NCBI GenBank assembly: GCA_041649615.1
Contig: JBAZMT010000001.1
Coordinates: 90,981-154,980 of the forward strand
Direction of reading: 5' to 3'
Length of the DNA stretch: 64,000 nucleotides
From: Parcubacteria group bacterium
GTDB taxonomy: Bacteria > Patescibacteriota > Minisyncoccia > UBA6257 > Colwellbacteraceae
Part shown: piece after piece, positions 1 through 64,000 of the stretch
Layout of the letters: every line of letters starts with the position of its first letter
Position numbering within the stretch: the stretch's first letter is position 1
Position numbers and translations under genes: made by a program
The notes under the pieces: model-generated
Seen by the model: only the letters and a program-made list of their open reading frames with translations
Databases searched by the model: none
Told to the model about the DNA's origin: nothing

Positions 1-412
1 CGGGTATTTCAAATTCCGGATCAAAGACGGTTTGGGCGATGCTTGTTCTTTTACGGACTTCTTTAATCTGTCCCACAAGCGCGTTTCCCAAAAGAACTAT
101 GTCTCCTTCGCTTATTCCTTTTTCACTTCCGGCGTTCAAAGTAAGCTCCGAGCGATCAGCGTAAGGATAAACGGAAAAAACTTTCGCTTCCGTTCCCTTC
201 CGTTCACCGGTTTCCGGATTGCCTTTTTTTAAATTCAAGAGCTCTATCTCAAGGCTTTGGTTTTTTTCGCGAAGATAATCTTTTTCACCTTCGGCGGAAA
301 GACTTTCGCGGACGAAAGCGAGAAAAGTTCCCTTTCCTTCAATCAAAAACTCGCCTGAGAGAACGGCATAAGCGCCCGCTATAATGATGAGAACGAGTAG
401 CCACTTTTTCAT
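1..412 (-). CDS. mreC: rod shape-determining protein MreC (N-terminal part; C-terminus lies beyond window start)
   Basis: Manual minus-strand translation from ATG at 410-412: MKKWLLVLIIIAGAYAV (TM) then coiled coil then GISEGDIVLLGNALVGQIKEV...FDPEFEIP; directly downstream of mreB. Confidence 0.6.
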   Translation of the reverse strand, partial: MKKWLLVLIIIAGAYAVLSGEFLIEGKGTFLAFVRESLSAEGEKDYLREKNQSLEIELLNLKKGNPETGERKGTEAKVFSVYPYADRSELTLNAGSEKGISEGDIVLLGNALVGQIKEVRKRTSIAQTVFDPEFEIP

Positions 413-416
413 TCTT

Positions 417-1460
417 TTAAAGACTGATTTCTTTCGGCTTGGATTGACTGCTCAAAACTTTTTCAAATCGGCTAAAGTCCTCAAGGATAATGCCGAGTCC
501 CCTGATGACGCAGGTTTGCGGGTCTTCTATCAAATTCGTTTTGACCGTTGTCTCTTTTTCAATGCATTTGTCTAGTCCCCTCAAGAGGCTTCCTCCGCCG
601 CAAACGTTTATGCCTTTATCAAGAATATCTCCCACTAATTCCGGAGGAGCGTTCTCTATAAGAGCTCTCGCCGCATCCGTAACGACAAGAAGAGATTTGG
701 CGATGGCAAGCCTCACGTGAGAATTTTTAATCGCCACTTCTTTCGGGAGTCCCGAACCCAAATCTCTTCCGCGCACCATCATCTCAAGTTTCTCATCAAC
801 GGGAACGGCCGAACCGATCCTTATCTTGATCTCTTCGGCGGTCGGTTCTCCCACCGCCAGCTGGAATTCCTCTTTTAGGAATTTGACTATATCTTCGTTT
901 AATTTTTCACCGGCGATCTTCAAACTGTCCGAGATCACGGTGCCGCCGACCGAAATAATCGCGAGCTCTGTCGTTCCTCCGCCGATATCCACGATCATAT
1001 TGGCAGAAGGATCTTCAATCGGAAGTCTCGCGCCGATGGCGGCGGCAATCGGCTCTTCAACGAGATAAACCCTTGAAGCGCCCGCCGATATAAGCACGTC
1101 TTCCGCCGATTTTCTTTCAACTTCGGTTAGATTAGCGGGGATCCCCAGAACGGCGAGTCCGCATCGGTTGAAGATTCCCTCGTCCAAGTTTTTCAGATGG
1201 AACTTCATTATTTCCTCCGCCATTTCAAAATCGGAAATGACGCCTCCGGTAACGGGACGAATGATGCTTATGTGACGCGGGGTGCGCTCAAGCATCCGCT
1301 TAGCTTCAGAGCCGATTGCTATTATTTGATCGGTCTTATTATTGACGGCGATGATGGTCGGCTCATTTACCATGAGCCCCTTGCCTTTCAGATATACGAG
1401 CGTGTTTACCGTTCCAAGATCAGTTCCTATGCTTCGGCTAAAGTTTTGAAATATCCTCAT
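417..1460 (-). CDS. mreB: actin-like rod-shape protein MreB
   Basis: 347 aa; IGTDLGTVNTLVYL phosphate-1 motif, DIGGGTTE, actin/Hsp70 fold signature throughout. Confidence 0.85.
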   Translation of the reverse strand: MRIFQNFSRSIGTDLGTVNTLVYLKGKGLMVNEPTIIAVNNKTDQIIAIGSEAKRMLERTPRHISIIRPVTGGVISDFEMAEEIMKFHLKNLDEGIFNRCGLAVLGIPANLTEVERKSAEDVLISAGASRVYLVEEPIAAAIGARLPIEDPSANMIVDIGGGTTELAIISVGGTVISDSLKIAGEKLNEDIVKFLKEEFQLAVGEPTAEEIKIRIGSAVPVDEKLEMMVRGRDLGSGLPKEVAIKNSHVRLAIAKSLLVVTDAARALIENAPPELVGDILDKGINVCGGGSLLRGLDKCIEKETTVKTNLIEDPQTCVIRGLGIILEDFSRFEKVLSSQSKPKEISL

Positions 1461-2655
1461 AGTTAATCAGTTTTATCTTTTCTTCGTTTCTTTTTTTCGC
1501 CTCAATCTTCTCTCCGGTCTTAGAGCTTACAACTAGTCTTACGGGAATGCCAATGAGGTCGGCATCGGCGAACTTTTCGCCTAAACTTACGTCGCGATCG
1601 TCATAGAGAACTTCGTATCCGTCATGCGTAAGTTTCTCATAAAGTTCCGCGGCTCCACCGGGGACTTGTTCCAACAAGTGATATTTAAACGGCGATATCG
1701 TTTCAGGCCAGATCAATCCTCTGTCGTCGTGAGACGCTTCCGTAATCGCTCCCAGGAGCCTGCTTACACCGATGCCGTAACAACCCATTTGAACGTTTTT
1801 TTCTTCCCCGTTTTCGTTTTTGAATTTCAGTCCGAAAGGAACGGAATATTTGTCTCCCAGTTTAAAAATATTTCCCACTTCAATCGCTTTTTCGGAACGC
1901 AATTTCTTACCGCGACACACAGGACAGGCGGAATCCGTTTCTTTGAACACTTCTTCATTTACGGCAATGCCGCACTTGTCGCAGATATGAATGTCATCCT
2001 CGCCCGCCGGAGTGACCATCTGGAACTCGTGAGAAAATTTCGAAAAAGTGCCTCCGGAAGCGAGAGTATAATACGTTTTGTCCCCTATCCCGACACTATT
2101 AAAAATGCGCTTGTAGGACTCGGTCATTGCCTCGTAAAACGAGTCTAAATCGGCTTCATCCGCATGAAAAGAATAGAAATCCTTCATATAAAATTCCCTT
2201 CCCCGAAGGAGTCCCGATTTGGCCCTTTTTTCGTCCCTAAACTTGTTCTGGAACTGAAAAACGTAAACAGGCAGATCTCTATATGAAAAAATGTGCTGCT
2301 TTAAAATCGGAACCAACTCTTCCTCGTGAGTGGGACCTAAAACATAATCTATTCCCGAATAATAACTCGTGAAACGGAAAAGCACGTCAAAATTCTCAAA
2401 ACGACCGGTCGTTTCCCAATCGCTTTTCGCCTGAAGCGCGCTCATCAAAATTTCCTGTCCGCCGCAAGATTCCATTTCGCGGCGAATGATATTTTCGATT
2501 TTTTTAATCACGCGAAGACCCAAGGGCAGAAAAGCGTAAACTCCCGCCATCACCTTATAGACGAACCCCGCGCGAACTAAAAGTTTCGCGTTTAACGACT
2601 CTTCGTCTTTCGGATCTTCTCTTAAAGTCTTGACGAATAATTCACTTTGTTTCAT
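1438..2655 (-). CDS. proS: prolyl-tRNA synthetase, bacterial-type core without INS editing domain, Zn-ribbon insertion
   Basis: 405 aa; class II motif 2 FQNKFRDEKRAKSGLLRGREFYMKDFYSFH, motif 3 GCYGIGVSRLLGAI, C-terminal anticodon-binding domain; CDKC...CPVC insert where INS normally sits. Confidence 0.85.
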   Translation of the reverse strand: MKQSELFVKTLREDPKDEESLNAKLLVRAGFVYKVMAGVYAFLPLGLRVIKKIENIIRREMESCGGQEILMSALQAKSDWETTGRFENFDVLFRFTSYYSGIDYVLGPTHEEELVPILKQHIFSYRDLPVYVFQFQNKFRDEKRAKSGLLRGREFYMKDFYSFHADEADLDSFYEAMTESYKRIFNSVGIGDKTYYTLASGGTFSKFSHEFQMVTPAGEDDIHICDKCGIAVNEEVFKETDSACPVCRGKKLRSEKAIEVGNIFKLGDKYSVPFGLKFKNENGEEKNVQMGCYGIGVSRLLGAITEASHDDRGLIWPETISPFKYHLLEQVPGGAAELYEKLTHDGYEVLYDDRDVSLGEKFADADLIGIPVRLVVSSKTGEKIEAKKRNEEKIKLINYEDISKL

Positions 2656-2665
2656 GAGGGTTATA

Positions 2666-3655
2666 TCAGAACAGCCTGATTATATCCCTTATTGTAACAA
2701 TAAACATTAGGAGCAACAAAAGCGCGTAGCTTACGGAATTTACGACCGAAATGATTTTTTTATTGAGGGGCTTCTTTCTGATTTTTTCAACCAAAAGGAA
2801 TAAAAGACGCCCTCCGTCAAGAGCCGGCAAAGGGAAAATATTCACGATCATAAGGTTCAACGAGACTACTCCGAGGAGCTGAAGGAAGTAAGGAAGTCCC
2901 ATGTCTTTCGCGACTTGCACGGCGGAGAAAATTCCCACGGGACCGGTACTGCCGGTGAAGTCGCCGTGCCTGAACATGGAAATGAAAGCGTTCACGATTC
3001 TTAAAGAAAACGCTCCGGCGCTTTTTGCTCCGGAAACTAAACTCTTGAAAAAGTTTTCTCTGGGAAATCCGCTTTCAACAAGTTCCACTCCTATGCGTCC
3101 GCCGTTTTCGCCTTCGGTCGGAATGACTCTAACCTCCGAAATTTTTCCCTCGCGTTCCACTTTTAGCGCGAGTTCGCTTCCCGTACTTTTTCCTATGAGG
3201 TCAACGAGGGGGGTAATGGAATCAAAATCATTCAGTTTGTCCCCCGATTTGAGTCCGGCTTCCGCAGCGGGAGAATTTTCCAAAACCGCGCTTATATAAA
3301 CGCCTTTCGGCGTGCCAACCATGAAAATGACCGAAAAAGCGAACCAGGCGAGCACGAAATTCATGACCACTCCCGATGAGTAAACAACCGTTTTTTTCCA
3401 CGCGGGTACATCCATATATTTCTCCGAGGAAATTTCAATGGCGTCCACTTTGACGAATCCACCGAAAGGGATGGCGTTTAAGGAATATTCCGTTCCGCGC
3501 CATTTTTTGCCGATAAGTTTCGGAGGCAGACCGAAGCCGAATTCCTGAACTTCAAGCTTTAATAATTTTGCGGCCGTAAAATGCCCCACTTCGTGACCGA
3601 GAATCAGAATGGCGAAAAAAACAATTATGAGAAGTGCGGTTAAAATGAATTCCAT
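2666..3655 (-). CDS. rseP: site-2 protease RseP-like (M50 zinc metalloprotease with PDZ domain)
   Basis: 329 aa; HEVGHF (HExxH) in first TM, PDZ-like middle, LDGG motif near C-terminus. Confidence 0.75.
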   Translation of the reverse strand: MEFILTALLIIVFFAILILGHEVGHFTAAKLLKLEVQEFGFGLPPKLIGKKWRGTEYSLNAIPFGGFVKVDAIEISSEKYMDVPAWKKTVVYSSGVVMNFVLAWFAFSVIFMVGTPKGVYISAVLENSPAAEAGLKSGDKLNDFDSITPLVDLIGKSTGSELALKVEREGKISEVRVIPTEGENGGRIGVELVESGFPRENFFKSLVSGAKSAGAFSLRIVNAFISMFRHGDFTGSTGPVGIFSAVQVAKDMGLPYFLQLLGVVSLNLMIVNIFPLPALDGGRLLFLLVEKIRKKPLNKKIISVVNSVSYALLLLLMFIVTIRDIIRLF

Positions 3656-3659
3656 CAGT

Positions 3660-4190
3660 TTAGGCTTCCAGCTCGGCGGTTTTTTCTTCCAAAAGTTTGT
3701 CTATGCGTTCGTTAAAATCGTCAACGAGTTTCTGAAGATTTTCTTTCCCTTTGAATTTTTGGTCTTCGGGAAGAGAATTCAATTCCTTTACGGATTTGTC
3801 GCGCGCGGCGCGCATTTTAATCCTGTTGTCTTCGGCAATGGATTTGATGAGTTTTACGAGCTCGGCTTTTCTTTCGCCCGTCAGTTCGGGCAACGTGAAC
3901 CGAATAACCGCGCCGTCATTTGAAACACCGAGTCCCAATCCTTCTTCTTCCACCGCTTTTACGATATTCTGAATCACGCTTTTGTCCCAAGGAGAAACGA
4001 TTATATCTCTCGGGGGCTGGATTCCCAAAGTAGCCACGTGATTTATCTGACTCTCGCATCCCATGTAAGACACCTTAATTTGCTCAATTAAGCGAGTGGT
4101 CGGACGGTTTCCGCGAATGCGGGAAAATTCGTCCTTTACCTGGGCGATAATTTCATCCATTTTTTGCGAAACTTCTTTTAACGGGTCCAT
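3660..4190 (-). CDS. frr: ribosome recycling factor
   Basis: 176 aa; typical RRF length and conserved R-rich helices (RIRGNRPTT, VKLIKSIAEDNRI...RAARD). Confidence 0.9.
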   Translation of the reverse strand: MDPLKEVSQKMDEIIAQVKDEFSRIRGNRPTTRLIEQIKVSYMGCESQINHVATLGIQPPRDIIVSPWDKSVIQNIVKAVEEEGLGLGVSNDGAVIRFTLPELTGERKAELVKLIKSIAEDNRIKMRAARDKSVKELNSLPEDQKFKGKENLQKLVDDFNERIDKLLEEKTAELEA

Positions 4191-4942
4191 GGTATTGCTG
4201 ATAATTGCAGTCTTTTATTCGTATTAAACCTAAGCGTGGAGACCATTCTCTTAAGTATTTTCTTGAGCAAAGCCGCGTTCTTCTCCATGTTATCATTATA
4301 CAATCCGGCGAGGCGCATCTTCATAAAGGTTTCAAATTCTTCCGAAGAAGCAAATTTCTGGGGGACGTCTTTTTTTGATTTGGATTTTTTTTCGCTTGCC
4401 AGTTCAAGAGCGAATCCCGGCCGACCGAAGGATCGCTGAACAATTTGTGCCGCTTTAACGGAAGAAATTCCTTCAGAAACAAGCAAAGATACGATTTCTT
4501 CGTTTTTAACCTGCGGGAAATACAATTTCCTTAAACGGGAAGCGAGAGTCGGAAGAAGATTTTCCGAGCCGGAAGCGATGAAGATGATGAGCGCGTGAGT
4601 CGGGGGCTCCTCCACAATCTTCAAGGCGGCGTTTTGCGCTTCGGGAGTCATTTTGTCCGCCGATTCCACGATGACCGATCGAAATTCGGACATAACCGGT
4701 CTTTCGCGGAGGAATCTCCTCATCTCTCTTATTTTGTCAATGCCAATCTTCGTTTCGCCCGCGGTAATAATGAGTCTTTCTTGAGGCACCGAAGGATTGC
4801 CTTCCAACTCACGCGTAAGGATGTCCGCGAAAGAAAATTTGCCTACCTGGGGCTCTCCGAAAAAAAGAAAGCTTCCCGTGAGAAGATTTTTATTCTTCAG
4901 GCGATCAATTATTTCTTTTTCCCGTTCTCTTCCGATAAGCAT
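4178..4942 (-). CDS. holB: DNA polymerase III delta-prime-like clamp-loader subunit
   Basis: 254 aa; AAA+ lid pattern: FGEPQVGK Walker-A-like, ...NAALKIVEEPP..., TLASRLRKL (SRC-like). Confidence 0.6.
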   Translation of the reverse strand: MLIGREREKEIIDRLKNKNLLTGSFLFFGEPQVGKFSFADILTRELEGNPSVPQERLIITAGETKIGIDKIREMRRFLRERPVMSEFRSVIVESADKMTPEAQNAALKIVEEPPTHALIIFIASGSENLLPTLASRLRKLYFPQVKNEEIVSLLVSEGISSVKAAQIVQRSFGRPGFALELASEKKSKSKKDVPQKFASSEEFETFMKMRLAGLYNDNMEKNAALLKKILKRMVSTLRFNTNKRLQLSAIPWTR

Positions 4943-5952
4943 CAGTTATTCTTATTAAGAAGAGTTTTTTTGTAAGTATCAAGATGGTTTAAAATAGTGC
5001 CCGATCCTTTGGCCACGCAGAGAAGAGAATCTTCCGCAATGTAGGACTCTACGCCCAGGATTCTCTTAAAGAACTCATCAATGTTTCTTAAGTTCGCGCT
5101 TCCACCCGAGACGATAATTCCTTTTTCCATAATGTCCGCCACAAGCTCCGGAGGGGTTTCGTTAAACACTTTTTGAATGGAAGCGGCAACGTCAAGAAGA
5201 AGAGGGTTCAGGGCTTCGGCGATTTCATTTGAAGTTATCACGATGTCTTTCGGAAGGCCGCTTACGATATCCCGTCCGCGTATTTCAAATTCCAGTTTAT
5301 TTTTCAAAGGCAAAGCCGAGCCGGCGGCGATTTTAGCCGCTTCGGCCGTTTGCTCGCCGATCGCCAAAGAATTTTTCTTTTTAACGAATTCCATTATGGC
5401 CGTATCAAATTTGTTTCCGGCCACCCGCAGGGAAGACGAACAAACGATACTTCCCAAAGATATTACGGCGACCTCGCTCGTTCCTCCGCCGATATTTACG
5501 ATCATATTACCGGAAGAAGAATTAATGGGGATGCCCGCCCCAAGGGCGGCTAAAAGAGGTTCTCTCACAACGTAGGCGTTTTTTGCGCCCGCTTCGGTAG
5601 CAGCGTTCAAGACCGCTCTTTTTTCGGTGGGTGTTATGCCGGCGGGAACGGAAATAACCACGTCCGGCCGCCAAAAATTAAAGCCGCCGGAGGCTTTTTT
5701 AATGAAATACGTGAGCATGGCTTTCGTGATGTAATAATCAGCGATAACGCCGTCTTTAAGCGGCCGGTAGGCGGAAATATCGCCCGGAGTGCGGCCGATC
5801 ATTTCCTTGGCTTCATGGCCAACGGCCAGTACCCTGTTTTCCGGAAGACTCAACGCCACTATTGTCGGTTCATTGATGACAAACCCCTTTGCTGGGGTGT
5901 AAACAACGGTATTCGTGGTTCCTAAATCAATCCCGATTTGCCTGACGAGCAT
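4942..5952 (-). CDS. second MreB-like actin homolog (paralog)
   Basis: 336 aa; IGIDLGTTNTVVY, NIGGGTSE; same family as 417..1460 but diverged. Confidence 0.8.
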   Translation of the reverse strand: MLVRQIGIDLGTTNTVVYTPAKGFVINEPTIVALSLPENRVLAVGHEAKEMIGRTPGDISAYRPLKDGVIADYYITKAMLTYFIKKASGGFNFWRPDVVISVPAGITPTEKRAVLNAATEAGAKNAYVVREPLLAALGAGIPINSSSGNMIVNIGGGTSEVAVISLGSIVCSSSLRVAGNKFDTAIMEFVKKKNSLAIGEQTAEAAKIAAGSALPLKNKLEFEIRGRDIVSGLPKDIVITSNEIAEALNPLLLDVAASIQKVFNETPPELVADIMEKGIIVSGGSANLRNIDEFFKRILGVESYIAEDSLLCVAKGSGTILNHLDTYKKTLLNKNN

Positions 5953-5983
5953 GGTATGATTATATTACTCACAGCCAGCATCT

Positions 5984-7171
5984 ATGTCTAATTATGCAAG
6001 AAAGGCCGTATTTTTGGCACTTATAGCTGTTTTTATTACCGCGGGAGTTCCTCTCGTCTTCTTTTCGTGCGGATACAGATTCAGCCTGAGTACCTTAAAA
6101 ATCACCAAAAGCGGCGGACTTTACGTGAGAAGCGTTCCGCCAGACGCAAAAATTTACGTGGACAGAAAACCCGTAACAAACAGCTCCAGCATATTGAGTT
6201 CCGGCACTTTGATAAACGGTCTTACTCCGGGGAAATACGAACTTAAAGTGACGAAAGATGGGTATTACGCGTTTTTAGCCGAGGCCGAGATAATCCCCTT
6301 GCAGGCAAGCTCCTTCGGAGGGCTTGTGCTCGCTCCCACCGTTTATAATTCGTATTTAACGGGAGACATTTCCGATTTTTACATTCAGGGAAGCGAAACG
6401 ATCGTTGAAGATTCGGCCGGAAAATTACGCTACAAAAATCAAGTAATTCCGGGAGAACAATTCGGATTTTTCACGGCTGACGGAAAATCGGTTGTCACTT
6501 CGGTTTCAGGGGACGGCGAACGGATATATCTTCTGATTTCGCTTTCAAATCCGAGAGCGTCCACGAACATCAATGAAGTTTTCTGGAGTTTGAAATCCAG
6601 CAAATTGGGCTTTATAGGAGAAGTTCCCGTTCAGGCAATAGCCCCGCATCCCTACGATCCCGATAAATTGCTTGTTAGCACCGCGGCCAGATTATATGCG
6701 GTGGATATAAAAAACATGGCGATAACGATAATGGGCAATGGTGCCGAGAAAATACTGCCGGGAAATCCTTCGGTTATTCTTTTGAGCAATAATTCGCTCA
6801 TAAATTACAATTTAACTCTCAAGACCAGAACGCCCATTATGGGGGTGGAGAATGCTCGAATTATTTCCGTTTCTCCGAACGGCAGAAAAATCGCAACGTT
6901 ATGGGAAAATAAAACGCTTGAGATATACGATGCCACGGACAAGAAATCATTAAGATTCAACCTCTCGGGATTGAATGACATAAAAGACATTTTCTGGCAT
7001 AAAGGGGGAAATTATTTATTTGTTCTCGCCGACAATAACGTTTATTTCGTTTATGCGGAGAAAGAAGGAATAAATCCGCAAATAATATACGAAGGCGCCG
7101 AAAAAGCCGTTTATTCGGATGGCGGACTTTATGTTCTCTCTCAGGGAGAAATTAAGACGTCAAAATTTTAG
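5984..7171 (+). CDS. membrane-anchored PEGA-domain protein with beta-propeller-like C-terminal region
   Basis: 395 aa; N-terminal TM helix; VRSVPPDAKIYVDRKPV...GKYELKVTKDGYYAF resembles PEGA domain. Confidence 0.45.
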   Translation: MSNYARKAVFLALIAVFITAGVPLVFFSCGYRFSLSTLKITKSGGLYVRSVPPDAKIYVDRKPVTNSSSILSSGTLINGLTPGKYELKVTKDGYYAFLAEAEIIPLQASSFGGLVLAPTVYNSYLTGDISDFYIQGSETIVEDSAGKLRYKNQVIPGEQFGFFTADGKSVVTSVSGDGERIYLLISLSNPRASTNINEVFWSLKSSKLGFIGEVPVQAIAPHPYDPDKLLVSTAARLYAVDIKNMAITIMGNGAEKILPGNPSVILLSNNSLINYNLTLKTRTPIMGVENARIISVSPNGRKIATLWENKTLEIYDATDKKSLRFNLSGLNDIKDIFWHKGGNYLFVLADNNVYFVYAEKEGINPQIIYEGAEKAVYSDGGLYVLSQGEIKTSKF

Positions 7172-7913
7172 GACCCGAGATTGACGCAAACACCGTGTGT
7201 TCAAAATGAGCAGCAGGTTTGCCGTCCACGGTTTTGAAGCTTCCGTCCGGAAGTTCAAAGACTTCTGAGGTTCCCAATGAAAACATCGGTTCAAGGGCAA
7301 GAACCATTCCTTCTTCAATCAGAGCGCCCGTTCCAACTCGCCCCACATTAAAAACCAGCGGGTCTTCATGAGGGGCAAATCCGACTCCGTGTCCGGCGAG
7401 ACCGTCAATGACGGAGACGCCGTATTTTTTGGCGACCGAAGAAATGGCAAAGCCGATGTCACCGAGTCTTTTACCGGGACGCACTTCTTCAATTCCCGCA
7501 TACAGCGCTTCTTCAGTCGCACGAAGGAGACGGGTAATTTCGGGCGAAGTTTTGCCTATAACAATCGTTCGCGCCGAATCGGTGAAACGATCTTTATAGT
7601 TCACTCCCATATCAATTTTTAAAACATCTCCTTCTTTCAACTCTCTTTTATCGGGAATTCCGTGCACGACAACGCTTCCCAAAGAAGCGCAAATGGAAGC
7701 GGGATAAGCGCGTTTCGCGCCCTCCGGACGATACCCTAAAAATGACGGCGTGGCGTCATAAGAAGAAATCAGATCAAACGCCAACCGGTCTAAGAAACTC
7801 AATTTGACGCCCGGAGCGGCGGCTTTGGAGACTTCCTCTAGAACGGTTTTTAGAATGCGTCCCGAAACTTCAAGGAGAGCTAGGTCTTTTTCGGATTTAA
7901 TTATCGGCTTCAA
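7152..7913 (-). CDS. map: methionine aminopeptidase type I
   Basis: 253 aa; pita-bread fold metal ligands (D..D..H..E..E pattern: HGIPDKRELKEGDVLKIDMG...). Confidence 0.85.
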   Translation of the reverse strand: MKPIIKSEKDLALLEVSGRILKTVLEEVSKAAAPGVKLSFLDRLAFDLISSYDATPSFLGYRPEGAKRAYPASICASLGSVVVHGIPDKRELKEGDVLKIDMGVNYKDRFTDSARTIVIGKTSPEITRLLRATEEALYAGIEEVRPGKRLGDIGFAISSVAKKYGVSVIDGLAGHGVGFAPHEDPLVFNVGRVGTGALIEEGMVLALEPMFSLGTSEVFELPDGSFKTVDGKPAAHFEHTVFASISGPKILTS

Positions 7914-8517
7914 AAAACTTTTTTACTTCTTTTTCCACGGCGCGTTCCACCGTTTTGACGGAAGGAGTTCCATCTATGCCGGCAACTTTAATTCCCCGTT
8001 TCTTTAACTCACGCACAACAGGAAGAGTTTCACGCTGGTACACGCGGCACCTTACTCTTATGACCGAAGGTTCGTCAAGGCCGGTCCGTCCGCGTTTGGA
8101 ATTTCTTTTGACGGATTCCGAAACGGGAATGCGAAGAAACACAACTAAAATATTTTTGAGTCCGTAGCGCCTTATAAGCGTATCGGCGACTCCTCCACCT
8201 TTGAGATTAAAAGCCTCTCTCATCGTCCGCGGGCTGCCGCTCATTACAAGGCCTTTTCCTTTGACATAAAACTTCTTAATTTGTTTTTTAACTTCCGCTC
8301 CTGCCCAATTTGAGTCGGCCAACTTGCCCGACATAAAGAGTTTTCTTTGCCTTCTTAGAATTGCGTTTTTTTTAAGAAGACTTGTGTCATTTACAAGTTT
8401 TTCAATGTGTTTACCCGTATCAAAATGAGTTAATCCGTATTTTTTGGCGATAATTCCCGCTTGCGTTCCTTTTCCCGCTCCGGGAGGACCATAAAAAAGA
8501 ATGACATGCTTCTGCAT
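7897..8517 (-). CDS. adk: adenylate kinase
   Basis: 206 aa; P-loop GPPGAGKGTQA, LID and NMP-binding regions. Confidence 0.9.
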   Translation of the reverse strand: MQKHVILFYGPPGAGKGTQAGIIAKKYGLTHFDTGKHIEKLVNDTSLLKKNAILRRQRKLFMSGKLADSNWAGAEVKKQIKKFYVKGKGLVMSGSPRTMREAFNLKGGGVADTLIRRYGLKNILVVFLRIPVSESVKRNSKRGRTGLDEPSVIRVRCRVYQRETLPVVRELKKRGIKVAGIDGTPSVKTVERAVEKEVKKFFEADN

Positions 8518-8523
8518 AAATGA

Positions 8524-8532
8524 AGTATAACA
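8524..8532 (-). promoter_or_regulatory. extended -10 element (TGtTATACT) 6 nt upstream of adk ATG; probable leaderless transcript
   Basis: minus-strand CTCTGTTATACTTCATTT-ATG. Confidence 0.35.
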
Positions 8533-8543
8533 GAGCCAGTTAT

Positions 8544-8684
8544 CTTCCTGTAATTCCCTTCAAGACGCGCGTCAGACACTCCAGCGAGTGCCTGCGCTCA
8601 CTCTCAACCTCGCTATTTTCATCCTTCGGATGAAAAACCATGCTAGCAGGGTTTCCGAACGGTCTTTCAGAGAATTACAGGAAG
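8544..8684. other. 141-nt intergenic element closed by 13-bp perfect inverted repeat, internal UUCG-capped 8-bp hairpin (8617-8636) and GACGCGCGUC palindrome
   Basis: CTTCCTGTAATTC (8544-8556) / GAATTACAGGAAG (8672-8684); TTTCATCC-TTCG-GGATGAAA. Confidence 0.4.
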
Positions 8685-8736
8685 AAGATCTATCAGCCAG
8701 GACCTTTGCAGAAGCAAGGGTCAAAAGAGGGGGAAA

Positions 8737-10017
8737 TTATTCCGTAACTTCGTATTCCCTCATCTTTAACTGAGAATCAATTTGATTCCAAGAATCAAGA
8801 GCAACCGAAACGACGATCAAAAGCGCCGTTCCGCCGATTACAAAGCTATGACCCACAAACGATTGAACCGCGATAGGAAGAATGGCAATAAGTCCCAAGA
8901 ACAACGCGCCGAAAAGAGTGATTTTATTAACAATCGTAGAAATGTATTTGGAAGTCGGTTCTCCGGGTCTCGTACCTGGAATAAACCCTCCCGATTGCTG
9001 GAGATTTTTGGAGATTTCTTTCGGATCAAACACGACCGCGGTGTAGAAATAAGTGAATATGAAAACCAAAAAGAAATAGATCAGTCCGTAGGCAAGTTGA
9101 TTGCTCATGAATCGGGTAATGGCGTCATTTATGCCCGTTCCGATACCGGGAGCGAAGCTCACAATGATTTGCCCCAACATTTGAGGGAAAGAAAGCATCG
9201 CCATTGCGAAGATAATCGGAATGACCCCCGCTTGGTTGACTCTTATCGGAAGATAACTTTCAACTCCGCCGTAGACTCTATTGCCTCTTATTCTTTTCGG
9301 ATAAGAGACCAATACTTTGTGTTCTCCCTGGTTCACAAACACCACTCCCGCGATGACGACAAGCGCGATTACGGCGAAAATAAGAAGAGTGTCCCATCTC
9401 ATCAATCCTTCCGAGATCTGGGCGAAAACGTTTCCGAGCGTCATGGGAAGACCGGCGACTATTCCCGCAAAGATTATGAGAGAAACGCCGTTTCCCAATT
9501 TTTGCTCGTCAATCAGCTCGCCGACCCAGAGAAGAATCATTGACGCGGCCGTGGCAGTTAGGGCGTTTATCCAGAAAGACAAATCAAGCAAACTGAAGGC
9601 CGGAAAAACTTTTTGGGAAACGAGAAAAGTGAGCAAGGCGTACGTTTGGAGTATCGCGAGAGGTACGGTTATAAATCGGCTCAACCGGTTGAATTTGGCT
9701 CTTCCGGCGGCTCCTTCTTCGTAGTAAATCTCTTTAAGACGCGGGAAGACCATCGTCAAAAGCTGAAGGATTATAGTCGCCGTGATGTAAGGACCTACAC
9801 CCAAGAGAGCGATAGAAAGTTTGCCGATCGCTCCTCCCGAGAAAATGTTTAAAATCCCAAAAAAATTGTTAGCGGCAAGAAGTCCTTTTAAAGCCTCAAG
9901 ATTTACTCCCGGTAAAGGAATGGCCGCCAACAGTCTAAAGAAAACGAGTAGACCCAAAATCACCAAGATTTTTTTCCTGGTGTCCGGGTGTCTGAATATT
10001 TCTAAAATCTTAGCCAT
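8737..10017 (-). CDS. secY: preprotein translocase SecY
   Basis: 426 aa; 10 TM topology, N-terminus aligns to SecY from residue 1 (…VFFRLLAAIPLPGV…NIFSGGA). Confidence 0.95.
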   Translation of the reverse strand: MAKILEIFRHPDTRKKILVILGLLVFFRLLAAIPLPGVNLEALKGLLAANNFFGILNIFSGGAIGKLSIALLGVGPYITATIILQLLTMVFPRLKEIYYEEGAAGRAKFNRLSRFITVPLAILQTYALLTFLVSQKVFPAFSLLDLSFWINALTATAASMILLWVGELIDEQKLGNGVSLIIFAGIVAGLPMTLGNVFAQISEGLMRWDTLLIFAVIALVVIAGVVFVNQGEHKVLVSYPKRIRGNRVYGGVESYLPIRVNQAGVIPIIFAMAMLSFPQMLGQIIVSFAPGIGTGINDAITRFMSNQLAYGLIYFFLVFIFTYFYTAVVFDPKEISKNLQQSGGFIPGTRPGEPTSKYISTIVNKITLFGALFLGLIAILPIAVQSFVGHSFVIGGTALLIVVSVALDSWNQIDSQLKMREYEVTE

Positions 10018-10198
10018 GCTTTCCTCTGAGCTTCGGCGTCCTCTGCACCAAATCTCTTACGGCAGGTCGGATTTTTCTTCCCGCTCGGGATTTCTGTCCT
10101 TTTTGTCCCCTTCCGGCCGTACGACCGCGTTTTCCTCCGCGAGCGATCCGCTTCTTGTCCTTATTATAGTGCTCTGGTTGTAATTCGTGTAGCTGCAT
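10010..10198 (-). CDS. rplO: ribosomal protein L15, only N-terminal 62 aa (mini-L15)
   Basis: KRIARGGKRGRTAGRGQKGQKSRAG matches L15 N-terminal G/R-rich motif; ORF stops overlapping secY start; no alternative frame continues. Confidence 0.6.
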   Translation of the reverse strand: MQLHELQPEHYNKDKKRIARGGKRGRTAGRGQKGQKSRAGRKIRPAVRDLVQRTPKLRGKHG

Positions 10199-10789
10199 TT
10201 ATTTGGAGCTTTTCAGTTTTTTGAGCGCTTCAATCGTGGCCATGGCGTTCGTAAGTTTGTTTTTCGTTCCGCCCAAACATTTGGCGGTAACGTCTTTAAC
10301 GCCCGATAAGAGCATTACGGCTCTCACCGCTCCACCCGCCATGAGTCCGTGTCCGACTTGGGCCGGTTTGAGTAAGACTTCCGCGGCGGAAAATTTCGCT
10401 TTCGTCTCGTGAGGTATCGTTCCGTTCACGATTTTAAAAGTAATAAGTTTTCTCTTGGCGGCGGTTTTGGCTTTTTGAATGGCGGCTTGAACGTCCGCGC
10501 CTTTCGCCACGCCTACGCCAACCGTTCCTTTGCCGTCTCCAATGACGACTGTCGCTCTGAATCTGAATCTCTTTCCTCCGGCAACAACGCGAGTAACGCG
10601 TCTTAAATCAAGAACGGATTCGTTCATTCCATCTCTTTCTTTTTCCGGCCGAGAATTGCGGCGAGGTCCTCCGTCTCTTCTAGAACCGGTGCGCCTCATA
10701 TTTCTGCCTCTGCCATTATTTTCGGGAGAAGGAGTGTTTCTAACCTCTGTCGGCGCCGTATTATTTTGTATTTCTTTTTCGTGAGCCAT
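10199..10789 (-). CDS. rpsE: ribosomal protein S5 with ~60-aa low-complexity N-terminal extension
   Basis: RVTRVVAGGKRFRFRATVVIGDGKGTVGVGVAKGADVQAAIQKA. Confidence 0.9.
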   Translation of the reverse strand: MAHEKEIQNNTAPTEVRNTPSPENNGRGRNMRRTGSRRDGGPRRNSRPEKERDGMNESVLDLRRVTRVVAGGKRFRFRATVVIGDGKGTVGVGVAKGADVQAAIQKAKTAAKRKLITFKIVNGTIPHETKAKFSAAEVLLKPAQVGHGLMAGGAVRAVMLLSGVKDVTAKCLGGTKNKLTNAMATIEALKKLKSSK

Positions 10790-10796
10790 GATTCGC

Positions 10797-11150
10797 TTAT
10801 ATTTTGATTCCTGATTTTCTTAAGGCTTCCGCGACAGATTTAATCCGACCGTGATATTTATAAGGGCCTTTATCAAAGACCATCATTTCAATTCCCGCTT
10901 CTTTAGCTTTTTTCGCCATAAGAGTACCGAGAGATTCGGCTCTTTCCGATTTCGTTTTACCTTCTTTCAGTTCTCTTGTGGAGGCCGAGGCGATGGTTTT
11001 ACGAACAGAGTCGTCAATCGCTTGAGCATACGTGTATCGGTTGCTTCTAAATACCGAAAGCCTCGGCTTTTTGGCCGTACCCAAAAGTTTCGCCCGCGTG
11101 CGCAAGGCTCTCTTTTTCGTTCTTAGGTTGTTTCTTTTAATTCGGTTCAT
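10797..11150 (-). CDS. rplR: ribosomal protein L18
   Basis: 117 aa; RLSVFRSNRYTYAQAIDD. Confidence 0.9.
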   Translation of the reverse strand: MNRIKRNNLRTKKRALRTRAKLLGTAKKPRLSVFRSNRYTYAQAIDDSVRKTIASASTRELKEGKTKSERAESLGTLMAKKAKEAGIEMMVFDKGPYKYHGRIKSVAEALRKSGIKI

Positions 11151-11171
11151 GGCAACATTAAAAGACGCATA

Positions 11172-11723
11172 TTACTTGGATTCGCCGGCTCCGGCAACTT
11201 TCTTACCGGCCTTTCTTCTTATAACTTCACCCACGTACATTATTCCGGTTCCTTTGTACGGCTCCGGTTTTTTGATCGCTCGGATTTCCGCGGCGACTTC
11301 TCCCACCATTCGTTTGTCCGCGCCGGAAATTTTCAGAATGTTTTTTTCCGTAGAAGCTTTTACGCCCTCGGGAAGTTCAAACTTAACCGGATGAGAAAAA
11401 CCGACGCTTAAGACGATCGAGTTGCCTTCAATGTTGGCTCTGTAACCGACTCCCTCGATTTTCAGCTCTTTCACGAAGTCCGAGGTTACTCCCAAAACGG
11501 CGTTTGCAGCGAGCGCTCTCATCGTGCCCCAGTTAGACTTGGTTTGCTTGTCCGAGGAAGAAATACTGAATGATAAAACGTTGTCTTCCATTTTAGGTGA
11601 GACTCCGGGCAAGATAGGAACTTCTAAATTTCCGTTTTTTCCGGAAAATTTAATCACGTCTTCGTTTATAGCGAGATTTACTCCTTCGGGAATATTTATA
11701 ATTTGTTTTCCGATTTTAGACAT
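11172..11723 (-). CDS. rplF: ribosomal protein L6
   Basis: 183 aa; two-domain L6 pattern. Confidence 0.9.
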   Translation of the reverse strand: MSKIGKQIINIPEGVNLAINEDVIKFSGKNGNLEVPILPGVSPKMEDNVLSFSISSSDKQTKSNWGTMRALAANAVLGVTSDFVKELKIEGVGYRANIEGNSIVLSVGFSHPVKFELPEGVKASTEKNILKISGADKRMVGEVAAEIRAIKKPEPYKGTGIMYVGEVIRRKAGKKVAGAGESK

Positions 11724-11726
11724 GAG

Positions 11727-12107
11727 TTACCAGATTTCAAATAAGACTTCGCCGCCGATTTTTGCCATTCTCGCTTCTTTTCCCGTCATTATCCCTTTCG
11801 GGGTCGTCATAAAATAATCGCCGTATCCTTGTTTGGACGAGCGAATGTCCTTATAACCCAGATAAGTTCTTCGCGAAGGCCGGCTTACGAGCTTTATCCC
11901 GTTAATTTTAGATTCGTCCCCTTCATATTTAACAGCGATATCAATGATTTTTTTGACGCTTCTTCCTTTCTTCTCGGCAGATTCCAAATAGCCCCTTCTC
12001 ACGAGGGCCTCCGCTATTTCGTAATCAAGTCTGGAAAAAGGTGCCTTAAGCCTCCGCTTTCCGGCCATTACGGCATTCCTTATTCTTGTTAGCATGCTTA
12101 TATACAT
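11727..12107 (-). CDS. rpsH: ribosomal protein S8
   Basis: 126 aa; MLTRIRNA motif. Confidence 0.9.
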   Translation of the reverse strand: MYISMLTRIRNAVMAGKRRLKAPFSRLDYEIAEALVRRGYLESAEKKGRSVKKIIDIAVKYEGDESKINGIKLVSRPSRRTYLGYKDIRSSKQGYGDYFMTTPKGIMTGKEARMAKIGGEVLFEIW

Positions 12108-12119
12108 GGGTGGTGTTGT

Positions 12120-12305
12120 TTACCAAGAAGCTTTTTTAACGCCCGGGACCATGCCTTTGGAAGCGAGTTCCCTGAAGCATATTCGGCAAAGGCCAAAATC
12201 CCTTATATAGCCGTGTTTTCGGCCGCATTTAAAACAGCGGTTCACTGCCCGCGTGCTGAATTTTGGTTTTTTTCTAGCTCTCGCTATTACCGATTCTTTA
12301 GCCAT
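12120..12305 (-). CDS. rpsN: ribosomal protein S14 type Z (zinc-binding)
   Basis: 61 aa; [20 protein letters not shown]. Confidence 0.9.
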
Positions 12306-12310
12306 ATTTT

Positions 12311-12811
12311 TTATTTAACGGCGACTAATGGTATCCCTTTTTCCTTGAAAAAATCAATGGCTTCTTCCCGGGTTAATCCTTCCGTGACGAGCGTTACTTC
12401 CAAGCCAAAAGTGACTTTTGACGACTCGGGGCTTGCTTCGGGAAAAACGAACTGATCTTTAAAGCCAAGGTTCAAATTACCCGCTCCGTCAACTTTGCTT
12501 TCGGGAACGCCCCTGAAATCTCTTACGCGGGGAAGAACTATTTTGGCGAGTTTGTTGAAAAAATCTTCCTTTCTTTTTCCGCGCAAGGTAGCGACCACTC
12601 CCACAACGTCGTTTTGTCTAACTTTAAATCCGGCGACCGATTTTTTCGCTTTTCTCACAGCGGGTCTTTGACCGACAATGTTCCCTAACTCCGAAATAAT
12701 ATCCGGAAGAACTTTCTCCTCAAAACTCGCGTTTTGACCACGCATTTTTCCGATACCCGCCGAAACGACTATTTTAAAAAGATTATTTAATTTTTCTCCG
12801 GATTTTCTCAT
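12311..12811 (-). CDS. rplE: ribosomal protein L5 (start taken at internal Met MRKSGEK, ORF caller extends to 12952 over rplX)
   Basis: L5 fold; upstream 47 codons overlap rplX. Confidence 0.85.
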
Positions 12812-12812
12812 T

Positions 12813-13118
12813 TTAAATCGTTGCTTTGCATTTTCTGCAGATCTTCTGCTTCTTGTCATCCTGAATGGAATAACCAATCCTCGTCGGTTTTCCGCATGAC
12901 GGACAAATAAGCATAACGTTATTTGCGGAAACCGGATGGGCGACGGAAACAATCTGGCCGTGCTCGCCCTGCTTCTTCGGTTTCACCGCTTTTTTAACCT
13001 GGTTTAATCCGTGAACGAGGACTCTGTTTTCTTTGGGAAACACTAAATCAATCTTGCCGGTTTTACCGCGATCTTTGCCTTTCATAATCATTACGTTGTC
13101 TCCTTTCTTTATCTTCAT
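12813..13118 (-). CDS. rplX: ribosomal protein L24 with C-terminal C4 zinc-ribbon extension
   Basis: KOW motif KKGDNVMIMKGKDRGKTGKI; CPSCG...CRKC tail. Confidence 0.85.
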   Translation of the reverse strand: MKIKKGDNVMIMKGKDRGKTGKIDLVFPKENRVLVHGLNQVKKAVKPKKQGEHGQIVSVAHPVSANNVMLICPSCGKPTRIGYSIQDDKKQKICRKCKATI

Positions 13119-13122
13119 TGTT

Positions 13123-13491
13123 TTAAACTATGTCTTCGGCAAGCGAGACTATTTTTTCATAACCTTTTTCCTTGAGTTCCCGGGGGATCGGACCGAAGAT
13201 ACGGGTTCCGACCGGTTCTTTTTTGGCATTAATAAGTACGGCGGCGTTATCGTCAAAACGGACGTAAAGTCCTCCTCTTCTTCTCATGTTCGTTCTGGCG
13301 CGAACGATGACGGCCTTCACGATGTCTTTTTTCTTAACGTTTTTTCTCGGCTCCGCCACTTGAACGGAAGCGATGATAACGTCTCCCAAACGCGCGATTT
13401 TTTTTCGGCTTCCGCCAAGAATGCGAAAACAACGGATGGTCTTCGCTCCTGAATTGTCGGCAACTTTTAATATGGATCTTTCTTGAATCAT
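13123..13491 (-). CDS. rplN: ribosomal protein L14
   Basis: 122 aa; MIQERSILKVADNSGAK. Confidence 0.9.
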   Translation of the reverse strand: MIQERSILKVADNSGAKTIRCFRILGGSRKKIARLGDVIIASVQVAEPRKNVKKKDIVKAVIVRARTNMRRRGGLYVRFDDNAAVLINAKKEPVGTRIFGPIPRELKEKGYEKIVSLAEDIV

Positions 13492-13495
13492 TATT

Positions 13496-13747
13496 TTAGG
13501 AAGCTTTTGAAATGACCCTCCATCTCTTTTCTCTGGAGAGCGGTCTCGTTTCTTCTATCACGACTTTATCTCCGACATGATAAGCGTTTTCTTCGTCATG
13601 CGCTTTGAACTTTTTATTGAAGCCGAACTGTTTTCCGTATTTCGGTTCGTTTTTTACGCGTAGCACGGATACGACTACAGTCTTGTCGTTCTTGTCGGAT
13701 ACCACTACGCCCGTGAGTCTTCTTGTTTTTTTAGCAGTTTTTTCCAT
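13496..13747 (-). CDS. rpsQ: ribosomal protein S17
   Basis: 83 aa; [18 protein letters not shown]-fold start. Confidence 0.9.
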
Positions 13748-13748
13748 G

Positions 13749-14159
13749 TTATTTGACGATGACTCTTGTTTTAACCGGGAGTTTATGACCGGCTATTCGG
13801 AAAGCATCGCGCGCGACCGATTCGGGGACGCCGTCCATTTCAAAAATTATCCGACCGGGTTTTACCGGACAGACGTAGTGATCAACCGCTCCTTTACCCG
13901 CGCCCATCGTAACTTCGGGCGGTTTCTGGGTTATCGGTTTATCGGGGAAAATCCGGATCCATATTTTTCCTTCTCTTTTAATGAAGTTCGTGAGCGCTTT
14001 TCTCGCGGCTTCAATTTGAGCGGAAGTTACCCAAGACGAGCCAAGCGACTGAAGGCCATAGGAACCAAAAGAAAGCTCCAAACCGCGCGTTTCAGTCGTT
14101 CTTTTGAGGGAGCGTCCTTTTTGCCATTTTCTATGTTTTACCTTCTTTGGAATAAGCAT
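13749..14159 (-). CDS. rplP: ribosomal protein L16
   Basis: 136 aa; [16 protein letters not shown]. Confidence 0.9.
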
Positions 14160-14168
14160 GGGATTTGT

Positions 14169-14864
14169 TTATTTCTGGGACTCCGCGGCCTCTTTTTCCT
14201 TGAAAACCTCGCCTTTATAAATCCAAACTTTTATACCAATTGTGCCGTAAGTAGTAAAGGCGGTCGCTTCGCCGTAATCAACGTCCGCTCGAAGGGTCGT
14301 CAAAGGGAGACTTCCGGCCGTAAGCCATTCGGTTCTTGCGATTTCCGCACCGTCTAATCGTCCACCGACTTTGATTTTCACGCCCTTGACTCCTCTTATC
14401 GCCATCGTTTCATCAAGATATTTCTTAATGGTTCTCCTGAACTTAAATCTGCGCTCCAAATCGGACGCAATGTTTTCGGCGACAACTTGAGCCGCGACTT
14501 CGCCTCTCGGAAGTTCGGAAACGTTAAGACTGACATTCGGAACGGGTTCGTTTATCTTGTTTTTCCTCCTTAGTTTTATGATTCCTTTGATCACTTCCTT
14601 ATTCAAATCTTCTATGCCTTTTCCGCCGCGTCCGATTATGAGTCCCGGACGAGCAGCTTTAATGAATATCCGATAAGCGTTTGCCGTGCGTTCAATAGTA
14701 ACGTGAACAACGCCCGCTTGGGACAGTTTTTTTGAAATAATGTTTCTTATAAGAACGTCTTCCTCAAGAAAACGCCTGGTTTTTTCCGCGTTTCCAATCC
14801 AACGGGCGTTCCATCCTCTCAGTATTCCTAGTCTTAACGAATTGGGTTTAATTTTGTGTCCCAT
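14169..14864 (-). CDS. rpsC: ribosomal protein S3
   Basis: 231 aa; KH + S3-C domains. Confidence 0.9.
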   Translation of the reverse strand: MGHKIKPNSLRLGILRGWNARWIGNAEKTRRFLEEDVLIRNIISKKLSQAGVVHVTIERTANAYRIFIKAARPGLIIGRGGKGIEDLNKEVIKGIIKLRRKNKINEPVPNVSLNVSELPRGEVAAQVVAENIASDLERRFKFRRTIKKYLDETMAIRGVKGVKIKVGGRLDGAEIARTEWLTAGSLPLTTLRADVDYGEATAFTTYGTIGIKVWIYKGEVFKEKEAAESQK

Positions 14865-14870
14865 GATAAT

Positions 14871-15416
14871 TTATATGGCTTTTCGCCTGAACATTCTTTT
14901 AACCGCGTTTTCGGCTTTTTTCTCGGCCGGTTGACGGGCGGCTTTTTCTTTAGATTCCTTTTTTTCTTTCGGTTTGGGTTCTTCTTTCTTCAGAGTTTTA
15001 TCGGAAGTTTTGCCGCGTTTCGGAGCTTTTTTGGTTTTCTTCTTCTGGATCGGTTCGGAAATGGCAAAACGGCTTTTTTTTGAGGAGTCTGAAGCGAGCA
15101 CAATCGTTACATGGGAGAATTTTTTATGCAAAGGCGTGGCCATACCTCTCGCGCGAGGCAACCATCTTTTTAAAACCGGCCCTTCGTCAGCCCAGATTTC
15201 TTTAACAAAAAGAGTATCCGCGGCCAGACCTTTATTTTTGGCGTTGGCAACGGCGCTTCGCAAAAGTTTTAAAATAGGTCGAACGGCGCGTTCGCGTCTG
15301 AACAAAAGCTGCGCTTCGGCTTCTCCAACGGGAAGACCCGAAATAATCCGAATAATACCTCTTACCTTTCTCGGAGTAATATCCAATCTATTCAGTTTTG
15401 CCGTTACGTCTGCCAT
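14871..15416 (-). CDS. rplV: ribosomal protein L22 with ~65-aa Lys-rich C-terminal tail
   Basis: L22 core then KKKTKKAPKRGKTSDKTLKKEEPKPKEKKESKEK. Confidence 0.85.
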   Translation of the reverse strand: MADVTAKLNRLDITPRKVRGIIRIISGLPVGEAEAQLLFRRERAVRPILKLLRSAVANAKNKGLAADTLFVKEIWADEGPVLKRWLPRARGMATPLHKKFSHVTIVLASDSSKKSRFAISEPIQKKKTKKAPKRGKTSDKTLKKEEPKPKEKKESKEKAARQPAEKKAENAVKRMFRRKAI

Positions 15417-15426
15417 TGGTTATTTT

Positions 15427-15735
15427 TTATTTTCCTGCCGGGGAAGGAGTAGCTGCGCCGGCGCTTTTTTCGGCTTCTTTTTGCAGTTTTCCGCCGTGAC
15501 GGACGAATTTCTTGGTGGGAGCGAATTCACCGAGCCGATGACCTACCATTTCTTCCGTAACTCTCACTTCAACGAACGATTTTCCGGTATGCACCGAAAA
15601 AACGCAACCGACCATTTCGGGGGCAATTTCCGAGGACCTGGACCAAGTTTTGATGGGAGTCGTCTTATCGGAAGCGAGCGCTTTCTTCAAGAGCTTCTCG
15701 TCAACGTACGGTCCTTTTCTGGTACTTCTAGACAT
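15427..15735 (-). CDS. rpsS: ribosomal protein S19
   Basis: 102 aa; [23 protein letters not shown]. Confidence 0.9.
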
Positions 15736-15738
15736 GAT

Positions 15739-16575
15739 TTATTTTCTACTCTTTTTCACTCTTCTTTTCACGATGAGGGTGTTTGACCATTTTTTCTTAT
15801 TCCTGGTTTTCCGGCCTCCGGTAACTTTTCCGGTAAAGCTTTTCGGTTTTCTCGTTCCTCTCGGTTGTCTGCCTTCTCCGCCGCCGTACGGATGGTCGCA
15901 AGGATTCATGGCCGTTCCCCTAACGGTAGGTCTTATTCCCATGCCTCTTACGCGTCCCGCTTTGCCGATATTCACAAGCTGCCAGTCGGGATTGGAGACT
16001 TGGCCAATGGTCGCAAAACCGTCGGAAAGAACTCTTCTTACTTCGCCCGAAGCCATTTTAAGATGACTGTATCCGGCATCGTGTCCCTGCACTTCAACGT
16101 ATGAACCGGCCGAACGGGCGAGTTGTCCGCCTTTGCCGGGATTAACTTCCACGTTATAAACCTGGGTACCGACCGGAATGTTTTTAAGCCTCATTCGATT
16201 GCCGACAGTAAAGGAAGCGGACTCGGCGGTAATCACTTTGTCTCCAATTTTTATGCCAAAAGGCGCCAAGGAGTATCTTCTTTCACCGTCTTTATAGAGA
16301 AGCTTCATTATAAAAGCCGTTCTGTAGGGATCGTATTCCAGCGTTTCCACTCTCGCCGGGACGTTAAGCTTGTCGGTCGCAACAAAATCAACCAACCGAT
16401 AAAGTTTCTTATTTCCTCCCCCTTGGTGACGAACGGTGATGCGCCCCTGACTGTTTCTTCCGGATTTTGATTGGATTTTAAAAGTTAAATTCCGATCGCA
16501 GACACCGTTCAAGACGCCGTAATCGGGTAGGCTCATATGTCTTCTTGAGGGAGTTGTCGGATTAAACTTTTTCAT
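15739..16575 (-). CDS. rplB: ribosomal protein L2
   Basis: 278 aa; GGGEGRQPRGT, HPYGGGEG motifs. Confidence 0.95.
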   Translation of the reverse strand: MKKFNPTTPSRRHMSLPDYGVLNGVCDRNLTFKIQSKSGRNSQGRITVRHQGGGNKKLYRLVDFVATDKLNVPARVETLEYDPYRTAFIMKLLYKDGERRYSLAPFGIKIGDKVITAESASFTVGNRMRLKNIPVGTQVYNVEVNPGKGGQLARSAGSYVEVQGHDAGYSHLKMASGEVRRVLSDGFATIGQVSNPDWQLVNIGKAGRVRGMGIRPTVRGTAMNPCDHPYGGGEGRQPRGTRKPKSFTGKVTGGRKTRNKKKWSNTLIVKRRVKKSRK

Positions 16576-16798
16576 TGATGGTTTGTCCCGTTTTTAAGGC
16601 GACTATCGCTTTTTTCCGGTTTGCGATGCGTACGGTTCTAACCGATACCACGTTCACTTTATGGTTTTTCTCAAGCGTTTTTTTGATCTCGCTCTTATTA
16701 GCAGAACGGAGAACGTCAAAAACATACTTGTTCTCGTTTTTGAGAAACCCCGCTTTTTCGGTTATGTGAGGTTTTTTTATGAGTTCCTTATTCGGCAT
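16562..16798 (-). CDS. rplW: ribosomal protein L23
   Basis: 78 aa; position between L4 and L2. Confidence 0.85.
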   Translation of the reverse strand: MPNKELIKKPHITEKAGFLKNENKYVFDVLRSANKSEIKKTLEKNHKVNVVSVRTVRIANRKKAIVALKTGQTINEKV

Positions 16799-17411
16799 GA
16801 TAGTGATTTTCTATTGCGTTCACGGCTTCTTTTTCAAGCAGGATGTCCTTATAACACAAAAGGTCGTAGACGTTAAGGGATTTCGGATCAAGACTTTTAA
16901 CCTTCGGGATATTCGCCGAAGCTTTATAAATATTTTTATTTTCAGCAGAAGGCACGATGAGAGCGCTTTTTGAAAACGGCTGGATCAATGCCACCGCAAG
17001 ACGGGTTTTCGGTTCGGAAATGGAAAGAGATTCCACGACTTTCAATTCTCCTTCGGCGAGCTTTTTGGAAAGAACGGAGAATATGGCCGCTTGTTTCATC
17101 TTCTTGTTTATCTTTCTCGCAAAAATCTTCTCATTGGAAGGCCCGAAGGTAACGCCTCCTCCTCTCCAAAGCGGTGAACGAATTGAACCGTGCCTCGCGC
17201 GACCGGTTCCCTTTTGCCTCCACGGTTTTTTTCCGCCGCCGCGCACTTCTCCGCGTCCTTTGGTGTGTGCGACGGGAACACGCGCGTTTGAAAGCTGCGC
17301 CTTAAGCGCTTGGTTTACAAGATCAGGGTTCCATGGAGCATTGAAGACTTTCTCCGAGAGTTCCACTTTCCCCGTTACTTTGGCTTTATTGTCGTAAAGT
17401 TCCGCAATCAT
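16788..17411 (-). CDS. rplD: ribosomal protein L4
   Basis: 207 aa; KGRGEVRGGGKKPWRQKGTGRARHGS. Confidence 0.9.
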   Translation of the reverse strand: MIAELYDNKAKVTGKVELSEKVFNAPWNPDLVNQALKAQLSNARVPVAHTKGRGEVRGGGKKPWRQKGTGRARHGSIRSPLWRGGGVTFGPSNEKIFARKINKKMKQAAIFSVLSKKLAEGELKVVESLSISEPKTRLAVALIQPFSKSALIVPSAENKNIYKASANIPKVKSLDPKSLNVYDLLCYKDILLEKEAVNAIENHYHAE

Positions 17412-17414
17412 GAT

Positions 17415-17837
17415 TTATAAATATATTTTGACTTTACTGCCGCGAGTTCCGGGAACCGAACCGTTCACGGCAAGCATTTTGTTTTCGGGGACCCAGGAAA
17501 TAACTTTTATCCGCTTCAGTGTTTTTCTGTCCCCTCCCATTCGGCCGCCCATTTTTCTTCCAGGAATTACGCGTTGCGGAGCGGTAGGACCGAGTGATCC
17601 CGGAGCTCTGTGACGATTTTTCTGACCGTGAGTCTTGGGACCTCCGGCAAATCCATGTCTTTTAACCACTCCTTGAAAGCCTTTTCCTTTTGAAACGCCC
17701 ACAATTTTACCCAAAACGAGCCCTTCGGAAAGTTCGGGGCTTTCTGGCTCGTCGATCAAAATCCAGGTGACGGGAAATGCGTCCGCATCCCTTAAAATCT
17801 GATCCATTTTCACTTTTCGGCCGATAATGGGATTCAT
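17415..17837 (-). CDS. rplC: ribosomal protein L3 (short, 140 aa)
   Basis: KGKGFQGVVKRHGF, GSKVKIY; shorter than typical ~210 aa. Confidence 0.8.
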   Translation of the reverse strand: MNPIIGRKVKMDQILRDADAFPVTWILIDEPESPELSEGLVLGKIVGVSKGKGFQGVVKRHGFAGGPKTHGQKNRHRAPGSLGPTAPQRVIPGRKMGGRMGGDRKTLKRIKVISWVPENKMLAVNGSVPGTRGSKVKIYL

Positions 17838-17860
17838 TTTTCTAAAGCGCGAGTTTTTCG

Positions 17861-17891
17861 CAAAAAAATAACCGGGATAGCCTCGGTTATT
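17861..17891 (-). terminator. hairpin (AAUAACCG...CGGUUAUU) plus U7 tract between rpsJ and rplC; possible internal attenuator/terminator
   Basis: 8-bp stem, 9-nt loop, followed on minus strand by UUUUUUUG. Confidence 0.4.
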
Positions 17892-17940
17892 TTTTCCTGT
17901 TTTTCTCGGCTATTCTCTCTAAAGAGAGGCGCCTTGAATG

Positions 17941-18246
17941 TTAAACCATTTTAACTTCTATGTCCACTCCCGCTGGCAGGTTCAAATCGGAGAGCGATTC
18001 CATTAAACGCTGGCTGGGGTTCAAGATGTCAATAATCCTTTTATGGACCCGGAGTTCAAACTGCTCCCGGCTGTTTTTATAGACAAACGATGAGCGATTG
18101 ACGGTGTATTTCCTGAATTCCGTGGGCAACGGGATGGGCCCGATGATGTCCGCGGCGGAACGCAGAAGTACTTCAACTATCTGGCGACAGGAATTATCTA
18201 TCAGCCGCTGATCGTACGATTTAATTCTTAACCTCAGCTTATCCAA
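17941..18246 (-). CDS. rpsJ: ribosomal protein S10
   Basis: 101 aa; LRIKSYDQRLIDNS...GPIPLPT. Confidence 0.9.
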   Translation of the reverse strand: MDKLRLRIKSYDQRLIDNSCRQIVEVLLRSAADIIGPIPLPTEFRKYTVNRSSFVYKNSREQFELRVHKRIIDILNPSQRLMESLSDLNLPAGVDIEVKMV

Positions 18247-18258
18247 GATGGCGTAATC

Positions 18259-19452
18259 TTACTTGTTAATTTTAGTTACGACACCTGCGCCAACGGTTTT
18301 GCCTCCTTCGCGAATGGCGAAACGCTGTTGTTCCTCAAGCGCAACCGGAGCAATGAGAGAAACACTAACCTTAACGGTGTCTCCAGGCATAGCCATTTCG
18401 GTTCCTTCAGGAAGTTTGATTTCTCCCGTAACATCCGTGGTGCGGATATAGAATTGCGGTTTGTAGCCTCCGAATATCGGAGTGTGACGGCCTCCTTCTT
18501 CTTTGCTCAAAAGAAGAACTTCGGCGTCAAAATCAGTGTGCGGAGTAACGCTTCCCGGTTTCGCCAAAACCTGGCCGCGTTCAACATCTTCTTTTTTGGT
18601 ACCTCTTAAAAGAACACCGGTGTTATCTCCAGCCCGGCCTTCGTCGAGCTGCTTGTTAAACATTTCAATACCCGTAATGACCGTTTTCACGGTGGGCTTG
18701 ATTCCGATGATCTCCACTTCATCGTTTAATTTCACGATACCGCGTTCAATACGGCCGGTAACGACGGTTCCTCTTCCTTCAATCGTGAAGATGTCTTCAA
18801 TAGGCATAAGGAACGGTTTGTCGGTTTCACGCTTCGGTTCGGGAATATAAGTGTCTAAGGCGTTAACGAGTTCGAGGATGGGCTTTACGGCTTCATCGTC
18901 CGCGCTCGTCGCTTCAAGAGCTTTAAGAGCCGATCCGCGGATTATCGGAATTTCGCTTCCCGGATATTGATACTTGGAAAGAAGTTCTCTCACTTCCGCT
19001 TCCACGAGGTCAATGAGTTCCGGATCGTCAACCATATCGGTTTTGTTCAAGAAGACGACAATTGCCGGAACGCCGACTTGTCTTGCGAGAAGAATGTGTT
19101 CCCTCGTTTGAGGCATCGGGCCGTCAGCGGCGGAAACAACGAGAATCGCGCCGTCCATTTGAGCGGCACCCGTAATCATGTTCTTGATGTAGTCAGCGTG
19201 ACCCGGAGCGTCAATGTGCGCGTAGTGGCGCTTTTCCGATTCGTATTCGGAGTGATGCAACGCGATGGTGATACCGCGCGCTTTTTCTTCTGGAGCGTTG
19301 TCTATCTGATCAACTTTTTCCTCTTTTTTGGCAAGTCCTTTGAGGAAAAGGGTATGAGTCAAAGCGGCAGTAAGGGTGGTCTTACCATGGTCAACGTGCC
19401 CAATGGTACCGACGTTTACATGCGGCTTTGAGCGTTCAAATTTATCTGCCAT
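18259..19452 (-). CDS. tuf: elongation factor Tu
   Basis: 397 aa; [25 protein letters not shown]. Confidence 0.95.
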
Positions 19453-19498
19453 TTAAACCGTAATTCTTATTGATTTATTGAAATTTTGCGACTTTTGA

Positions 19499-19527
19499 AT
19501 TCTAACGATGACTTGACTAGCTGTCAA
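19499..19527 (-). promoter_or_regulatory. sigma-70-like internal promoter for tuf: TTGACA-17-TAGAAT
   Basis: minus-strand TTGACAGCTAGTCAAGTCATCGTTAGAAT, ~45-nt leader to ATG. Confidence 0.45.
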
Positions 19528-19528
19528 C

Positions 19529-21634
19529 TTATTTCCTCCCCGCGATTATCGCTTCTTCAATGTTTTTGGGAGCGATTTCGTAGTGACCGAATTCCATGGT
19601 GAACGAACCTCTGCCTTGGGTCATTGATCGGAGTTTAGTTGCGTATCCGAACATTTCGGAAAGAGGAATGGTTGAATCAATCACTTTGGAATTTATCCTG
19701 TCCTCAATGGATTCAATTTTCCCTCTCTTCGCGGAAATATCGCCCGTGATGTCGCCCATGAATTCGGAAGGAACGATCACCTGAACTTTCATAATGGGTT
19801 CAAGCAAAACGGGTTTCGCGTTTTTGCATCCCTCCTGCATTCCCATGGAAGCGGCGATTTTGAAAGCAGCTTCCGAAGAGTCAACGTCGTGATAAGAACC
19901 GTCGTAAAGGGTGACTTTGATGTCAACCACCGGAAAACCGGCAATCACGCCTTTGCTCAAAAATTCTTTGACTCCCTTTTCAACGGCCGGAATGTATTCG
20001 CGAGGAACGACTCCTCCTTTGATGGCGTCAACGAATTCAAACCCTTGTCCCCTCTCTACGGGTTCAATTCTAAGTCTCACGTGACCGTATTGTCCCCGTC
20101 CGCCGGATTGTTTGATGTATTTTCCTTCCGCTTCGGCTGAGCTCGTAACCGTTTCCTTGTAGGCAACTTGAGGACGGCCGGCGGTAGCGTTAACCGAAAA
20201 TTCACGTCTCATTCGTTCAACCAAAACTTCCAGGTGAAGTTCGCCCATTCCGGAAATAATGGTTTCACCCGTTTCGGGATCGCCTGAAACTTTAAAGGTC
20301 GGGTCTTCATCCGCAAGTCGCCGCAAAGCAAGACCCATTTTTTCTTGATCCGCTTTTGATTCGGGAGAAATTTTCTGGAAGATAACCGGTTCGGGGAAGC
20401 TGATGCGCTCAAGAATAATCGGTTTTGCCGGATCGCAAAGAGTATCTCCGGTCGTGGTGTTCTTAAGTCCCACAAGCGCTCCGATTTGGCCCGCGTGAAG
20501 TTCGTCAACTTCTTCCCTTGAATTCGCGTGCATACGCAAGATGCGTCCCGCGCGTTCTTGATTGTCTTTTGTGGCGTTTAAAATATAACTTCCTTTTTGA
20601 AGCACGCCGCTGTAAACGCGGAAGAAAGTGAGCGTTCCCACAAAAGGATCGGCCGCCACCTTAAAAGCGAGAGCGGCGAACGGTTCCTCATCGCTCGGCG
20701 CGCGAAGAATGTCGTCTCCGGTTTTCGGATCGTTTCCTTTAACGGGAGGCAAATCCGCCGGGGACGGAAGATAATCAACAACGGCGTCAAGAACAAGCTG
20801 AACTCCTTTATTCTTATAAGCGCTGCCGCAAAGAACCGGCACAATCGTAAGATTAAGGACGCATCTCCTAAGAAGGCTCTTTAAGGCTTCACTCGGGATT
20901 TCTTTTCCTTCAAGATAGTCGCTCATTAACGTTTCGTCGTTTTCAACTATCTTTTCAAGCAAAATGGCTCTTTTGGCTTTAACTTCTTCTTTTAAATTTT
21001 CGGGAATCGGAATTTCGGTAACGCGTTCTCCGTGCTCGCCCTCAAAGTGATAAGCCTTGAGTTCAAGAAGATCTATTATTCCCTCAAAATTCGCTTCGGT
21101 GCCGATGGGTATCTGAAGAGCGACCGCGTTCGGCGTTAAGCGGTCTAAAATAGACGCAAAACTTTTATCAAAGGAAGCGCCAGTGCGATCAAGCTTGTTT
21201 ATAAAACAGATTCTCGGAACTTCGTATTCATCGGCATAGCGCCAATTCGTTTCGGATTGCGGTTCAACGCCCGAGACGCCGTCAAAAACAACCACCGCGC
21301 CGTCAAGAACGCGAAGAGAACGTTTAACTTCAACCGTAAAGTCAATATGTCCGGGGGTGTCTATCAGATTTATTCGGTGTTCAAAAGATTTGTCGCCACT
21401 TTTGTAAGTAGGAACCCAAAAGCAAGTGGTAGCGGCGGAAGTGATGGTAATTCCGCGTTCGCGTTCTTGTTCCATCCAATCCATCACGGCCGCGCCTTCG
21501 TGGACTTCGCCTATTTTATGAGAAACGCCGGTATAAAAAAGAATACGCTCGGAAGTGGTGGTTTTACCTGCGTCAATATGGGCAACTATGCCGATATTTC
21601 TAGTCTTCTCAATTGGGTAGACTTTGCTTTCCAT
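19529..21634 (-). CDS. fusA: elongation factor G
   Basis: 701 aa; [20 protein letters not shown], five-domain EF-G. Confidence 0.95.
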
Positions 21635-21646
21635 ATCAGTCGTAAA

Positions 21647-22111
21647 CTAGCTCGCAAAATGAGCGAAAGCACGATTTCCTTCCGCCATTCTGTGAATGTC
21701 TTGCTTTTTCTTGATGGCCGTACCTTCGTTCGCCGCCGCCGCCAAAAGTTCTTCCGCCAATTTTTCGGAAATCGGTCTGCCTTTCTTAGAACGGGCAGCG
21801 GAAATTATCCATTTGGAAGCAAGCATAAACTGGCGCTCGGGTCTTACTTCCCGGGGGACTTGGTAATTCGCTCCACCGACTCTTCTTGAGACGACTTCCA
21901 AGGCGGGCTTTACGTTTTCCAAAGCGGACTCAAATATCTCAAGCGGTTTTTTGCCGGTTTTTTCAATTACCGCAAAAGCGCCATAAAGATCTTTTTGCGC
22001 TACGGATTTTTTGCCGTCATACATCAAATAATTGATGAACCTCGAAACCGCCACAGAATCGTAAGCGATATCGGGAGCATGTTCTCTTTTGTAATTTTTT
22101 TTGCGTCTCAT
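21647..22111 (-). CDS. rpsG: ribosomal protein S7
   Basis: 154 aa. Confidence 0.9.
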
Positions 22112-22113
22112 TT

Positions 22114-22533
22114 TTACTTTCCTGCCTTTTCTTTCTTGGCGCCGTACTTGCTTCTTTGCTGTTTGCGTCCCGTAACGCCCGCAGTATCCAAAGTGCCGCG
22201 AACGACGTGATAACGGACGCCCGGCAAATCCTTAACCCTGCCCCCTCTTATCAAAACGACCGAGTGTTCCTGAAGATTGTGCTGTTCGCCTGGGATATAG
22301 GCGGTAACTTCCATGCCGTTCGTAAGCCTGACTCTCGCCACTTTTCTCAAGGCCGAATTCGGTTTCTTCGGAGTAGTCGTAAAAACCTTAAGACAAGCCC
22401 CTCTCTTCTGCGGTGAAACGGATTCTACGGGTTTGTTCTTAAGAACGTTAAAATAACGGCCCATGGCCGGTGATTTGGATTTCTTAGATGAAGTTTTGCG
22501 CCCTTTTTTCAAGAGCTGATTCATCGTTGGCAC
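22114..22533 (-). CDS. rpsL: ribosomal protein S12 (GTG start; alternative ATG 9 nt downstream)
   Basis: [29 protein letters not shown]. Confidence 0.9.
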
Positions 22534-22540
22534 GGCAGTA

Positions 22541-22570
22541 AATATAGCAATTAAGCAGAATTAATGTCAA
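22541..22570 (-). promoter_or_regulatory. sigma-70-like promoter TTGACA-18-TGcTATATT, -10 only 7 nt from rpsL start (leaderless candidate)
   Basis: minus-strand TTGACATTAATTCTGCTTAATTGCTATATTTACTGCC-GTG. Confidence 0.45.
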
Positions 22571-22730
22571 TTATTCCAACCATCCTAACTATCTTTTTCC
22601 AGAGACGCGTCGTCCGCCCCTGTGAGTCGGACGCGCTCCCTCCCGGCTTCGCTCTTCTTACTCTATGAGAAGGAATAGTTCTCTAGTTGTTTCTTAAAAA
22701 ATTAATTCTGCCGTGGGGAGGAGATGGGAA

Positions 22731-23462
22731 TCATCCAAATACGTATCCGAATGCGGTGAAAAGTGCGAAAATGAATCTTGCAACGTAGGGAATAATCAGC
22801 ACTCCCAAGAACAAAGCGATGATCAATCCCAAAGGACCGATTGATGAGAGTTTGTCGCGGATTCTTTGAGGGATGAAAGAACCGATGATTTTTGATCCAT
22901 CAAGAGGAGGAACGGGGATGAGATTGAAGAGGGCGAGAAAAATATTCACGTAAATTATAAAAGCGGTGAGAGAGACGAACGTTTGATTTCCCGAAACGAC
23001 GGGAAAAATGAGTCTTATGACAAAAAAGAGAAGGCTCGTGATTCCCGCAATTCCCAAATTAGCAACCGGGCCGCTTAACGCGATTTTGAACTCCCCTTTC
23101 CGATCACGGAGATTCCTCGGATCGTAAGGAACCGGTTTAGCCCAGCCAATGAAAGAGCCCGACAAGAAAAGAAGCGTAAGTGGAACGATGACCGTTCCGA
23201 TGAGATCAATATGAGCCAACGGATTCAAGGTCAATCGGCCGAGTTTTTTTGCCGTCGGATCGCCAAGCTCGTTTGCAACAAAGCCGTGCGAGTATTCGTG
23301 GATCACGGCCGAAAAAACTATCACGACGTAAATAAATATTTTTGAGGCGATATCCGTCAAAAGTTTAGGGTGCGCTTTACATCGCTTGCGCAATTTAATA
23401 GTATACACTCCTACATGAGACAGTGCGAAATCTGCGGGAAGGGTGGAATTATGCGCCGCCAA
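22731..23462 (-). CDS. M50-family membrane metalloprotease (true start probably downstream of the called Met; 5' end overlaps rpmB on opposite strand)
   Basis: HEYSHG (HExxH) in TM helix, multiple TM segments. Confidence 0.55.
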   Translation of the reverse strand: MAAHNSTLPADFALSHVGVYTIKLRKRCKAHPKLLTDIASKIFIYVVIVFSAVIHEYSHGFVANELGDPTAKKLGRLTLNPLAHIDLIGTVIVPLTLLFLSGSFIGWAKPVPYDPRNLRDRKGEFKIALSGPVANLGIAGITSLLFFVIRLIFPVVSGNQTFVSLTAFIIYVNIFLALFNLIPVPPLDGSKIIGSFIPQRIRDKLSSIGPLGLIIALFLGVLIIPYVARFIFALFTAFGYVFG

Positions 23463-23606
23463 AGGATAAAACTAAGGGGCAATTACAACCCTACCCAAAA
23501 GCAGAAGAAACAACCCAATCTTCAACCGACAAGACTTCTCGGAAGGCGGGTGTTAGCGTGCGCTAAGTGCTTAAAGCAGGCAAACAAAGCGGGCGTTTCA
23601 AAATAA
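23415..23606 (+). CDS. rpmB: ribosomal protein L28 (internal Met MRQCEICGK taken as start)
   Basis: CEICGKGG...NPNLQPTRLLGRRVLACAKCLK matches L28 Zn-ribbon family. Confidence 0.7.
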   Translation: MRQCEICGKGGIMRRQRIKLRGNYNPTQKQKKQPNLQPTRLLGRRVLACAKCLKQANKAGVSK

Positions 23607-23640
23607 TAAAATCCCGAGCAAAGTGCTCGGGATTTTTGTT
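23607..23640. terminator. bidirectional hairpin terminator between convergent rpmB and deacetylase gene
   Basis: AAAATCCCGAGC-AAAGT-GCTCGGGATTTT with flanking A/T runs. Confidence 0.5.
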
Positions 23641-24643
23641 AGTAATACTGGGGAATATCGTTCGGAAACCATTTGAACGGCATTCCGCAAGCTTCTATGT
23701 AGTCCTTGAAATCCAGGGTCTCTATACTACGCTCGTTTATAAAACGCAAAAGATAATAGAGATACGAGAAACCGTACTGCTCCGTATACCGCTTGAACTC
23801 GCTCGTTTTGGCAACCGCTTGCGATTTAGGATTATTGACGAGCAAGTTATAGAGATCTACCGACTCAAACATGTCGCCCGTGAGCGTAGAGAAGCCGACT
23901 TTTGACTGCGCGAGCCCGAATTGGTCAATGGGTTTTTCGCCTACGCGATGATGGTTGATTTTCACCTGGGACCGATGATAGCTATAGCCCATCTTCGCTA
24001 CCTCAAAGGCCGTTTTTCCGTCATACATGGCGAGCGGAGTTTTAACGTCCAGAGTTATCTTATTCTCTTTAAAGAGATGCAAGTATAACTTGAGCGGATT
24101 CCACACGCCGTATTTCTCAGCCGATTCCGGATAAGCTTTTGGGTCGCCAGCGAGATTAAATATTTTCTGAACCTCTTCAACCATCCAGATGTGAGCTTTG
24201 TGGCCGTACTCGCCCTTTACATCTTGCGAGACGATGATCGATGACGTGTAAATACGAACCTGTTCCACAAGATAGGCCTCCACTTTTTCCTTAGGCCACG
24301 ATTTCTTCGCGTCTGCCAATTTTTCAAACCAATGATCGGCAAAAGGTCCGAATACGGGTTTTTGTCTCACGCCTACCGCCCAAAGAGCGGCTTCGGCTTC
24401 TTTTTTCCGACTTGTTGAGCAAGGAGTCATAAAGACGACTACAACCGATTTGCCTTGCGCGAGATAAATCGGAATGACAGCTCCCAAATAAAGTTGGTCG
24501 TCATCACTGTGACAAGCGATGATCATCACGTCCGCGTGATGCGGTTCTTCCCAGTTGTACGAGTCGTCGGCCAGAGCAACGGCTTGAAAAAGCGCGAGTA
24601 TCAGCACAAGCGCCAGAACAATGGAAACAACAGACTTCTTCAT
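23639..24643 (-). CDS. secreted PIG-L/LmbE-family deacetylase-like protein
   Basis: signal peptide MKKSVVSIVLALVLILALFQAVALA; MIIACHSDDD (AHPDDE-like), GHKAH. Confidence 0.5.
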   Translation of the reverse strand: MKKSVVSIVLALVLILALFQAVALADDSYNWEEPHHADVMIIACHSDDDQLYLGAVIPIYLAQGKSVVVVFMTPCSTSRKKEAEAALWAVGVRQKPVFGPFADHWFEKLADAKKSWPKEKVEAYLVEQVRIYTSSIIVSQDVKGEYGHKAHIWMVEEVQKIFNLAGDPKAYPESAEKYGVWNPLKLYLHLFKENKITLDVKTPLAMYDGKTAFEVAKMGYSYHRSQVKINHHRVGEKPIDQFGLAQSKVGFSTLTGDMFESVDLYNLLVNNPKSQAVAKTSEFKRYTEQYGFSYLYYLLRFINERSIETLDFKDYIEACGMPFKWFPNDIPQYY

Positions 24644-24732
24644 AACAATTCCCCCTATTTCACCCTAAAAATATTTTTAAAGATGCTCCAGATTAACGAT
24701 AAAATCGGCTTTTTGTCAATTCAAAAATTTTT

Positions 24733-24803
24733 GTCGGGCTGCCGGGAATTGAACCCGGGTCGCACCCACCCCAAGGGTGTATACTGCCGTTATACTACAG
24801 CCC
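24733..24803 (-). tRNA. tRNA-Pro (anticodon GGG)
   Basis: cloverleaf: acceptor CGGGCUG/CAGCCCG (C1:G72, A73), anticodon stem CACCC/GGGUG, loop UUGGGGU, T-arm CCGGG-UUCAAUU-CCCGG; no encoded CCA. Confidence 0.75.
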
Positions 24804-24843
24804 GTCAAAAGCCAATATACATCAAAGTACTTTTTAATCCAAC

Positions 24844-24873
24844 AAAAACCGCTCCTTTTTGGAGCGGTTTTTG
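24844..24873. terminator. bidirectional hairpin terminator
   Basis: AAAAACCGCTCC-TTTTT-GGAGCGGTTTTT. Confidence 0.5.
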
Positions 24874-25106
24874 ATTGTCTCGCCTTCGTATAGATTTCCC
24901 CGGCTTGCGCCAGATTGGTGAGCCTCAATCGCAGTCCACGGACTACAATGATTCGGTTCTCCTTTTAAAAATCACATGATCCGGAATCTAATGAGCGAGC
25001 GAGACAACTTAATTATATCGCCAGAGGATTCGCTCGCAATCCAAGTAAAATAGGCGAAAACGAGCATGAGGGAAAATTATCCACAAGCGAAAAAATAAGG
25101 AATGAG

Positions 25107-25724
25107 TTATTCCAGTATTCCGTCAAGATTTACGTCGTAGAGTATCGCTTCGTTAACGAGGCGGTAATCTTGAAGTTCTTCAGGCTTAAACCATAAGGCT
25201 ATTTCCTTCTCCGCTTCTTCCGGTGTGCTCGAAGCGTGCAGTAAATTCCTTACGGCTCGCTTGTCAATGTCTGCAAGCTCATAGGAATCAATGGTAAAGT
25301 CCCCTCTTATAGTGCCCACATCCGAGGTAAAAGGTTCCGTGGCGCCCGTGATCTTTCTAATAATGCCTGTCGCGTGCATTCCTTGCCAAACCATGGCGAC
25401 AACCGGGCCGGAAGAAAGATATTTCTTTAAATATCCCAAAACGATTTCGGTAACCTTCAAAGGGTCTTCCGAAGGAGGAGTTTTTCCTTGCGCTTTATAG
25501 GCATTAATCGTTTTAACCCCGGTTTTCATTCTCCATTCGGGATCAATCAAGTAGTGCTTCTCCGCGAATTCGGGCGTGGGGATGAGCATCTTAAGCCCAA
25601 CGAGTTTCAATCCCGTTCGTTCGTAACGCTTTATTATTTCGCCGATAAGCCCTCTTTCTACGCCGTCCGGTTTTACAACGACAAGAGATCTTTCGTTTTT
25701 CATCCTATCCGATATTTCTGCCAT
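25107..25724 (-). CDS. ndk: nucleoside diphosphate kinase with ~35-aa internal insertion
   Basis: SLVVVKPDGVERGLIGEII, catalytic His in NLLHAS; 205 aa vs ~140 typical. Confidence 0.8.
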   Translation of the reverse strand: MAEISDRMKNERSLVVVKPDGVERGLIGEIIKRYERTGLKLVGLKMLIPTPEFAEKHYLIDPEWRMKTGVKTINAYKAQGKTPPSEDPLKVTEIVLGYLKKYLSSGPVVAMVWQGMHATGIIRKITGATEPFTSDVGTIRGDFTIDSYELADIDKRAVRNLLHASSTPEEAEKEIALWFKPEELQDYRLVNEAILYDVNLDGILE

Positions 25725-25744
25725 ATTTTTGTTTTCTCTTTTTA

Positions 25745-27115
25745 CTACTTTTGGTCAGTATTAAGCAAGTGATCTATGCGGTTTATGTCTCTCGGGAAAA
25801 GGGTCGCTTCTTTCACGTTGCCAAGTTCCAACAGTTTCTGCGTGAGACGTTCCAGCCCCATGCCAAAACCGCCGTGCGGAGGAAGACCGTATTTGAAAGC
25901 CTGAAGATAAAAAGAAAAGTTTTCCGGATTTAGTCCTTTTTCCTTCATGGAGGCGACAAGGGCATCGTAGTCGTGAATACGCTCGGCTCCCGTCGTTATT
26001 TCTATTCCGCGGAATAAAAGATCAAATCCCTTGGTGTAGGCCGGATCACTTTCATCGCGATAAGTGTAAAAAGGGCGTTTTTCCGTCGGAAAATGGGTAA
26101 TGAAAATAAAATCGGAATTAAATTTTTCTTTTGAGTAAGCGCAAAGCCAGCGTTCGTGTTCCGGCTCCAGGTCCGGTTCTTCGGTGCAATCGTTTCCGGT
26201 TTCATCACTAATGAGTTTTTGGGCTTCCCGCAAAGTCATTTTGGGAATTTCATCGGGAACGGCTGGAATTTCGGCATTTAATAATTTGAATTCGGCGACA
26301 CATTTTTCCTTGAGTTCGCCTTCAAGGTATTTCAAAAAGGCGTTTTCTATGGCCATCACGTCCGTATGGTCTTTTATGAATCCCATTTCAATGTCCAAGG
26401 AAGTGTATTCGTTCAAGTGACGGGAAGTGCTGTGTTTTTCCGCGCGATAAACGTTTCCCACCGTAAATACCCGCTCAAACACGCCAACCATTATCTGCTT
26501 GTAAAGTTGAGGGCTCTGCGCAAGATGAGCCGTATGACCGAAATATCCGACTTCAAACGTATTTGCTCCTCCTTCAGCGTCGTCGCCGATAAGTTTCGGT
26601 ACTTGGATTTCGGTGAAATTTTCGTTCCTAAAGAATTCCCTGAAAGCTTCCGCCACGACCGCTTGTACCTTAAATGTGGCCTGCGACTTTGTTCTTCTTA
26701 AAGTAAGAGGTAAATAATCAAGATAGGTATCAAGATTCAGCTCCGCGTCAGATTCAAAAGGAATTTCTTTGGCTTCGGAGAGCACTTCAAGTTCTTTTAT
26801 TTCAATTTCCAAGGCGCCGTTCGGTTCCGTCTCGTTTACCATCTTTTCCGGACGCGCGTTAACGAGTCCTTTAACCCTAATCACCCATTCCGGACGAAGG
26901 GCAGAAGCCAATTCGTGAACGGCTTTTTTTTCGGGGAGGGCCACCATTTGAACCTTACCCGTCCGGTCCCGAAGATCAATGAATATCAGTTTTCCGTGGT
27001 CTCTACGGGCGTTAACCGAACCTTCAAGAATCACTTCATGCCCGATAAGTTCGTTCAATTCCGAGGTTAAATTGCGCATTTTTTTCAGTATAAGCCGAGA
27101 AAGGGCTCTAATCAA
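25745..27115 (-). CDS. aspS: aspartyl-tRNA synthetase, archaeal/eukaryotic type (possibly non-discriminating; AsnRS not excluded)
   Basis: N-terminal OB fold, motif 2 RAEKHSTSRHLNEYTSLDIEMGF, C-terminal PHGGFGMGLERL...LFPRD. Confidence 0.65.
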   Translation of the reverse strand: MIRALSRLILKKMRNLTSELNELIGHEVILEGSVNARRDHGKLIFIDLRDRTGKVQMVALPEKKAVHELASALRPEWVIRVKGLVNARPEKMVNETEPNGALEIEIKELEVLSEAKEIPFESDAELNLDTYLDYLPLTLRRTKSQATFKVQAVVAEAFREFFRNENFTEIQVPKLIGDDAEGGANTFEVGYFGHTAHLAQSPQLYKQIMVGVFERVFTVGNVYRAEKHSTSRHLNEYTSLDIEMGFIKDHTDVMAIENAFLKYLEGELKEKCVAEFKLLNAEIPAVPDEIPKMTLREAQKLISDETGNDCTEEPDLEPEHERWLCAYSKEKFNSDFIFITHFPTEKRPFYTYRDESDPAYTKGFDLLFRGIEITTGAERIHDYDALVASMKEKGLNPENFSFYLQAFKYGLPPHGGFGMGLERLTQKLLELGNVKEATLFPRDINRIDHLLNTDQK

Positions 27116-28016
27116 TGGATTTAACGCGTAATTTACCTCGATTCTTCTCTATTTTTACGCCGCCGGTATCATCGGTTCTAAAGACGGGTATTCCCCTATC
27201 GGTAAATTTTTTAATGGTCTCTTCTTTGGGCAAACCATAACTGTTTTGACCCACGCTTATCACGGCGACAAGAGGATTGATGGCGGAGAGAAATCCGTCG
27301 GATGAAGAAGTGGCCGATCCGTGATGAGGAACTTTCAAAAAATCGGTTTCGGGAAAATTAATGGCGGAAATGACCGCTTCCGATTTGCGAGTTATATCGC
27401 CCGGGAACAAGCCATTCAGTTCGCCGATACTCGCAAAAATCACGAGGGATCCATCGTTATCTTTGAGTTTCTCTTCCGGCGTACCTTTCGGAGGATAAAC
27501 TATCTCCAGTTCAAGTAACTTGGTTTTTACCGAACTGCCGGCAAAGAAATTAATAACGGGGATATTTTTATCCCTGGCTTTGTTCAAAACGGCGTTGAAT
27601 TCTTTTTCCGTTTCCGAGCCGCTAGTAATAATGGCGCCGACGTCGTAATCCGATAAAACGTATTCCAGTCCGCCGAAATGGTCGGCATGAGGATGAGAAA
27701 TCACGATAAGATCAATGTAACGATCCGTTTTGGGAATAACGTGAGTGAGCTCGTACAAAACGTTTTTTCTGGGACCGGTATCAATTAACAAATCAATCCC
27801 TTCCGAACGGATAAGACTGCTGTCTCCTTGTCCCACGTCAAGAAAAGAAACGGAAATTTCGTTCTGATTTTTAACCGCTTCGCGAAAAACGAAAATATTA
27901 GAGATAACGAGCAAAAAAATTAATAATCCCGATTTCATAAGAAAGCAATGATTCCGCCAAAATTGAAAAGGGAAAAGCCAGATAATTGGATATAAAAGAA
28001 AGAATGCCGGAAACAA
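27108..28016 (-). CDS. comEC: ComEC C-terminal metallo-beta-lactamase domain protein
   Basis: LDVGQGDSSLI, HPHADHFGG; preceded by hydrophobic anchor. Confidence 0.7.
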   Translation of the reverse strand: MFPAFFLLYPIIWLFPFQFWRNHCFLMKSGLLIFLLVISNIFVFREAVKNQNEISVSFLDVGQGDSSLIRSEGIDLLIDTGPRKNVLYELTHVIPKTDRYIDLIVISHPHADHFGGLEYVLSDYDVGAIITSGSETEKEFNAVLNKARDKNIPVINFFAGSSVKTKLLELEIVYPPKGTPEEKLKDNDGSLVIFASIGELNGLFPGDITRKSEAVISAINFPETDFLKVPHHGSATSSSDGFLSAINPLVAVISVGQNSYGLPKEETIKKFTDRGIPVFRTDDTGGVKIEKNRGKLRVKSID

Positions 28017-29205
28017 AAGAGAAAAACATGGCTAACGGCACCGACCATATAATCATAGCGTTCGGAATAAACGATAACCAATTAAAGCGACCGAATAAAA
28101 TCGGTATTACCGGCGAAACGGCCAATTCGGCGGAAAAACATTCCGTGATAACCGATCCCATGAAACCGATTTCCCTTTCTCTGAAAAATAACTTTTTGAG
28201 ACGCGGAGCGATGAAAACAATGCCGAAAAAAGCGGCAAAAGAAAGAATAAATCCGGCGTCTTCCATAATGATAAAAGGATCGGAGACGACCATTAAAAGA
28301 GCGGCCAGAGCCATCGGCCCTTTGACGCTCACGAGTCTCCCCATATTTTTGGTAAGCATGGCGATCAATCCCATAATGGCGGCACGAACGACGGAGGCCG
28401 AAGGACCGACCAGTAAAACAAAAATGATTATGCCGAGAGTGGCGGCGAAAGGACGCCACTTAACGGGCAATAAGAAAAATATAATCGCAAAGAAAGAAGC
28501 CACTATTGTAATATTAAAACCCGACAAAGCAACGATATGCGTGGTACCCGTAGCACTTAGATCATCCTTGAACTCCGGTGTAAATCCCGATTTGTCGCCA
28601 AAGATGATTCCATCCGCGAGGGCTGAAGAATTAGGAGATAAAATTCTTTTAAAATTTTCCGACATACGCTTGCGGATGGAAAAAAGAGAGCACATAAATC
28701 CTTTGCATTCGTCACCGATTATTTCCGTGTTTTTACAAAAAACGCTGGGTTTCCCTGAAGCCAGTAGGTCCTTTTTGCAATCCAGCGCCAATATATTCCC
28801 GTATTTTAAGTCCTCATAACTTTCCGCCGTAAGGTTCAGTTTTTTACCGTCCGCCAATTTAAGATTAAACTTCACTAATCCGCCGTAATCCGAAGGATAA
28901 GAAATAATTTTTCCTTCTATGTGAAAATTTCCGCTGTCTGGCGGAATAAAACTCGAAGAAAACGATTTATAAAGGAAAGGATAAAGGCAGCCAAGGGCGC
29001 AGGCAAAAAGAAAGAGAGCAACAATCCGGCTGGCTCTCATGAATATCGCAAAAAAAAGAGATAAGATAAGCAGTCCGGCAAAAACGGCGCCCGGATGATC
29101 TATGACGGATGCGATTATCGTACCCGTGCAGAAGCAAATTGCCGACCAAACGAAAACATTCCCCTTCGCCATTTTAAAAAAAATAGCGCTAGAGCATTTG
29201 GGCAA
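27898..29205 (-). CDS. comEC: ComEC/Rec2 membrane (competence) domain protein
   Basis: 435 aa polytopic membrane protein with ComEC competence-domain pattern; overlaps downstream MBL ORF by 119 nt in a different frame. Confidence 0.7.
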   Translation of the reverse strand: MPKCSSAIFFKMAKGNVFVWSAICFCTGTIIASVIDHPGAVFAGLLILSLFFAIFMRASRIVALFLFACALGCLYPFLYKSFSSSFIPPDSGNFHIEGKIISYPSDYGGLVKFNLKLADGKKLNLTAESYEDLKYGNILALDCKKDLLASGKPSVFCKNTEIIGDECKGFMCSLFSIRKRMSENFKRILSPNSSALADGIIFGDKSGFTPEFKDDLSATGTTHIVALSGFNITIVASFFAIIFFLLPVKWRPFAATLGIIIFVLLVGPSASVVRAAIMGLIAMLTKNMGRLVSVKGPMALAALLMVVSDPFIIMEDAGFILSFAAFFGIVFIAPRLKKLFFREREIGFMGSVITECFSAELAVSPVIPILFGRFNWLSFIPNAMIIWSVPLAMFFSFVSGILSFISNYLAFPFSILAESLLSYEIGIINFFARYL

Positions 29206-29707
29206 TAGTTTTTCCGAATTCTTCCGCCGAAAGATGATTAAAGGCCGTTATTATATTTCCATCGGTAACGACAGACTCGCCGGAATAGATTCCTCCCTTT
29301 TTCACTATCAATTCGGGAACTTCGTTGTTATCTTCCGTTTTCCATCCGGTTGCGCGTTTGCCTTTAAGCAGTCCGGCTTTCGCAAGAATCGCCGGCGCGT
29401 AGCAAATCGCCCCGATCGGTTTCCCCGATGAGGCAAATTTGCGGGCAAGATCGGAAACAGCAACGTCTCCGACATATTCTTTTGATCCCGGGCCGCCGAT
29501 AAAAGCAATCCCGTCGTAATCATCGGGGTTGATGTCGCTCAGAAGCAAATCAATCGGCGTGGTTCCTCCTTTGACGCCTTTCGCTTCCGTAAGATCGGTA
29601 CTCGCGACTTTGACAACAACACCCGAGGCAATAAGCTCGGAGAGCGTTCTTTCGTATTCCTCGTCCCTATAATCTTCATGCGCTAAAACCAATACGATGT
29701 GCTTCAC
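29189..29707 (-). CDS. DJ-1/PfpI family protein
   Basis: 172 aa; nucleophile elbow AICYAP, class I glutamine amidotransferase-like fold. Confidence 0.7.
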   Translation of the reverse strand: MKHIVLVLAHEDYRDEEYERTLSELIASGVVVKVASTDLTEAKGVKGGTTPIDLLLSDINPDDYDGIAFIGGPGSKEYVGDVAVSDLARKFASSGKPIGAICYAPAILAKAGLLKGKRATGWKTEDNNEVPELIVKKGGIYSGESVVTDGNIITAFNHLSAEEFGKTIAQML

Positions 29708-29728
29708 TTATTCCGTAATTATATCAAA

Positions 29729-30844
29729 TTAAGAAACGATTACTCCCCCGCCGAGCATTTCACATTCGGATGAATAAAAAACGGCGGATTGTCCGGGCGC
29801 TACAAACGGAACCGGTTTCTCAAAAACGATAGTTCCCTTCCCTCCTTTAAGCATATTGATCTTCGCTTTTGCCGGAAAAGTTCGATATCTTACGCGGACA
29901 AATATTTCAGAGTTATCTTTAACTGATTCTGAAATGAGACTTACGCTTTCAAGCGTAACCGTCTTTGCAAAAAGAAGAGGATGATTTTTGGGAGCAACGA
30001 TGAGCGAGTTCGTACCCATGTCTTTTCCCGCGACATAGAAAATTTCGTTGCCGCCCATGCCCTCAATTCCCAAGTGTCTTTGGCCGAGGGTGTAAAAATA
30101 AAGGCCTTTGTGATTCCCTATCTTTTTTCCTTCCGGAGTTATTATCGGCCCCGGATTTTCTTCAATGAATCGGGATAAAAATTCCGGCATTTTAAGACGT
30201 CCCAAAAAGCAGATTCCCTGCGAATCTTTCCGGTTCGCGTTCGGAAGGTTCGCGCGTTTCGCTATTTTTCTCACATCCGATTTGAGTAAATTCCCCAAAG
30301 GAAATAACGTTTTTTTCAGAGTTTCTTCATTCAAGGTCCAAAGAAAATAGCTTTGGTCTTTCGTCTTGTCTTTCGCTTCATAAATCGCATGCGTTTTTTC
30401 ATCAAGACGAGCGTAATGGCCGGTCGCGATAAAATCGGCGCCAAGTTTCATACTGCGTTTAAAAAAAAGGCCGAATTTAATCTCTTTATTGCACATCACG
30501 TCCGGATTCGGCGTGATCCCTCGTTTATACGCGGAAATCATATAATCAACGACTTCGCTTTTGTATTCGCGTTCCATATCCCAAACGTAAAAGGGAATAT
30601 TCAATTGTTCGGCGGCTCTGCGCGCCATAAGGGCGTCTTCTTCGGCGCAGCCGTCAACATTATAGCCTCGGATATAAACGCCCGTGACGTCATAACCTTT
30701 TTCTTTCAGTAAAAAAGCGGCAACGGACGAATCCACGCCACCAGACAATCCCACAAACACCCGTTTCGCCTTCCGCTTTGGCGCGAGACAGGTCGGCTCG
30801 CCGAGGCCAGCCCTTTTATTTACTTTTTTCGACGCGCTCAACAT
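29729..30844 (-). CDS. mnmA: tRNA-specific 2-thiouridylase
   Basis: PP-loop VGLSGGVDSS, catalytic Cys region. Confidence 0.85.
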   Translation of the reverse strand: MLSASKKVNKRAGLGEPTCLAPKRKAKRVFVGLSGGVDSSVAAFLLKEKGYDVTGVYIRGYNVDGCAEEDALMARRAAEQLNIPFYVWDMEREYKSEVVDYMISAYKRGITPNPDVMCNKEIKFGLFFKRSMKLGADFIATGHYARLDEKTHAIYEAKDKTKDQSYFLWTLNEETLKKTLFPLGNLLKSDVRKIAKRANLPNANRKDSQGICFLGRLKMPEFLSRFIEENPGPIITPEGKKIGNHKGLYFYTLGQRHLGIEGMGGNEIFYVAGKDMGTNSLIVAPKNHPLLFAKTVTLESVSLISESVKDNSEIFVRVRYRTFPAKAKINMLKGGKGTIVFEKPVPFVAPGQSAVFYSSECEMLGGGVIVS

Positions 30845-31388
30845 ACAAACCCGTTTCGGTATTCACTCTTATAACGTCTCCTTGATTGATGAAGAGAGGC
30901 GCTGTAATTTTCGCTCCGGTTTCAATTACGACAACTTTATCTCCTCCTTGAGCGGTATTGCCCTTAACCGCCGGCGGGGCATCCGTTACCTCAAACTCCA
31001 TCTTTACGGGCAAGATTATTTTAATGACTTTTCCTTGAAGCACGTAGGCCGTAACGAGCGTGTTCGCTGTCAAGAATTTGGAGGCATCTCCTATAACGTC
31101 TTCCTCTACCATAATTCTTGTTTTCGGGTCCGCGGGTGCCTGAAACCAATATTCGCCGCGATGCGAGTAAAGGAATTTCAATTCTTTTTTTTCAAAATCG
31201 GCTTCTTCAATGTTCTCCGAAGCTTGCCAAGAGCGGTCTACCACTTTTCCGGTTCTTAAACTCTTGAGTTTGCTCTGCACCACCGCTTTTCTTTGCTGCA
31301 TTCTCACGAAGCTCGTATCAACGACTTCATAAGGCTCGTTATTGAGGAGAATGATTACTCCTTTCTTCAGTTCCGTATAGGAAATCAT
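30816..31388 (-). CDS. efp: elongation factor P
   Basis: 190 aa; three OB/KOW-like domains, EF-P N-terminal pattern. Confidence 0.85.
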   Translation of the reverse strand: MISYTELKKGVIILLNNEPYEVVDTSFVRMQQRKAVVQSKLKSLRTGKVVDRSWQASENIEEADFEKKELKFLYSHRGEYWFQAPADPKTRIMVEEDVIGDASKFLTANTLVTAYVLQGKVIKIILPVKMEFEVTDAPPAVKGNTAQGGDKVVVIETGAKITAPLFINQGDVIRVNTETGLYVERVEKSK

Positions 31389-31390
31389 GT

Positions 31391-32854
31391 CTATTCGTCG
31401 TTTATTTCGTTCTTTTCCGCCTTGATATCGGATGAAGATTCGTCCGAATGCATTGCTTTGTCAAGAGCGGCGCGAAGATCGTCCATTACCACCTCTCTTT
31501 TCGGTTTTACGGGCCGAAGGATTTTTTCAAGCGGGAGTTCGGTTCTACGCGCGATTCTTTCCTCGGTCTTTTCATTATTGTCTTCCCAACGTTCCATTAT
31601 CTTTTTTTCTATCTGCGCTCTCGGCATACCGTATTTATTCCGACTGGTCTCAATTATCATATCTTTCACCGAATTCTCCCCTTCTCTGTGAGAAAGGAAA
31701 TCAAGATTACGCGCCGAGAAGGGTCTTGAGGCGATGCCGTCTATCATAAGTTTGATGTAAAAATGATGTTTACCCGTGTTTACAAGATCAGTTGCCATAA
31801 ATTCGGGAGAGAATTCTTTTTCCAAAAATTCAGCGTCTTCGGCGCCGACCCTGAAGGCGATGAGCGTACCGACGTTTCCGAAGATGGCTGGACGCACCGT
31901 TTCCGAGAGCTGTTCAATGTATTGATGGGCAAGAATGAGACTTAACCTGTATTTGCGAGCTTCGGAGAGAATGACCGCAAAAGAATCGGTGGAAAAATTT
32001 TGAAATTCGTCTATATAGAGGAAAAAATCCTTTCTTTCAAATTCGGAAGTGTCTATTCGGCTCATGGCCGCTTGCTGAAGTTTCGTGATCAGCATGGCTC
32101 CCAAAAGAGCGGAATTGTCTTCTCCGATTTTTCCGTGAGAAAGATTGGCAATCAAAATTTTTCCGTCATCCATCACGCTTCTCATATTCACGGACGATTT
32201 CGGCTGACCGATGATATTCCTGATTAAAGGATTCGCGATAAACTGACCTACTTTGTTTTGAATGGCGGCAACCGCTTCTGAAGCATATCTGTCCGTATAT
32301 TTGCCGAATTCGTTAAGCCAAAAGTTTTTGACCACCGGATCTTCCAAGATAGCGGTGATTTTTTCCCTGAAACGCTTATCCGTGAGCATTTTCATCACGT
32401 CTAAGAGCGTAGAGTTCGGAAATTCCAAAAGGGCGAGCAAAGTATTGTTCAAGATGTATTCCATTCTCGCCGACCAGGCGTCAACCCATATTTTTTTGAA
32501 AACGCCCATCATGCCGGAAGCGATGAGATGTCTGAAGCTTCCTTCTACGCCTTCAAGCGGATTGAAACCGATCGGGTGATCAATATCCGCCGGATTGAAA
32601 TAGATAACGTCGTCAATGCGTTCCGGAGGAACGAAATCAAGCATTTTTTCCGCAAATTGACCGTGCGGATCAATAAGACCGACTCCTTTGCCGTTTCGGA
32701 TGTCTTCGGCCACCATATTTTCCATCATGGTGGTTTTACCCATACCTGTTTTTCCGATCAGGTACATGTGCCTGCGGCGATCGTCCACCTTAATGCCAAA
32801 GCGTTCTTCCCGATTCCTGAAACTGGTTTTTCCAAAAAAATTAACTTCTTCCAT
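31391..32854 (-). CDS. FtsK/HerA/TraD(VirD4)-superfamily P-loop ATPase without TM segments
   Basis: Walker A IGKTGMGKTT followed ~20 aa later by LIDPHGQF (HerA/TrwB-like DPxG), C-terminal YIDEFQNF and SEARKYRLSLILAHQYIEQL...FRVG (TraG/TraD/HerA C-terminal pattern). Confidence 0.6.
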   Translation of the reverse strand: MEEVNFFGKTSFRNREERFGIKVDDRRRHMYLIGKTGMGKTTMMENMVAEDIRNGKGVGLIDPHGQFAEKMLDFVPPERIDDVIYFNPADIDHPIGFNPLEGVEGSFRHLIASGMMGVFKKIWVDAWSARMEYILNNTLLALLEFPNSTLLDVMKMLTDKRFREKITAILEDPVVKNFWLNEFGKYTDRYASEAVAAIQNKVGQFIANPLIRNIIGQPKSSVNMRSVMDDGKILIANLSHGKIGEDNSALLGAMLITKLQQAAMSRIDTSEFERKDFFLYIDEFQNFSTDSFAVILSEARKYRLSLILAHQYIEQLSETVRPAIFGNVGTLIAFRVGAEDAEFLEKEFSPEFMATDLVNTGKHHFYIKLMIDGIASRPFSARNLDFLSHREGENSVKDMIIETSRNKYGMPRAQIEKKIMERWEDNNEKTEERIARRTELPLEKILRPVKPKREVVMDDLRAALDKAMHSDESSSDIKAEKNEINDE

Positions 32855-32865
32855 AGGGCTTTAAA

Positions 32866-34161
32866 TTATCCAATAGGCAAATTCGCCGGAGGGGCGCCTT
32901 TCTTTGATTCAAGCTGACCTAGACCCGGAGCCGCAACGCGTCCGATAGGCGGGTGGAAAATGGTCGCGAGTTCTTCCACGTTCATGAGCGAAGGTTCAAG
33001 CGCTTTCTTAAACATTGACTGCACGTTCGTCAAAAGAGAAAGACTTCTTTCAATGTAGCTTTTATATATTTCTTTTTTCTTTCTTAAGATTATTTCTTTT
33101 TTGCGAGGAACGAAAAATCGCGGAGGAATGGTCATAGTGAGAGCGGCCGGACGCATGCCGTTTAGGTTCTGCGTATTGAACTGCTGGAAAGCGCTCATTG
33201 CAGCCTTGAAATTGCTGCCGCTGAAACTATCTTTCTTGTCTATGTAAATTATCCTCGTAATAGTTTCAAAAGCCAGTTTGGACGCTTTAGCGTCTACCGC
33301 TCTGATTATTTCGGCGTCTTGAGCGGAAACGCTTTTGGGTTTTTCTTCGGGTTTGTCACTCCACTCGGGAAGTTTTACGGGCGCCAAAACGGCCTCTCTA
33401 GTAAATTCCAAAAGTCCGCCAACTACGCCTTTCTTTTCTTCTTTCTTTCCGGACTTTTCAGCGATGACTTTTTTAGCCGCTTCTTTCAATTTGTCGCCGG
33501 CCGGACGAACAAGAGTTTGTATCCACATCCGCTCGTCCGATTTCAGACTGGACATTACTTCGGCTAAAATGGCAATCGGATCAACTTCCTGTTCTTCATA
33601 TTTTCTTTCGCCGAAGAAGTAAGGATAGGTTTTCATGGGATAAGCGCTGTCTTTGCCCAAGATCATATCGGCTCCCATAATGTCATACTCCTCATTCGGA
33701 AGATCGGGCGGAAATTCTTTTATGTAATCTTTATCCGCTTCAAATATTTCCGCTCCCGGATATTCGGCGAATATGGCCGATTCCACGAGGGCGCGATTCT
33801 TTTTGTTCGTTCTCAAGAAAAACCTGATGCCTTCTCTTGAAGAAATCATTTCGGCGGAAATCGTTTCTTCAAACTGGCCTTCAAGCCATTTTTTTTCCGG
33901 CTTGATACCGAAACTGTATATCTGATAAAAGCTCGCGAATATTTGTTCCATGGCCTTCGGGAAAGTCTCGTTGTCTTTCGGGAATTTGATCTCCAAAAGG
34001 ATGTATTCTATGCCCGAGGCAAATTTATCCTGCGATTCGTCAAGCCACCAATTTTTGAGAAAAATTATGATAAATCTCAAAACCAAAAAGATGGCGATAA
34101 GCGTCAGCGCTCCCAAGACAATGTCGCCAAAGTACTCCTCTAATCCGGAGAGGAACTCCAT
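32866..34161 (-). CDS. N-terminally membrane-anchored protein of unknown function (431 aa)
   Basis: single predicted TM (IVLGALTLIAIFLVLRFIIIFL) then large soluble domain; no recognisable motifs. Confidence 0.3.
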   Translation of the reverse strand: MEFLSGLEEYFGDIVLGALTLIAIFLVLRFIIIFLKNWWLDESQDKFASGIEYILLEIKFPKDNETFPKAMEQIFASFYQIYSFGIKPEKKWLEGQFEETISAEMISSREGIRFFLRTNKKNRALVESAIFAEYPGAEIFEADKDYIKEFPPDLPNEEYDIMGADMILGKDSAYPMKTYPYFFGERKYEEQEVDPIAILAEVMSSLKSDERMWIQTLVRPAGDKLKEAAKKVIAEKSGKKEEKKGVVGGLLEFTREAVLAPVKLPEWSDKPEEKPKSVSAQDAEIIRAVDAKASKLAFETITRIIYIDKKDSFSGSNFKAAMSAFQQFNTQNLNGMRPAALTMTIPPRFFVPRKKEIILRKKKEIYKSYIERSLSLLTNVQSMFKKALEPSLMNVEELATIFHPPIGRVAAPGLGQLESKKGAPPANLPIG

Positions 34162-34166
34162 AGGTT

Positions 34167-35030
34167 TTATTTTAGCTTAAGTCCGTAAGTTCCGCGACCC
34201 ATAAGGATGAATCGGGGATCTTTAATAAGCTCGTTGTGAACCGTGGGCGCGTGACTCTTTATCATTCTCGCGATTTCCGTGAAGTGCATCGGTTTTCCTT
34301 CTCTCTTCAAGAGAACGAAAGCTTTGGCGCGGACGGTTTTCGGATTTATTTCTTCCCATTCGGAAAGACCGATGTCGCCGTAGGGACCGACTCCCAGACG
34401 CTTGGAAACCTCTAGAAATCCGAGAATAACGCTTTCTTGGACGTTTTTAGGAATGGATATGGAACGGAGCAATTCATCAAATTGTTCGACAGCCGTGAGA
34501 TTTCGCGTGATTTCTTCGTGAATCGTCTCCATTTTCTTCTTCGCTTCGTCGTTTACATACCAATAGCTGTGAAAAACGTTGTTCTCTTCGGAAAAGTAAG
34601 GAAATTCCGTGACCCGAAATACGAATCGCGCTTTATTGCCGAAAACATCTCTTTCTTCCGCGGATTTCGCAATGGAATGAAGTTCTTCCATAAACATATC
34701 GTCTTTTCTGAGTCCTCCGGTGGCAAAAAGATGACGTTCGGCGAATTCCTTGAGCGCCGCTACTTCCTCAAAATTACCAATGCTCTTTTTGAGCTCATTT
34801 ACGGCCTGAGATTCTAACTGGCGAACGCGTTCTCGCGTGATGCCGTATTTGGCGCCAAGAGCCTGGAGGGTAAAAGTCTTTTTGGATTCAAGGCCAAAAC
34901 GCTTGTTTAAGATATTTGAACTTCGCGCGTCCAAATCGGCGTCTTCAAGCAGCTTTTTGATGAAGTTTTGCATATCCAAACCAGAAAGATTCATGGTTCT
35001 GATAGTACAACTTTTTAAATTTGATGTCAA
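34167..35030 (-). CDS. sigma-70 region 4-like HTH protein with uncharacterised C-terminal domain
   Basis: LTLQALGAKYGITRERVRQLESQAVNELKK resembles sigma-70 r4 helix-turn-helix. Confidence 0.4.
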   Translation of the reverse strand: MTSNLKSCTIRTMNLSGLDMQNFIKKLLEDADLDARSSNILNKRFGLESKKTFTLQALGAKYGITRERVRQLESQAVNELKKSIGNFEEVAALKEFAERHLFATGGLRKDDMFMEELHSIAKSAEERDVFGNKARFVFRVTEFPYFSEENNVFHSYWYVNDEAKKKMETIHEEITRNLTAVEQFDELLRSISIPKNVQESVILGFLEVSKRLGVGPYGDIGLSEWEEINPKTVRAKAFVLLKREGKPMHFTEIARMIKSHAPTVHNELIKDPRFILMGRGTYGLKLK

Positions 35031-35041
35031 ATGAAAGTCCT

Positions 35042-36028
35042 TTATTTTGCCGTTTTACGAGCAGCCCGTTTGGCTTGAAGATCATGCCAAAGGGTTAAAA
35101 GCGGGCTTGCGAAGAAAATGGACGAATAGGTGCCGAAAAACATTCCGATAAGGATGGTAAGGGCAAAATATCTCATGGAAACCGGGCCGAAAATGGACAC
35201 GATGAGAAGGGCGATCATCGCGCCCGTCGCGGTAATCAGGGATCTCGTAAAGACTTCGTTTATGCTTCTGTTTGCCGTTTCGTCAAAATCGGCTTTTCCT
35301 TTCTGTCCGATAAGTTTTTCTCTTATGCGGTCAAAGATGACAATCGTGTCCTGAACGGAAAAACCGGCAATCGTTAAGAGAGCGACAATGAAATAGGTGT
35401 CTATAGGAATGCCTTTAAAGTGGCCGAGCGCGGCAAAAAATCCCGCCGGCACTAGAACGTCGTGAACAAGCGAAGCTAAGGTTACAAGCCCGTATTTGTA
35501 CGATTTAACCGGCCAGGACACTTTTCTGAAAGTAAAAGTGACGTAGAGAGCTATAACCAAAACCACGAGGGCGATAATCCATATCGCTTTGTTCCTCAAT
35601 TCGGAAGAAACGGAAGGTGAAGTGGTCCCGAAATCAAGTTCTCGCGCTTCGGGATATTCGGATAAAAGAGAATTCTTAAAAGCCGCGTGCTCTTCTTCCG
35701 AAATTTCCTTGAATATGAGCGAATACGATTCCGTAGAGGCGTCATAAGAAACAACCGGTTCTTCAATGCCGAGTTTCGTTTCCGCAAATTCGCGAACGGC
35801 GCGTTCATCGGTTCCTGGGATGCTTACCTGCCACATGGTGCCGCTCTTGAAATCAATGCCCGGCGTAAATCCAAAAATTGCAATGGAGGCAATCGACAAA
35901 GTGATGAGGAGCGCGGAAAAACCAATAAACCATTTTCTGTTTCCGATTATGTTTAGTTTCATTTTTTTATGCTTGTTTATTGTTTTGTTTTCCCGGGAAT
36001 ACCCGCAGCAAATTTCTCGTGACAACAT
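35042..36028 (-). CDS. secF: protein-export membrane protein SecF
   Basis: 328 aa; 6-TM SecDF C-terminal half pattern. Confidence 0.8.
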   Translation of the reverse strand: MLSREICCGYSRENKTINKHKKMKLNIIGNRKWFIGFSALLITLSIASIAIFGFTPGIDFKSGTMWQVSIPGTDERAVREFAETKLGIEEPVVSYDASTESYSLIFKEISEEEHAAFKNSLLSEYPEARELDFGTTSPSVSSELRNKAIWIIALVVLVIALYVTFTFRKVSWPVKSYKYGLVTLASLVHDVLVPAGFFAALGHFKGIPIDTYFIVALLTIAGFSVQDTIVIFDRIREKLIGQKGKADFDETANRSINEVFTRSLITATGAMIALLIVSIFGPVSMRYFALTILIGMFFGTYSSIFFASPLLTLWHDLQAKRAARKTAK

Positions 36029-37253
36029 AGGTCATCGCGATGTTTATCAAGATACCGACAAGGAGGGTTAAGGCAAATCCTTTAACGAAGCTTGAGGTAA
36101 AGAAGTAAAGGATAAGAGCGGTTAAAACGGTGCCGACGTTTGAATCTCTGATGGAAGACCAGGCAAGACGGAATCCCGATTCTATCGCCTGCGTGTTTTG
36201 CGTTCCGCGGCGAAGTTCTTCTTTAGCCCGTTCAAAGATAAGGATATTGGCGTCAAGCGCCGCTCCGATAGAGAGAATAAAACCGGTGATGCCCGACAAA
36301 CTCATCGTGAATCCAGGGGTGAGTTTGAAAATGGCAAGAGAAAAAATAACGTAAAGGATAAGGGAAAGGCCGGCGACAATGCCGCGTTTGCGGTAAATGG
36401 CAATGATAAAAGCGATAATCAAAAGAATGCTTATCACGCCGGCGACAAGAATACGTCCCAACGAGTCTTCGGCCGCGGTCGCGTTTACCGTGCGCTGGTT
36501 GCCGAGTTTAATCGGCGCAGAAAGGGCGCCGGCATTGAACCTTTCAACGAGTTTCTGCGCCGAATCAAGAGTTATTCCTTCGCCGGATATTTGCGCTTTG
36601 CCGCCGATTATTTTCTCTTGGACGACCGGCGCGCTTATGGGGGCACCGTCAAGAAAAATGGCTACTTGTTTGCCTATGTTACGCGCCGTAATTTCTTCAA
36701 ACAGTTTCGCGCCTTCATCGTTAAATTCCAAACTTACAACCGGTTGAGATACTCCTTGAGAACTGGTGGCAACGGAAGCGCGTTTGATGTGCCTGCCGGA
36801 GAGTTCGGTCGGGTCGCAAACAATCGAATCTTCCGTAATTACGCAATTTTCCCTGAAATCAAGAAAAGGGGTTTCCCCTATCTCTTTGACAGCATCAGAT
36901 ATTTCACTGATGCCCGCGAGTTCAACAAGAAGCTGTCTCGAGTCTCCCTTCTCAATGACGCGAACTCTCGGTTCCGAAACGCCGTAAAGGTCAATTCTTT
37001 TTTCAATAACGTCTTTTAGTCCGTTAGTAACAGCCGTGAAGTCGGCTCTGTCAACGCCCGTAAGGTCAATGTCATAGGTGAGCGCCGTTCCTCCGACAAG
37101 ATCAAGACCGAGTCTCCAAGGCAAAAATCTGTTTAAGAAAACATCGGGAACTTTGACCCCGGAGACGACAGTTCCCGGTTCGGGCAAAACAAAAAGAGAA
37201 GAAGCGACCGCGAGCAGAACGAGCGCAGAGATAAAAATTAGTTTGTGTTTCAT
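35967..37253 (-). CDS. secD: protein-export membrane protein SecD
   Basis: 428 aa; GLDLVGGTALTY motif, periplasmic domain plus 6 TM. Confidence 0.8.
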   Translation of the reverse strand: MKHKLIFISALVLLAVASSLFVLPEPGTVVSGVKVPDVFLNRFLPWRLGLDLVGGTALTYDIDLTGVDRADFTAVTNGLKDVIEKRIDLYGVSEPRVRVIEKGDSRQLLVELAGISEISDAVKEIGETPFLDFRENCVITEDSIVCDPTELSGRHIKRASVATSSQGVSQPVVSLEFNDEGAKLFEEITARNIGKQVAIFLDGAPISAPVVQEKIIGGKAQISGEGITLDSAQKLVERFNAGALSAPIKLGNQRTVNATAAEDSLGRILVAGVISILLIIAFIIAIYRKRGIVAGLSLILYVIFSLAIFKLTPGFTMSLSGITGFILSIGAALDANILIFERAKEELRRGTQNTQAIESGFRLAWSSIRDSNVGTVLTALILYFFTSSFVKGFALTLLVGILINIAMTYVVTRNLLRVFPGKQNNKQA

Positions 37254-37273
37254 ATAAAATTACTTGGTAATTG

Positions 37274-37350
37274 TAGTCCGTCCAGCGGTTCTCCCGACCC
37301 TCTTGAACGTTCGAGTCCGGATGGGCGGAATCCTTCGCTTCGCGGAGGAT
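37274..37350 (-). repeat. partial copy (copy 4) of tRNA-adjacent conserved repeat, immediately 3' of tRNA-Lys
   Basis: minus-strand ...UUCCGCCCAUCCGGACUCGAACGUUCAAGAGGGUCGGGAGAACC matches 5' ~45 nt of the core seen at 46221, 57935, 58399; preceded by imperfect inverted copy of tRNA-Lys 3' half. Confidence 0.45.
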
Positions 37351-37425
37351 TGGTCCGCCCAGGAGGACTCGAACCTCCAACTTTCTGCTTAAAAGGCAGC
37401 TACTCTACCATTGAGTTATGGGCGG
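37351..37425 (-). tRNA. tRNA-Lys (anticodon UUU), CCA encoded
   Basis: acceptor CCGCCCA/UGGGCGG, anticodon loop CUUUUAA, T-arm GGAGG-UUCGAGU-CCUCC, 3' ACCA. Confidence 0.85.
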
Positions 37426-37440
37426 AGGCGCAAAAAAATC

Positions 37441-38505
37441 CTACCACTCGTCCTCTAAATCTTCAAGCGTTTTTTTCGTTTTGGGGTTTATTTTTTTCGG
37501 CGCTTTAAAATCAAGGAATACGACTAAGTCGCCTCCTTTGGCAGCGCCTTCACCCCTCACTCTTATTTCTTTGCGGAGACTTTCCCCCGGAGAAATCGTT
37601 ATCTCCACGTCTTTCCCAAGAATGGTCTTAACCGTTATTTTCTTCCCGAGCAAAATGTCGGAAAACTTAACTTCTTTGAAAGTGATAAGATCATCCCCTT
37701 CTCTTCTAAACGCTTTGTGAGGAAGTACGCGCACTCGCGCGTATAAGTCGCCGGTGTCGGCTCCTTTTTCACCCGCTTCTCCCAGTCCTTTGATTTTGAT
37801 TATTTGTCCGTCCGCCACTCCGGGATGGATCAATACGTCCGTTTCGCGATCTCCCTTTACCCGTCCTTTACCGCCGCAATTTTTACAGGGATCGATGGGA
37901 ATTTCGCCGATACCGTCGCATTCTCCGCATACGGACACTCGGGAAAAGGCGCCAAGGATCGTTCTTTTCATTTCCCTTATACTTCCGCTCCCGCCGCAAG
38001 TCCGGCATTTTGAAAATCCTTTCTCTGGATTATATCCTTTCCCGTTACATTTAGAACAACTTACAAACGTTTTAAACGAAATGGGCACTTTTATCCCTTT
38101 TACGGCTTCTTCAAGAGTAATGTTTAAAATCACTTCCGCATCCGATCCTCTCTTTCGCACCGGGCGCGTAAAATTGCCCATACCAATGCCCCCGAATATT
38201 CCCTCAAAAATACTCGCCATATCCCCCGCGTCAAAGTTGCTGAAATCAAAATTCATTCCGTTCATCCCGGCGGCTCTCGAAAAGGGATTTCCCGAAAAGT
38301 CGGCGGAGCCAAATCGGTCGTAATTTTCCCTTTTTCCTTTGTCGGACAGAACTTGATATGCCTCGCTTATTTCTTTAAATTTGTCGGCATTTCCACCCGT
38401 TTTATCCGGGTGGTATTCGTGGGCAAGCTTACGGTAAGCCTTTTTTATTTCCTCCTCTGTAGCGTTTTTTTGGACGCCAAGAATATCGTAATAATCTTTT
38501 TTCAT
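37441..38505 (-). CDS. dnaJ: chaperone DnaJ
   Basis: J domain with HPD, G/F region, four CxxCxGxG repeats. Confidence 0.9.
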
Positions 38506-38519
38506 TCGAATTTACGGTT

Positions 38520-39536
38520 TTATCTCAGTAAAACCACTTCTTTGCTTTTCGGTTCAAAATAAACCTCCGCAAATTTTATCGCAAGGATCAGCTGATAAAT
38601 TAGAAACGATAGTAACGCGACAAGCCATCCCAAGAGCCAGAACGCTCCGCGAACGGCGGTAAAAATAATTATCGTTGCAATGAGAGCCAGATAATTTGAG
38701 GGAATCGTTTCAATGACGTCCTGGAACTTGTCAGTGGCCGCGTTTCTAAAATTTTCCTCAAAGGAAGCGTCAAGATCAATGTTTAATCCGATGTCGTCTC
38801 GAAGCATTGTTTCATAATCCGCAATTTTTTGATCAATTAGTCTCTCTTTCTGGCCTTCCGGCATCAGGGCAAATTCCACGGCGTCCGGTCTTGCAAGGGA
38901 TTGCCTCGCCGAGATCGTCAGAAAATCGCGAAAACTCATATTTAGAGTAAATCCCGGAGCGTAATAACCAATCACGGGCGAGGAAACGGAAATCATCCCT
39001 CTCACAAATCGTTCCGAGAATAAATCTTCCGCTTTAAAATTCCATCCATAGCTTACGGCTATCGCGAGAGCAATAATGGTAAAGGCTCTCGCAAGCACTT
39101 TGCCGGAAAATTTGGTGAAACTTACTCGCAATGAATTATCCAGTTCTCTTTTTCCGCGCCATATTCCTTCCGTAAGAATAATGACGGAGACAGCCGCAAG
39201 AATAATTATGGGGATAAACGGAATTCTGCCGAAAATGAACAAAGGGAGCGCTAAAAGTACGGAAGAAAACAACGAAACCAAAAAAAGAAACTTTCTGGCT
39301 TTAACAAGAACGGGGACGAGAGTGATAAACGAAGCAAAAACGATTCCTGTCACGATAGCGGAGAAGAAAGACCAGGCAAACAAAGCGTAACCGAACAAAA
39401 AAGCGAAAGCCGCGGTAACGGCGATAACCGCGAAAACTTTAATAGGAGAATAATCCGTTTCGGATATTTCTTCGTTACGCCTGGCCGCCTTCTTTGTTTT
39501 CTCCGTTTTCTCCTGAGTCGGAATTGTTTCCGCCAT
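38520..39536 (-). CDS. polytopic membrane protein of unknown function inserted between dnaK and dnaJ
   Basis: 338 aa, ~6 predicted TM helices, no known motifs. Confidence 0.3.
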   Translation of the reverse strand: MAETIPTQEKTEKTKKAARRNEEISETDYSPIKVFAVIAVTAAFAFLFGYALFAWSFFSAIVTGIVFASFITLVPVLVKARKFLFLVSLFSSVLLALPLFIFGRIPFIPIIILAAVSVIILTEGIWRGKRELDNSLRVSFTKFSGKVLARAFTIIALAIAVSYGWNFKAEDLFSERFVRGMISVSSPVIGYYAPGFTLNMSFRDFLTISARQSLARPDAVEFALMPEGQKERLIDQKIADYETMLRDDIGLNIDLDASFEENFRNAATDKFQDVIETIPSNYLALIATIIIFTAVRGAFWLLGWLVALLSFLIYQLILAIKFAEVYFEPKSKEVVLLR

Positions 39537-41343
39537 CTCCTTTATTGTACAAAGACTCTCCTATTTTTTGAAGCGAAGAAGAAAGCGCGGAAGAAGCGGA
39601 TTCAATTTTTTCCAAATCTTCCGAACCGAGTGTGGAACGCAAATCGGATATTTTTTCTTCAATTTCCGATCTAATCGAAGGATCAATTTTACCTTCCGCG
39701 TCTTTTAGGGCTTTCTCGGAAGAATAAACGAGCGCTTCTCCCCTGTTTTTCGCTTCAATGAGTTCTCTTTTTTTCTTATCGCTTTCCGTATTCGCCGCCG
39801 CTTCGTTTTTGAGGCGTTCTATTTCTTCTTTTGAAAGCGAAGTTTGAGCTTCGACTCTTACCGACTGACTTTTTCCGGTGGCTTTATCGGCGGCTTTGAC
39901 GCTCAAGATGCCGTTCGCATCTATGTCAAAGGAAACTTCTATTTGAGGCATTCCTCTTCTCGCCGGAGGAATTCCGTCAAGAATGAACCGCGCTAAGGTT
40001 TTATTGTCTTCCGCCATCGGACGTTCTCCCTGCATCACGCGAATTTCAACGGACATCTGATTATCGGCAGCGGTGGAGAATATCTGTGTTTTGGTTGTGG
40101 GAACGGTCGTGTTCTTCGGAATCATGGGCGTAGCTATTCCTCCTAAAGTTTCAATACTTAAAGTCAAAGGCGTTACGTCCAAAAGAAGAATGTCCTTGAC
40201 GTCTCCCTGGAAGATGCCTCCCTGGATGGCGGCTCCTTCGGCCACAACTTCGTCCGGATTTATTCCCCGGCTCGGTTCTTTGCCGAAAAGATTTTTAACC
40301 GAAGTCTGGATGGCGGGCATTCTTGTCTGGCCGCCGACAAGGATTACCTCGTCAATATCAGAAACGGAAAGACCCGCTTCCTTAACCGTGTCTTCGGTAA
40401 GGCGAGCTGCGCGTTCCACGTATTCCGAAACGAGTTCTTCAAGTTTGGCCCGGGTGATTTTTATCAAAAGATGCTTCGGTCCAGACGAATCGGAAGTAAT
40501 GTAGGGCAAGTTAATTTCGGTTTCAATGGAGGAAGAAAGTTCGTGCTTCGCCCGTTCCACCGCTTCTTTCAATCTCTGAAGCGCCAAAGGGTCTTTGGAT
40601 ATGTCTATGCCTTCTTCTTCCTTGTACTTCGCAACCACGTATTCGTTTAGTTTTTTATCAAAATCGTCGCCTCCCAGGTGCGTGTCTCCTCCGGTCGCTT
40701 TGACTTCAACGGTATCGTCTCCGACTTCAAGGACGGATACGTCAAAAGTGCCGCCGCCGAAGTCGTAAACAACCAATTTTTCGTTCTTTCCGCGATTTAA
40801 TCCGTAGGCAAGAGCCGCGGCAGTAGGTTCATTAATTATTCTTTTAACTTTGAATCCGGCTATTTCGCCCGCATTTTTGGTCGCCTGACGTTGCGAGTCG
40901 TCAAAATAAGCCGGAACAGTAATAACCGCTTCTTCTATTCTTTCACCCAATCTCATTTCGGCATCGGCGCGGAGTTTTCCCAAAACCATCGCGGAAATTT
41001 CTTCCGGCGTCATCCATTTTTCGCCGAGTTTGATTTCCACTCCGCCTTCCGCGGATTCTTTAAGTTCATACGGAAGCCATTGTTTGTCGCGTTGCACTTC
41101 TTCATCGCTCCATTTACGGCCGATGAGCCTTTTGACGGAAAAGATGGTGTTCTTGGGATTCGTTATTGATTGGCGCTTCGCCAAAATACCGACGAGACGT
41201 TCGTTATTTTTGTTAACGGCCGCTATTGAAGGAGTGGTTCTCGCTCCTTCGGAAGATTCAATTATTTCCGGTTTGCCGTCACTGCCGACAAAGGCCATGG
41301 CCGAATTGGTTGTTCCTAAATCTATTCCTATTATTTTTGGCAT
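39475..41343 (-). CDS. dnaK: chaperone DnaK (Hsp70)
   Basis: 622 aa; IGIDLGTTNS, DLGGGTFD signatures. Confidence 0.95.
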   Translation of the reverse strand: MPKIIGIDLGTTNSAMAFVGSDGKPEIIESSEGARTTPSIAAVNKNNERLVGILAKRQSITNPKNTIFSVKRLIGRKWSDEEVQRDKQWLPYELKESAEGGVEIKLGEKWMTPEEISAMVLGKLRADAEMRLGERIEEAVITVPAYFDDSQRQATKNAGEIAGFKVKRIINEPTAAALAYGLNRGKNEKLVVYDFGGGTFDVSVLEVGDDTVEVKATGGDTHLGGDDFDKKLNEYVVAKYKEEEGIDISKDPLALQRLKEAVERAKHELSSSIETEINLPYITSDSSGPKHLLIKITRAKLEELVSEYVERAARLTEDTVKEAGLSVSDIDEVILVGGQTRMPAIQTSVKNLFGKEPSRGINPDEVVAEGAAIQGGIFQGDVKDILLLDVTPLTLSIETLGGIATPMIPKNTTVPTTKTQIFSTAADNQMSVEIRVMQGERPMAEDNKTLARFILDGIPPARRGMPQIEVSFDIDANGILSVKAADKATGKSQSVRVEAQTSLSKEEIERLKNEAAANTESDKKKRELIEAKNRGEALVYSSEKALKDAEGKIDPSIRSEIEEKISDLRSTLGSEDLEKIESASSALSSSLQKIGESLYNKGDGGNNSDSGENGENKEGGQA

Positions 41344-41361
41344 TGATTTTATACTGACATT

Positions 41362-41853
41362 TTATTTTGAGACGACCACGCGCGCGGGGCGCAAAAGCTT
41401 TCCATTCCACATGTATCCTTTCTCAATTTCTTCAATGACCGTTCCCGATGGCTTATCCGATTCGGTGACGGAGATCGCTTCATGAATGGCGGGATCAAAG
41501 GGATGATCAACGGAAACGATAATTCTTTCAAGGCCGCGCCTTTTTAACATATCCTCCATTTGAGCCCGTATCATGTAAACGCCTTTTGTCATTTCCATGT
41601 CTTTATCTCCCAGAGCGGCAAGGCACAAATCAAAACTATCCATAATGCCAATCATGTCGCGGATAATATCTTCTCCGGCAAAGCGAATAACTTCGTTCAT
41701 CCGCTTCAATTCGTCATTCTTGTAATTTATGAGTTCCGCTTTCGCCCTTTTCCAGCCGTCAAGATATTCGTCTCTTTCCTTCCTCATTTTTTCTTCTTCC
41801 GTCTCCTTTACCTCGGCAGCCGAAGATTCGTTTTCAACTTCTTTTTTTGGCAT
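41362..41853 (-). CDS. grpE: nucleotide exchange factor GrpE
   Basis: 163 aa; coiled-coil N-term, GrpE C-terminal beta domain. Confidence 0.85.
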   Translation of the reverse strand: MPKKEVENESSAAEVKETEEEKMRKERDEYLDGWKRAKAELINYKNDELKRMNEVIRFAGEDIIRDMIGIMDSFDLCLAALGDKDMEMTKGVYMIRAQMEDMLKRRGLERIIVSVDHPFDPAIHEAISVTESDKPSGTVIEEIEKGYMWNGKLLRPARVVVSK

Positions 41854-41955
41854 AAGTCAGCGTTATTCTAAATAAAAGACCCGCATTGTCAAGCGTTTTT
41901 GTATCCCGCAAAAGGGCTTGTCGCTACCCAATTCGGGCGATGTTATAATTCGCTC

Positions 41956-43365
41956 ATGATTTCCTTCTTCAAGGGTAATAGGCCAAAGGCGTCTTTAACG
42001 CTCTATAACACTCTTTCGGAAAAAAAGGAGGAATTTAAGCCGCAGAACGGGCGTACCGTGAAGCTCTATACCTGCGGACCAACGGTTTATAATTTCGCCC
42101 ATATCGGAAATTTAAGAACTTACATATTTGAGGATATTTTGCGAAGGACGATGGAAATCTCCGGATATCGTCCGTTTCAAGTAATGAACATTACGGACAT
42201 TGATGACAAGATAATAAAACTCTCGGTTGAGTCGCAGAAAAAGACGAAAGAAATCACTCTTCCTTTTGAAAAACATTTTTTTGAAGACATCACGAAACTA
42301 AACATTGAAATGCCCGAAAGGACTCCCAGAGCGACGGATCACGTGAAAGAAATGATCTCTCTCGTGGAAAAACTTTTAAACAAAGGATACGCCTACAAAG
42401 AAAAGGACGGTTCGGTCTATTTCAGCATTTCCAAATTCAAAGATTACGGAAAATTATCCCATCAGAATTTCAAAGAGTTAGAATCTTCCGGTCGGATTTC
42501 AAACGATGAATACGAAAAAAACGAGATCAAGGATTTCGCTTTGTGGAAAGTGAAGAAACCGGGCGAGCCTTATTGGGATTCACCCTGGGGAGAAGGAAGA
42601 CCCGGATGGCACATAGAGTGTTCCGCGATGGCGATGAAATATTTAGGAGACACTTTGGATATTCATACGGGAGGTGTGGACAACATTTTTCCCCATCATG
42701 AAAACGAAATCGCGCAATCGGAGGCGGCCACGGGGAAGCTCTTTGCAAAATTTTTCCTGCACGGGGAGCATTTGCTCGTTAACGGCGAAAAAATGGCCAA
42801 GTCGGCCGGAAACTTCTATACGCTTCGGGATATTGAAGAAAAGGGTTACGATCCTCTCTCTTTCAGATACCTTTGCCTTCAGACGCATTATCGCTCCAAG
42901 ATGAATTTCACCTGGGAGTCCCTCGGTGCGGCGGCATCGGCTTTTAATAATTTGAGACATATTTTCGCTCTTCTCCAAAGCGAGCAAAAAGAAGGAAATG
43001 CCGGGAAAATTTCCGTAGAAGGAAAAACGGCAGAGGAAAAAATGTTTGGCGCCTTGAGTGATGATTTGAACACGCCGAAGGCGCTTGCCGTTCTGTGGGA
43101 TTCGCTTAAAGACAAGGATCTATCGGTGAAGGATAAGTTGTGGCTCATAAAATATGCCGATCGCGCGCTGGGACTTAAAATTTCCGGGACGCCGGAAATA
43201 TTTGAAATAATAGTGCCCGAAGAATTGAGTAAATTAGCGGACGAGAGGGAGAAATTGAGAAAAAAGGGCGATTATTTGGCGGCCGATAAAATTAGGAAGA
43301 AAATTGAAGAAAAAGGATACGAGATAACGGATGAGCCGGGCGCATATAAGATAAGAAAAAAATGA
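41956..43365 (+). CDS. cysS: cysteinyl-tRNA synthetase (start at MISFF; ORF caller start 41899)
   Basis: HIGN (HIGH variant), KMAKSAGN (KMSKS), CysRS zinc ligands; extended -10 TGtTATAAT 6 nt upstream of 41956. Confidence 0.9.
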
Positions 43366-44726
43366 TGGAAAGAAGCGACATCAGAATACCTCCTCAAGAC
43401 ATCCAAGCCGAGCAGTCGGTTTTGGGAGCCGTGATGATAGACAAAGACGCTATCGGAACCATAGCCGATACGCTTGAACCGGGAGATTTTTACGATAAGA
43501 AGAACGGAATGATATATGAGGTTATGCTCCGGTTATGGGAAAAAAAGGCTCCGATCGATCTTTTGTCCCTTTCGGCGGAATTAAAAAAAGCCGGCTTTGC
43601 GGAACAAACAGGAGGCATCGGTTATCTGACCGACCTCGTTAACGCCGTTCCTTCAGCCGCTCACGTGGCGCATTATGCCGGAATCGTAAAGGAGAAAAAA
43701 ATATTAAGGGACCTAATAAGCGCTTCCGGCACCATTACCGAGAGCGCGATGGCGGAGTCCGAGGACATAGATACGCTTTTAGACAACATTGAACAAAAAG
43801 TATTTTCCATAACCAACAAGTCGGTCATAAGAACGTTCGCTTCGGTAAAAGACGAATTGCCGGCCGCCTACGAAAGACTTGAAAGAATAACTCACGGAGA
43901 CGTGACTCGCGGCGTGCCGACCGGTTTCACGGAATTGGACAACATTCTTTCGGGGCTTCAAAAGTCGGATTTGATAATAGTCGGAGCAAGGCCTTCTTTC
44001 GGAAAGACTTCGTTCGCGCTTGATATCATACGGCACGTCGGAACAAGAATCGGATTGGGAGTCGGTATTTTCTCTCTTGAAATGTCGCGGGAACAAATAA
44101 TGGACAGGTTTATTTCGGCGGAATCAAAAGTGTCTCTTTGGAAAATACGCACCGGAAAACAATTGGACGCTCTTGATTATGAAATGATACAAGCGGCGTT
44201 CGATCGCCTTTCAACGACCAGAATTTACGTTGATGACACTCCTTCTCCGAACATTTTGGAGATCAGAAGAATGGCGAGAAGGCTTCAGGCAGAAGAAAAA
44301 AATCTGGGACTCATAGTCGTGGATTATTTGCAGCTCATTCAGCCCCGGAAAACTTCGGATAATCCGGTTCAGCAAATAACCGAAATATCCCGCGGATTAA
44401 AAACAATCGCAAGAGAATTGAACGTCCCCATACTGGCCATTTCGCAATTATCGAGAGGAGTTGAACAACGGGACAACAAAGTGCCCAAACTTTCCGACCT
44501 TCGCGATTCGGGTTCAATAGAACAAGACGCGGACGTGGTGCTTTTCATACATCCCGCTTGGCGCTACGAACAAGAATTGGACAATCCGGCGCAGGAAGGA
44601 TTTACCGAAATATACGTGGCCAAGCACAGAAACGGTCCTTTGGGAGTCGTGCAGCTTCGTTTCAACAAAGAGTCCGCAAGCTTTGAAAATATTGACGTGA
44701 TTCATGAAAATACCGAATTCAATTAG
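43362..44726 (+). CDS. dnaB: replicative DNA helicase DnaB
   Basis: 454 aa; N-terminal DnaB domain, Walker A GARPSFGKTSFA, RecA-like core. Confidence 0.9.
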   Translation: MMERSDIRIPPQDIQAEQSVLGAVMIDKDAIGTIADTLEPGDFYDKKNGMIYEVMLRLWEKKAPIDLLSLSAELKKAGFAEQTGGIGYLTDLVNAVPSAAHVAHYAGIVKEKKILRDLISASGTITESAMAESEDIDTLLDNIEQKVFSITNKSVIRTFASVKDELPAAYERLERITHGDVTRGVPTGFTELDNILSGLQKSDLIIVGARPSFGKTSFALDIIRHVGTRIGLGVGIFSLEMSREQIMDRFISAESKVSLWKIRTGKQLDALDYEMIQAAFDRLSTTRIYVDDTPSPNILEIRRMARRLQAEEKNLGLIVVDYLQLIQPRKTSDNPVQQITEISRGLKTIARELNVPILAISQLSRGVEQRDNKVPKLSDLRDSGSIEQDADVVLFIHPAWRYEQELDNPAQEGFTEIYVAKHRNGPLGVVQLRFNKESASFENIDVIHENTEFN

Positions 44727-45303
44727 GCTTTTCGTGGACGGTTTTTCCAAGTTGCCCGGCGTCGGTCCGCGTCAGGCCATTAGGCTTGCGTATTATCTCG
44801 CAGAAAGAAAAAAAGAAGCCGCCGATTTGGCGATCGCGATAGGCACGCTTCAAAAACTTAAAATTTGCCCGAACTGCTTTTTCACGCACGATCGCGAAGA
44901 AGAATTGTGCGGAATATGCGGCAGTCAGACGAGAAATAAAGAGGTTGTCGCCATAGTGGAAAAAGAGACGGATTTGATTTCCATTGAATCGGCAGAAAAA
45001 TATCGGGGCGTTTATTTGTGTTTGGGCGACATTAAAAAAGCGGGAAAGCTTGACTCAAATCAAAAAGAGAGGCTTGATCTACTCCGAGAAAAGGCAAGAA
45101 CTCTGCCCCAAGGAAAATTAAAAGAAATAATAATCGCTTTCAGTCCAACAACCGCGGGAGACATATCGGCTGAAATAATAGCGGAATACGTCAAACAAGC
45201 GGCGGAAAAAACGACAAGACTCGGCAGAGGAATACCGATAGGAGGAGAAGTGGAATTCGCCGATGCGGAAACTTTGATTGAAGCATTGGAAAGCCGAAAA
45301 TAA
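44704..45303 (+). CDS. recR: recombination protein RecR
   Basis: HhH, C4 zinc finger CPNC...CGIC, Toprim domain. Confidence 0.9.
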   Translation: MKIPNSIRLFVDGFSKLPGVGPRQAIRLAYYLAERKKEAADLAIAIGTLQKLKICPNCFFTHDREEELCGICGSQTRNKEVVAIVEKETDLISIESAEKYRGVYLCLGDIKKAGKLDSNQKERLDLLREKARTLPQGKLKEIIIAFSPTTAGDISAEIIAEYVKQAAEKTTRLGRGIPIGGEVEFADAETLIEALESRK

Positions 45304-45330
45304 AAAACCGCCAGGTAGCGGGTCTTTATT

Positions 45331-45639
45331 TTAGGCGATGCTTATAATTTCCACTTCCGAGAACGCTTGGCGATGAGTTTTCTTCTTATCAAAGCGGTTT
45401 TTGGAATGGAACTTAAAAACGATTTTCTTTTCGTCTCTTCCCTGATTTAAGATTTTTCCTTTGACTATGGAGCTTTCCAAATACGGATATCCGATTTCTA
45501 TGCCGGAATCGGTTTCCTTCAAAAGGACTTTATCAAACAAAACCTCGCTTCCTTCGGAAACGTCCAGTTTTTCGGTTTTGATTTTTTCTCCGGGGAGAAC
45601 GACATACTGTTTCCCTCCGGTTTCTATTACGGCAAACAT
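45331..45639 (-). CDS. rplU: ribosomal protein L21 (start at MFAVIETGGKQY; upstream ORF extension judged spurious)
   Basis: MFAVIETGGKQYVV L21 N-terminus. Confidence 0.8.
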   Translation of the reverse strand: MFAVIETGGKQYVVLPGEKIKTEKLDVSEGSEVLFDKVLLKETDSGIEIGYPYLESSIVKGKILNQGRDEKKIVFKFHSKNRFDKKKTHRQAFSEVEIISIA

Positions 45640-45686
45640 TCTAGTTTCGCATTCTATCAGAGTGGTGGGGATTCTTGCAAATCGGG

Positions 45687-46016
45687 CTAGTAAATGAAAA
45701 CGATGGTCGCGATTTTCAGTAGAATTATGGCCGGGATGAAGACGGCGAGACTTCCCAAAAGATGAGAAACCATCCTGTCTTTTTTCATGATTCCCGCGGA
45801 GGCGGCGATGTTTATGCCGCAAATGACAAGAGCTACAACAGAGAGACTTAAGAGGGAATGTTTGTCCCCTATCGCTCCCTTAAGGATCAAAAACGCTCCT
45901 TCAGGAACGGCGAAAAGAGCGGAAAGAAAAACGGTAATCAAAATGGCGAGAGAAATTATGCCGTAAACGGCGAAGAGAGGCAGTCTCATTTTGAATTGTA
46001 ATTTTTCTTCGTTCAT
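45687..46016 (-). CDS. small membrane protein, unknown function
   Basis: 109 aa, 3 predicted TM helices. Confidence 0.25.
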   Translation of the reverse strand: MNEEKLQFKMRLPLFAVYGIISLAILITVFLSALFAVPEGAFLILKGAIGDKHSLLSLSVVALVICGINIAASAGIMKKDRMVSHLLGSLAVFIPAIILLKIATIVFIY

Positions 46017-46082
46017 TTAACGGACTAATAATAAATTAAAATAGACAAAATGGAAATTTTATTGTTAAACTCAAGCCGTACA

Positions 46083-46154
46083 GGCCCTATCGTCTAGTGG
46101 TTAGGACGCCAGGTTCTCATCCTGGTAACAGGGGTTCAACTCCCCTTGGGGCTG
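46083..46154 (+). tRNA. tRNA-Glu (anticodon CUC)
   Basis: acceptor GGCCCUA/UGGGGCU (two G:U pairs), anticodon stem CCAGG/CCUGG, loop UUCUCAU, T-arm AGGGG-UUCAACU-CCCCU; no CCA. Confidence 0.8.
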
Positions 46155-46162
46155 CAGTTTAA

Positions 46163-46196
46163 AAGACTATCCTGATGGTTTTTGGATAGTTTTTTA
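46163..46196 (+). terminator. hairpin plus U-run immediately after tRNA-Glu
   Basis: AAGACUAUCC-UGAUGGUUUUU-GGAUAGUUUUUU. Confidence 0.4.
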
Positions 46197-46211
46197 AAAT
46201 TCAGTTTTTGT

Positions 46212-46347
46212 AAGGGGAATTGAACGTTGAGTGGGGTCGGGAGAACGCTTTAAGCGGTCTCCCGTGTAGGAAGATATTAGAAACCGAGGGTTTCTAAAAC
46301 GGAGCGAGCCTAGAGCGAGCGAGTAGTTCAATTCCCCTTGGGGCTGC
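46212..46347 (+). repeat. tRNA-adjacent conserved structured repeat, copy 1 (14-bp perfect terminal inverted repeat; 3' end duplicates tRNA-Glu 3' end)
   Basis: AAGGGGAATTGAAC...core GAACGUUGAGUGGGGUCGGGAGAACGCUUUAAGCGGUCUCCCGUGUAGGAAGAUAUUAGAAACCGAGGGUUUCUAAA...GTTCAATTCCCCTTGGGGCTGC (21/22 identical to tRNA-Glu 3' end). Confidence 0.6.
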
Positions 46348-46376
46348 TATTAAAAAATGAGCGAAAAATCGCTCAT

Positions 46377-46880
46377 TTAGCACGTCATAATCGAGTGATA
46401 ATTATGATCAACCCATGACGCATCGATGCTTTCCAATTCTTCAAGAAGGTTAAATTCCTCTTCACGTCTGAGCCACCTCATAAATTTAATCCACCTGACA
46501 AACCGGAACATTGCTTTTCCATTTCTGTTTGGCTGGAATTTGGCGCAAAGGCCCGTTCCAAAAGTCGTTCCGAAACACAGAGATGAGATGACGGTGCCAC
46601 ATTCACAGGCGAGAGGAAAATAAATCGAGTCCGTTTCATAGATTTTCCCGACGCAAGCGGCCCTTCGCGTTTTCATTTGAAAACCGCTCATATGCCAAGA
46701 AATATTTTCGTGGCCGCGATAAGGCGTGTCATCAACTTTCCCTTCGGCGTTAGGCTTAATCCCCATAAATTCACAGTGCCGAAGAATACAATGTCCATCG
46801 TTTACGCACCACTGACAATACGGAAAATAATGCCCTTCTATAAATTTCTCTTGGGACATTTCGCTTCCGCCTCCTTTCAA
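46377..46880 (-). CDS. Cys/His-rich hypothetical protein
   Basis: YCQWCVNDGHCILRHCEF, CVGK, CECG, LCFG...GLC; no family recognised. Confidence 0.3.
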   Translation of the reverse strand: MKGGGSEMSQEKFIEGHYFPYCQWCVNDGHCILRHCEFMGIKPNAEGKVDDTPYRGHENISWHMSGFQMKTRRAACVGKIYETDSIYFPLACECGTVISSLCFGTTFGTGLCAKFQPNRNGKAMFRFVRWIKFMRWLRREEEFNLLEELESIDASWVDHNYHSIMTC

Positions 46881-46923
46881 TGAACTGCGCTAAAGTTACA
46901 GCGCATCAGCTTGAGAATCAAGT

Positions 46924-48540
46924 CTACTTCAATTTGTCGGGAGCAACGCCGTAATACGAGAGTGTGAATTCGGCGAGTTCTTTAAAAGCGGGAATGACGG
47001 ACGCTCCCGCGAGGGGGTTTCCTTCGGGTTCGTCTATTCTTATCAAAATGGAAAATTTGGGATCATAGGCGGGAGCGAATCCAACATAAGTATTGATATA
47101 AGCGTCTTTATAACCGCCTTTTACCAAATCGGGTACGAGAGCCGTTCCGGTTTTTCCCGCCACGGAATATCCCAAAATGTCCGCTAATACGTTTTTCTTA
47201 ACCGCCGAGACCATCATGTCCGTAATTTTTTTCGCGGTTTCTTCCGAGATCGGTTTGCTTTCGATTTTTGATTCGCCCACGGTAATACGAGGGGCCATCA
47301 TAACGCCTCTGTTTGCGATGGCGTTTACGGCCGTAAGCATCCGAATGGGCGAAATAGATATTCCCTGTCCGTAAGAAGCGGTCGCGTAACTGATGTCATT
47401 CCCGTTTATGAGAGACTTAATGGAACCGGTAATTTCTCCCGGAAGATCAATGCCGGTGGTATGCGTAAGACCGAATTTCTCCGCATAATCAAGAAAAGTG
47501 TTTTTGCCCATTTTTTTGACGGCAAAAACGGTACCCGTGTTTATTGATTGTTCTATCACTTCGGTCATCGTAAGCGTTCCGTGCGCTTTTTTATCCCAGT
47601 TTTGAATCGTTCGGCCGTTAATCGTAAGCGAGCCTTCATCAATATAAGTCGTTTCCGGCGTAACGCTTCCCGAATCAATGGCTCCCGCCATAGTCACGAT
47701 TTTAAAAACCGAACCGGGTTCGTAGACTTCTTGAACGGCCGGATTCATGTAATCCGACATTTTCGCCGAGCCGTAATTATTCGGATCAAAAGTCGGCACG
47801 GCGGCCATGGCTTTAATCTCGCCGGTTTTCGGATCGGAGACGATGACAACTCCGCTTTTCGCGTTGAATTTATGCACCGCGTCGGCAAGTATTTTCTCGG
47901 CGCGCGCTTGAATCGTCTGGTCAATCGTAAGATACACGTCTTTGCCGTCTTTCGGCACGATAAAAGTGTCTCCGGACGCCTCGCCGGGAACTCCCGTCAA
48001 TTCTTCGTTATAAAAAGACTCTATGCCATATTGTCCGACTTCATTCGCCACAAATCCCAAGACATGAGCCGCCAAAGAAGCGTACGGATAATATCTTTTT
48101 GGTTTTTCACCCACTTTGACCCCGGGAATATCGAGATTTCTCACTTTATCGGCGACTTCATCCGAAGCGATTTTTAAGAGTTCTTCAAACGGATCGTCTT
48201 TTTTTTGGAGTTTCTGCATTATTTCTTCCGCCGGCACCTTGATCACTTCTTCAAGGCGCGCCGCGGTTTCGCTCAAATCCGTTCCCGCTTTAGCCAGTTT
48301 TTCGGGTTCGCAATAGATGAAGGGATAATTTTTCTTTATGGCCACCGGAACCGGTGTGCCGTTTTTATCGGTCATCATGATGTTGCCCCGCGCCGGATCA
48401 AGCGAGCTATTCAAAATCCGCGAGGCCGCTTCGGCGGCGTAATAATCCCCTTTCTGTATCTGTAAGTTAAAAAAACGGACGCCAAGCGATCCGTATAGCA
48501 AGCAGAACAGAGTTACTACTGCAATGAAGCGAATACCCAT
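46924..48540 (-). CDS. penicillin-binding protein 2/FtsI-type transpeptidase
   Basis: 538 aa; N-terminal TM, dimerisation domain, transpeptidase SxxK, SxN, KTG-like motifs. Confidence 0.85.
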   Translation of the reverse strand: MGIRFIAVVTLFCLLYGSLGVRFFNLQIQKGDYYAAEAASRILNSSLDPARGNIMMTDKNGTPVPVAIKKNYPFIYCEPEKLAKAGTDLSETAARLEEVIKVPAEEIMQKLQKKDDPFEELLKIASDEVADKVRNLDIPGVKVGEKPKRYYPYASLAAHVLGFVANEVGQYGIESFYNEELTGVPGEASGDTFIVPKDGKDVYLTIDQTIQARAEKILADAVHKFNAKSGVVIVSDPKTGEIKAMAAVPTFDPNNYGSAKMSDYMNPAVQEVYEPGSVFKIVTMAGAIDSGSVTPETTYIDEGSLTINGRTIQNWDKKAHGTLTMTEVIEQSINTGTVFAVKKMGKNTFLDYAEKFGLTHTTGIDLPGEITGSIKSLINGNDISYATASYGQGISISPIRMLTAVNAIANRGVMMAPRITVGESKIESKPISEETAKKITDMMVSAVKKNVLADILGYSVAGKTGTALVPDLVKGGYKDAYINTYVGFAPAYDPKFSILIRIDEPEGNPLAGASVIPAFKELAEFTLSYYGVAPDKLK

Positions 48541-48818
48541 TGCGGATTTTTATCAAGAACCAGACCTTTCTCTTCGGCGATAGTTTCAAGCGCTTGCGGA
48601 TCGGTTATTTTGAAAAGGGTGTTCTTTAATTCGGCGTTTGCCGTGAGTTCGGTTTCGGTAGAATTCTTAAGAGAACTTATTTCGTGCTTCAGACTGACTA
48701 TCTTCGAATAAATACAGCCGCAAAAAGTAATGGCGCCGATAAGCAGTCCGCCGGCAAGAAATATAGCCGCTTTCCAGGCTGATTCTTTTCTTTTGTCGTT
48801 TGGTCTTAAAATCGTCAT
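48516..48818 (-). CDS. ftsL: FtsL/DivIC-like small bitopic division protein
   Basis: 100 aa; single TM then coiled-coil; position between rsmH and PBP as in dcw clusters. Confidence 0.4.
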   Translation of the reverse strand: MTILRPNDKRKESAWKAAIFLAGGLLIGAITFCGCIYSKIVSLKHEISSLKNSTETELTANAELKNTLFKITDPQALETIAEEKGLVLDKNPQWVFASLQ

Positions 48819-49688
48819 TTAGTTCATTATCGCCGCTCTTAATTTCGCCGATCTTGCTTTCGGATTTATTTTTATTTCCGAATATTTGGGGGATGTCGGT
48901 TTTTTCGTAAGTAAAGAAACAATTCCCGCGCGCGCCATTTCTTTGAATTTGTTTTTAACGATTTTGTCTTCAAGAGACTGGAAAGTTATTATCGCCGCTC
49001 GTCCGCCGGGTTTAAGGATTTTTGGAAGCGATTCCAAAACGTTTTCCAAGCTTTGGAGTTCTTTATTCGCAAAAATCCTCAAAGCCAAGAACGTCCTTGT
49101 GGCCGGATTGATCCGCCCGTGTTCGTAATGCGACGGTAAAACGGAGCGGATAATTTCCACGAGTTTGCCGGTCGTTTCAATCGGATTTTTTCTTTCCGCT
49201 TTCCAAATAGCTTCGGCGATAACATGAGCGTATCTTTCTCCCGAAACGGAAATAATTTCTTTCAAGTCTTCCCTGCTCAATCTCCTTAAAGTTTTATAGA
49301 GAGGTTCGTCTTCGTCGCTATAGGTCATCAAGAGCGGCTCATCGTTTAAAAAAGAAAATCCTCTTCCAGAATCAAGTTGATCGGAAGAAAAGCCCAAATC
49401 CAAAAGTAATCCGTCCGCGAGCGGAAGAGATTTACTTTCCAGTATTTCGGGTAAGCGGGCAAAGTTCGCGTTTACGAGAATCACTTTCACGCCGGGAATG
49501 TTAATCTCGGTCTTTTGAATAACGTTTTCGTCTCTATCTACGCCAAGAAGAGTTCCTCCGGGAGAAATCAAACGAGCGATTTCTCTCGCGTGTCCGCCGG
49601 CGCCCAAAGTTCCGTCTATGATAAACTCCCCATTTTTTGGAGAAAGCGCCTCCATAGCTTCATCCATCATTACGGAAATATGGCTCAT
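48819..49688 (-). CDS. rsmH: 16S rRNA m4C1402 methyltransferase RsmH (MraW)
   Basis: IDGTLGAGGHA SAM-binding start, 289 aa. Confidence 0.9.
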   Translation of the reverse strand: MSHISVMMDEAMEALSPKNGEFIIDGTLGAGGHAREIARLISPGGTLLGVDRDENVIQKTEINIPGVKVILVNANFARLPEILESKSLPLADGLLLDLGFSSDQLDSGRGFSFLNDEPLLMTYSDEDEPLYKTLRRLSREDLKEIISVSGERYAHVIAEAIWKAERKNPIETTGKLVEIIRSVLPSHYEHGRINPATRTFLALRIFANKELQSLENVLESLPKILKPGGRAAIITFQSLEDKIVKNKFKEMARAGIVSLLTKKPTSPKYSEIKINPKARSAKLRAAIMN

Positions 49689-50116
49689 AATCCGAGTTCG
49701 CTCATTTTTTCGGCGATTTCTTCCGATCTTGATTCGGTTTCGGTTTTATAAGCATTCCATGAATTCTTATCCCAAATTTCCGCCCGGTTGTAGAGACCAG
49801 CCACAACTATCTCTTTTTCCAGTCCAGCATATTTCCGCAAATAATCAGGAATCAATATTCTGCCTTGAGCGTCTATCTCACAATCGGAAGCACCAGCAAG
49901 CATAAGACGGGAAAAAGCGCGTGAATTCGCCGCCGTCAGGGGAAAAGAAATTATTTTTTCGGCGAGTTTGTTCCATTCTTCAACGGGAAAAAGAAAAAGG
50001 CATTTGTCCAAGCCTCTCGTGACGATGGCGCCGCCGGAAAGCTGGTTCCTAAATTTGGCGGGCACGGCAACCCTACCTTTTACATCCATGTTATGTTGGA
50101 ATTCACCAATGAACAT
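49685..50116 (-). CDS. mraZ: transcriptional regulator MraZ
   Basis: two DXXXR repeats (MDVKGRV..., IDAQGRI...). Confidence 0.85.
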   Translation of the reverse strand: MFIGEFQHNMDVKGRVAVPAKFRNQLSGGAIVTRGLDKCLFLFPVEEWNKLAEKIISFPLTAANSRAFSRLMLAGASDCEIDAQGRILIPDYLRKYAGLEKEIVVAGLYNRAEIWDKNSWNAYKTETESRSEEIAEKMSELGL

Positions 50117-50118
50117 TT

Positions 50119-50137
50119 TCCACCACTTTTCCCCACT
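50119..50137 (-). promoter_or_regulatory. putative MraZ operator: GTGGG-N5-GTGGT direct repeats immediately upstream of mraZ ATG
   Basis: minus-strand AGTGTGGGGAAAAGTGGTGGAAAATG. Confidence 0.4.
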
Positions 50138-50147
50138 ATACTAGAGA

Positions 50148-50177
50148 ATTATATCCCTCTCCGCCAAAAAGGGTCAA
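50148..50177 (-). promoter_or_regulatory. sigma-70-like promoter for mraZ operon: TTGACC-18-TATAAT
   Basis: minus-strand TTGACCCTTTTTGGCGGAGAGGGATATAAT. Confidence 0.45.
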
Positions 50178-50280
50178 AGGCGGGTTTTACAAGCTTTTTT
50201 CTGCAAAAAATGAACTTATCCACAAATATGCTCGTTGTTCGGCGCGGTAGGCCGAAAAAACTGTGGAGAACTCAAAATCT

Positions 50281-50308
50281 GTAATTAGTGACGATCGTCA
50301 CTAATTAC
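50281..50308 (-). terminator. 28-nt perfect palindrome (12-bp stem, GAUC loop) just after tgt stop; likely terminator or operator
   Basis: GTAATTAGTGACGATCGTCACTAATTAC followed on minus strand by AGAUUUUGAG. Confidence 0.45.
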
Positions 50309-50313
50309 AAAAA

Positions 50314-51462
50314 TCAAATAATCCCTTTTTTAATTTTTTTTCTTATCTCCGCAACGTAGTTGTTGAAGTAATGCACATTATGGAAGGTTAAAAACCGAAG
50401 TCCCGTGATTTCATGCACTCGGATAAGGTGGGAAAGATACCCTTTCGTATGAGAATTGCAAACGAAGCAATTGCAAGCGGGGTCAAGCGGTTCTTTGGAC
50501 GCTTTTCCTTCCAGATATTTGGTTTTAGTCAAATCAATTTTACCCTTGGAAGTAAAAGCGTTTCCGTGGCGGGCGTAATGAGTCGGAACCGTACAATCAA
50601 AAGTATCCACTCCCGCAGCGGCAATGAGAGCCATATCTTCAAGAAAACCGATTCCCAAAAGATGGCGAGGTTTGTCATCGGGGAGTTCTTTCGTCGTCCA
50701 ACCGATGATGTCCGCCATTTTCTTTTTATCGGATCCGTATTCCCCTCCTATGCCGAATCCGTCAAAAGGACGAGAACCGATGAATTTGGCGCTTTCGCTT
50801 CGCAGACTCTCGTATTTTCCTCCCTGGACTATTCCGAAAAGCGCTTGATTGCTCTTTTTGGCCTTGAGACAAGCGTCCGCCCAACGGTGAGTTTTCTTTA
50901 GCGATTCAGCCGTATATTCCAGGCTCGCGGTCGGAACGGTAGCTTCATCAAAGGCAAAAATAATATCCGCGCCTATATTCTCTTGTATTTTTATGGACTC
51001 TTTCGGCCCCATAAAAATTTTCTTTCCGTCCACATAGGAAGTGAATTCCACGCCATCGTCCGTGATTTTTAAAAGTCTCGGTTGAGCTCCTTTGATTATC
51101 ACCTCTTCCGAATCGTGTTTCATGATTTTGCTCACGCCGTAGTCGTGGCCGAAACCGAGGCTTAAAACCTGAAATCCGCCGGAATCCGTCATTACGGGAA
51201 CTTTAATGCCCGAAAATTTGTGTATTCCCCCGTTATTTTTAACAAGTCTTTCTCCGGGCTTAAGATGCAGGTGATAAGTGTTCGCGATAACCATTTGCGT
51301 ACCCGTGGGAATAATTTCCTCGGGAGAAAGCGTTTTAATGGTCGCCTGGGTCGCCACCGGAACGAAACAGGGAGTTTCCACCTCACCGTGCGGAGTTTTA
51401 AGAACGCCCAGGCGGGCGTTCGTTTTTTTTGATTTCTTTAATATCTTAAAACTTATCATCAC
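50314..51462 (-). CDS. tgt: queuine tRNA-ribosyltransferase
   Basis: 382 aa; TIM-barrel TGT with C-terminal Zn site CxCxxC...H. Confidence 0.9.
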   Translation of the reverse strand: MMISFKILKKSKKTNARLGVLKTPHGEVETPCFVPVATQATIKTLSPEEIIPTGTQMVIANTYHLHLKPGERLVKNNGGIHKFSGIKVPVMTDSGGFQVLSLGFGHDYGVSKIMKHDSEEVIIKGAQPRLLKITDDGVEFTSYVDGKKIFMGPKESIKIQENIGADIIFAFDEATVPTASLEYTAESLKKTHRWADACLKAKKSNQALFGIVQGGKYESLRSESAKFIGSRPFDGFGIGGEYGSDKKKMADIIGWTTKELPDDKPRHLLGIGFLEDMALIAAAGVDTFDCTVPTHYARHGNAFTSKGKIDLTKTKYLEGKASKEPLDPACNCFVCNSHTKGYLSHLIRVHEITGLRFLTFHNVHYFNNYVAEIRKKIKKGII

Positions 51463-52358
51463 TCCTTAAACACTCCTTCAAGCGAAGGAACAACCGTCTT
51501 TTTGCGGGAGATGATTTTGTCAAAATGGAAAGTATCTCCTTTTTCCGCTTGCATGCCGAACGCCAGTTGTATCTTTTCCCTGTCTCCCGCGAAGTACAAA
51601 AGACTTTTTTCGCCAATTATGTCTATAGCCATAAAGAGAGCCGCTTCGCGTCCGTCGCGCTTTATTTCGTTCAAGCGCGCGATGATTTCGTCTTTCATGT
51701 TTTCTATGTCCGACAAATCGATTACTTCCACGTTGCCAATGCCGATTTTATATCCGTTCATGTCAAAATCTTTGAAATCGGCGCTGATAATAGCTTCCGC
51801 TGACGTTCCCGAGATGTCCGTTCCGGCGCGTTTAATTTCCATGCCAAATTCATTCACGTCTTTAACTCCCGCGATCAGCGCAAGATCGGCGGCAATCGCT
51901 TTGTCTTCATCTGTCGTGGTGGGCGATTTGAAAATAATCGTATCAGCAAGAATTCCCGCAAGCAAAAGTTCCGCGAGACGCGGATTTTTCTTTATTTCGC
52001 CCATATAAGTCTTTGCGATAATGGAGCAGGTTGAACCCAGAGTCTCCACGTGAAAGAAAACCGGTTCGGAAGAAGAAAAATTTATTTTGTGATGATCCAG
52101 GACTCCAATGATTTTCGCTTTTTCCCATCCGGCAGCCATTTGATTATTCTCGTTATGATCAACGAGAAATACTTCTTTCCCGGAAATATCGGTAATGATT
52201 TCGGGAGTGGGAACGTTGAGTTTGCTTAAAACGAAGGTTGTTTCCTTATTAATATTTCCAGAAACGGCGGGTTTATAGCCTATAAGTTCCGCGGTCGCGA
52301 TCGCCGAAGTTACGCTGTCGGTGTCGGGATTTTTGTGGCCGATTACGTAAGTGTCCAT
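51459..52358 (-). CDS. ppaC: manganese-dependent inorganic pyrophosphatase (family II, DHH)
   Basis: GHKNPDTDS, VLDHH, DHHA2 C-terminal domain; 299 aa. Confidence 0.8.
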   Translation of the reverse strand: MDTYVIGHKNPDTDSVTSAIATAELIGYKPAVSGNINKETTFVLSKLNVPTPEIITDISGKEVFLVDHNENNQMAAGWEKAKIIGVLDHHKINFSSSEPVFFHVETLGSTCSIIAKTYMGEIKKNPRLAELLLAGILADTIIFKSPTTTDEDKAIAADLALIAGVKDVNEFGMEIKRAGTDISGTSAEAIISADFKDFDMNGYKIGIGNVEVIDLSDIENMKDEIIARLNEIKRDGREAALFMAIDIIGEKSLLYFAGDREKIQLAFGMQAEKGDTFHFDKIISRKKTVVPSLEGVFKE

Positions 52359-52392
52359 ATTACCTGTATATTAAGTCTTTGAGGAACCCGTT

Positions 52393-53103
52393 TCAAGAAA
52401 CCTTGATGTATTTCGTCCACCGGTCATAAAGGTCTTTTGTCGCCATAACGTCGCCCAAGTTATATCTCGCGATTTCCGCAAATTTTCCTTCTCTAAAGAG
52501 TTTGCTTACCTCGTCCCCTTTTACTTCGCCTTCTTTCGGACTTTTAATGCCGAGTGCACGGCACCACATATGAAGGCTTCCGTGGGCAAATCGCGAAGCG
52601 CCATAGAAGGAAAGTTGATCGTAGAGATCCGTGTGTCTTACCGTCCCAAATCGGCCGTAGCGATCGGCCATAAGATCAACCGTCGGACGAATGCCTTTGA
52701 TGGCCGAGCGAACGATTAAAAAAGGAGCGTCAAATCCGCGACTGTTGAAACCGATGAATTCGGAAGCGTTTGCGGCAAGTTCCCAAAATCGGTTAATCAT
52801 ATCCGCCTCGGACATAGGAACAAACTTTATGCCGTTTTCCTCCGTTTCTGGAATATCCGCGCCGGGCGCTTGAAAATATACGGCTCCTTTCATTGAATCG
52901 GCGTCTAAAACGCCGATCACGACGATTTCACCGGTTAAAGGAGATAAGGCGAATCCCGATTCCAAATCGTTTACCAATTCGCCAAATTTTTCCTCGTCAT
53001 CGGCTTCTTTACGGGCCCGTTTCGCGATTAGTTCTCTCGTCGTCTCATCCATTTCGGCGAATTTTTCACCGATAGTCTCAATGTCAAAAACAAGTCTAGC
53101 CAT
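52393..53103 (-). CDS. predicted 3'-5' exonuclease related to PolB exonuclease domain (RNase H-like fold)
   Basis: LVFDIETIG (Exo I DxE), downstream Exo II/III-like acidic residues. Confidence 0.6.
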   Translation of the reverse strand: MARLVFDIETIGEKFAEMDETTRELIAKRARKEADDEEKFGELVNDLESGFALSPLTGEIVVIGVLDADSMKGAVYFQAPGADIPETEENGIKFVPMSEADMINRFWELAANASEFIGFNSRGFDAPFLIVRSAIKGIRPTVDLMADRYGRFGTVRHTDLYDQLSFYGASRFAHGSLHMWCRALGIKSPKEGEVKGDEVSKLFREGKFAEIARYNLGDVMATKDLYDRWTKYIKVS

Positions 53104-53138
53104 TATTTAATGATAAGCGCAAAACGCAAAACGCAAAA

Positions 53139-54401
53139 TTAGGGTTGCTTTCTGCGTTCTTTGTAGTATTTTCTGCCTTTGAGTTTTTCGGGCAGATAGT
53201 CTTGCTCTACTTTCCCCGTAAAATTCGGATTGTATTTGTAGTTTTTTCCGAAGCCTAACTCCTGCATCAATTTCGTGGGGGCGTTTCTTAAATGCAGAGG
53301 AACCGGTTCGTTCGGAAGTTCTCTGATGTCTCTTTGCACTTCGCCGTAGGCGGTATACAAGGCATTGCTCTTGGGACATTTCGCCATGTAAACGACCGCT
53401 TGAGCCAAAGCCAGGGTGCATTCGGGCATGCCGATATATTGGCAAGCGGTATAAGCGGAGACGGCTTGAGTCAGAGCCGCCGGATTGGCGATGCCGATGT
53501 CTTCAGAAGCAAAACGAATTATGCGGCGAGCGACATATAAAGGATCTTCTCCCGCTTCAAGCATGCGTCCCAGCCAATAAAGGCTCGCATTCTCATCCGA
53601 ACCACGCATGGATTTATGCAAAGCCGAAATGATGTTGTAGTGTTCCTCTCCCGCGCGATCGTAGAGCAAATGACTTTTTTGAAAAGCCTCTTTTACCAGA
53701 TCGGTATTGATCTTAATAACTTTTTTTCCGTTAGGCTTCGCCGATTTAACGGCAAGTTCCAAGGCGTTTAAGGCCGAGCGGGCGTCACCCGAGGCCATCG
53801 TCCCCAAAAAATCAACGCTCTCATCGCTTATATCAATTTTTAAATTGCCTAATCCTTTTTCCTTATCGGCTAGGGCGCGGCGAATGATTTTTACGATGTC
53901 TTTTTCTCCCAGGGCGGACAATACGAAAACGCGGCAACGAGAAAGGAGCGCCGAATTAACTTCAAAGGAAGGATTTTCGGTCGTGGCGCCTATGAGCGTA
54001 ATCGTTCCTTTTTCCACGAATGGCAGAAAAGCGTCTTGCTGAGATTTATTGAACCGGTGTATTTCATCAATAAAAAATATCGTTCTTTTCTTATGGAGTC
54101 TCAATCTTTCGTCCGCTTCGGCGATGATCGCCCGCGCTTCTTTTACGCTTCCGCCCGTTGCGGATATTTCGGTAAAGAAAGAACTTGTCATTTTAGCGAT
54201 GATTTTCGCGAGAGTCGTCTTACCGCATCCGGGAGGACCCCAAAAAATCATGGAAGGAATTTCGTCCCGTTCAATCGCCGCCCGAAGCATTTTCTTCTGC
54301 CCCACGAGATTTTCTTGTCCAAAAAAGTCTTCTAGTCGTTCGGGACGCATTTTATCCGCGAGCGGGGCGGCCGTTTTTAAGTTTTCCTCAAAAAGATCCA
54401 T
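53139..54401 (-). CDS. rarA: replication-associated recombination protein A (MgsA/WRNIP-type AAA+ ATPase)
   Basis: FWGPPGCGKTTLA, FIDEIHRFNKSQQDAFLP, C-terminal MgsA helical domains. Confidence 0.85.
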   Translation of the reverse strand: MDLFEENLKTAAPLADKMRPERLEDFFGQENLVGQKKMLRAAIERDEIPSMIFWGPPGCGKTTLAKIIAKMTSSFFTEISATGGSVKEARAIIAEADERLRLHKKRTIFFIDEIHRFNKSQQDAFLPFVEKGTITLIGATTENPSFEVNSALLSRCRVFVLSALGEKDIVKIIRRALADKEKGLGNLKIDISDESVDFLGTMASGDARSALNALELAVKSAKPNGKKVIKINTDLVKEAFQKSHLLYDRAGEEHYNIISALHKSMRGSDENASLYWLGRMLEAGEDPLYVARRIIRFASEDIGIANPAALTQAVSAYTACQYIGMPECTLALAQAVVYMAKCPKSNALYTAYGEVQRDIRELPNEPVPLHLRNAPTKLMQELGFGKNYKYNPNFTGKVEQDYLPEKLKGRKYYKERRKQP

Positions 54402-54445
54402 ATGGCCCTCATTTTAGTCTCCTAAAGCACTAATAAAAAGCCGCC

Positions 54446-54706
54446 TTAAGCGGGCAGTTCTGTCTTTATACGGTATTTGCGGCCATGTTTGACTTCCCCG
54501 TCTATTAAATATGCGGGCTTGTTCTGTCTGTTCGTCACAGGGCCGGTAGAAGAAAAGTGCAGCCGACCACAAGTGTCGCATGCATAGGCAAATGCGGCAG
54601 ACTGGCATCCTGTCCTCAAAGTCGTTCGGTTTTTTATATCGGCCACGTTCACATGCCCCAAGCATCCTTTTTCGGCGTAATTGAAAGTCTTCTCGTTCGC
54701 TTCCAC
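54446..54706 (-). CDS. small Cys-containing hypothetical protein
   Basis: 86 aa; GCLGH...GCQ...CDTCG; alternative overlapping frame 54414..54665 judged less protein-like. Confidence 0.25.
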   Translation of the reverse strand: MEANEKTFNYAEKGCLGHVNVADIKNRTTLRTGCQSAAFAYACDTCGRLHFSSTGPVTNRQNKPAYLIDGEVKHGRKYRIKTELPA

Positions 54707-54788
54707 CTTATTTTCCTCCTCAAAAATTTAGAAATATGCTGTAGCCTTGATACCATATTTTGACTTGAACGTCAAATAAAAAGACCGT

Positions 54789-55073
54789 CTAATGACGGTC
54801 ATAAGGGTGGGAACGAGAGACTCTGTTCGCTGATCTCTCAGAGGGATACATGGTAACCGTACCGCTTTTTTTGCGGGCAAGTCTTTCTTGACTATCTACG
54901 TTTTCTTCCGCTCCATGAGCTTTCGCTCCATCCTCGCGATACAATTGTCCGCACTTGGGATTGGGACAAATGTAGAGCGTCTCTTTGTCCATACACCCTC
55001 TGAAGCAGATGGTCTTCTTTACTTTTGCGGTATCTATCTTGGTTCCGCATTCGGTGCACTTAAATTTGGACAT
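54789..55073 (-). CDS. zinc-ribbon hypothetical protein
   Basis: FKCTECG...CPNPKCG. Confidence 0.3.
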   Translation of the reverse strand: MSKFKCTECGTKIDTAKVKKTICFRGCMDKETLYICPNPKCGQLYREDGAKAHGAEENVDSQERLARKKSGTVTMYPSERSANRVSRSHPYDRH

Positions 55074-55116
55074 TAAGCTCGCCTCCTTTCCCTGATTTGG
55101 AATGTACTTAACCTTT

Positions 55117-55380
55117 CTAGTCTATTTTATTCAAATCAGCAAGAATAGAAGGAAGGTCAAGTCCGTAAGTTTCGGCAATCATGCCGAGAGTGAGTTTATC
55201 CATTTCCATCGCCGCCATAGGGCACGTGGGACAAGGAACACCGTGTTTAACGAGTTTTTCCGCATTGCCCGCGTCGCTTACAATTTCTCCCAAAACCGAG
55301 TTTTCCGAAAAATTTGCCATAACTTTTTTTATCAAATTAAGACGCTCGCGTAAAGCCAGATAATGATATATTATTGCCAC
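55117..55380 (-). CDS. small CPxCP redox-disulfide-like protein (DUF1858-like)
   Basis: 87 aa; GVPCPTCPMAAMEM motif. Confidence 0.35.
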   Translation of the reverse strand: MAIIYHYLALRERLNLIKKVMANFSENSVLGEIVSDAGNAEKLVKHGVPCPTCPMAAMEMDKLTLGMIAETYGLDLPSILADLNKID

Positions 55381-55384
55381 GTTA

Positions 55385-55457
55385 GGGCGCTTAGCTCAGT
55401 GGTTAGAGCGTTCCGTTCACATCGGAGAGGCCACTGGTCCGATTCCAGTAGCGCCCA
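55385..55457 (+). tRNA. tRNA-Val (anticodon CAC)
   Basis: acceptor GGGCGCU/AGCGCCC, anticodon loop UUCACAU, T-arm ACUGG-UCCGAUU-CCAGU; no CCA. Confidence 0.85.
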
Positions 55458-55468
55458 CAAAAAGAATA

Positions 55469-55867
55469 ATGGATACTAAGCAAAAAGCTCTCATCGTTCC
55501 CATTAATTCACGCCGACAAATCTTTATTCAAGACAGGCGCGGATATAAAAAACCCGATTGGGGATTTTTCGGCGGAACAATTGAGAAAGAAGAAACTCCC
55601 ATTAAAACCGTCATTCGTGAAGCAAAAGAAGAATTGCAGATTGACGTTTATGATAATGAATTAATTGACATGGGTGTTTTTGAAACTGTTTGGGATGGAC
55701 AAAAAATAATGCGGTATATGTTCTTATATCCAACCGAACAAACAGAATTTAGTGTTTTAGAAGGCAAAGGCGGAGTATGGTTCACTCTTGAAGAAGCGCG
55801 CGAACATCTGGATATAGGAGAAAGATTTGATGCAATTTTAGAAAAAATTGAGGGAGTGTTGCCTTAA
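55469..55867 (+). CDS. NUDIX hydrolase
   Basis: Nudix box GGTIEKEETPIKTVIREAKEELQI. Confidence 0.75.
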   Translation: MDTKQKALIVPINSRRQIFIQDRRGYKKPDWGFFGGTIEKEETPIKTVIREAKEELQIDVYDNELIDMGVFETVWDGQKIMRYMFLYPTEQTEFSVLEGKGGVWFTLEEAREHLDIGERFDAILEKIEGVLP

Positions 55868-55870
55868 ACA

Positions 55871-55913
55871 AAATCTGCCTGTACTGACAATTTGTCAGTA
55901 CAGGCAGATTTTT
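55871..55913. terminator. strong bidirectional terminator (18-bp perfect stem) between convergent NUDIX gene and rplL
   Basis: AAATCTGCCTGTACTGAC-AATTT-GTCAGTACAGGCAGATTT then TTTT. Confidence 0.6.
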
Positions 55914-55924
55914 ATGACAGAAAA

Positions 55925-56293
55925 TTACTGAAGTTCTACGGTAGCGCCGGCTTCGGTAAGCTGCGCTTTTAAGGCTTCCGCGTCTTCTTTCTTCAATCCT
56001 TCTTTCACCACTTTCGGGGCTCCGTCGACCAAATCTTTCGCTTCTTTAAGTCCCAAACCAGTTACTTCTTTAACGACTTTGATAACGTTAATCTTCTGAT
56101 CTCCGGCGGCGGTAAGCATTACGTTCCAAGAATCTTTTTCTTCGGCCGCAGCGGCTCCCGCTCCGGCTCCCGCAAAGACACTAGCAGCACTAGCGGAAAC
56201 GCCGAATTTCTCTTCAAGCGCTTTAATGAGTTCGGCTAACTCCGCAACGGACAATGTTTCAATTTTAGAGATTATATCTTCAAATTTTTCCAT
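55925..56293 (-). CDS. rplL: ribosomal protein L7/L12
   Basis: 122 aa; Ala-rich hinge, C-terminal [23 protein letters not shown]. Confidence 0.9.
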
Positions 56294-56301
56294 TTTATTC
56301 G

Positions 56302-56811
56302 TTATGCGATTTTTGACGCCCTTTCTTTAAGCACAAACATAAATGACCTTATGGGAGATGCAATCATACCAACCAACTGACCTAGCAATACTTTTCTTGA
56401 AGGTAGTTGCCCCAGCATAATCACTTCTTCCGCCGGAACGAATCTTTTCTCGTTTATGTCGTATCCACCCAATATTTTGGCGCTGGCGAATTTATACGCC
56501 GGTCCCGCCATAGTGAATATTTCATCTCCCGAAAAAATCGTTCCAACTTGAGAATCAAACATTTCAGGATTGAAATCCAATCCGGCTTCGTTCATAGCAA
56601 CTCTTAAAAGTCTTTTCTTTATGACTTTGAGTTCTCCTCCCACGGCGCGGATGGTTTTTCTGAAATTGTTCAAATCTCCGGTTTTAACTCCGGTAAAGTC
56701 TATGAAAACGATCGAATGACTGTTTTTCAAGTCACCACTCTCGTTTTTTATTATTTCTTTCTTTTGATCTTTTGTAAGCATAGGACGCTTGTTTTTACGA
56801 CCTTTAGGCAC
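56302..56811 (-). CDS. rplJ: ribosomal protein L10
   Basis: 169 aa; position upstream of rplL. Confidence 0.9.
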
Positions 56812-56937
56812 CGCGCTTCGGTTTCACGCAAATAAAAAACCGCGGAAACCGCAGCAGGAGTAGAATTATATCCTCCGGAGGGCGCCTTACGGCATTAGTC
56901 CTTTTCAGGAACCCAACCTTCTGCGGATGCTAAAGCC
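56812..56937 (-). promoter_or_regulatory. rplJ 5' leader with attenuator-like hairpin + U6 (possible L10 autoregulatory leader)
   Basis: minus-strand ...CUGCGGUUUCCGCGGUUUUUUAUUUG ~20 nt before SD region. Confidence 0.3.
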
Positions 56938-56966
56938 ATACTACGTAAAAAGGCTCACTGTGTCAA
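56938..56966 (-). promoter_or_regulatory. sigma-70-like promoter for rplJL: TTGACA-17-TAGTAT
   Basis: minus-strand TTGACACAGTGAGCCTTTTTACGTAGTAT. Confidence 0.45.
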
Positions 56967-57592
56967 TCGGAAATAAGAGGTACAAATGAGAAGCCCGGGT
57001 ATTCCTTAACGTCAAATTCCGAACCTGAAATCTTATCGGCGACAACAAGCCTTTCCGAGATCGGCATGACAATCCGTCCTCCGACCGCAAGCGTGTTTTT
57101 CCAAGATTCGGGAACATTGTCATATTCGGCCGCGGAAACGATTTTATCAAAAACCGGCCACGAAGGATCAATATTCAAGGCGTTACCGCTAATCGCTTCC
57201 ACTGTGCCTTTGGAAATAAGACCGAATTTTTCCAAATTCAATTTGGCCGTATCGGCGAGATCTTTGACGCGTTCAACCGTAATGACTTTTCCTTCGGGAG
57301 CAACGATATTTGCGATAAGCGCCGCCTGCCAGCCGGAGCCGGTACCGACGTCAAGAATTTCATCCCCTCTTTGCGGATTTAAGAGATTTAAAATAAAGGC
57401 GACCGTGAACGGCTGGGAAATCGTCTGATCGTATCCTATGGGTAGAGGTCTATCCTCCCCCGCAAAAGATTTTTGATCTTCGGGCAAAAATTTTGAACGA
57501 TCAGTTTCCCGAAACGCCCGTTCTAGTTCCGGCGATTTGATATAACCTTGGAGAACGAGCTTGTTTACCAGATTTTCGTATTCGCTGTCCAC
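56963..57592 (-). CDS. pcm: protein-L-isoaspartate O-methyltransferase
   Basis: SQPFTVAF, ILDVGTGSGWQAA SAM motif I. Confidence 0.85.
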   Translation of the reverse strand: MDSEYENLVNKLVLQGYIKSPELERAFRETDRSKFLPEDQKSFAGEDRPLPIGYDQTISQPFTVAFILNLLNPQRGDEILDVGTGSGWQAALIANIVAPEGKVITVERVKDLADTAKLNLEKFGLISKGTVEAISGNALNIDPSWPVFDKIVSAAEYDNVPESWKNTLAVGGRIVMPISERLVVADKISGSEFDVKEYPGFSFVPLISD

Positions 57593-57603
57593 GAGCGATT
57601 TTG

Positions 57604-57774
57604 TTATTTGCCCGATTCTTTGTGGGCCGTGCGCTTTTTGCAGTGAGCGCAGAACTTTAAAAGATTAAGTTTTCCTTCGGCGGTTTTCTTGTTTTTGCGG
57701 GTGTAATAATTCACCCGTCCGCATTCGGAGCACTTAAGCCTGATTAAATTTTCGGAATATTTGGACTTGGCCAT
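57604..57774 (-). CDS. rpmG: ribosomal protein L33 (56 aa; below ORF-track cutoff, found by manual translation)
   Basis: MAKSKYSENLIRLKCSECGRVNYYTRKNKKTAEGKLNLLKFCAHCKKRTAHKESGK. Confidence 0.75.
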   Translation of the reverse strand: MAKSKYSENLIRLKCSECGRVNYYTRKNKKTAEGKLNLLKFCAHCKKRTAHKESGK

Positions 57775-57851
57775 TCGGAGTTCAATTTAGCTATTTTAGG
57801 CGAATTTTGCAAGATTTAACGTATTTGAGATATTATCGGAAGTGTTAAAGT

Positions 57852-57923
57852 GCCACCTTAGCTCAGCGGCAGAGCAACACTTTTGTAAAGTGTGGGTCCT
57901 CGGTTCAAATCCGAGAGGTGGCT
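57852..57923 (+). tRNA. tRNA-Thr (anticodon UGU)
   Basis: acceptor GCCACCU/AGGUGGC, anticodon loop UUUGUAA, T-arm CUCGG-UUCAAAU-CCGAG, U73. Confidence 0.85.
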
Positions 57924-57925
57924 CA

Positions 57926-58095
57926 CGAGGATTTGAACGTCGAGTGGGGTCGGGAGAACGCTTTAAGCGGTCTCCCGTGTAGGAAGATATTAGAAACCGA
58001 GGGTTTCTAAAGCAAAGCGAATCCGTTTCCGCCAATCGACGGGTAGCGGAAACGGGGGCGGATGAGCGAGCAGTGAAAATCCGAGAGGTGGCTCA
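57926..58095 (+). repeat. tRNA-adjacent conserved structured repeat, copy 2 (3' end duplicates tRNA-Thr 3' end)
   Basis: starts CGAGGAUUUGAAC (revcomp of T-loop GUUCAAAUCC); core 78/80 identical to copy 1; unique 10-bp hairpin CCGUUUCCGC/GCGGAAACGG; ends AAAATCCGAGAGGTGGCTCA (19/20 = tRNA 3' end). Confidence 0.6.
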
Positions 58096-58141
58096 AAATT
58101 CTTGTCATCTTTGCTTAAATACGGCTAAAATGACGAAGCTA

Positions 58142-58213
58142 GCCAAAGTAGTTCAGTGGTAGAACGCCTTCTTGGTAAGAAGGAGGTCGTGGGTCCGATT
58201 CCCACCTTTGGCT
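58142..58213 (+). tRNA. tRNA-Thr (anticodon GGU)
   Basis: acceptor GCCAAAG/CUUUGGC, anticodon loop UUGGUAA, T-arm GUGGG-UCCGAUU-CCCAC. Confidence 0.85.
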
Positions 58214-58273
58214 CAAGGAGCGCTTTGCGATGACGAGTTAGTTTGTTTAAAATAGTAGGCGTTCCGACATTAC

Positions 58274-58359
58274 GCACAGGTGGTAGAGCGGTCAATTACA
58301 ACAGACTGTAAATCTGTCGCCTTCGGGCTACGCAGGTTCGAATCCTGCCCTGTGCACCA
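58274..58359 (+). tRNA. tRNA-Tyr (anticodon GUA), long variable arm with UUCG loop, CCA encoded
   Basis: acceptor GCACAGG/CCUGUGC, anticodon loop CUGUAAA, V-arm GCC-UUCG-GGC, T-arm GCAGG-UUCGAAU-CCUGC, ACCA. Confidence 0.85.
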
Positions 58360-58383
58360 TATCCCGCTTGCGGGATATTTTTG
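58360..58383 (+). terminator. Rho-independent terminator directly after tRNA-Tyr
   Basis: UAUCCCG-CUUG-CGGGAUA-UUUUUG. Confidence 0.5.
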
Positions 58384-58390
58384 TTTAGAA

Positions 58391-58525
58391 GAGGATTCGA
58401 ACGTTCAAGGGGGTCGGGGAAATCTTCTAAAGATTTCCCCGTGTAGGAGAATATTAAGAACCGAGGGTTCTTAAAGAGGAGCAAGTGAAGACGAGTGAGC
58501 AGTGAAATTTCTCCCCTGTGCACCA
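58391..58525 (+). repeat. tRNA-adjacent conserved structured repeat, copy 3 (diverged; 3' end duplicates tRNA-Tyr 3' end incl. CCA)
   Basis: starts GAGGAUUCGAAC (revcomp of T-loop GUUCGAAUCC); core ~75% identical to copies 1/2 with compensatory changes in both hairpins; ends CCCCTGTGCACCA. Confidence 0.6.
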
Positions 58526-58532
58526 AGACCTG

Positions 58533-58578
58533 AAGCCCCTCCCCAGTTTTAATAAAAAACTGGGGAGGGGCTTTTTAT
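58533..58578. terminator. strong hairpin terminator after repeat copy 3
   Basis: AAGCCCCTCCCCAG-TTTTAATAAAAAA-CTGGGGAGGGGCTT then TTTTATT. Confidence 0.55.
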
Positions 58579-58644
58579 TATCTTTTGACCCCTTTGAATA
58601 GAATATGTTATTTAAGAGTTAGGTCTTAAAAAGGAGGAATAATA

Positions 58645-59046
58645 ATGAGTATTAAGCCGATGTCTCTCAAAGACAGGCGAAAAAGCTGCTTGTACCAAGC
58701 CGAACGATGGCTTAAGCTATTGCGTCCCGGTATCCCCAACTATGAAACGGTAGCGGGTTATATACGCGAAGAGATGAAAGAAGGAGGATTTACCCTTTGC
58801 GATCTGGGAATTACCGAAGAAGAATTCAAGGCAATGTGTCTTAAAGGCCGTGAGGCAAAAGCGAGACAGTTATTACACTATCTACGCCGGAGCACTGAAC
58901 GGAGCAGTCTTCATTCCATCATAACCATAGTGGACGGCATTCACGAAGAGGTTCGATTGGGCAAGTTCAATCTTGCCGACATCGGCACGAGTCTGGACGA
59001 GTTAATGTCCTTCATCAACAAGAAAAAAGAAGAGGCCCCCGCTTGA
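58645..59046 (+). CDS. hypothetical protein (133 aa) with canonical SD (AAGGAGG)
   Basis: no recognisable motifs; strong RBS AAAAGGAGGAATAATA-ATG; flanked by terminators. Confidence 0.3.
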   Translation: MSIKPMSLKDRRKSCLYQAERWLKLLRPGIPNYETVAGYIREEMKEGGFTLCDLGITEEEFKAMCLKGREAKARQLLHYLRRSTERSSLHSIITIVDGIHEEVRLGKFNLADIGTSLDELMSFINKKKEEAPA

Positions 59047-59058
59047 GGGGTCTTTTAT

Positions 59059-59367
59059 TTACACAGGGATTCCCGTGCCGTTCTTCTTATTAGAATCTCC
59101 TTTGACGTTTTTTAACTTGTCGGTTACAAAGTTGTCCGCTTTCAGAATAATTATTTTAGTTTTCCGAAGCGCTTTATGCATAATGAGATTCAAAGAATCG
59201 TCTATTTTGTCCAAAGGAATTTTTTTCGCCAGTCGCGCCAATCTTTCTTTTCGCGGTTTACGAACGGCAACTTCGTCCTCAATTCGAGGAAGCGCTCGCG
59301 CCAAAATAAAAACTATCGCGCCGAGCGCCAAAAAAATTATGGTCTCAAGAATGAAGCTATAAAGCAT
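59059..59367 (-). CDS. small N-terminally anchored membrane protein, unknown function
   Basis: 102 aa; TM ETIIFLALGAIVFILARAL then charged tail. Confidence 0.25.
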   Translation of the reverse strand: MLYSFILETIIFLALGAIVFILARALPRIEDEVAVRKPRKERLARLAKKIPLDKIDDSLNLIMHKALRKTKIIILKADNFVTDKLKNVKGDSNKKNGTGIPV

Positions 59368-59800
59368 AGCGGCAGAATTTCGCTATTTGAATGTTCTCGC
59401 CCACTTTGGCGATTACGCCTTTAATGAGATTCTCAATAGTAACACTCTCGTTCTTTATGAAAGGAGATGTCAGGAGCGCGGTAACGTCTTCCGGCTCCAT
59501 TGCGGCGATTTGCATGGCAACGTCGCGCGCCAACTGTTTAAAGTCTTCGGTGCGAGCGACGAAATCGGTTTCGCATCTTATATCAAGCAAAACGCCGATA
59601 CGGTCGTTATGAATGTAAGAAAAAATAAGTCCCGCGCCGGTCGTCCGATCGGCTTTCTTTTCTGCTTTAACGAGTCCCCTTTCTTGGATGATTTGAATCG
59701 CCCTATCCATGTCGCCCGAGGCTTCTTCAAGAGCGCGTTTCGCATCCATTACTCCGGCACCGGTTTTCTCTCTTAAGTCCTTAATGTCTTCCGCAGTCAT
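59357..59800 (-). CDS. tsf: elongation factor Ts (short form)
   Basis: UBA-like N-term LREKTGAGVMDAKRAL, 147 aa. Confidence 0.85.
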   Translation of the reverse strand: MTAEDIKDLREKTGAGVMDAKRALEEASGDMDRAIQIIQERGLVKAEKKADRTTGAGLIFSYIHNDRIGVLLDIRCETDFVARTEDFKQLARDVAMQIAAMEPEDVTALLTSPFIKNESVTIENLIKGVIAKVGENIQIAKFCRYAL

Positions 59801-59815
59801 ATCTGGTTTCTTATT

Positions 59816-60640
59816 TTACTCTTTTTCCCCCTTTTCGGGAACGGTGTTTACTTGGATGACGTTTTTAAGAGAATCTTCCAAGTAATTCATAATCCATTTT
59901 ACGCTTTCGCCAAGTCTGTTGTTCGCCGAAACCGGATAATCGGCGATTTTAGGATCGGTATCCGTATTGATAATCGCGACTACCGGGATGTTCGTAACGT
60001 GCGCCTCTCTTATGGCCGTTTTATTCGATTGGACGTCAAGAACGAGCACGGCTCCCGGAAGTCCCGTCATTTTCGTTAATCCCTCAAAAAGCAGTCTCAT
60101 CTTTTCAATTTTCTTATCAAGAAGAACTCTTTCTTTCTTGGTGTATTTTTGAAGCGCTCCGCTTTCTTTGTCCGAAAGAAGTTTGTTGTAATATTTTATC
60201 CTTCCTTCAATGGCTTTGAAGTTCGTTAAAGTGCCGCCGAGCCATCTTTCGGCAACGTAAGGCAAATCAAGTTTCGTTCCGAATTCTTTGGCCGCGAATT
60301 TGGCGGCCGGAGAGGTGCCCACGATTATTATTTTTTTGCCCGAAGAAGAAATTGATTTCAAAAAAGCGGCCGCTCTTTCAAGTTCTTTTATGGTATTTTC
60401 CAAATTTATTATTTCAGTACCGCTTCTCGTCGCAAAGATACGCGATTTCATCTCCGGATGGGTTTTGCTCTTCGCGAGACCGTAAAGAAGTCCGGCTTCG
60501 GCCATTTCCTGGAGAAGCAAAACTTCTTCAGCCGAAAGAGCGGGCCTTTCGACAACTCCGGGGTTTTCAGCCTCAATCGAGTCGGTTTCTTTGCTGGTTT
60601 CGAGAGATAGATCTTTGGTTTCTTCCTTAGTGGTAGTCAT
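59816..60640 (-). CDS. rpsB: ribosomal protein S2 with ~35-aa acidic N-terminal extension
   Basis: LLEAGLLYG..., GGTLTNF, VLVLDVQSNKTAIREA. Confidence 0.9.
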   Translation of the reverse strand: MTTTKEETKDLSLETSKETDSIEAENPGVVERPALSAEEVLLLQEMAEAGLLYGLAKSKTHPEMKSRIFATRSGTEIINLENTIKELERAAAFLKSISSSGKKIIIVGTSPAAKFAAKEFGTKLDLPYVAERWLGGTLTNFKAIEGRIKYYNKLLSDKESGALQKYTKKERVLLDKKIEKMRLLFEGLTKMTGLPGAVLVLDVQSNKTAIREAHVTNIPVVAIINTDTDPKIADYPVSANNRLGESVKWIMNYLEDSLKNVIQVNTVPEKGEKE

Positions 60641-60682
60641 TATGATAATGACCCACAGTATATGGTCTTAAGAGCTGATGTG

Positions 60683-61330
60683 TCAACGTTTTAGGCCTTT
60701 TTTTTCGCGCCACTCCTTGATTTTCGCGGAATGTCCGCTTAAGAGAACTTTGGGCACAGGCCATTTTTTGTTACTCTCTGGAACAAAAATTTCAGGTCGG
60801 GTATAGGTCGGATACGAGCCCTTGATCGTTTCAAGAGATTCGGTTTTTCCGAGAACGCCCGGGATGCGGCGACTTACCGCCTCTATAAGAACCATGGCGG
60901 GCAATTCACCGCCAGCAAGTACGTAGTCTCCGATGGAAACACTCTCGTCTGCAACGTGCGCGGCCACGCGCTCATCAACTCCTTCGTAGCGGCCGCAAAT
61001 CATAATCAGCCGATCATATTTCGCGAGTCGGCTTATGAGGGCTTCGTCCAGTTTTTTGCCGCGAGGAGAAAAAAGAATAACTCGCGTTTTTTTGGATTTT
61101 TTTCCGCGGATCTTTTTAATCGCTCTATAAACCGGCGCGACTTCTATAACCATTCCGGGGCCTCCGCCAAAAGGTCTGTCATCAACTTTTTTATGTCTAT
61201 TTTCGGAAAAATCTCTTAAATTCCAAGTCCTGACTTGAATTAATTTTTTACTTATGGCGCGCTTAATAAGCGATTCACGGAGAAAAGAATCAAAAATACG
61301 AGGAAATATTGTAATAATCTCAAATTTCAT
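60683..61330 (-). CDS. trmD: tRNA (guanine37-N1)-methyltransferase
   Basis: SPOUT knot motifs DDRPFGGGPGMV, 215 aa. Confidence 0.9.
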   Translation of the reverse strand: MKFEIITIFPRIFDSFLRESLIKRAISKKLIQVRTWNLRDFSENRHKKVDDRPFGGGPGMVIEVAPVYRAIKKIRGKKSKKTRVILFSPRGKKLDEALISRLAKYDRLIMICGRYEGVDERVAAHVADESVSIGDYVLAGGELPAMVLIEAVSRRIPGVLGKTESLETIKGSYPTYTRPEIFVPESNKKWPVPKVLLSGHSAKIKEWREKKGLKR

Positions 61331-61398
61331 TTTAAAAAATGAGACAACGTGAACGAGCCCCGTTATGTGCTAAGCAACGGAAAAACCAATACCACTAA

Positions 61399-61701
61399 TT
61401 AGTACTGCGAGGACGATTCTCCTCCCGTAGAAGGCCTTTGACGTTCTCCTCCGGGTTCTTCTATCTTCAGATTGACTCTCGCGTTATTTTTAACGCCCAC
61501 TATTCGGAGAAGGGAACGGATTGCTTTTGCCGTGCTTCCCTCGCGTCCGATTATCTGTCCCATGTCCTGGGGATTTACCTTAAGAGAAAGCAAGACACCC
61601 ATTTCGTCAATTTGCCTTGTGACAACCACATCTTCCGGGTGGTCAACGATGGACTTAATAAGAAATTCTAGGAATTGCTGATCGGCGGTTGATTGATCCA
61701 T
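61399..61701 (-). CDS. khpA: KH-domain RNA-binding protein (KhpA/YlqC-like)
   Basis: GQIIGREGSTAKAIRSLL GxxG KH motif; location between rpsP and trmD. Confidence 0.7.
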   Translation of the reverse strand: MDQSTADQQFLEFLIKSIVDHPEDVVVTRQIDEMGVLLSLKVNPQDMGQIIGREGSTAKAIRSLLRIVGVKNNARVNLKIEEPGGERQRPSTGGESSSQY

Positions 61702-61729
61702 TCGCGCGGTTTTATTTTTTTAAGAATTT

Positions 61730-61975
61730 TTACGACCTTTTTTCTTCTATTCCCGATTTTTTAATGTAGGCGGCGGCGGTTTCAGAGGGTTTTGCGCCGG
61801 AAGAAATCCAATGAGAAATTCTCTCTTTTTTTAACTCAAATCTGTCGGCGTGAGGATCAACAAATCCCAAGTCTTCAATAAATTTGCTCTTTATTTTTGA
61901 GCGCGCTTCCGCGACCACAACCCTGAAAGAGGCATGGCCTTTTTTTCCGATGCGACGAAGTCTGATGGATAACAT
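61730..61975 (-). CDS. rpsP: ribosomal protein S16
   Basis: MLSIRLRRIGKKGHASFRVVVAE. Confidence 0.9.
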   Translation of the reverse strand: MLSIRLRRIGKKGHASFRVVVAEARSKIKSKFIEDLGFVDPHADRFELKKERISHWISSGAKPSETAAAYIKKSGIEEKRS

Positions 61976-62040
61976 AAGTCTTTCGGAATGGTATTAGAAA
62001 AAGCCCCTTTTGTCAATTTATTCCGGATAAGTTCCCGGTC

Positions 62041-64000
62041 TTAGGACAATCTAAGCGAAACCAATTTGGACGCTCCATCCTCTCCCATCGTTACTCCGTA
62101 CAAGGCGTTCGCCGATTCCATCGTCGCCCTGTTGTGAGTGACGATTATAAACTGCGTTTTACCCTCAAACTGCAAAAGCATTTTGCCGAAAAGACGGGCA
62201 TTCCGCTCGTCAAGCGCCGCATCCACTTCGTCCAAAACGATAAAGGGAGGCGGAGAAATAGAAACGAGACCAAAAAGAATGGCCGTTGAAAGAAGGCTTC
62301 TTTCTCCGCCCGAGAGAACTTCAAGGCCTTTGATTCTTTTTTTAGGCAGAGAAACTTCTATTTCTATGCCCTGTTTCGATTCTTCCTCTTCTATTGGAAG
62401 ATCCGTTTCTCCCGCCACTTTGGGAATAATCACGGGCGGTTCTTCAAGTTTAAAGGCGATTTTTCCTCCGCCGAACATAAGCTTCGAAAAGCCTGAAAGC
62501 TCTTTGTTTATTTTTCCCAAAGCATCGGAAAATTCGCGGTGAATTTTGTAATCAAGTTCTTTGATCAGAGTTTTCAGATCGGCGGAAGCTTTTTCCAATT
62601 CATCAATCTGCGCCGAAGTGGAACTGAATCTGATCTCGGCTTCTTCGGATTCTTTGATTATGGACTCGTCAACTTCGCCGATGGAGGCGAGTTCACCTCT
62701 CAACCGATAAATCCTTCTCTCGGCAGATATCGGGTCGGTTATTTTCGTTTCCGGCTTGCTCGTTTCGCGCCGAGGTAAACCCATAAATTCGGAGAAGGAT
62801 TTCCCCATCGCAGCAAGTTGATGTTCAAGTTCCGTTTTCCGGTATTTTATTTTTTCTTTTTCAAAAGAAAGCTTTTTGTTTCTGTCTTCCAGCTCATCAA
62901 GTTCGTCTTTTTTCGTTTCAACCGCTTTAATCGCTTTCCTAAAAGACGAATTGAAATCTTCCATTTCGGCGGTAAGTTTTTTTTCTATAGTATCCAGTTC
63001 GTCCAACGCTTTGTTGAACGCCTCCATCTTCGCTTCAAATTCGGGATTAAGAGAAGCAGCCGCCCTGATGCCGTTCGGCACGGGGTAAACTTTTTCTTCC
63101 AATTCCTCGGTAAGCGAAATTATTTTTTGGAGAGCTTCTTTAAGAGAATCGGGGTTCCCCGAAATCGCGGAAAAAGCCAGCGCTTTTATCTCGCGGATAA
63201 TGACCATCGGATCTTTTTTGTTCCGAGGCATCGCAGAAACAACGGGAGAAGTGGAAAGACGTTCGTTAAATAGCTCTCTTCTCTTTAGTCTTATTTTTTC
63301 AAGCTGTTTCTTCGCTTCCGGTTCGGAAGATTCCACCTGCCTCAATTCTTTCTCCAGTTCGGAAATTTCTTTCTTTTTCCCCAAAATAATTTCTCCCAAA
63401 GCGGCGATTTCGGGATCATAGCGGGACAAGTCGTTCAAAATTTCTCTCACTTTTCCGCCGTAAAAGGCGGTTTCCAGTTCGGAAAGTTCCGCCAGAAGTT
63501 TGTCTCTCTCGGCGTATCGCCCCACTTGCCTCCGAAGCACTCGGATATGCGGTTTCATTTCCTCAATCATCGCTTTCGCTTTATCCAAGTTTATCCGCGT
63601 GTTTCGAAGTTCGCGTTCCGAAGAATGTTTTTTCAATAAATATTCTTTCAGCCCCAATATTTCTTCAATGAGAATCCTTCTTTCCTCGGGACTCGCTCTT
63701 AGAAACGAATCGCTCTCGCCTTGGCTAATAATATTTAGCCCTCGCGCGCCGAGTCTCCCGCGGGCGAAAAAATCAATGATGTCCCGCAAAAGAACTTCCG
63801 ACTGATTTAGAAGAAATCTGGATTCGCCATCGCGGTCCACTCTTCTCGTGATGGCGACTTCCTTGTATTCAACGGGAAAAAAACCGGACGAGTTATCAAA
63901 ATAAATGGAAGCTTGGGCAAAACCGGAACGGGCGCGTTTTTCGGTGCCCGCGAAGATAAGATCATCCGCCTTGGCGCCTCTCAAGCTTTTCGCTTCTCTT
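62041..64000 (-). CDS. smc: chromosome segregation protein SMC (C-terminal ~650 aa; N-terminal Walker A head lies beyond window end)
   Basis: long coiled coils, hinge, C-terminal ABC signature LSGGERSLLSTAILF, Walker B FIVLDEVDAALD. Confidence 0.85.
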   Translation of the reverse strand, partial: REAKSLRGAKADDLIFAGTEKRARSGFAQASIYFDNSSGFFPVEYKEVAITRRVDRDGESRFLLNQSEVLLRDIIDFFARGRLGARGLNIISQGESDSFLRASPEERRILIEEILGLKEYLLKKHSSERELRNTRINLDKAKAMIEEMKPHIRVLRRQVGRYAERDKLLAELSELETAFYGGKVREILNDLSRYDPEIAALGEIILGKKKEISELEKELRQVESSEPEAKKQLEKIRLKRRELFNERLSTSPVVSAMPRNKKDPMVIIREIKALAFSAISGNPDSLKEALQKIISLTEELEEKVYPVPNGIRAAASLNPEFEAKMEAFNKALDELDTIEKKLTAEMEDFNSSFRKAIKAVETKKDELDELEDRNKKLSFEKEKIKYRKTELEHQLAAMGKSFSEFMGLPRRETSKPETKITDPISAERRIYRLRGELASIGEVDESIIKESEEAEIRFSSTSAQIDELEKASADLKTLIKELDYKIHREFSDALGKINKELSGFSKLMFGGGKIAFKLEEPPVIIPKVAGETDLPIEEEESKQGIEIEVSLPKKRIKGLEVLSGGERSLLSTAILFGLVSISPPPFIVLDEVDAALDERNARLFGKMLLQFEGKTQFIIVTHNRATMESANALYGVTMGEDGASKLVSLRLS

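Follow-up and report, generated by a model that had tools for sequence, protein, structure and literature searches.

Members of one non-coding sequence family lie at four sites of the 64-kb stretch of DNA analysed here (the window), each behind a tRNA gene. The pattern GGATTYGAACGTY....GGGGTCGGG, with up to three mismatches allowed, matched exactly four sites in the window and none in 100 shuffles, and pattern and covariance model together gave three full copies (c1, c2 and c3) and one stump (c4). The model scored c1 at 138 bits (46210-46347) and c3 at 132.7 bits, recovered c2 at 95.5 bits when trained without it and, run with filters off over the whole 64 kb, found nothing further. An initial annotation of this DNA had described such a four-copy family, and all of its main statements hold where it placed them; the two differences that it counted between c1 and c2 over their shared ~80 nt were confirmed.

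Copy 1 lies behind a tRNA-Glu gene and consists of a 5′ arm, a scaffold, a 3′ arm and a tail:

46083..46155, + strand: tRNA-Glu(CUC), partner of c1 (ARAGORN; Rfam tRNA, 61 bits)
46156..46213, + strand: spacer between tRNA-Glu and c1, with a hairpin and T-run read from the sequence (ctatcc..ggatag tttttt)
46214-46347, + strand: c1 as a whole
46214..46225, + strand: c1 5′ arm GGGGAAUUGAAC, reverse complement of the T-loop and the T-stem 3′ strand
46226..46325, + strand: c1 scaffold (folds, covariation, covariance-model match), made up of J1/2 GUUGAGUGGGGUC, P2 (46239-46263), J2/3 GUGUAGGAAGAUA, P3 (46277-46297) and then a variable J3/1
46326..46347, + strand: c1 3′ arm and tail GUUCAAUUCCCC UUGGGGCUGC, from the sequence

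In the minimum-free-energy fold, the 5′ arm pairs perfectly with 46326-46337 to form a 12-bp closing helix. The 3′ arm and tail repeat tRNA-Glu from G53 to its 3′ end with one T-loop mismatch, the last 13 nt agreeing at 13/13. A promoter and terminator scan found no sigma-70-like promoter in the spacer.

Copy 2 directly follows the tRNA-Thr-UGU gene:

57852..57924, + strand: tRNA-Thr(UGU), partner of c2 (ARAGORN, Rfam), with a promoter-like site at 57807-57836
57929-58095, + strand: c2 as a whole
57929..57938, + strand: c2 5′ arm GGAUUUGAAC, reverse complement of tRNA-Thr nucleotides 53-62
57939..58072, + strand: c2 scaffold, with P2 at 57952-57976 and P3 at 57990-58010 (fold and covariance model)
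58073..58095, + strand: c2 3′ arm GUGAAAAUCC and tail GAGAGGUGGCUCA, from the sequence (13/13 match)

The gap between tRNA-Thr and c2 is 4 nt, with neither a terminator nor a promoter inside. The variable region of c2 holds an additional long hairpin (~58024-58058), then GAGCGAGCA, and its 3′ end corresponds to tRNA-Thr nucleotides 57-76, with GA in place of U55 C56.

Copy 3 belongs to the tRNA-Tyr gene downstream:

58274..58359, + strand: tRNA-Tyr(GUA), partner of c3 (ARAGORN, Rfam), with a promoter-like site at 58225-58253
58359..58384, + strand: intrinsic-terminator-like hairpin and T-run between tRNA-Tyr and c3 (terminator scan)
58390-58525, + strand: c3 as a whole
58390..58402, + strand: c3 5′ arm AGAGGAUUCGAAC, whose T-loop part fits tRNA-Tyr
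58403..58501, + strand: c3 scaffold, with P2 at 58416-58440 and P3 at 58454-58474 (folds, covariance model)
58502..58525, + strand: c3 3′ arm GUGAAAUUUCUC and tail CCCUGUGCACCA, from the sequence (12/13 match)
58532..58574, + strand: strong terminator-like hairpin closing the c3 unit (terminator scan)

The T-stem part of the c3 5′ arm, AGAGG, fits the CCUCC found in tRNA-Tyr of related genomes and not the CCUGC of the window. The first 85 nt of its scaffold are identical to those of a tRNA-Val-linked copy in another genome (L148), and its tail is the tRNA-Tyr acceptor 3′ strand, including CCA. The initial annotation had already placed terminators on both sides of c3, in agreement with the two terminator-like sites above, the upstream site itself being scored at 58359-58378, and rightly saw no open reading frame here, as none of at least 80 aa occurs in 57593-58644.

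The stump c4 was found behind tRNA-Lys:

37351..37425, - strand: tRNA-Lys(UUU), partner of c4 (ARAGORN, Rfam)
37288..37320, - strand: c4, consisting of the 5′ arm CCGGACUCGAAC and the first 21 nt of the core (GUUCAAGAGGGUCGGGAGAAC)

The c4 5′ arm is the reverse complement of tRNA-Lys nucleotides 53-62, the remaining core and the tail are missing, and secD begins just downstream. The ~45 nt of core first ascribed to c4 proved too generous: only a 12-nt arm and 21 nt of core (33 nt) are left, within narrower coordinates. No copy lies behind tRNA-Val, tRNA-Pro or tRNA-Thr-GGU of the window. As a separate observation, the flanks of empty and filled sites at tRNA-Thr-GGU have diverged too far for a comparison.

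A conserved folded module behind tRNA genes of CPR bacteria

A conserved, folded RNA module of 115-170 nt lies behind many tRNA genes of this and related CPR bacteria. The initial annotation had proposed a conserved family of structured, non-coding repeats located just 3′ of tRNA genes and a covariance search of related CPR genomes to check it. In support, the covariance model matched ~68 copies; their 55 contigs all belong to CPR bacteria, and nearly every copy lies behind a tRNA gene. A same-strand tRNA (a tmRNA in L131, the one copy with that partner) ended 0-70 nt upstream in ~40 of ~50 distinct copies, and at least 15 tRNA types serve as partners in addition to tmRNA. Among the 87 tRNAs of family contigs, 44 had their own last 13 nt recurring downstream. 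One module (L153) totals 114 nt, and the essential scaffold takes up ~70 nt. A second, unrelated scaffold (family B) bears the same kind of ends as family A, and stumps, arrays and occasional cargo genes are present among the family loci. The family B copy in L139 contains an N-run, for which an assembly gap at a repeat is a likelier cause than deliberate masking. A literature search returned no description of such modules, only Patescibacteria tRNA group I introns and general tRNA-fragment work. We tentatively regard the family as undescribed structured RNA modules that form 3′ extensions of CPR (Patescibacteria) tRNA and tmRNA transcription units.

The scaffold is a three-way junction with two plain hairpins, P2 and P3. 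Compensatory changes between c2 and c3 had been noted to preserve these hairpins, and an alignment of 29 copies confirmed this: 99% of P2 and P3 cells were paired and 11 of 20 pairs had changed on both sides, a level of double change reached by none of 500 shuffles and lost in slid controls. In P2 and P3, G.U pairs were commoner than A.C pairs (10 vs 2), which favours RNA over folded single-stranded DNA. Even divergent members kept the joiners GGGGUC and CCGUGNNGGA as well as the P3 loop. Searches of Rfam 15 at the gathering threshold and at E<=10 (the latter for c2 and c3; E<=1 for families A and B in L168) returned only tRNAs and noise, with no ribozyme, riboswitch, intron or HEARO match. 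ARAGORN and Rfam called the upstream genes only, with no detectable cloverleaf or tRNA-like domain in the modules. Three candidate motifs were rejected: a C/D-box-like guide for Cm56, because its putative D′ box (UUGA) is not conserved; a K-turn, because no 3-nt bulge adjoins the tandem G.A; and a hammerhead-like CUGAUGA in family B, because it belongs to a covarying stem.

The arms carry the tie to the individual tRNA. The 5′ arm is the reverse complement of tRNA nucleotides 53-67(70), so the earlier description of an end antisense to the T-loop and T-stem was correct in its complementarity and inexact in its extent, the span being 53-67 with the T-stem part mismatched in c2 and c3. The 3′ arm repeats the tRNA from the T-loop or T-stem to the 3′ end, usually with a terminator to follow, and in most members begins with the constant GUGAGAUU before a tRNA-specific part from C61 on. 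Most copies duplicate the final 13 nt of their tRNA at 13/13, and the copying of tRNA 3′ ends noted earlier for the window stands for Thr (13/13 over the last 13 nt) and Tyr (12/13). The tRNA-derived copy starts within the T-loop, at ~53-61, in most copies of both families, and at ~65 in c3. Two further features of the initial annotation are real and of wider reach: the variable antisense 5′ segment on a constant scaffold recurs with the unrelated second scaffold, and the att-like duplication of the tRNA 3′ end occurs also at a tmRNA gene.

The arms fit the tRNA beyond fitting each other. The mean pairing energy of the 5′ arm was -13.2 kcal/mol with the cognate tRNA, -10.6 with its own 3′ arm and -6.3 to -6.7 (sd 3) with non-cognate tRNAs. 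When 5′ arms were permuted against 3′ arms over ~38 non-redundant copies, 0 of 2000 permutations matched the observed fit, bearing out the view that the ends are customised to each tRNA. The 5′ arm follows T-loop positions 57-60 as well as GUUC at 53-56 of the tRNA, and this tracking persists where its own 3′ arm is the constant GAGAUU (family A) or has no GUUC (family B). At syntenic tRNA-Leu(GAG) loci, for example, the arm ACUC accompanies the T-loop GAGU and the arm AUUU accompanies AAAU. The P1 helices of c2 and c3, formed between the two arms, are weak. Two copies within one genome, L137 and L149, have an identical 5′ arm, core and GUGAGAUUCC, with tails that differ (His vs Ser-GCU) and a 5′ arm that fits neither tRNA-His nor tRNA-Ser-GCU. 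This pattern implies that the 5′ arm moves with the unit and that only the tail is target-derived at birth; it weakens the suggestion, one of three mechanisms left side by side in the initial annotation, that both ends are re-templated from the target. Quasipalindrome correction between inverted repeats is an established mutational mechanism, and it could maintain the complementarity between 5′ arm and tRNA without any function.

Possible read-through and strand swap with the tRNA

From the observed anatomy, tRNA association, covariation, complementarity and energetics we infer, with a probability of about 0.4, a birth-and-death family of tRNA-tethered RNAs that would be read through from the tRNA promoter and would swap strands with the cognate tRNA, with a possible effect on tRNA physiology. 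The module would be transcribed as a read-through product of that promoter. In a closed state, both arms would pair together as helix P1, which may be deliberately imperfect, with a tandem G.A at U55 C56 of the tRNA and a mismatch opposite nucleotide 59. In an open state, the 5′ arm would invade the T-arm and acceptor 3′ strand of the tRNA while the 3′ arm captured the tRNA's 5′ strands of acceptor stem and T-stem, left free by this invasion. A ligand or protein could act on the scaffold to shift the balance between these states. As a result, a strand-swap switch specific to each tRNA would hold, refold or mark that tRNA, working in cis on read-through precursors and possibly also in trans. 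At birth, a unit from the 5′ arm to GAUUCC would occasionally be copied beside another tRNA, whose 3′ end would become duplicated; the arms would then adapt, and old copies would decay to stumps.

Promoter-like sites were present at each of the window's tRNAs and at none of the window modules, and across loci a sigma-70-like promoter was predicted for 2 of 40 modules vs 11 of 39 tRNAs, both with the limit that CPR promoters are poorly known. No module promoter at a fixed distance was found. A terminator follows most tails. An intrinsic terminator also precedes most copies, and therefore action in cis needs read-through. RNAfold calculations leave out tRNA tertiary structure, base modifications and co-transcriptional folding, and opening may never occur in a real tRNA. 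In these calculations, the conformer in which the 5′ arm pairs with the tRNA was more stable than the cloverleaf plus P1 in 25 of 33 loci, by a mean of ~4 kcal/mol. It was the unconstrained minimum-energy fold in the three window copies and L173 (for c1 within 0.4 kcal/mol), and in the open-state folds of these four the tRNA 5′ acceptor strand was paired with the distal tail. The use of one arm layout by two unrelated scaffolds fits a modular design of sensor plus pairing arms. Against a functional RNA, the stumps, arrays, variable occupancy, cargo and piles of tRNA 3′ fragments look like the dynamics of a selfish element. The non-cognate 5′ arm of L137 and L149 and the weak P1 helices of c2 and c3 also count against the strand-swap reading.

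Mobile elements and other rival explanations

The strongest rival, which we consider somewhat unlikely, is a non-autonomous, protein-less mobile mini-element whose insertion sites in tRNA and tmRNA genes would be the T-arm or the 3′ end. Its scaffold would then serve as a handle for a trans-encoded recombinase, reverse transcriptase or HUH-type nuclease, the 5′ arm a guide to the intact target (53-67, spanning the 56/57 junction) like a group II intron EBS or the loops of an IS110 bridge RNA, and the distal tail the displaced or duplicated target, with co-transcription from a strongly expressed tRNA supplying the element RNA. The complete upstream gene with its duplicated 3′ end (repeats of 13 to ~150 nt) suits such an element, as do the targeting of tmRNA and the common target logic of two scaffold families. 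In agreement, tandem arrays have intact proximal and decayed distal units (L187, L173, L129, L168, L190), both 3′- and 5′-truncated remnants exist (c4, L127, L178, L170), orthologous Thr-Thr-Tyr and Lys-Arg arrays are occupied differently between genomes, identical units sit at different tRNAs of one genome (L137/L149, c1/c2), and cargo genes lie between tRNA and module in L147, L185 and L174. The left junction of the module, GAAC before and G after the boundary, equals the IS91-type target tetranucleotide GAAC/GTTC, which may also speak in its favour.

Other findings speak against such an element. No transposase, integrase or reverse transcriptase was found in the window (23-64 kb scanned), and the ~400 kb of family loci contain a single Xer-like gene, consistent with the earlier opinion that a classical integrase does not fit. 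In a tblastn search of these loci and the window with the Xer-like protein, only L166 matched, where the gene adjoins rpsO and looks chromosomal. A reverse-transcriptase motif (PQG...YxDD) was absent from the 503 ORFs of the family loci and window. Neighbours are housekeeping genes, and clustering the 503 ORFs for a recurrent neighbour protein returned only the synteny of orthologous tRNA loci. Cargo occurs in ~4 of ~55 loci (~50 of 55 have no ORF between tRNA and module), and the cargo proteins match DUF134, UPF0489 and unknowns, with no mobility domain. No module was found in viral, phage and plasmid collections: two specific patterns had zero matches in viral contigs, and BLAST against phage and plasmid sequences gave none. 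A loose 14-base pattern, which matched viral contigs at chance level only, was rejected. An exact protein look-up for strain variants returned one 1.1-kb contig only. Also against a mini-element, spacers and terminators are locus-specific and not carried from tRNA to tRNA, the target-site duplication has no fixed length, every copy has one orientation, and the syntenic tRNA-Leu(GAG) loci keep their module though neighbouring proteins are only 37-82% identical. Finally, a tRNA 3′ part of the donor type would wreck a new target, and no mechanism accounts for an element bringing the right one.

An outside chance is that the module is a self-contained RNA device combining a guide, a catalytic or ligand-binding core and a replacement strand, with several interchangeable scaffolds. 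By double strand invasion it would act on the cognate tRNA or its gene, the 5′ arm binding nucleotides 53-67 and the 3′ arm taking the place of the tRNA's own 3′ strand. At its strongest, this reading would make the module a natural RNA-exchange or repair ribozyme specific to one tRNA; alternatively, it might be the programmable RNA of an undescribed RNA-guided recombination system able to read both DNA strands.

We give little credence to scars of integrase-driven islands or prophages in which later deletions left an attR-proximal piece. Tyrosine and serine integrases that target tRNA genes duplicate the tRNA 3′ end as attL and attR, and the direct repeats of tRNA 3′ ends, tmRNA use, fragment arrays and rare cargo all fit such an origin. 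Partial duplication of tRNA genes by mobile-element integration is also well documented (PMC9897764). Independent deletions, however, would not leave an identical 115-170-nt piece with exact borders at 15 or more tRNAs, nor does a scar account for RNA-type covariation and conserved joiners in that piece. Near-identical scaffolds at different tRNAs conflict with a single integrase specificity, the 5′ arm is inverted, tRNA-matched and ~100 nt from attR instead of being a core-type site beside it, and no integrases lie nearby.

Slightly less probable still is a folded single-stranded DNA recombination site, like integron attC or the CTX-phage attP(+) hairpin, at which an Xer-like enzyme would exchange one strand, cargo would be cassettes and the tRNA-gene target would be re-formed as a duplex by P1, its centre left unpaired. 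P1 does form a duplex of tDNA nucleotides 53-67 in which 55-56 are a 2-nt mismatch, the stems conserve structure above sequence, and module sizes (~115-170 nt) lie partly within and partly slightly above those of attC (57-141 nt). A few loci have cargo between tRNA and module, and the L166 Xer-like gene adjoins a module. However, that gene is the apparently chromosomal one beside rpsO, no IntI-like gene was found, and cargo is confined to the ~4 loci above. The modules have YGAAC / GUGAR in place of the attC R′′/R′ consensus RYYYAAC / GTTRRRY, their joiners are strongly conserved, unlike those of attC, and the excess of G.U over A.C pairs favours RNA.

Least probable of all is a ribozyme or intron-like element with guide, catalytic core and '3′ exon' that, as a trans-splicing ribozyme, would swap the tRNA 3′ segment or excise the stretch between 3′ copies by T-loop cleavage and ligation: the 5′ arm covers both sides of the 56/57 junction like a P1 plus P10 guide, the tRNA-derived copy mostly starts in the T-loop (~53-61; c3, at ~65, is the exception), the junction is compact with conserved unpaired nucleotides, and the arrays combine different scaffolds, much as unrelated self-cleaving ribozymes are known to cluster, but no Rfam 15 ribozyme or intron matched even at E<=10, the ~70-nt essential scaffold is far below group I core size, the upstream tRNA is already complete so that splicing is unneeded, and the junction drifts (53, 57, 61 or 65), as homology-driven rather than chemical precision predicts.

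If the modules are functional RNAs, as in our preferred reading of tRNA-tethered RNAs, these would be the first tRNA genes to carry their own sequence-matched structured partner RNA. They would give the very reduced CPR bacteria a new level at which tRNAs are controlled or checked for quality, and would add two new RNA folds with conserved junctions, inviting a search for a ligand, protein or catalysis. If they are mobile, they would represent a protein-less class of element that locates the universal T-arm by a built-in guide, with relevance to programmable targeting. On either reading, the modules account for a large share of 'tRNA fragments' and contig breaks in CPR assemblies, and the last 13 nt of a tRNA recurring 125-330 nt downstream provide a signature for annotation.

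Comparison with known systems

Several known systems differ at the outset. Group I introns have no counterpart here, since there was no Intron_gpI match, the scaffold is ~70 nt and the upstream tRNA is complete; those reported for Patescibacteria tRNAs sit at position 35/36 and are unrelated to the modules (PMC13011429). Unlike integron attC, the modules end in ..YGAAC and GUGAR/GUUCR, and unlike retron msr-msd RNA, they have no adjacent reverse-transcriptase gene among the 503 ORFs. MITE-like repeats (Correia, ERIC, RUP, RPE) are likewise short, non-coding and multi-copy, with terminal inverted complementarity and birth-and-death; they are also transcribed with neighbouring genes, a likeness that rests on the predicted transcription of the modules. 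In contrast to such repeats, module ends are target-derived and vary with the tRNA, the duplicated segment runs from 13 to ~150 nt with no fixed length, and the modules occur only behind tRNA and tmRNA genes, in one orientation, and are branched with conserved joiners.

Integrative elements of tRNA and tmRNA genes share the order of a complete tRNA gene, an insert and a direct copy from T-loop to 3′ end, together with tmRNA use, serial arrays, fragment piles and occasional cargo. The module insert, however, is only ~115-300 bp and encodes no integrase, and near-identical inserts serve many tRNAs, covary as RNA and carry an inverted tRNA-matched arm. The rule of one element for one tRNA is not followed, as near-identical scaffolds occur at Glu/Thr, Val/Tyr, His/Ser and Val/Ser. 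The bridge (seek) RNAs of IS110/IS1111 are closer in format, being ~150-200-nt RNAs with segments complementary to both target DNA strands and encoded at the element end by its flank. No DEDD recombinase gene lies near the modules, though, whose guide segments form a closing helix and not two internal loops, and whose target duplication is 13-150 nt.

Guide RNAs similarly join a variable, target-matched segment to a conserved structured scaffold (5′ guides in IscB and Cas9; 3′ guides in TnpB omega-RNA and Cas12), the TnpB/Cas12 arrangement resembling the scaffold-plus-3′-tail half of the module. Type V-K CRISPR transposons, which have a delocalised homing crRNA that matches a tRNA, also lie downstream of a tRNA and carry a copy of its 3′ end. 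Unlike guide RNAs, the modules lack a nuclease or transposase gene, either beside them or in the window, show no Rfam match (e.g. HEARO), and possess 5′ antisense and 3′ sense arms that pair with each other; a CRISPR-array-like tandem array of units was not seen at family loci. Since the target is intact a few nt upstream, use as a guide would be self-targeting. Riboswitches and T-box leaders differ in that the modules lie 3′ of an RNA gene rather than 5′ of an mRNA, have the tRNA itself as alternative partner and match no Rfam family. Their likeness is one of architecture: a conserved junction is closed by a P1 whose strands can also pair elsewhere, the same kind of platform carries different sensor folds and, in T-boxes, tRNAs are likewise read by base pairing.

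Modules behind tRNA genes in the window

A degenerate search pattern, derived from the initial annotation's description of a four-copy repeat, matched four sites in the window and none in 100 shuffles, which upholds the repeat family. ARAGORN and Rfam placed seven tRNA genes in the window, and the copies (c1–c4) were found 3′ of tRNA genes, as had been described:

c1, 46214-46347, 3′ of tRNA-Glu
c2, 57929-58095, 4 nt past tRNA-Thr-UGU
c3, 58390-58525, beyond tRNA-Tyr and that tRNA's terminator
c4, 37288-37320, minus strand, a 33-nt stump behind tRNA-Lys

The tRNA-Val, tRNA-Pro and tRNA-Thr-GGU genes of the window are without a copy. In the region of these units, here called modules, there is no ORF of at least 80 aa, in agreement with the annotation, and the Rfam check it had proposed matched no family, even at E ≤ 10. 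The minimum-energy folds of c1 and c2 follow a common plan, in which the first 10–13 nt are predicted to pair with a segment close to the 3′ end (closing helix P1). From 5′ to 3′, the P1 5′ strand is followed by the joiner GUUNNNNGGGGUC, hairpin P2, the joiner GUGUAGGARNAUA and hairpin P3 with the loop CGAGG; beyond P3 lie a variable stretch, the P1 3′ strand and an unpaired tail with the same sequence as the acceptor 3′ strand of the tRNA. In c3, the fold is confident for P2 and P3 only; the predicted structure does not include the closing helix, which is weak (z-score -1.4). Comparison of 58274-58359 with 58502-58525 revealed that the c3 tail and 5′ arm fit a CCUCC/GGAGG T-stem, as present in tRNA-Tyr of two family loci outside the window (L168 and L177); the window tRNA-Tyr has GCAGG/CCUGC, and both strands of its T-stem seem to have been altered after the c3 module became fixed.

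The family across CPR genomes

A single pattern scan covered 185,579 species-representative genomes and gave 31 loci. True copies account for 13 of these and occur exclusively in CPR MAGs (labelled as Saccharibacteria, Colwellbacteria, Parcubacteria or unclassified) that carry several copies per genome. With a stricter pattern, a metagenome scan gave 42 loci, essentially all true copies. The covariance model R1, built on 29 copies, recovered c1–c3 and no other match in the window with filters off, and gave 68 matches in 55 contigs; the observation of the initial annotation is confirmed and reaches well beyond the window. P2 and P3 pairing reached 99%, with double-sided changes in 11 of 20 pairs (84 cells), a level of covariation attained by 0 of 500 shuffles and lost when partners were slid by 1–3 columns. 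Since G·U pairs outnumbered A·C pairs in these hairpins (10 versus 2), the tRNA-sense strand is indicated as the one that folds. No similar sequences were found in viral contigs, GenBank phages or PLSDB plasmids, and literature searches yielded no description of the modules; the family appears to be undescribed. The tRNA introns reported from Patescibacteria belong to group I, occupy position 35/36 (PMC13011429) and are unrelated.

The end of a same-strand tRNA lies 0–70 nt upstream in ∼40 of ∼50 distinct copies. A few modules are 175–210 nt downstream of the tRNA, and one (L131) is behind a tmRNA gene. Partner tRNAs are Pro, Ser, Val, Arg, Leu, His, Gln, Tyr, Ala, Gly, Asp, Glu, Thr, Lys and Met, and the terminal 13 nt of each are repeated at the module 3′ end, 13/13 in most copies. 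A family-blind search, using this 3′-end repeat signature alone and no core pattern, found a downstream repeat 125–330 nt away for 44 of 87 tRNAs in family contigs, a fraction inflated by the selection of loci for holding one copy and nearer one third when unbiased.

The same search uncovered two further groups: divergent family-A members, with GNRA loops on P2 and P3 (family A being the scaffold type of c1–c4), and a second scaffold, family B. The family-B core reads GAAC[GA]CCGGACUG..CAGCAG..GAGGGAGG..GCGACGGCGAG..GGAUUCC, with CAGCAG as a hairpin loop, and both its arms are tRNA-matched as in family A. Family B has no Rfam match and no copy in the window; copies lie in:

L168, 476-760
L172, minus strand, after tRNA-Gly-CCC
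L190, 2364-2640
L173, 568-720
L129, 405-600
L178, 100-260
L170, 1036-1200

At L139 (2076-2265), a run of ∼100 N falls exactly within a family-B copy after tRNA-Thr-GGU and is probably a scaffold gap due to the repeat. Several other contigs, L137 among them, likewise begin or stop inside modules, indicating that the family breaks assemblies.

Arms, expression signals and predicted strand swap

The 5′ arm matches tRNA nucleotides 53–67, at times to 70, in reverse complement and covers the tRNA-specific T-stem (GCCGAG for Pro, ACGGG for His, ACCGG for Gly). Mean duplex energy was -13.2 kcal/mol with the cognate tRNA, -10.6 kcal/mol with the module's own 3′ arm and -6.3 to -6.7 kcal/mol (sd about 3) with non-cognate partners, bearing out the described antisense match to the T-arm; none of 2000 permuted 5′-arm/3′-arm pairings equalled the observed fit to own 3′ arms. 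The arm also tracks the variable T-loop positions 57–60, with GAAC retained opposite G53–C56, and a tRNA with GUCC at 53–56 has an arm with GGAC. This tracking occurs despite the family-A 3′ arm being GUGAGAUU, which gives a tandem G·A and a mismatch opposite nucleotide 59, and despite a family-B 3′ arm without GUUC. At syntenic tRNA-Leu(GAG) loci, where neighbouring proteins are merely 37–82% identical, the arms carry ACUC for the T-loop GAGU and AUUU for AAAU. From the energies, the T-loop tracking, the GGAC/GUCC pair and the tRNA-Leu(GAG) covariation, we conclude that the tRNA sequence itself, and not just the P1 partner strand, is what the 5′ arm matches. Quasipalindrome correction is a known mutational process and could maintain arm–tRNA complementarity without any function.

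Sigma-70-like sites lie 15–45 nt upstream of each of the three array tRNAs and at none of c1, c2 and c3; across loci they precede 2 of 40 modules versus 11 of 39 tRNAs. Terminator-like hairpins are common after the tails. With promoter-like sites at the tRNAs and terminator-like hairpins beyond the tails, the modules seem to extend the tRNA transcription unit at its 3′ end, and on these sequence signals c2 is predicted to be expressed constitutively and c1 and c3 through terminator read-through only.

When the stretch from tRNA start to module tail was folded at 33 loci, a conformer pairing the 5′ arm with the T-arm was predicted to beat the cloverleaf plus closed P1 in 25 (mean ∼4 kcal/mol), in a calculation blind to the tertiary structure and base modifications of the tRNA and to the kinetics of folding. 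Among the loci with printed structures (c1, c2, c3 and L173), the swapped conformer was the unconstrained minimum-energy fold in all except c1, where it came within 0.4 kcal/mol, and it pairs the tRNA 5′ acceptor strand with the distal tail. Such energies show only that a swap would be energetically available in the sequence design.

Module dynamics and competing readings

Between tRNA and module there is usually an intrinsic terminator followed or preceded by AT-rich sequence; at some loci, c2 among them, the spacer is just 1–20 nt long. Only orthologous loci have similar spacers. Past the tail, the tRNA's own trailer is repeated over 20–150 nt at about half of the loci, sometimes running on into a second 5′ arm; at the other half, similarity ends exactly at the tRNA end. 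Tandem arrays take several forms:

L187, a full unit, then a unit cut at 30 nt
L168, a divergent A unit, then a standard A unit
L173, A, then B
L129, B, then A
L190 and L168, in each a B unit, then a B remnant

Remnants keep the 5′ part (c4, L127, L187) or the 3′ part (L170, L178), and a few loci hold cargo between tRNA and module: 2 kb encoding a DUF134 protein and a 362-aa protein in L147, and a 183-aa protein common to L185 and L174. Occupancy of the same tRNA varies between genomes. The Thr-Thr-Tyr array reads A, none, A in the window and A, B, A+A in L168; L139 has none after Thr-UGU, B after Thr-GGU, and its tRNA-Tyr elsewhere on the opposite strand with a divergent A copy. In one genome, the His (L137) and Ser-GCU (L149) modules are identical in 5′ arm, core and GUGAGAUUCC, with differing tails and a common arm that fits neither tRNA; c1 and c2 have the core in common and not the arms. 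Identical units at different tRNAs mean that copying or conversion sometimes carries the stretch from 5′ arm to GAUUCC from one tRNA locus to another; the tail originates from the recipient locus.

Other features accompany some modules. A nested tRNA-Arg(UCG) locus (L170, 1270-1730) comprises a tRNA-Arg 5′ half, a complete second tRNA-Arg, another tRNA's 3′ fragment, a family-A module and, just ahead of a CCA-adding-enzyme-like gene, one more fragment of T-arm plus acceptor. It looks like serial replacement at one tRNA. Another short, hairpin-forming repeat, ..CUGUCAUUCCNNCGGAGGANGGAAUCCAGGUC.. (L153, past the module; L172, 7770-7900), is found next to modules or breaking into them in two contigs and may constitute a CPR repeat family of its own. 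GC-rich, G-run-rich non-coding stretches beside modules (L159, 2080-2540; L187, 800-900) stand out in otherwise AT-rich intergenic DNA, and one truncates a module.

Genes at 23–64 kb of the window are housekeeping (for example ribosomal proteins, EF-Ts, TrmD, Tgt, MnmA, aminoacyl-tRNA synthetases, DnaB, DnaK/DnaJ, SecD and PBP2). Across ∼400 kb of family loci, the sole Xer-like tyrosine recombinase gene (L166, 3192-4094, minus strand, 300 aa) immediately follows a minimal 114-nt module after tRNA-Leu(UAG), is itself followed by rpsO and probably represents the chromosomal Xer. ORFs of the family loci and the window had no reverse-transcriptase motif. Further window genes encode a TrwB/VirD4-like coupling ATPase (487 aa) adjoining a 431-aa protein without a Pfam match (31391-34161, minus strand) and a ComEC-like competence protein (27898-29205), which may form a DNA-uptake or transfer cluster. 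ORFs of 338 aa between dnaK and dnaJ (38520-39536, minus strand) and 133 aa directly past the c3 terminator (58645-59046, plus strand) have no Pfam match.

Our best reading, held tentatively at a probability of about 0.4, is a tRNA-tethered RNA that would swap strands with its own tRNA. It would use the antisense arm, the sense tail, a weakened P1 and the conserved junction as a control point, together with interchangeable scaffolds, the tmRNA as a target and reliance on tRNA transcription, and would require no missing enzyme. Since the swap alone leaves the arrays, stumps and cargo unexplained, birth-and-death copying is added to it. A mobile mini-element that encodes no protein, contains its own guide and would be mobilised in trans also fits most of the facts and accounts naturally for these dynamics, but it is without an enzyme and leaves the supply of the correct tRNA 3′ end and the locus-specific spacers unexplained; we regard it as the less likely of the two. 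The interpretation in the initial annotation is partly supported. Minor alternatives are scars left by integrases, folded DNA sites of the attC or CTX type, and an element akin to a ribozyme or intron. Whichever of the two main readings is right, it would be a novelty, be it an RNA switch specific to its tRNA or an element without proteins whose guide is directed at the universal T-arm.

The modules share the tRNA 3′-end duplication that is the hallmark of integrative elements (PMC9897764). In their layout of guide and scaffold they resemble omega-RNAs, crRNAs and bridge RNAs, and through a P1 helix whose strands have a second possible partner they are reminiscent of riboswitches and T-boxes. 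In the membership tests run, they miss at least one defining feature of every known system compared, and we therefore file them as a new kind of element and as members of none of these families.
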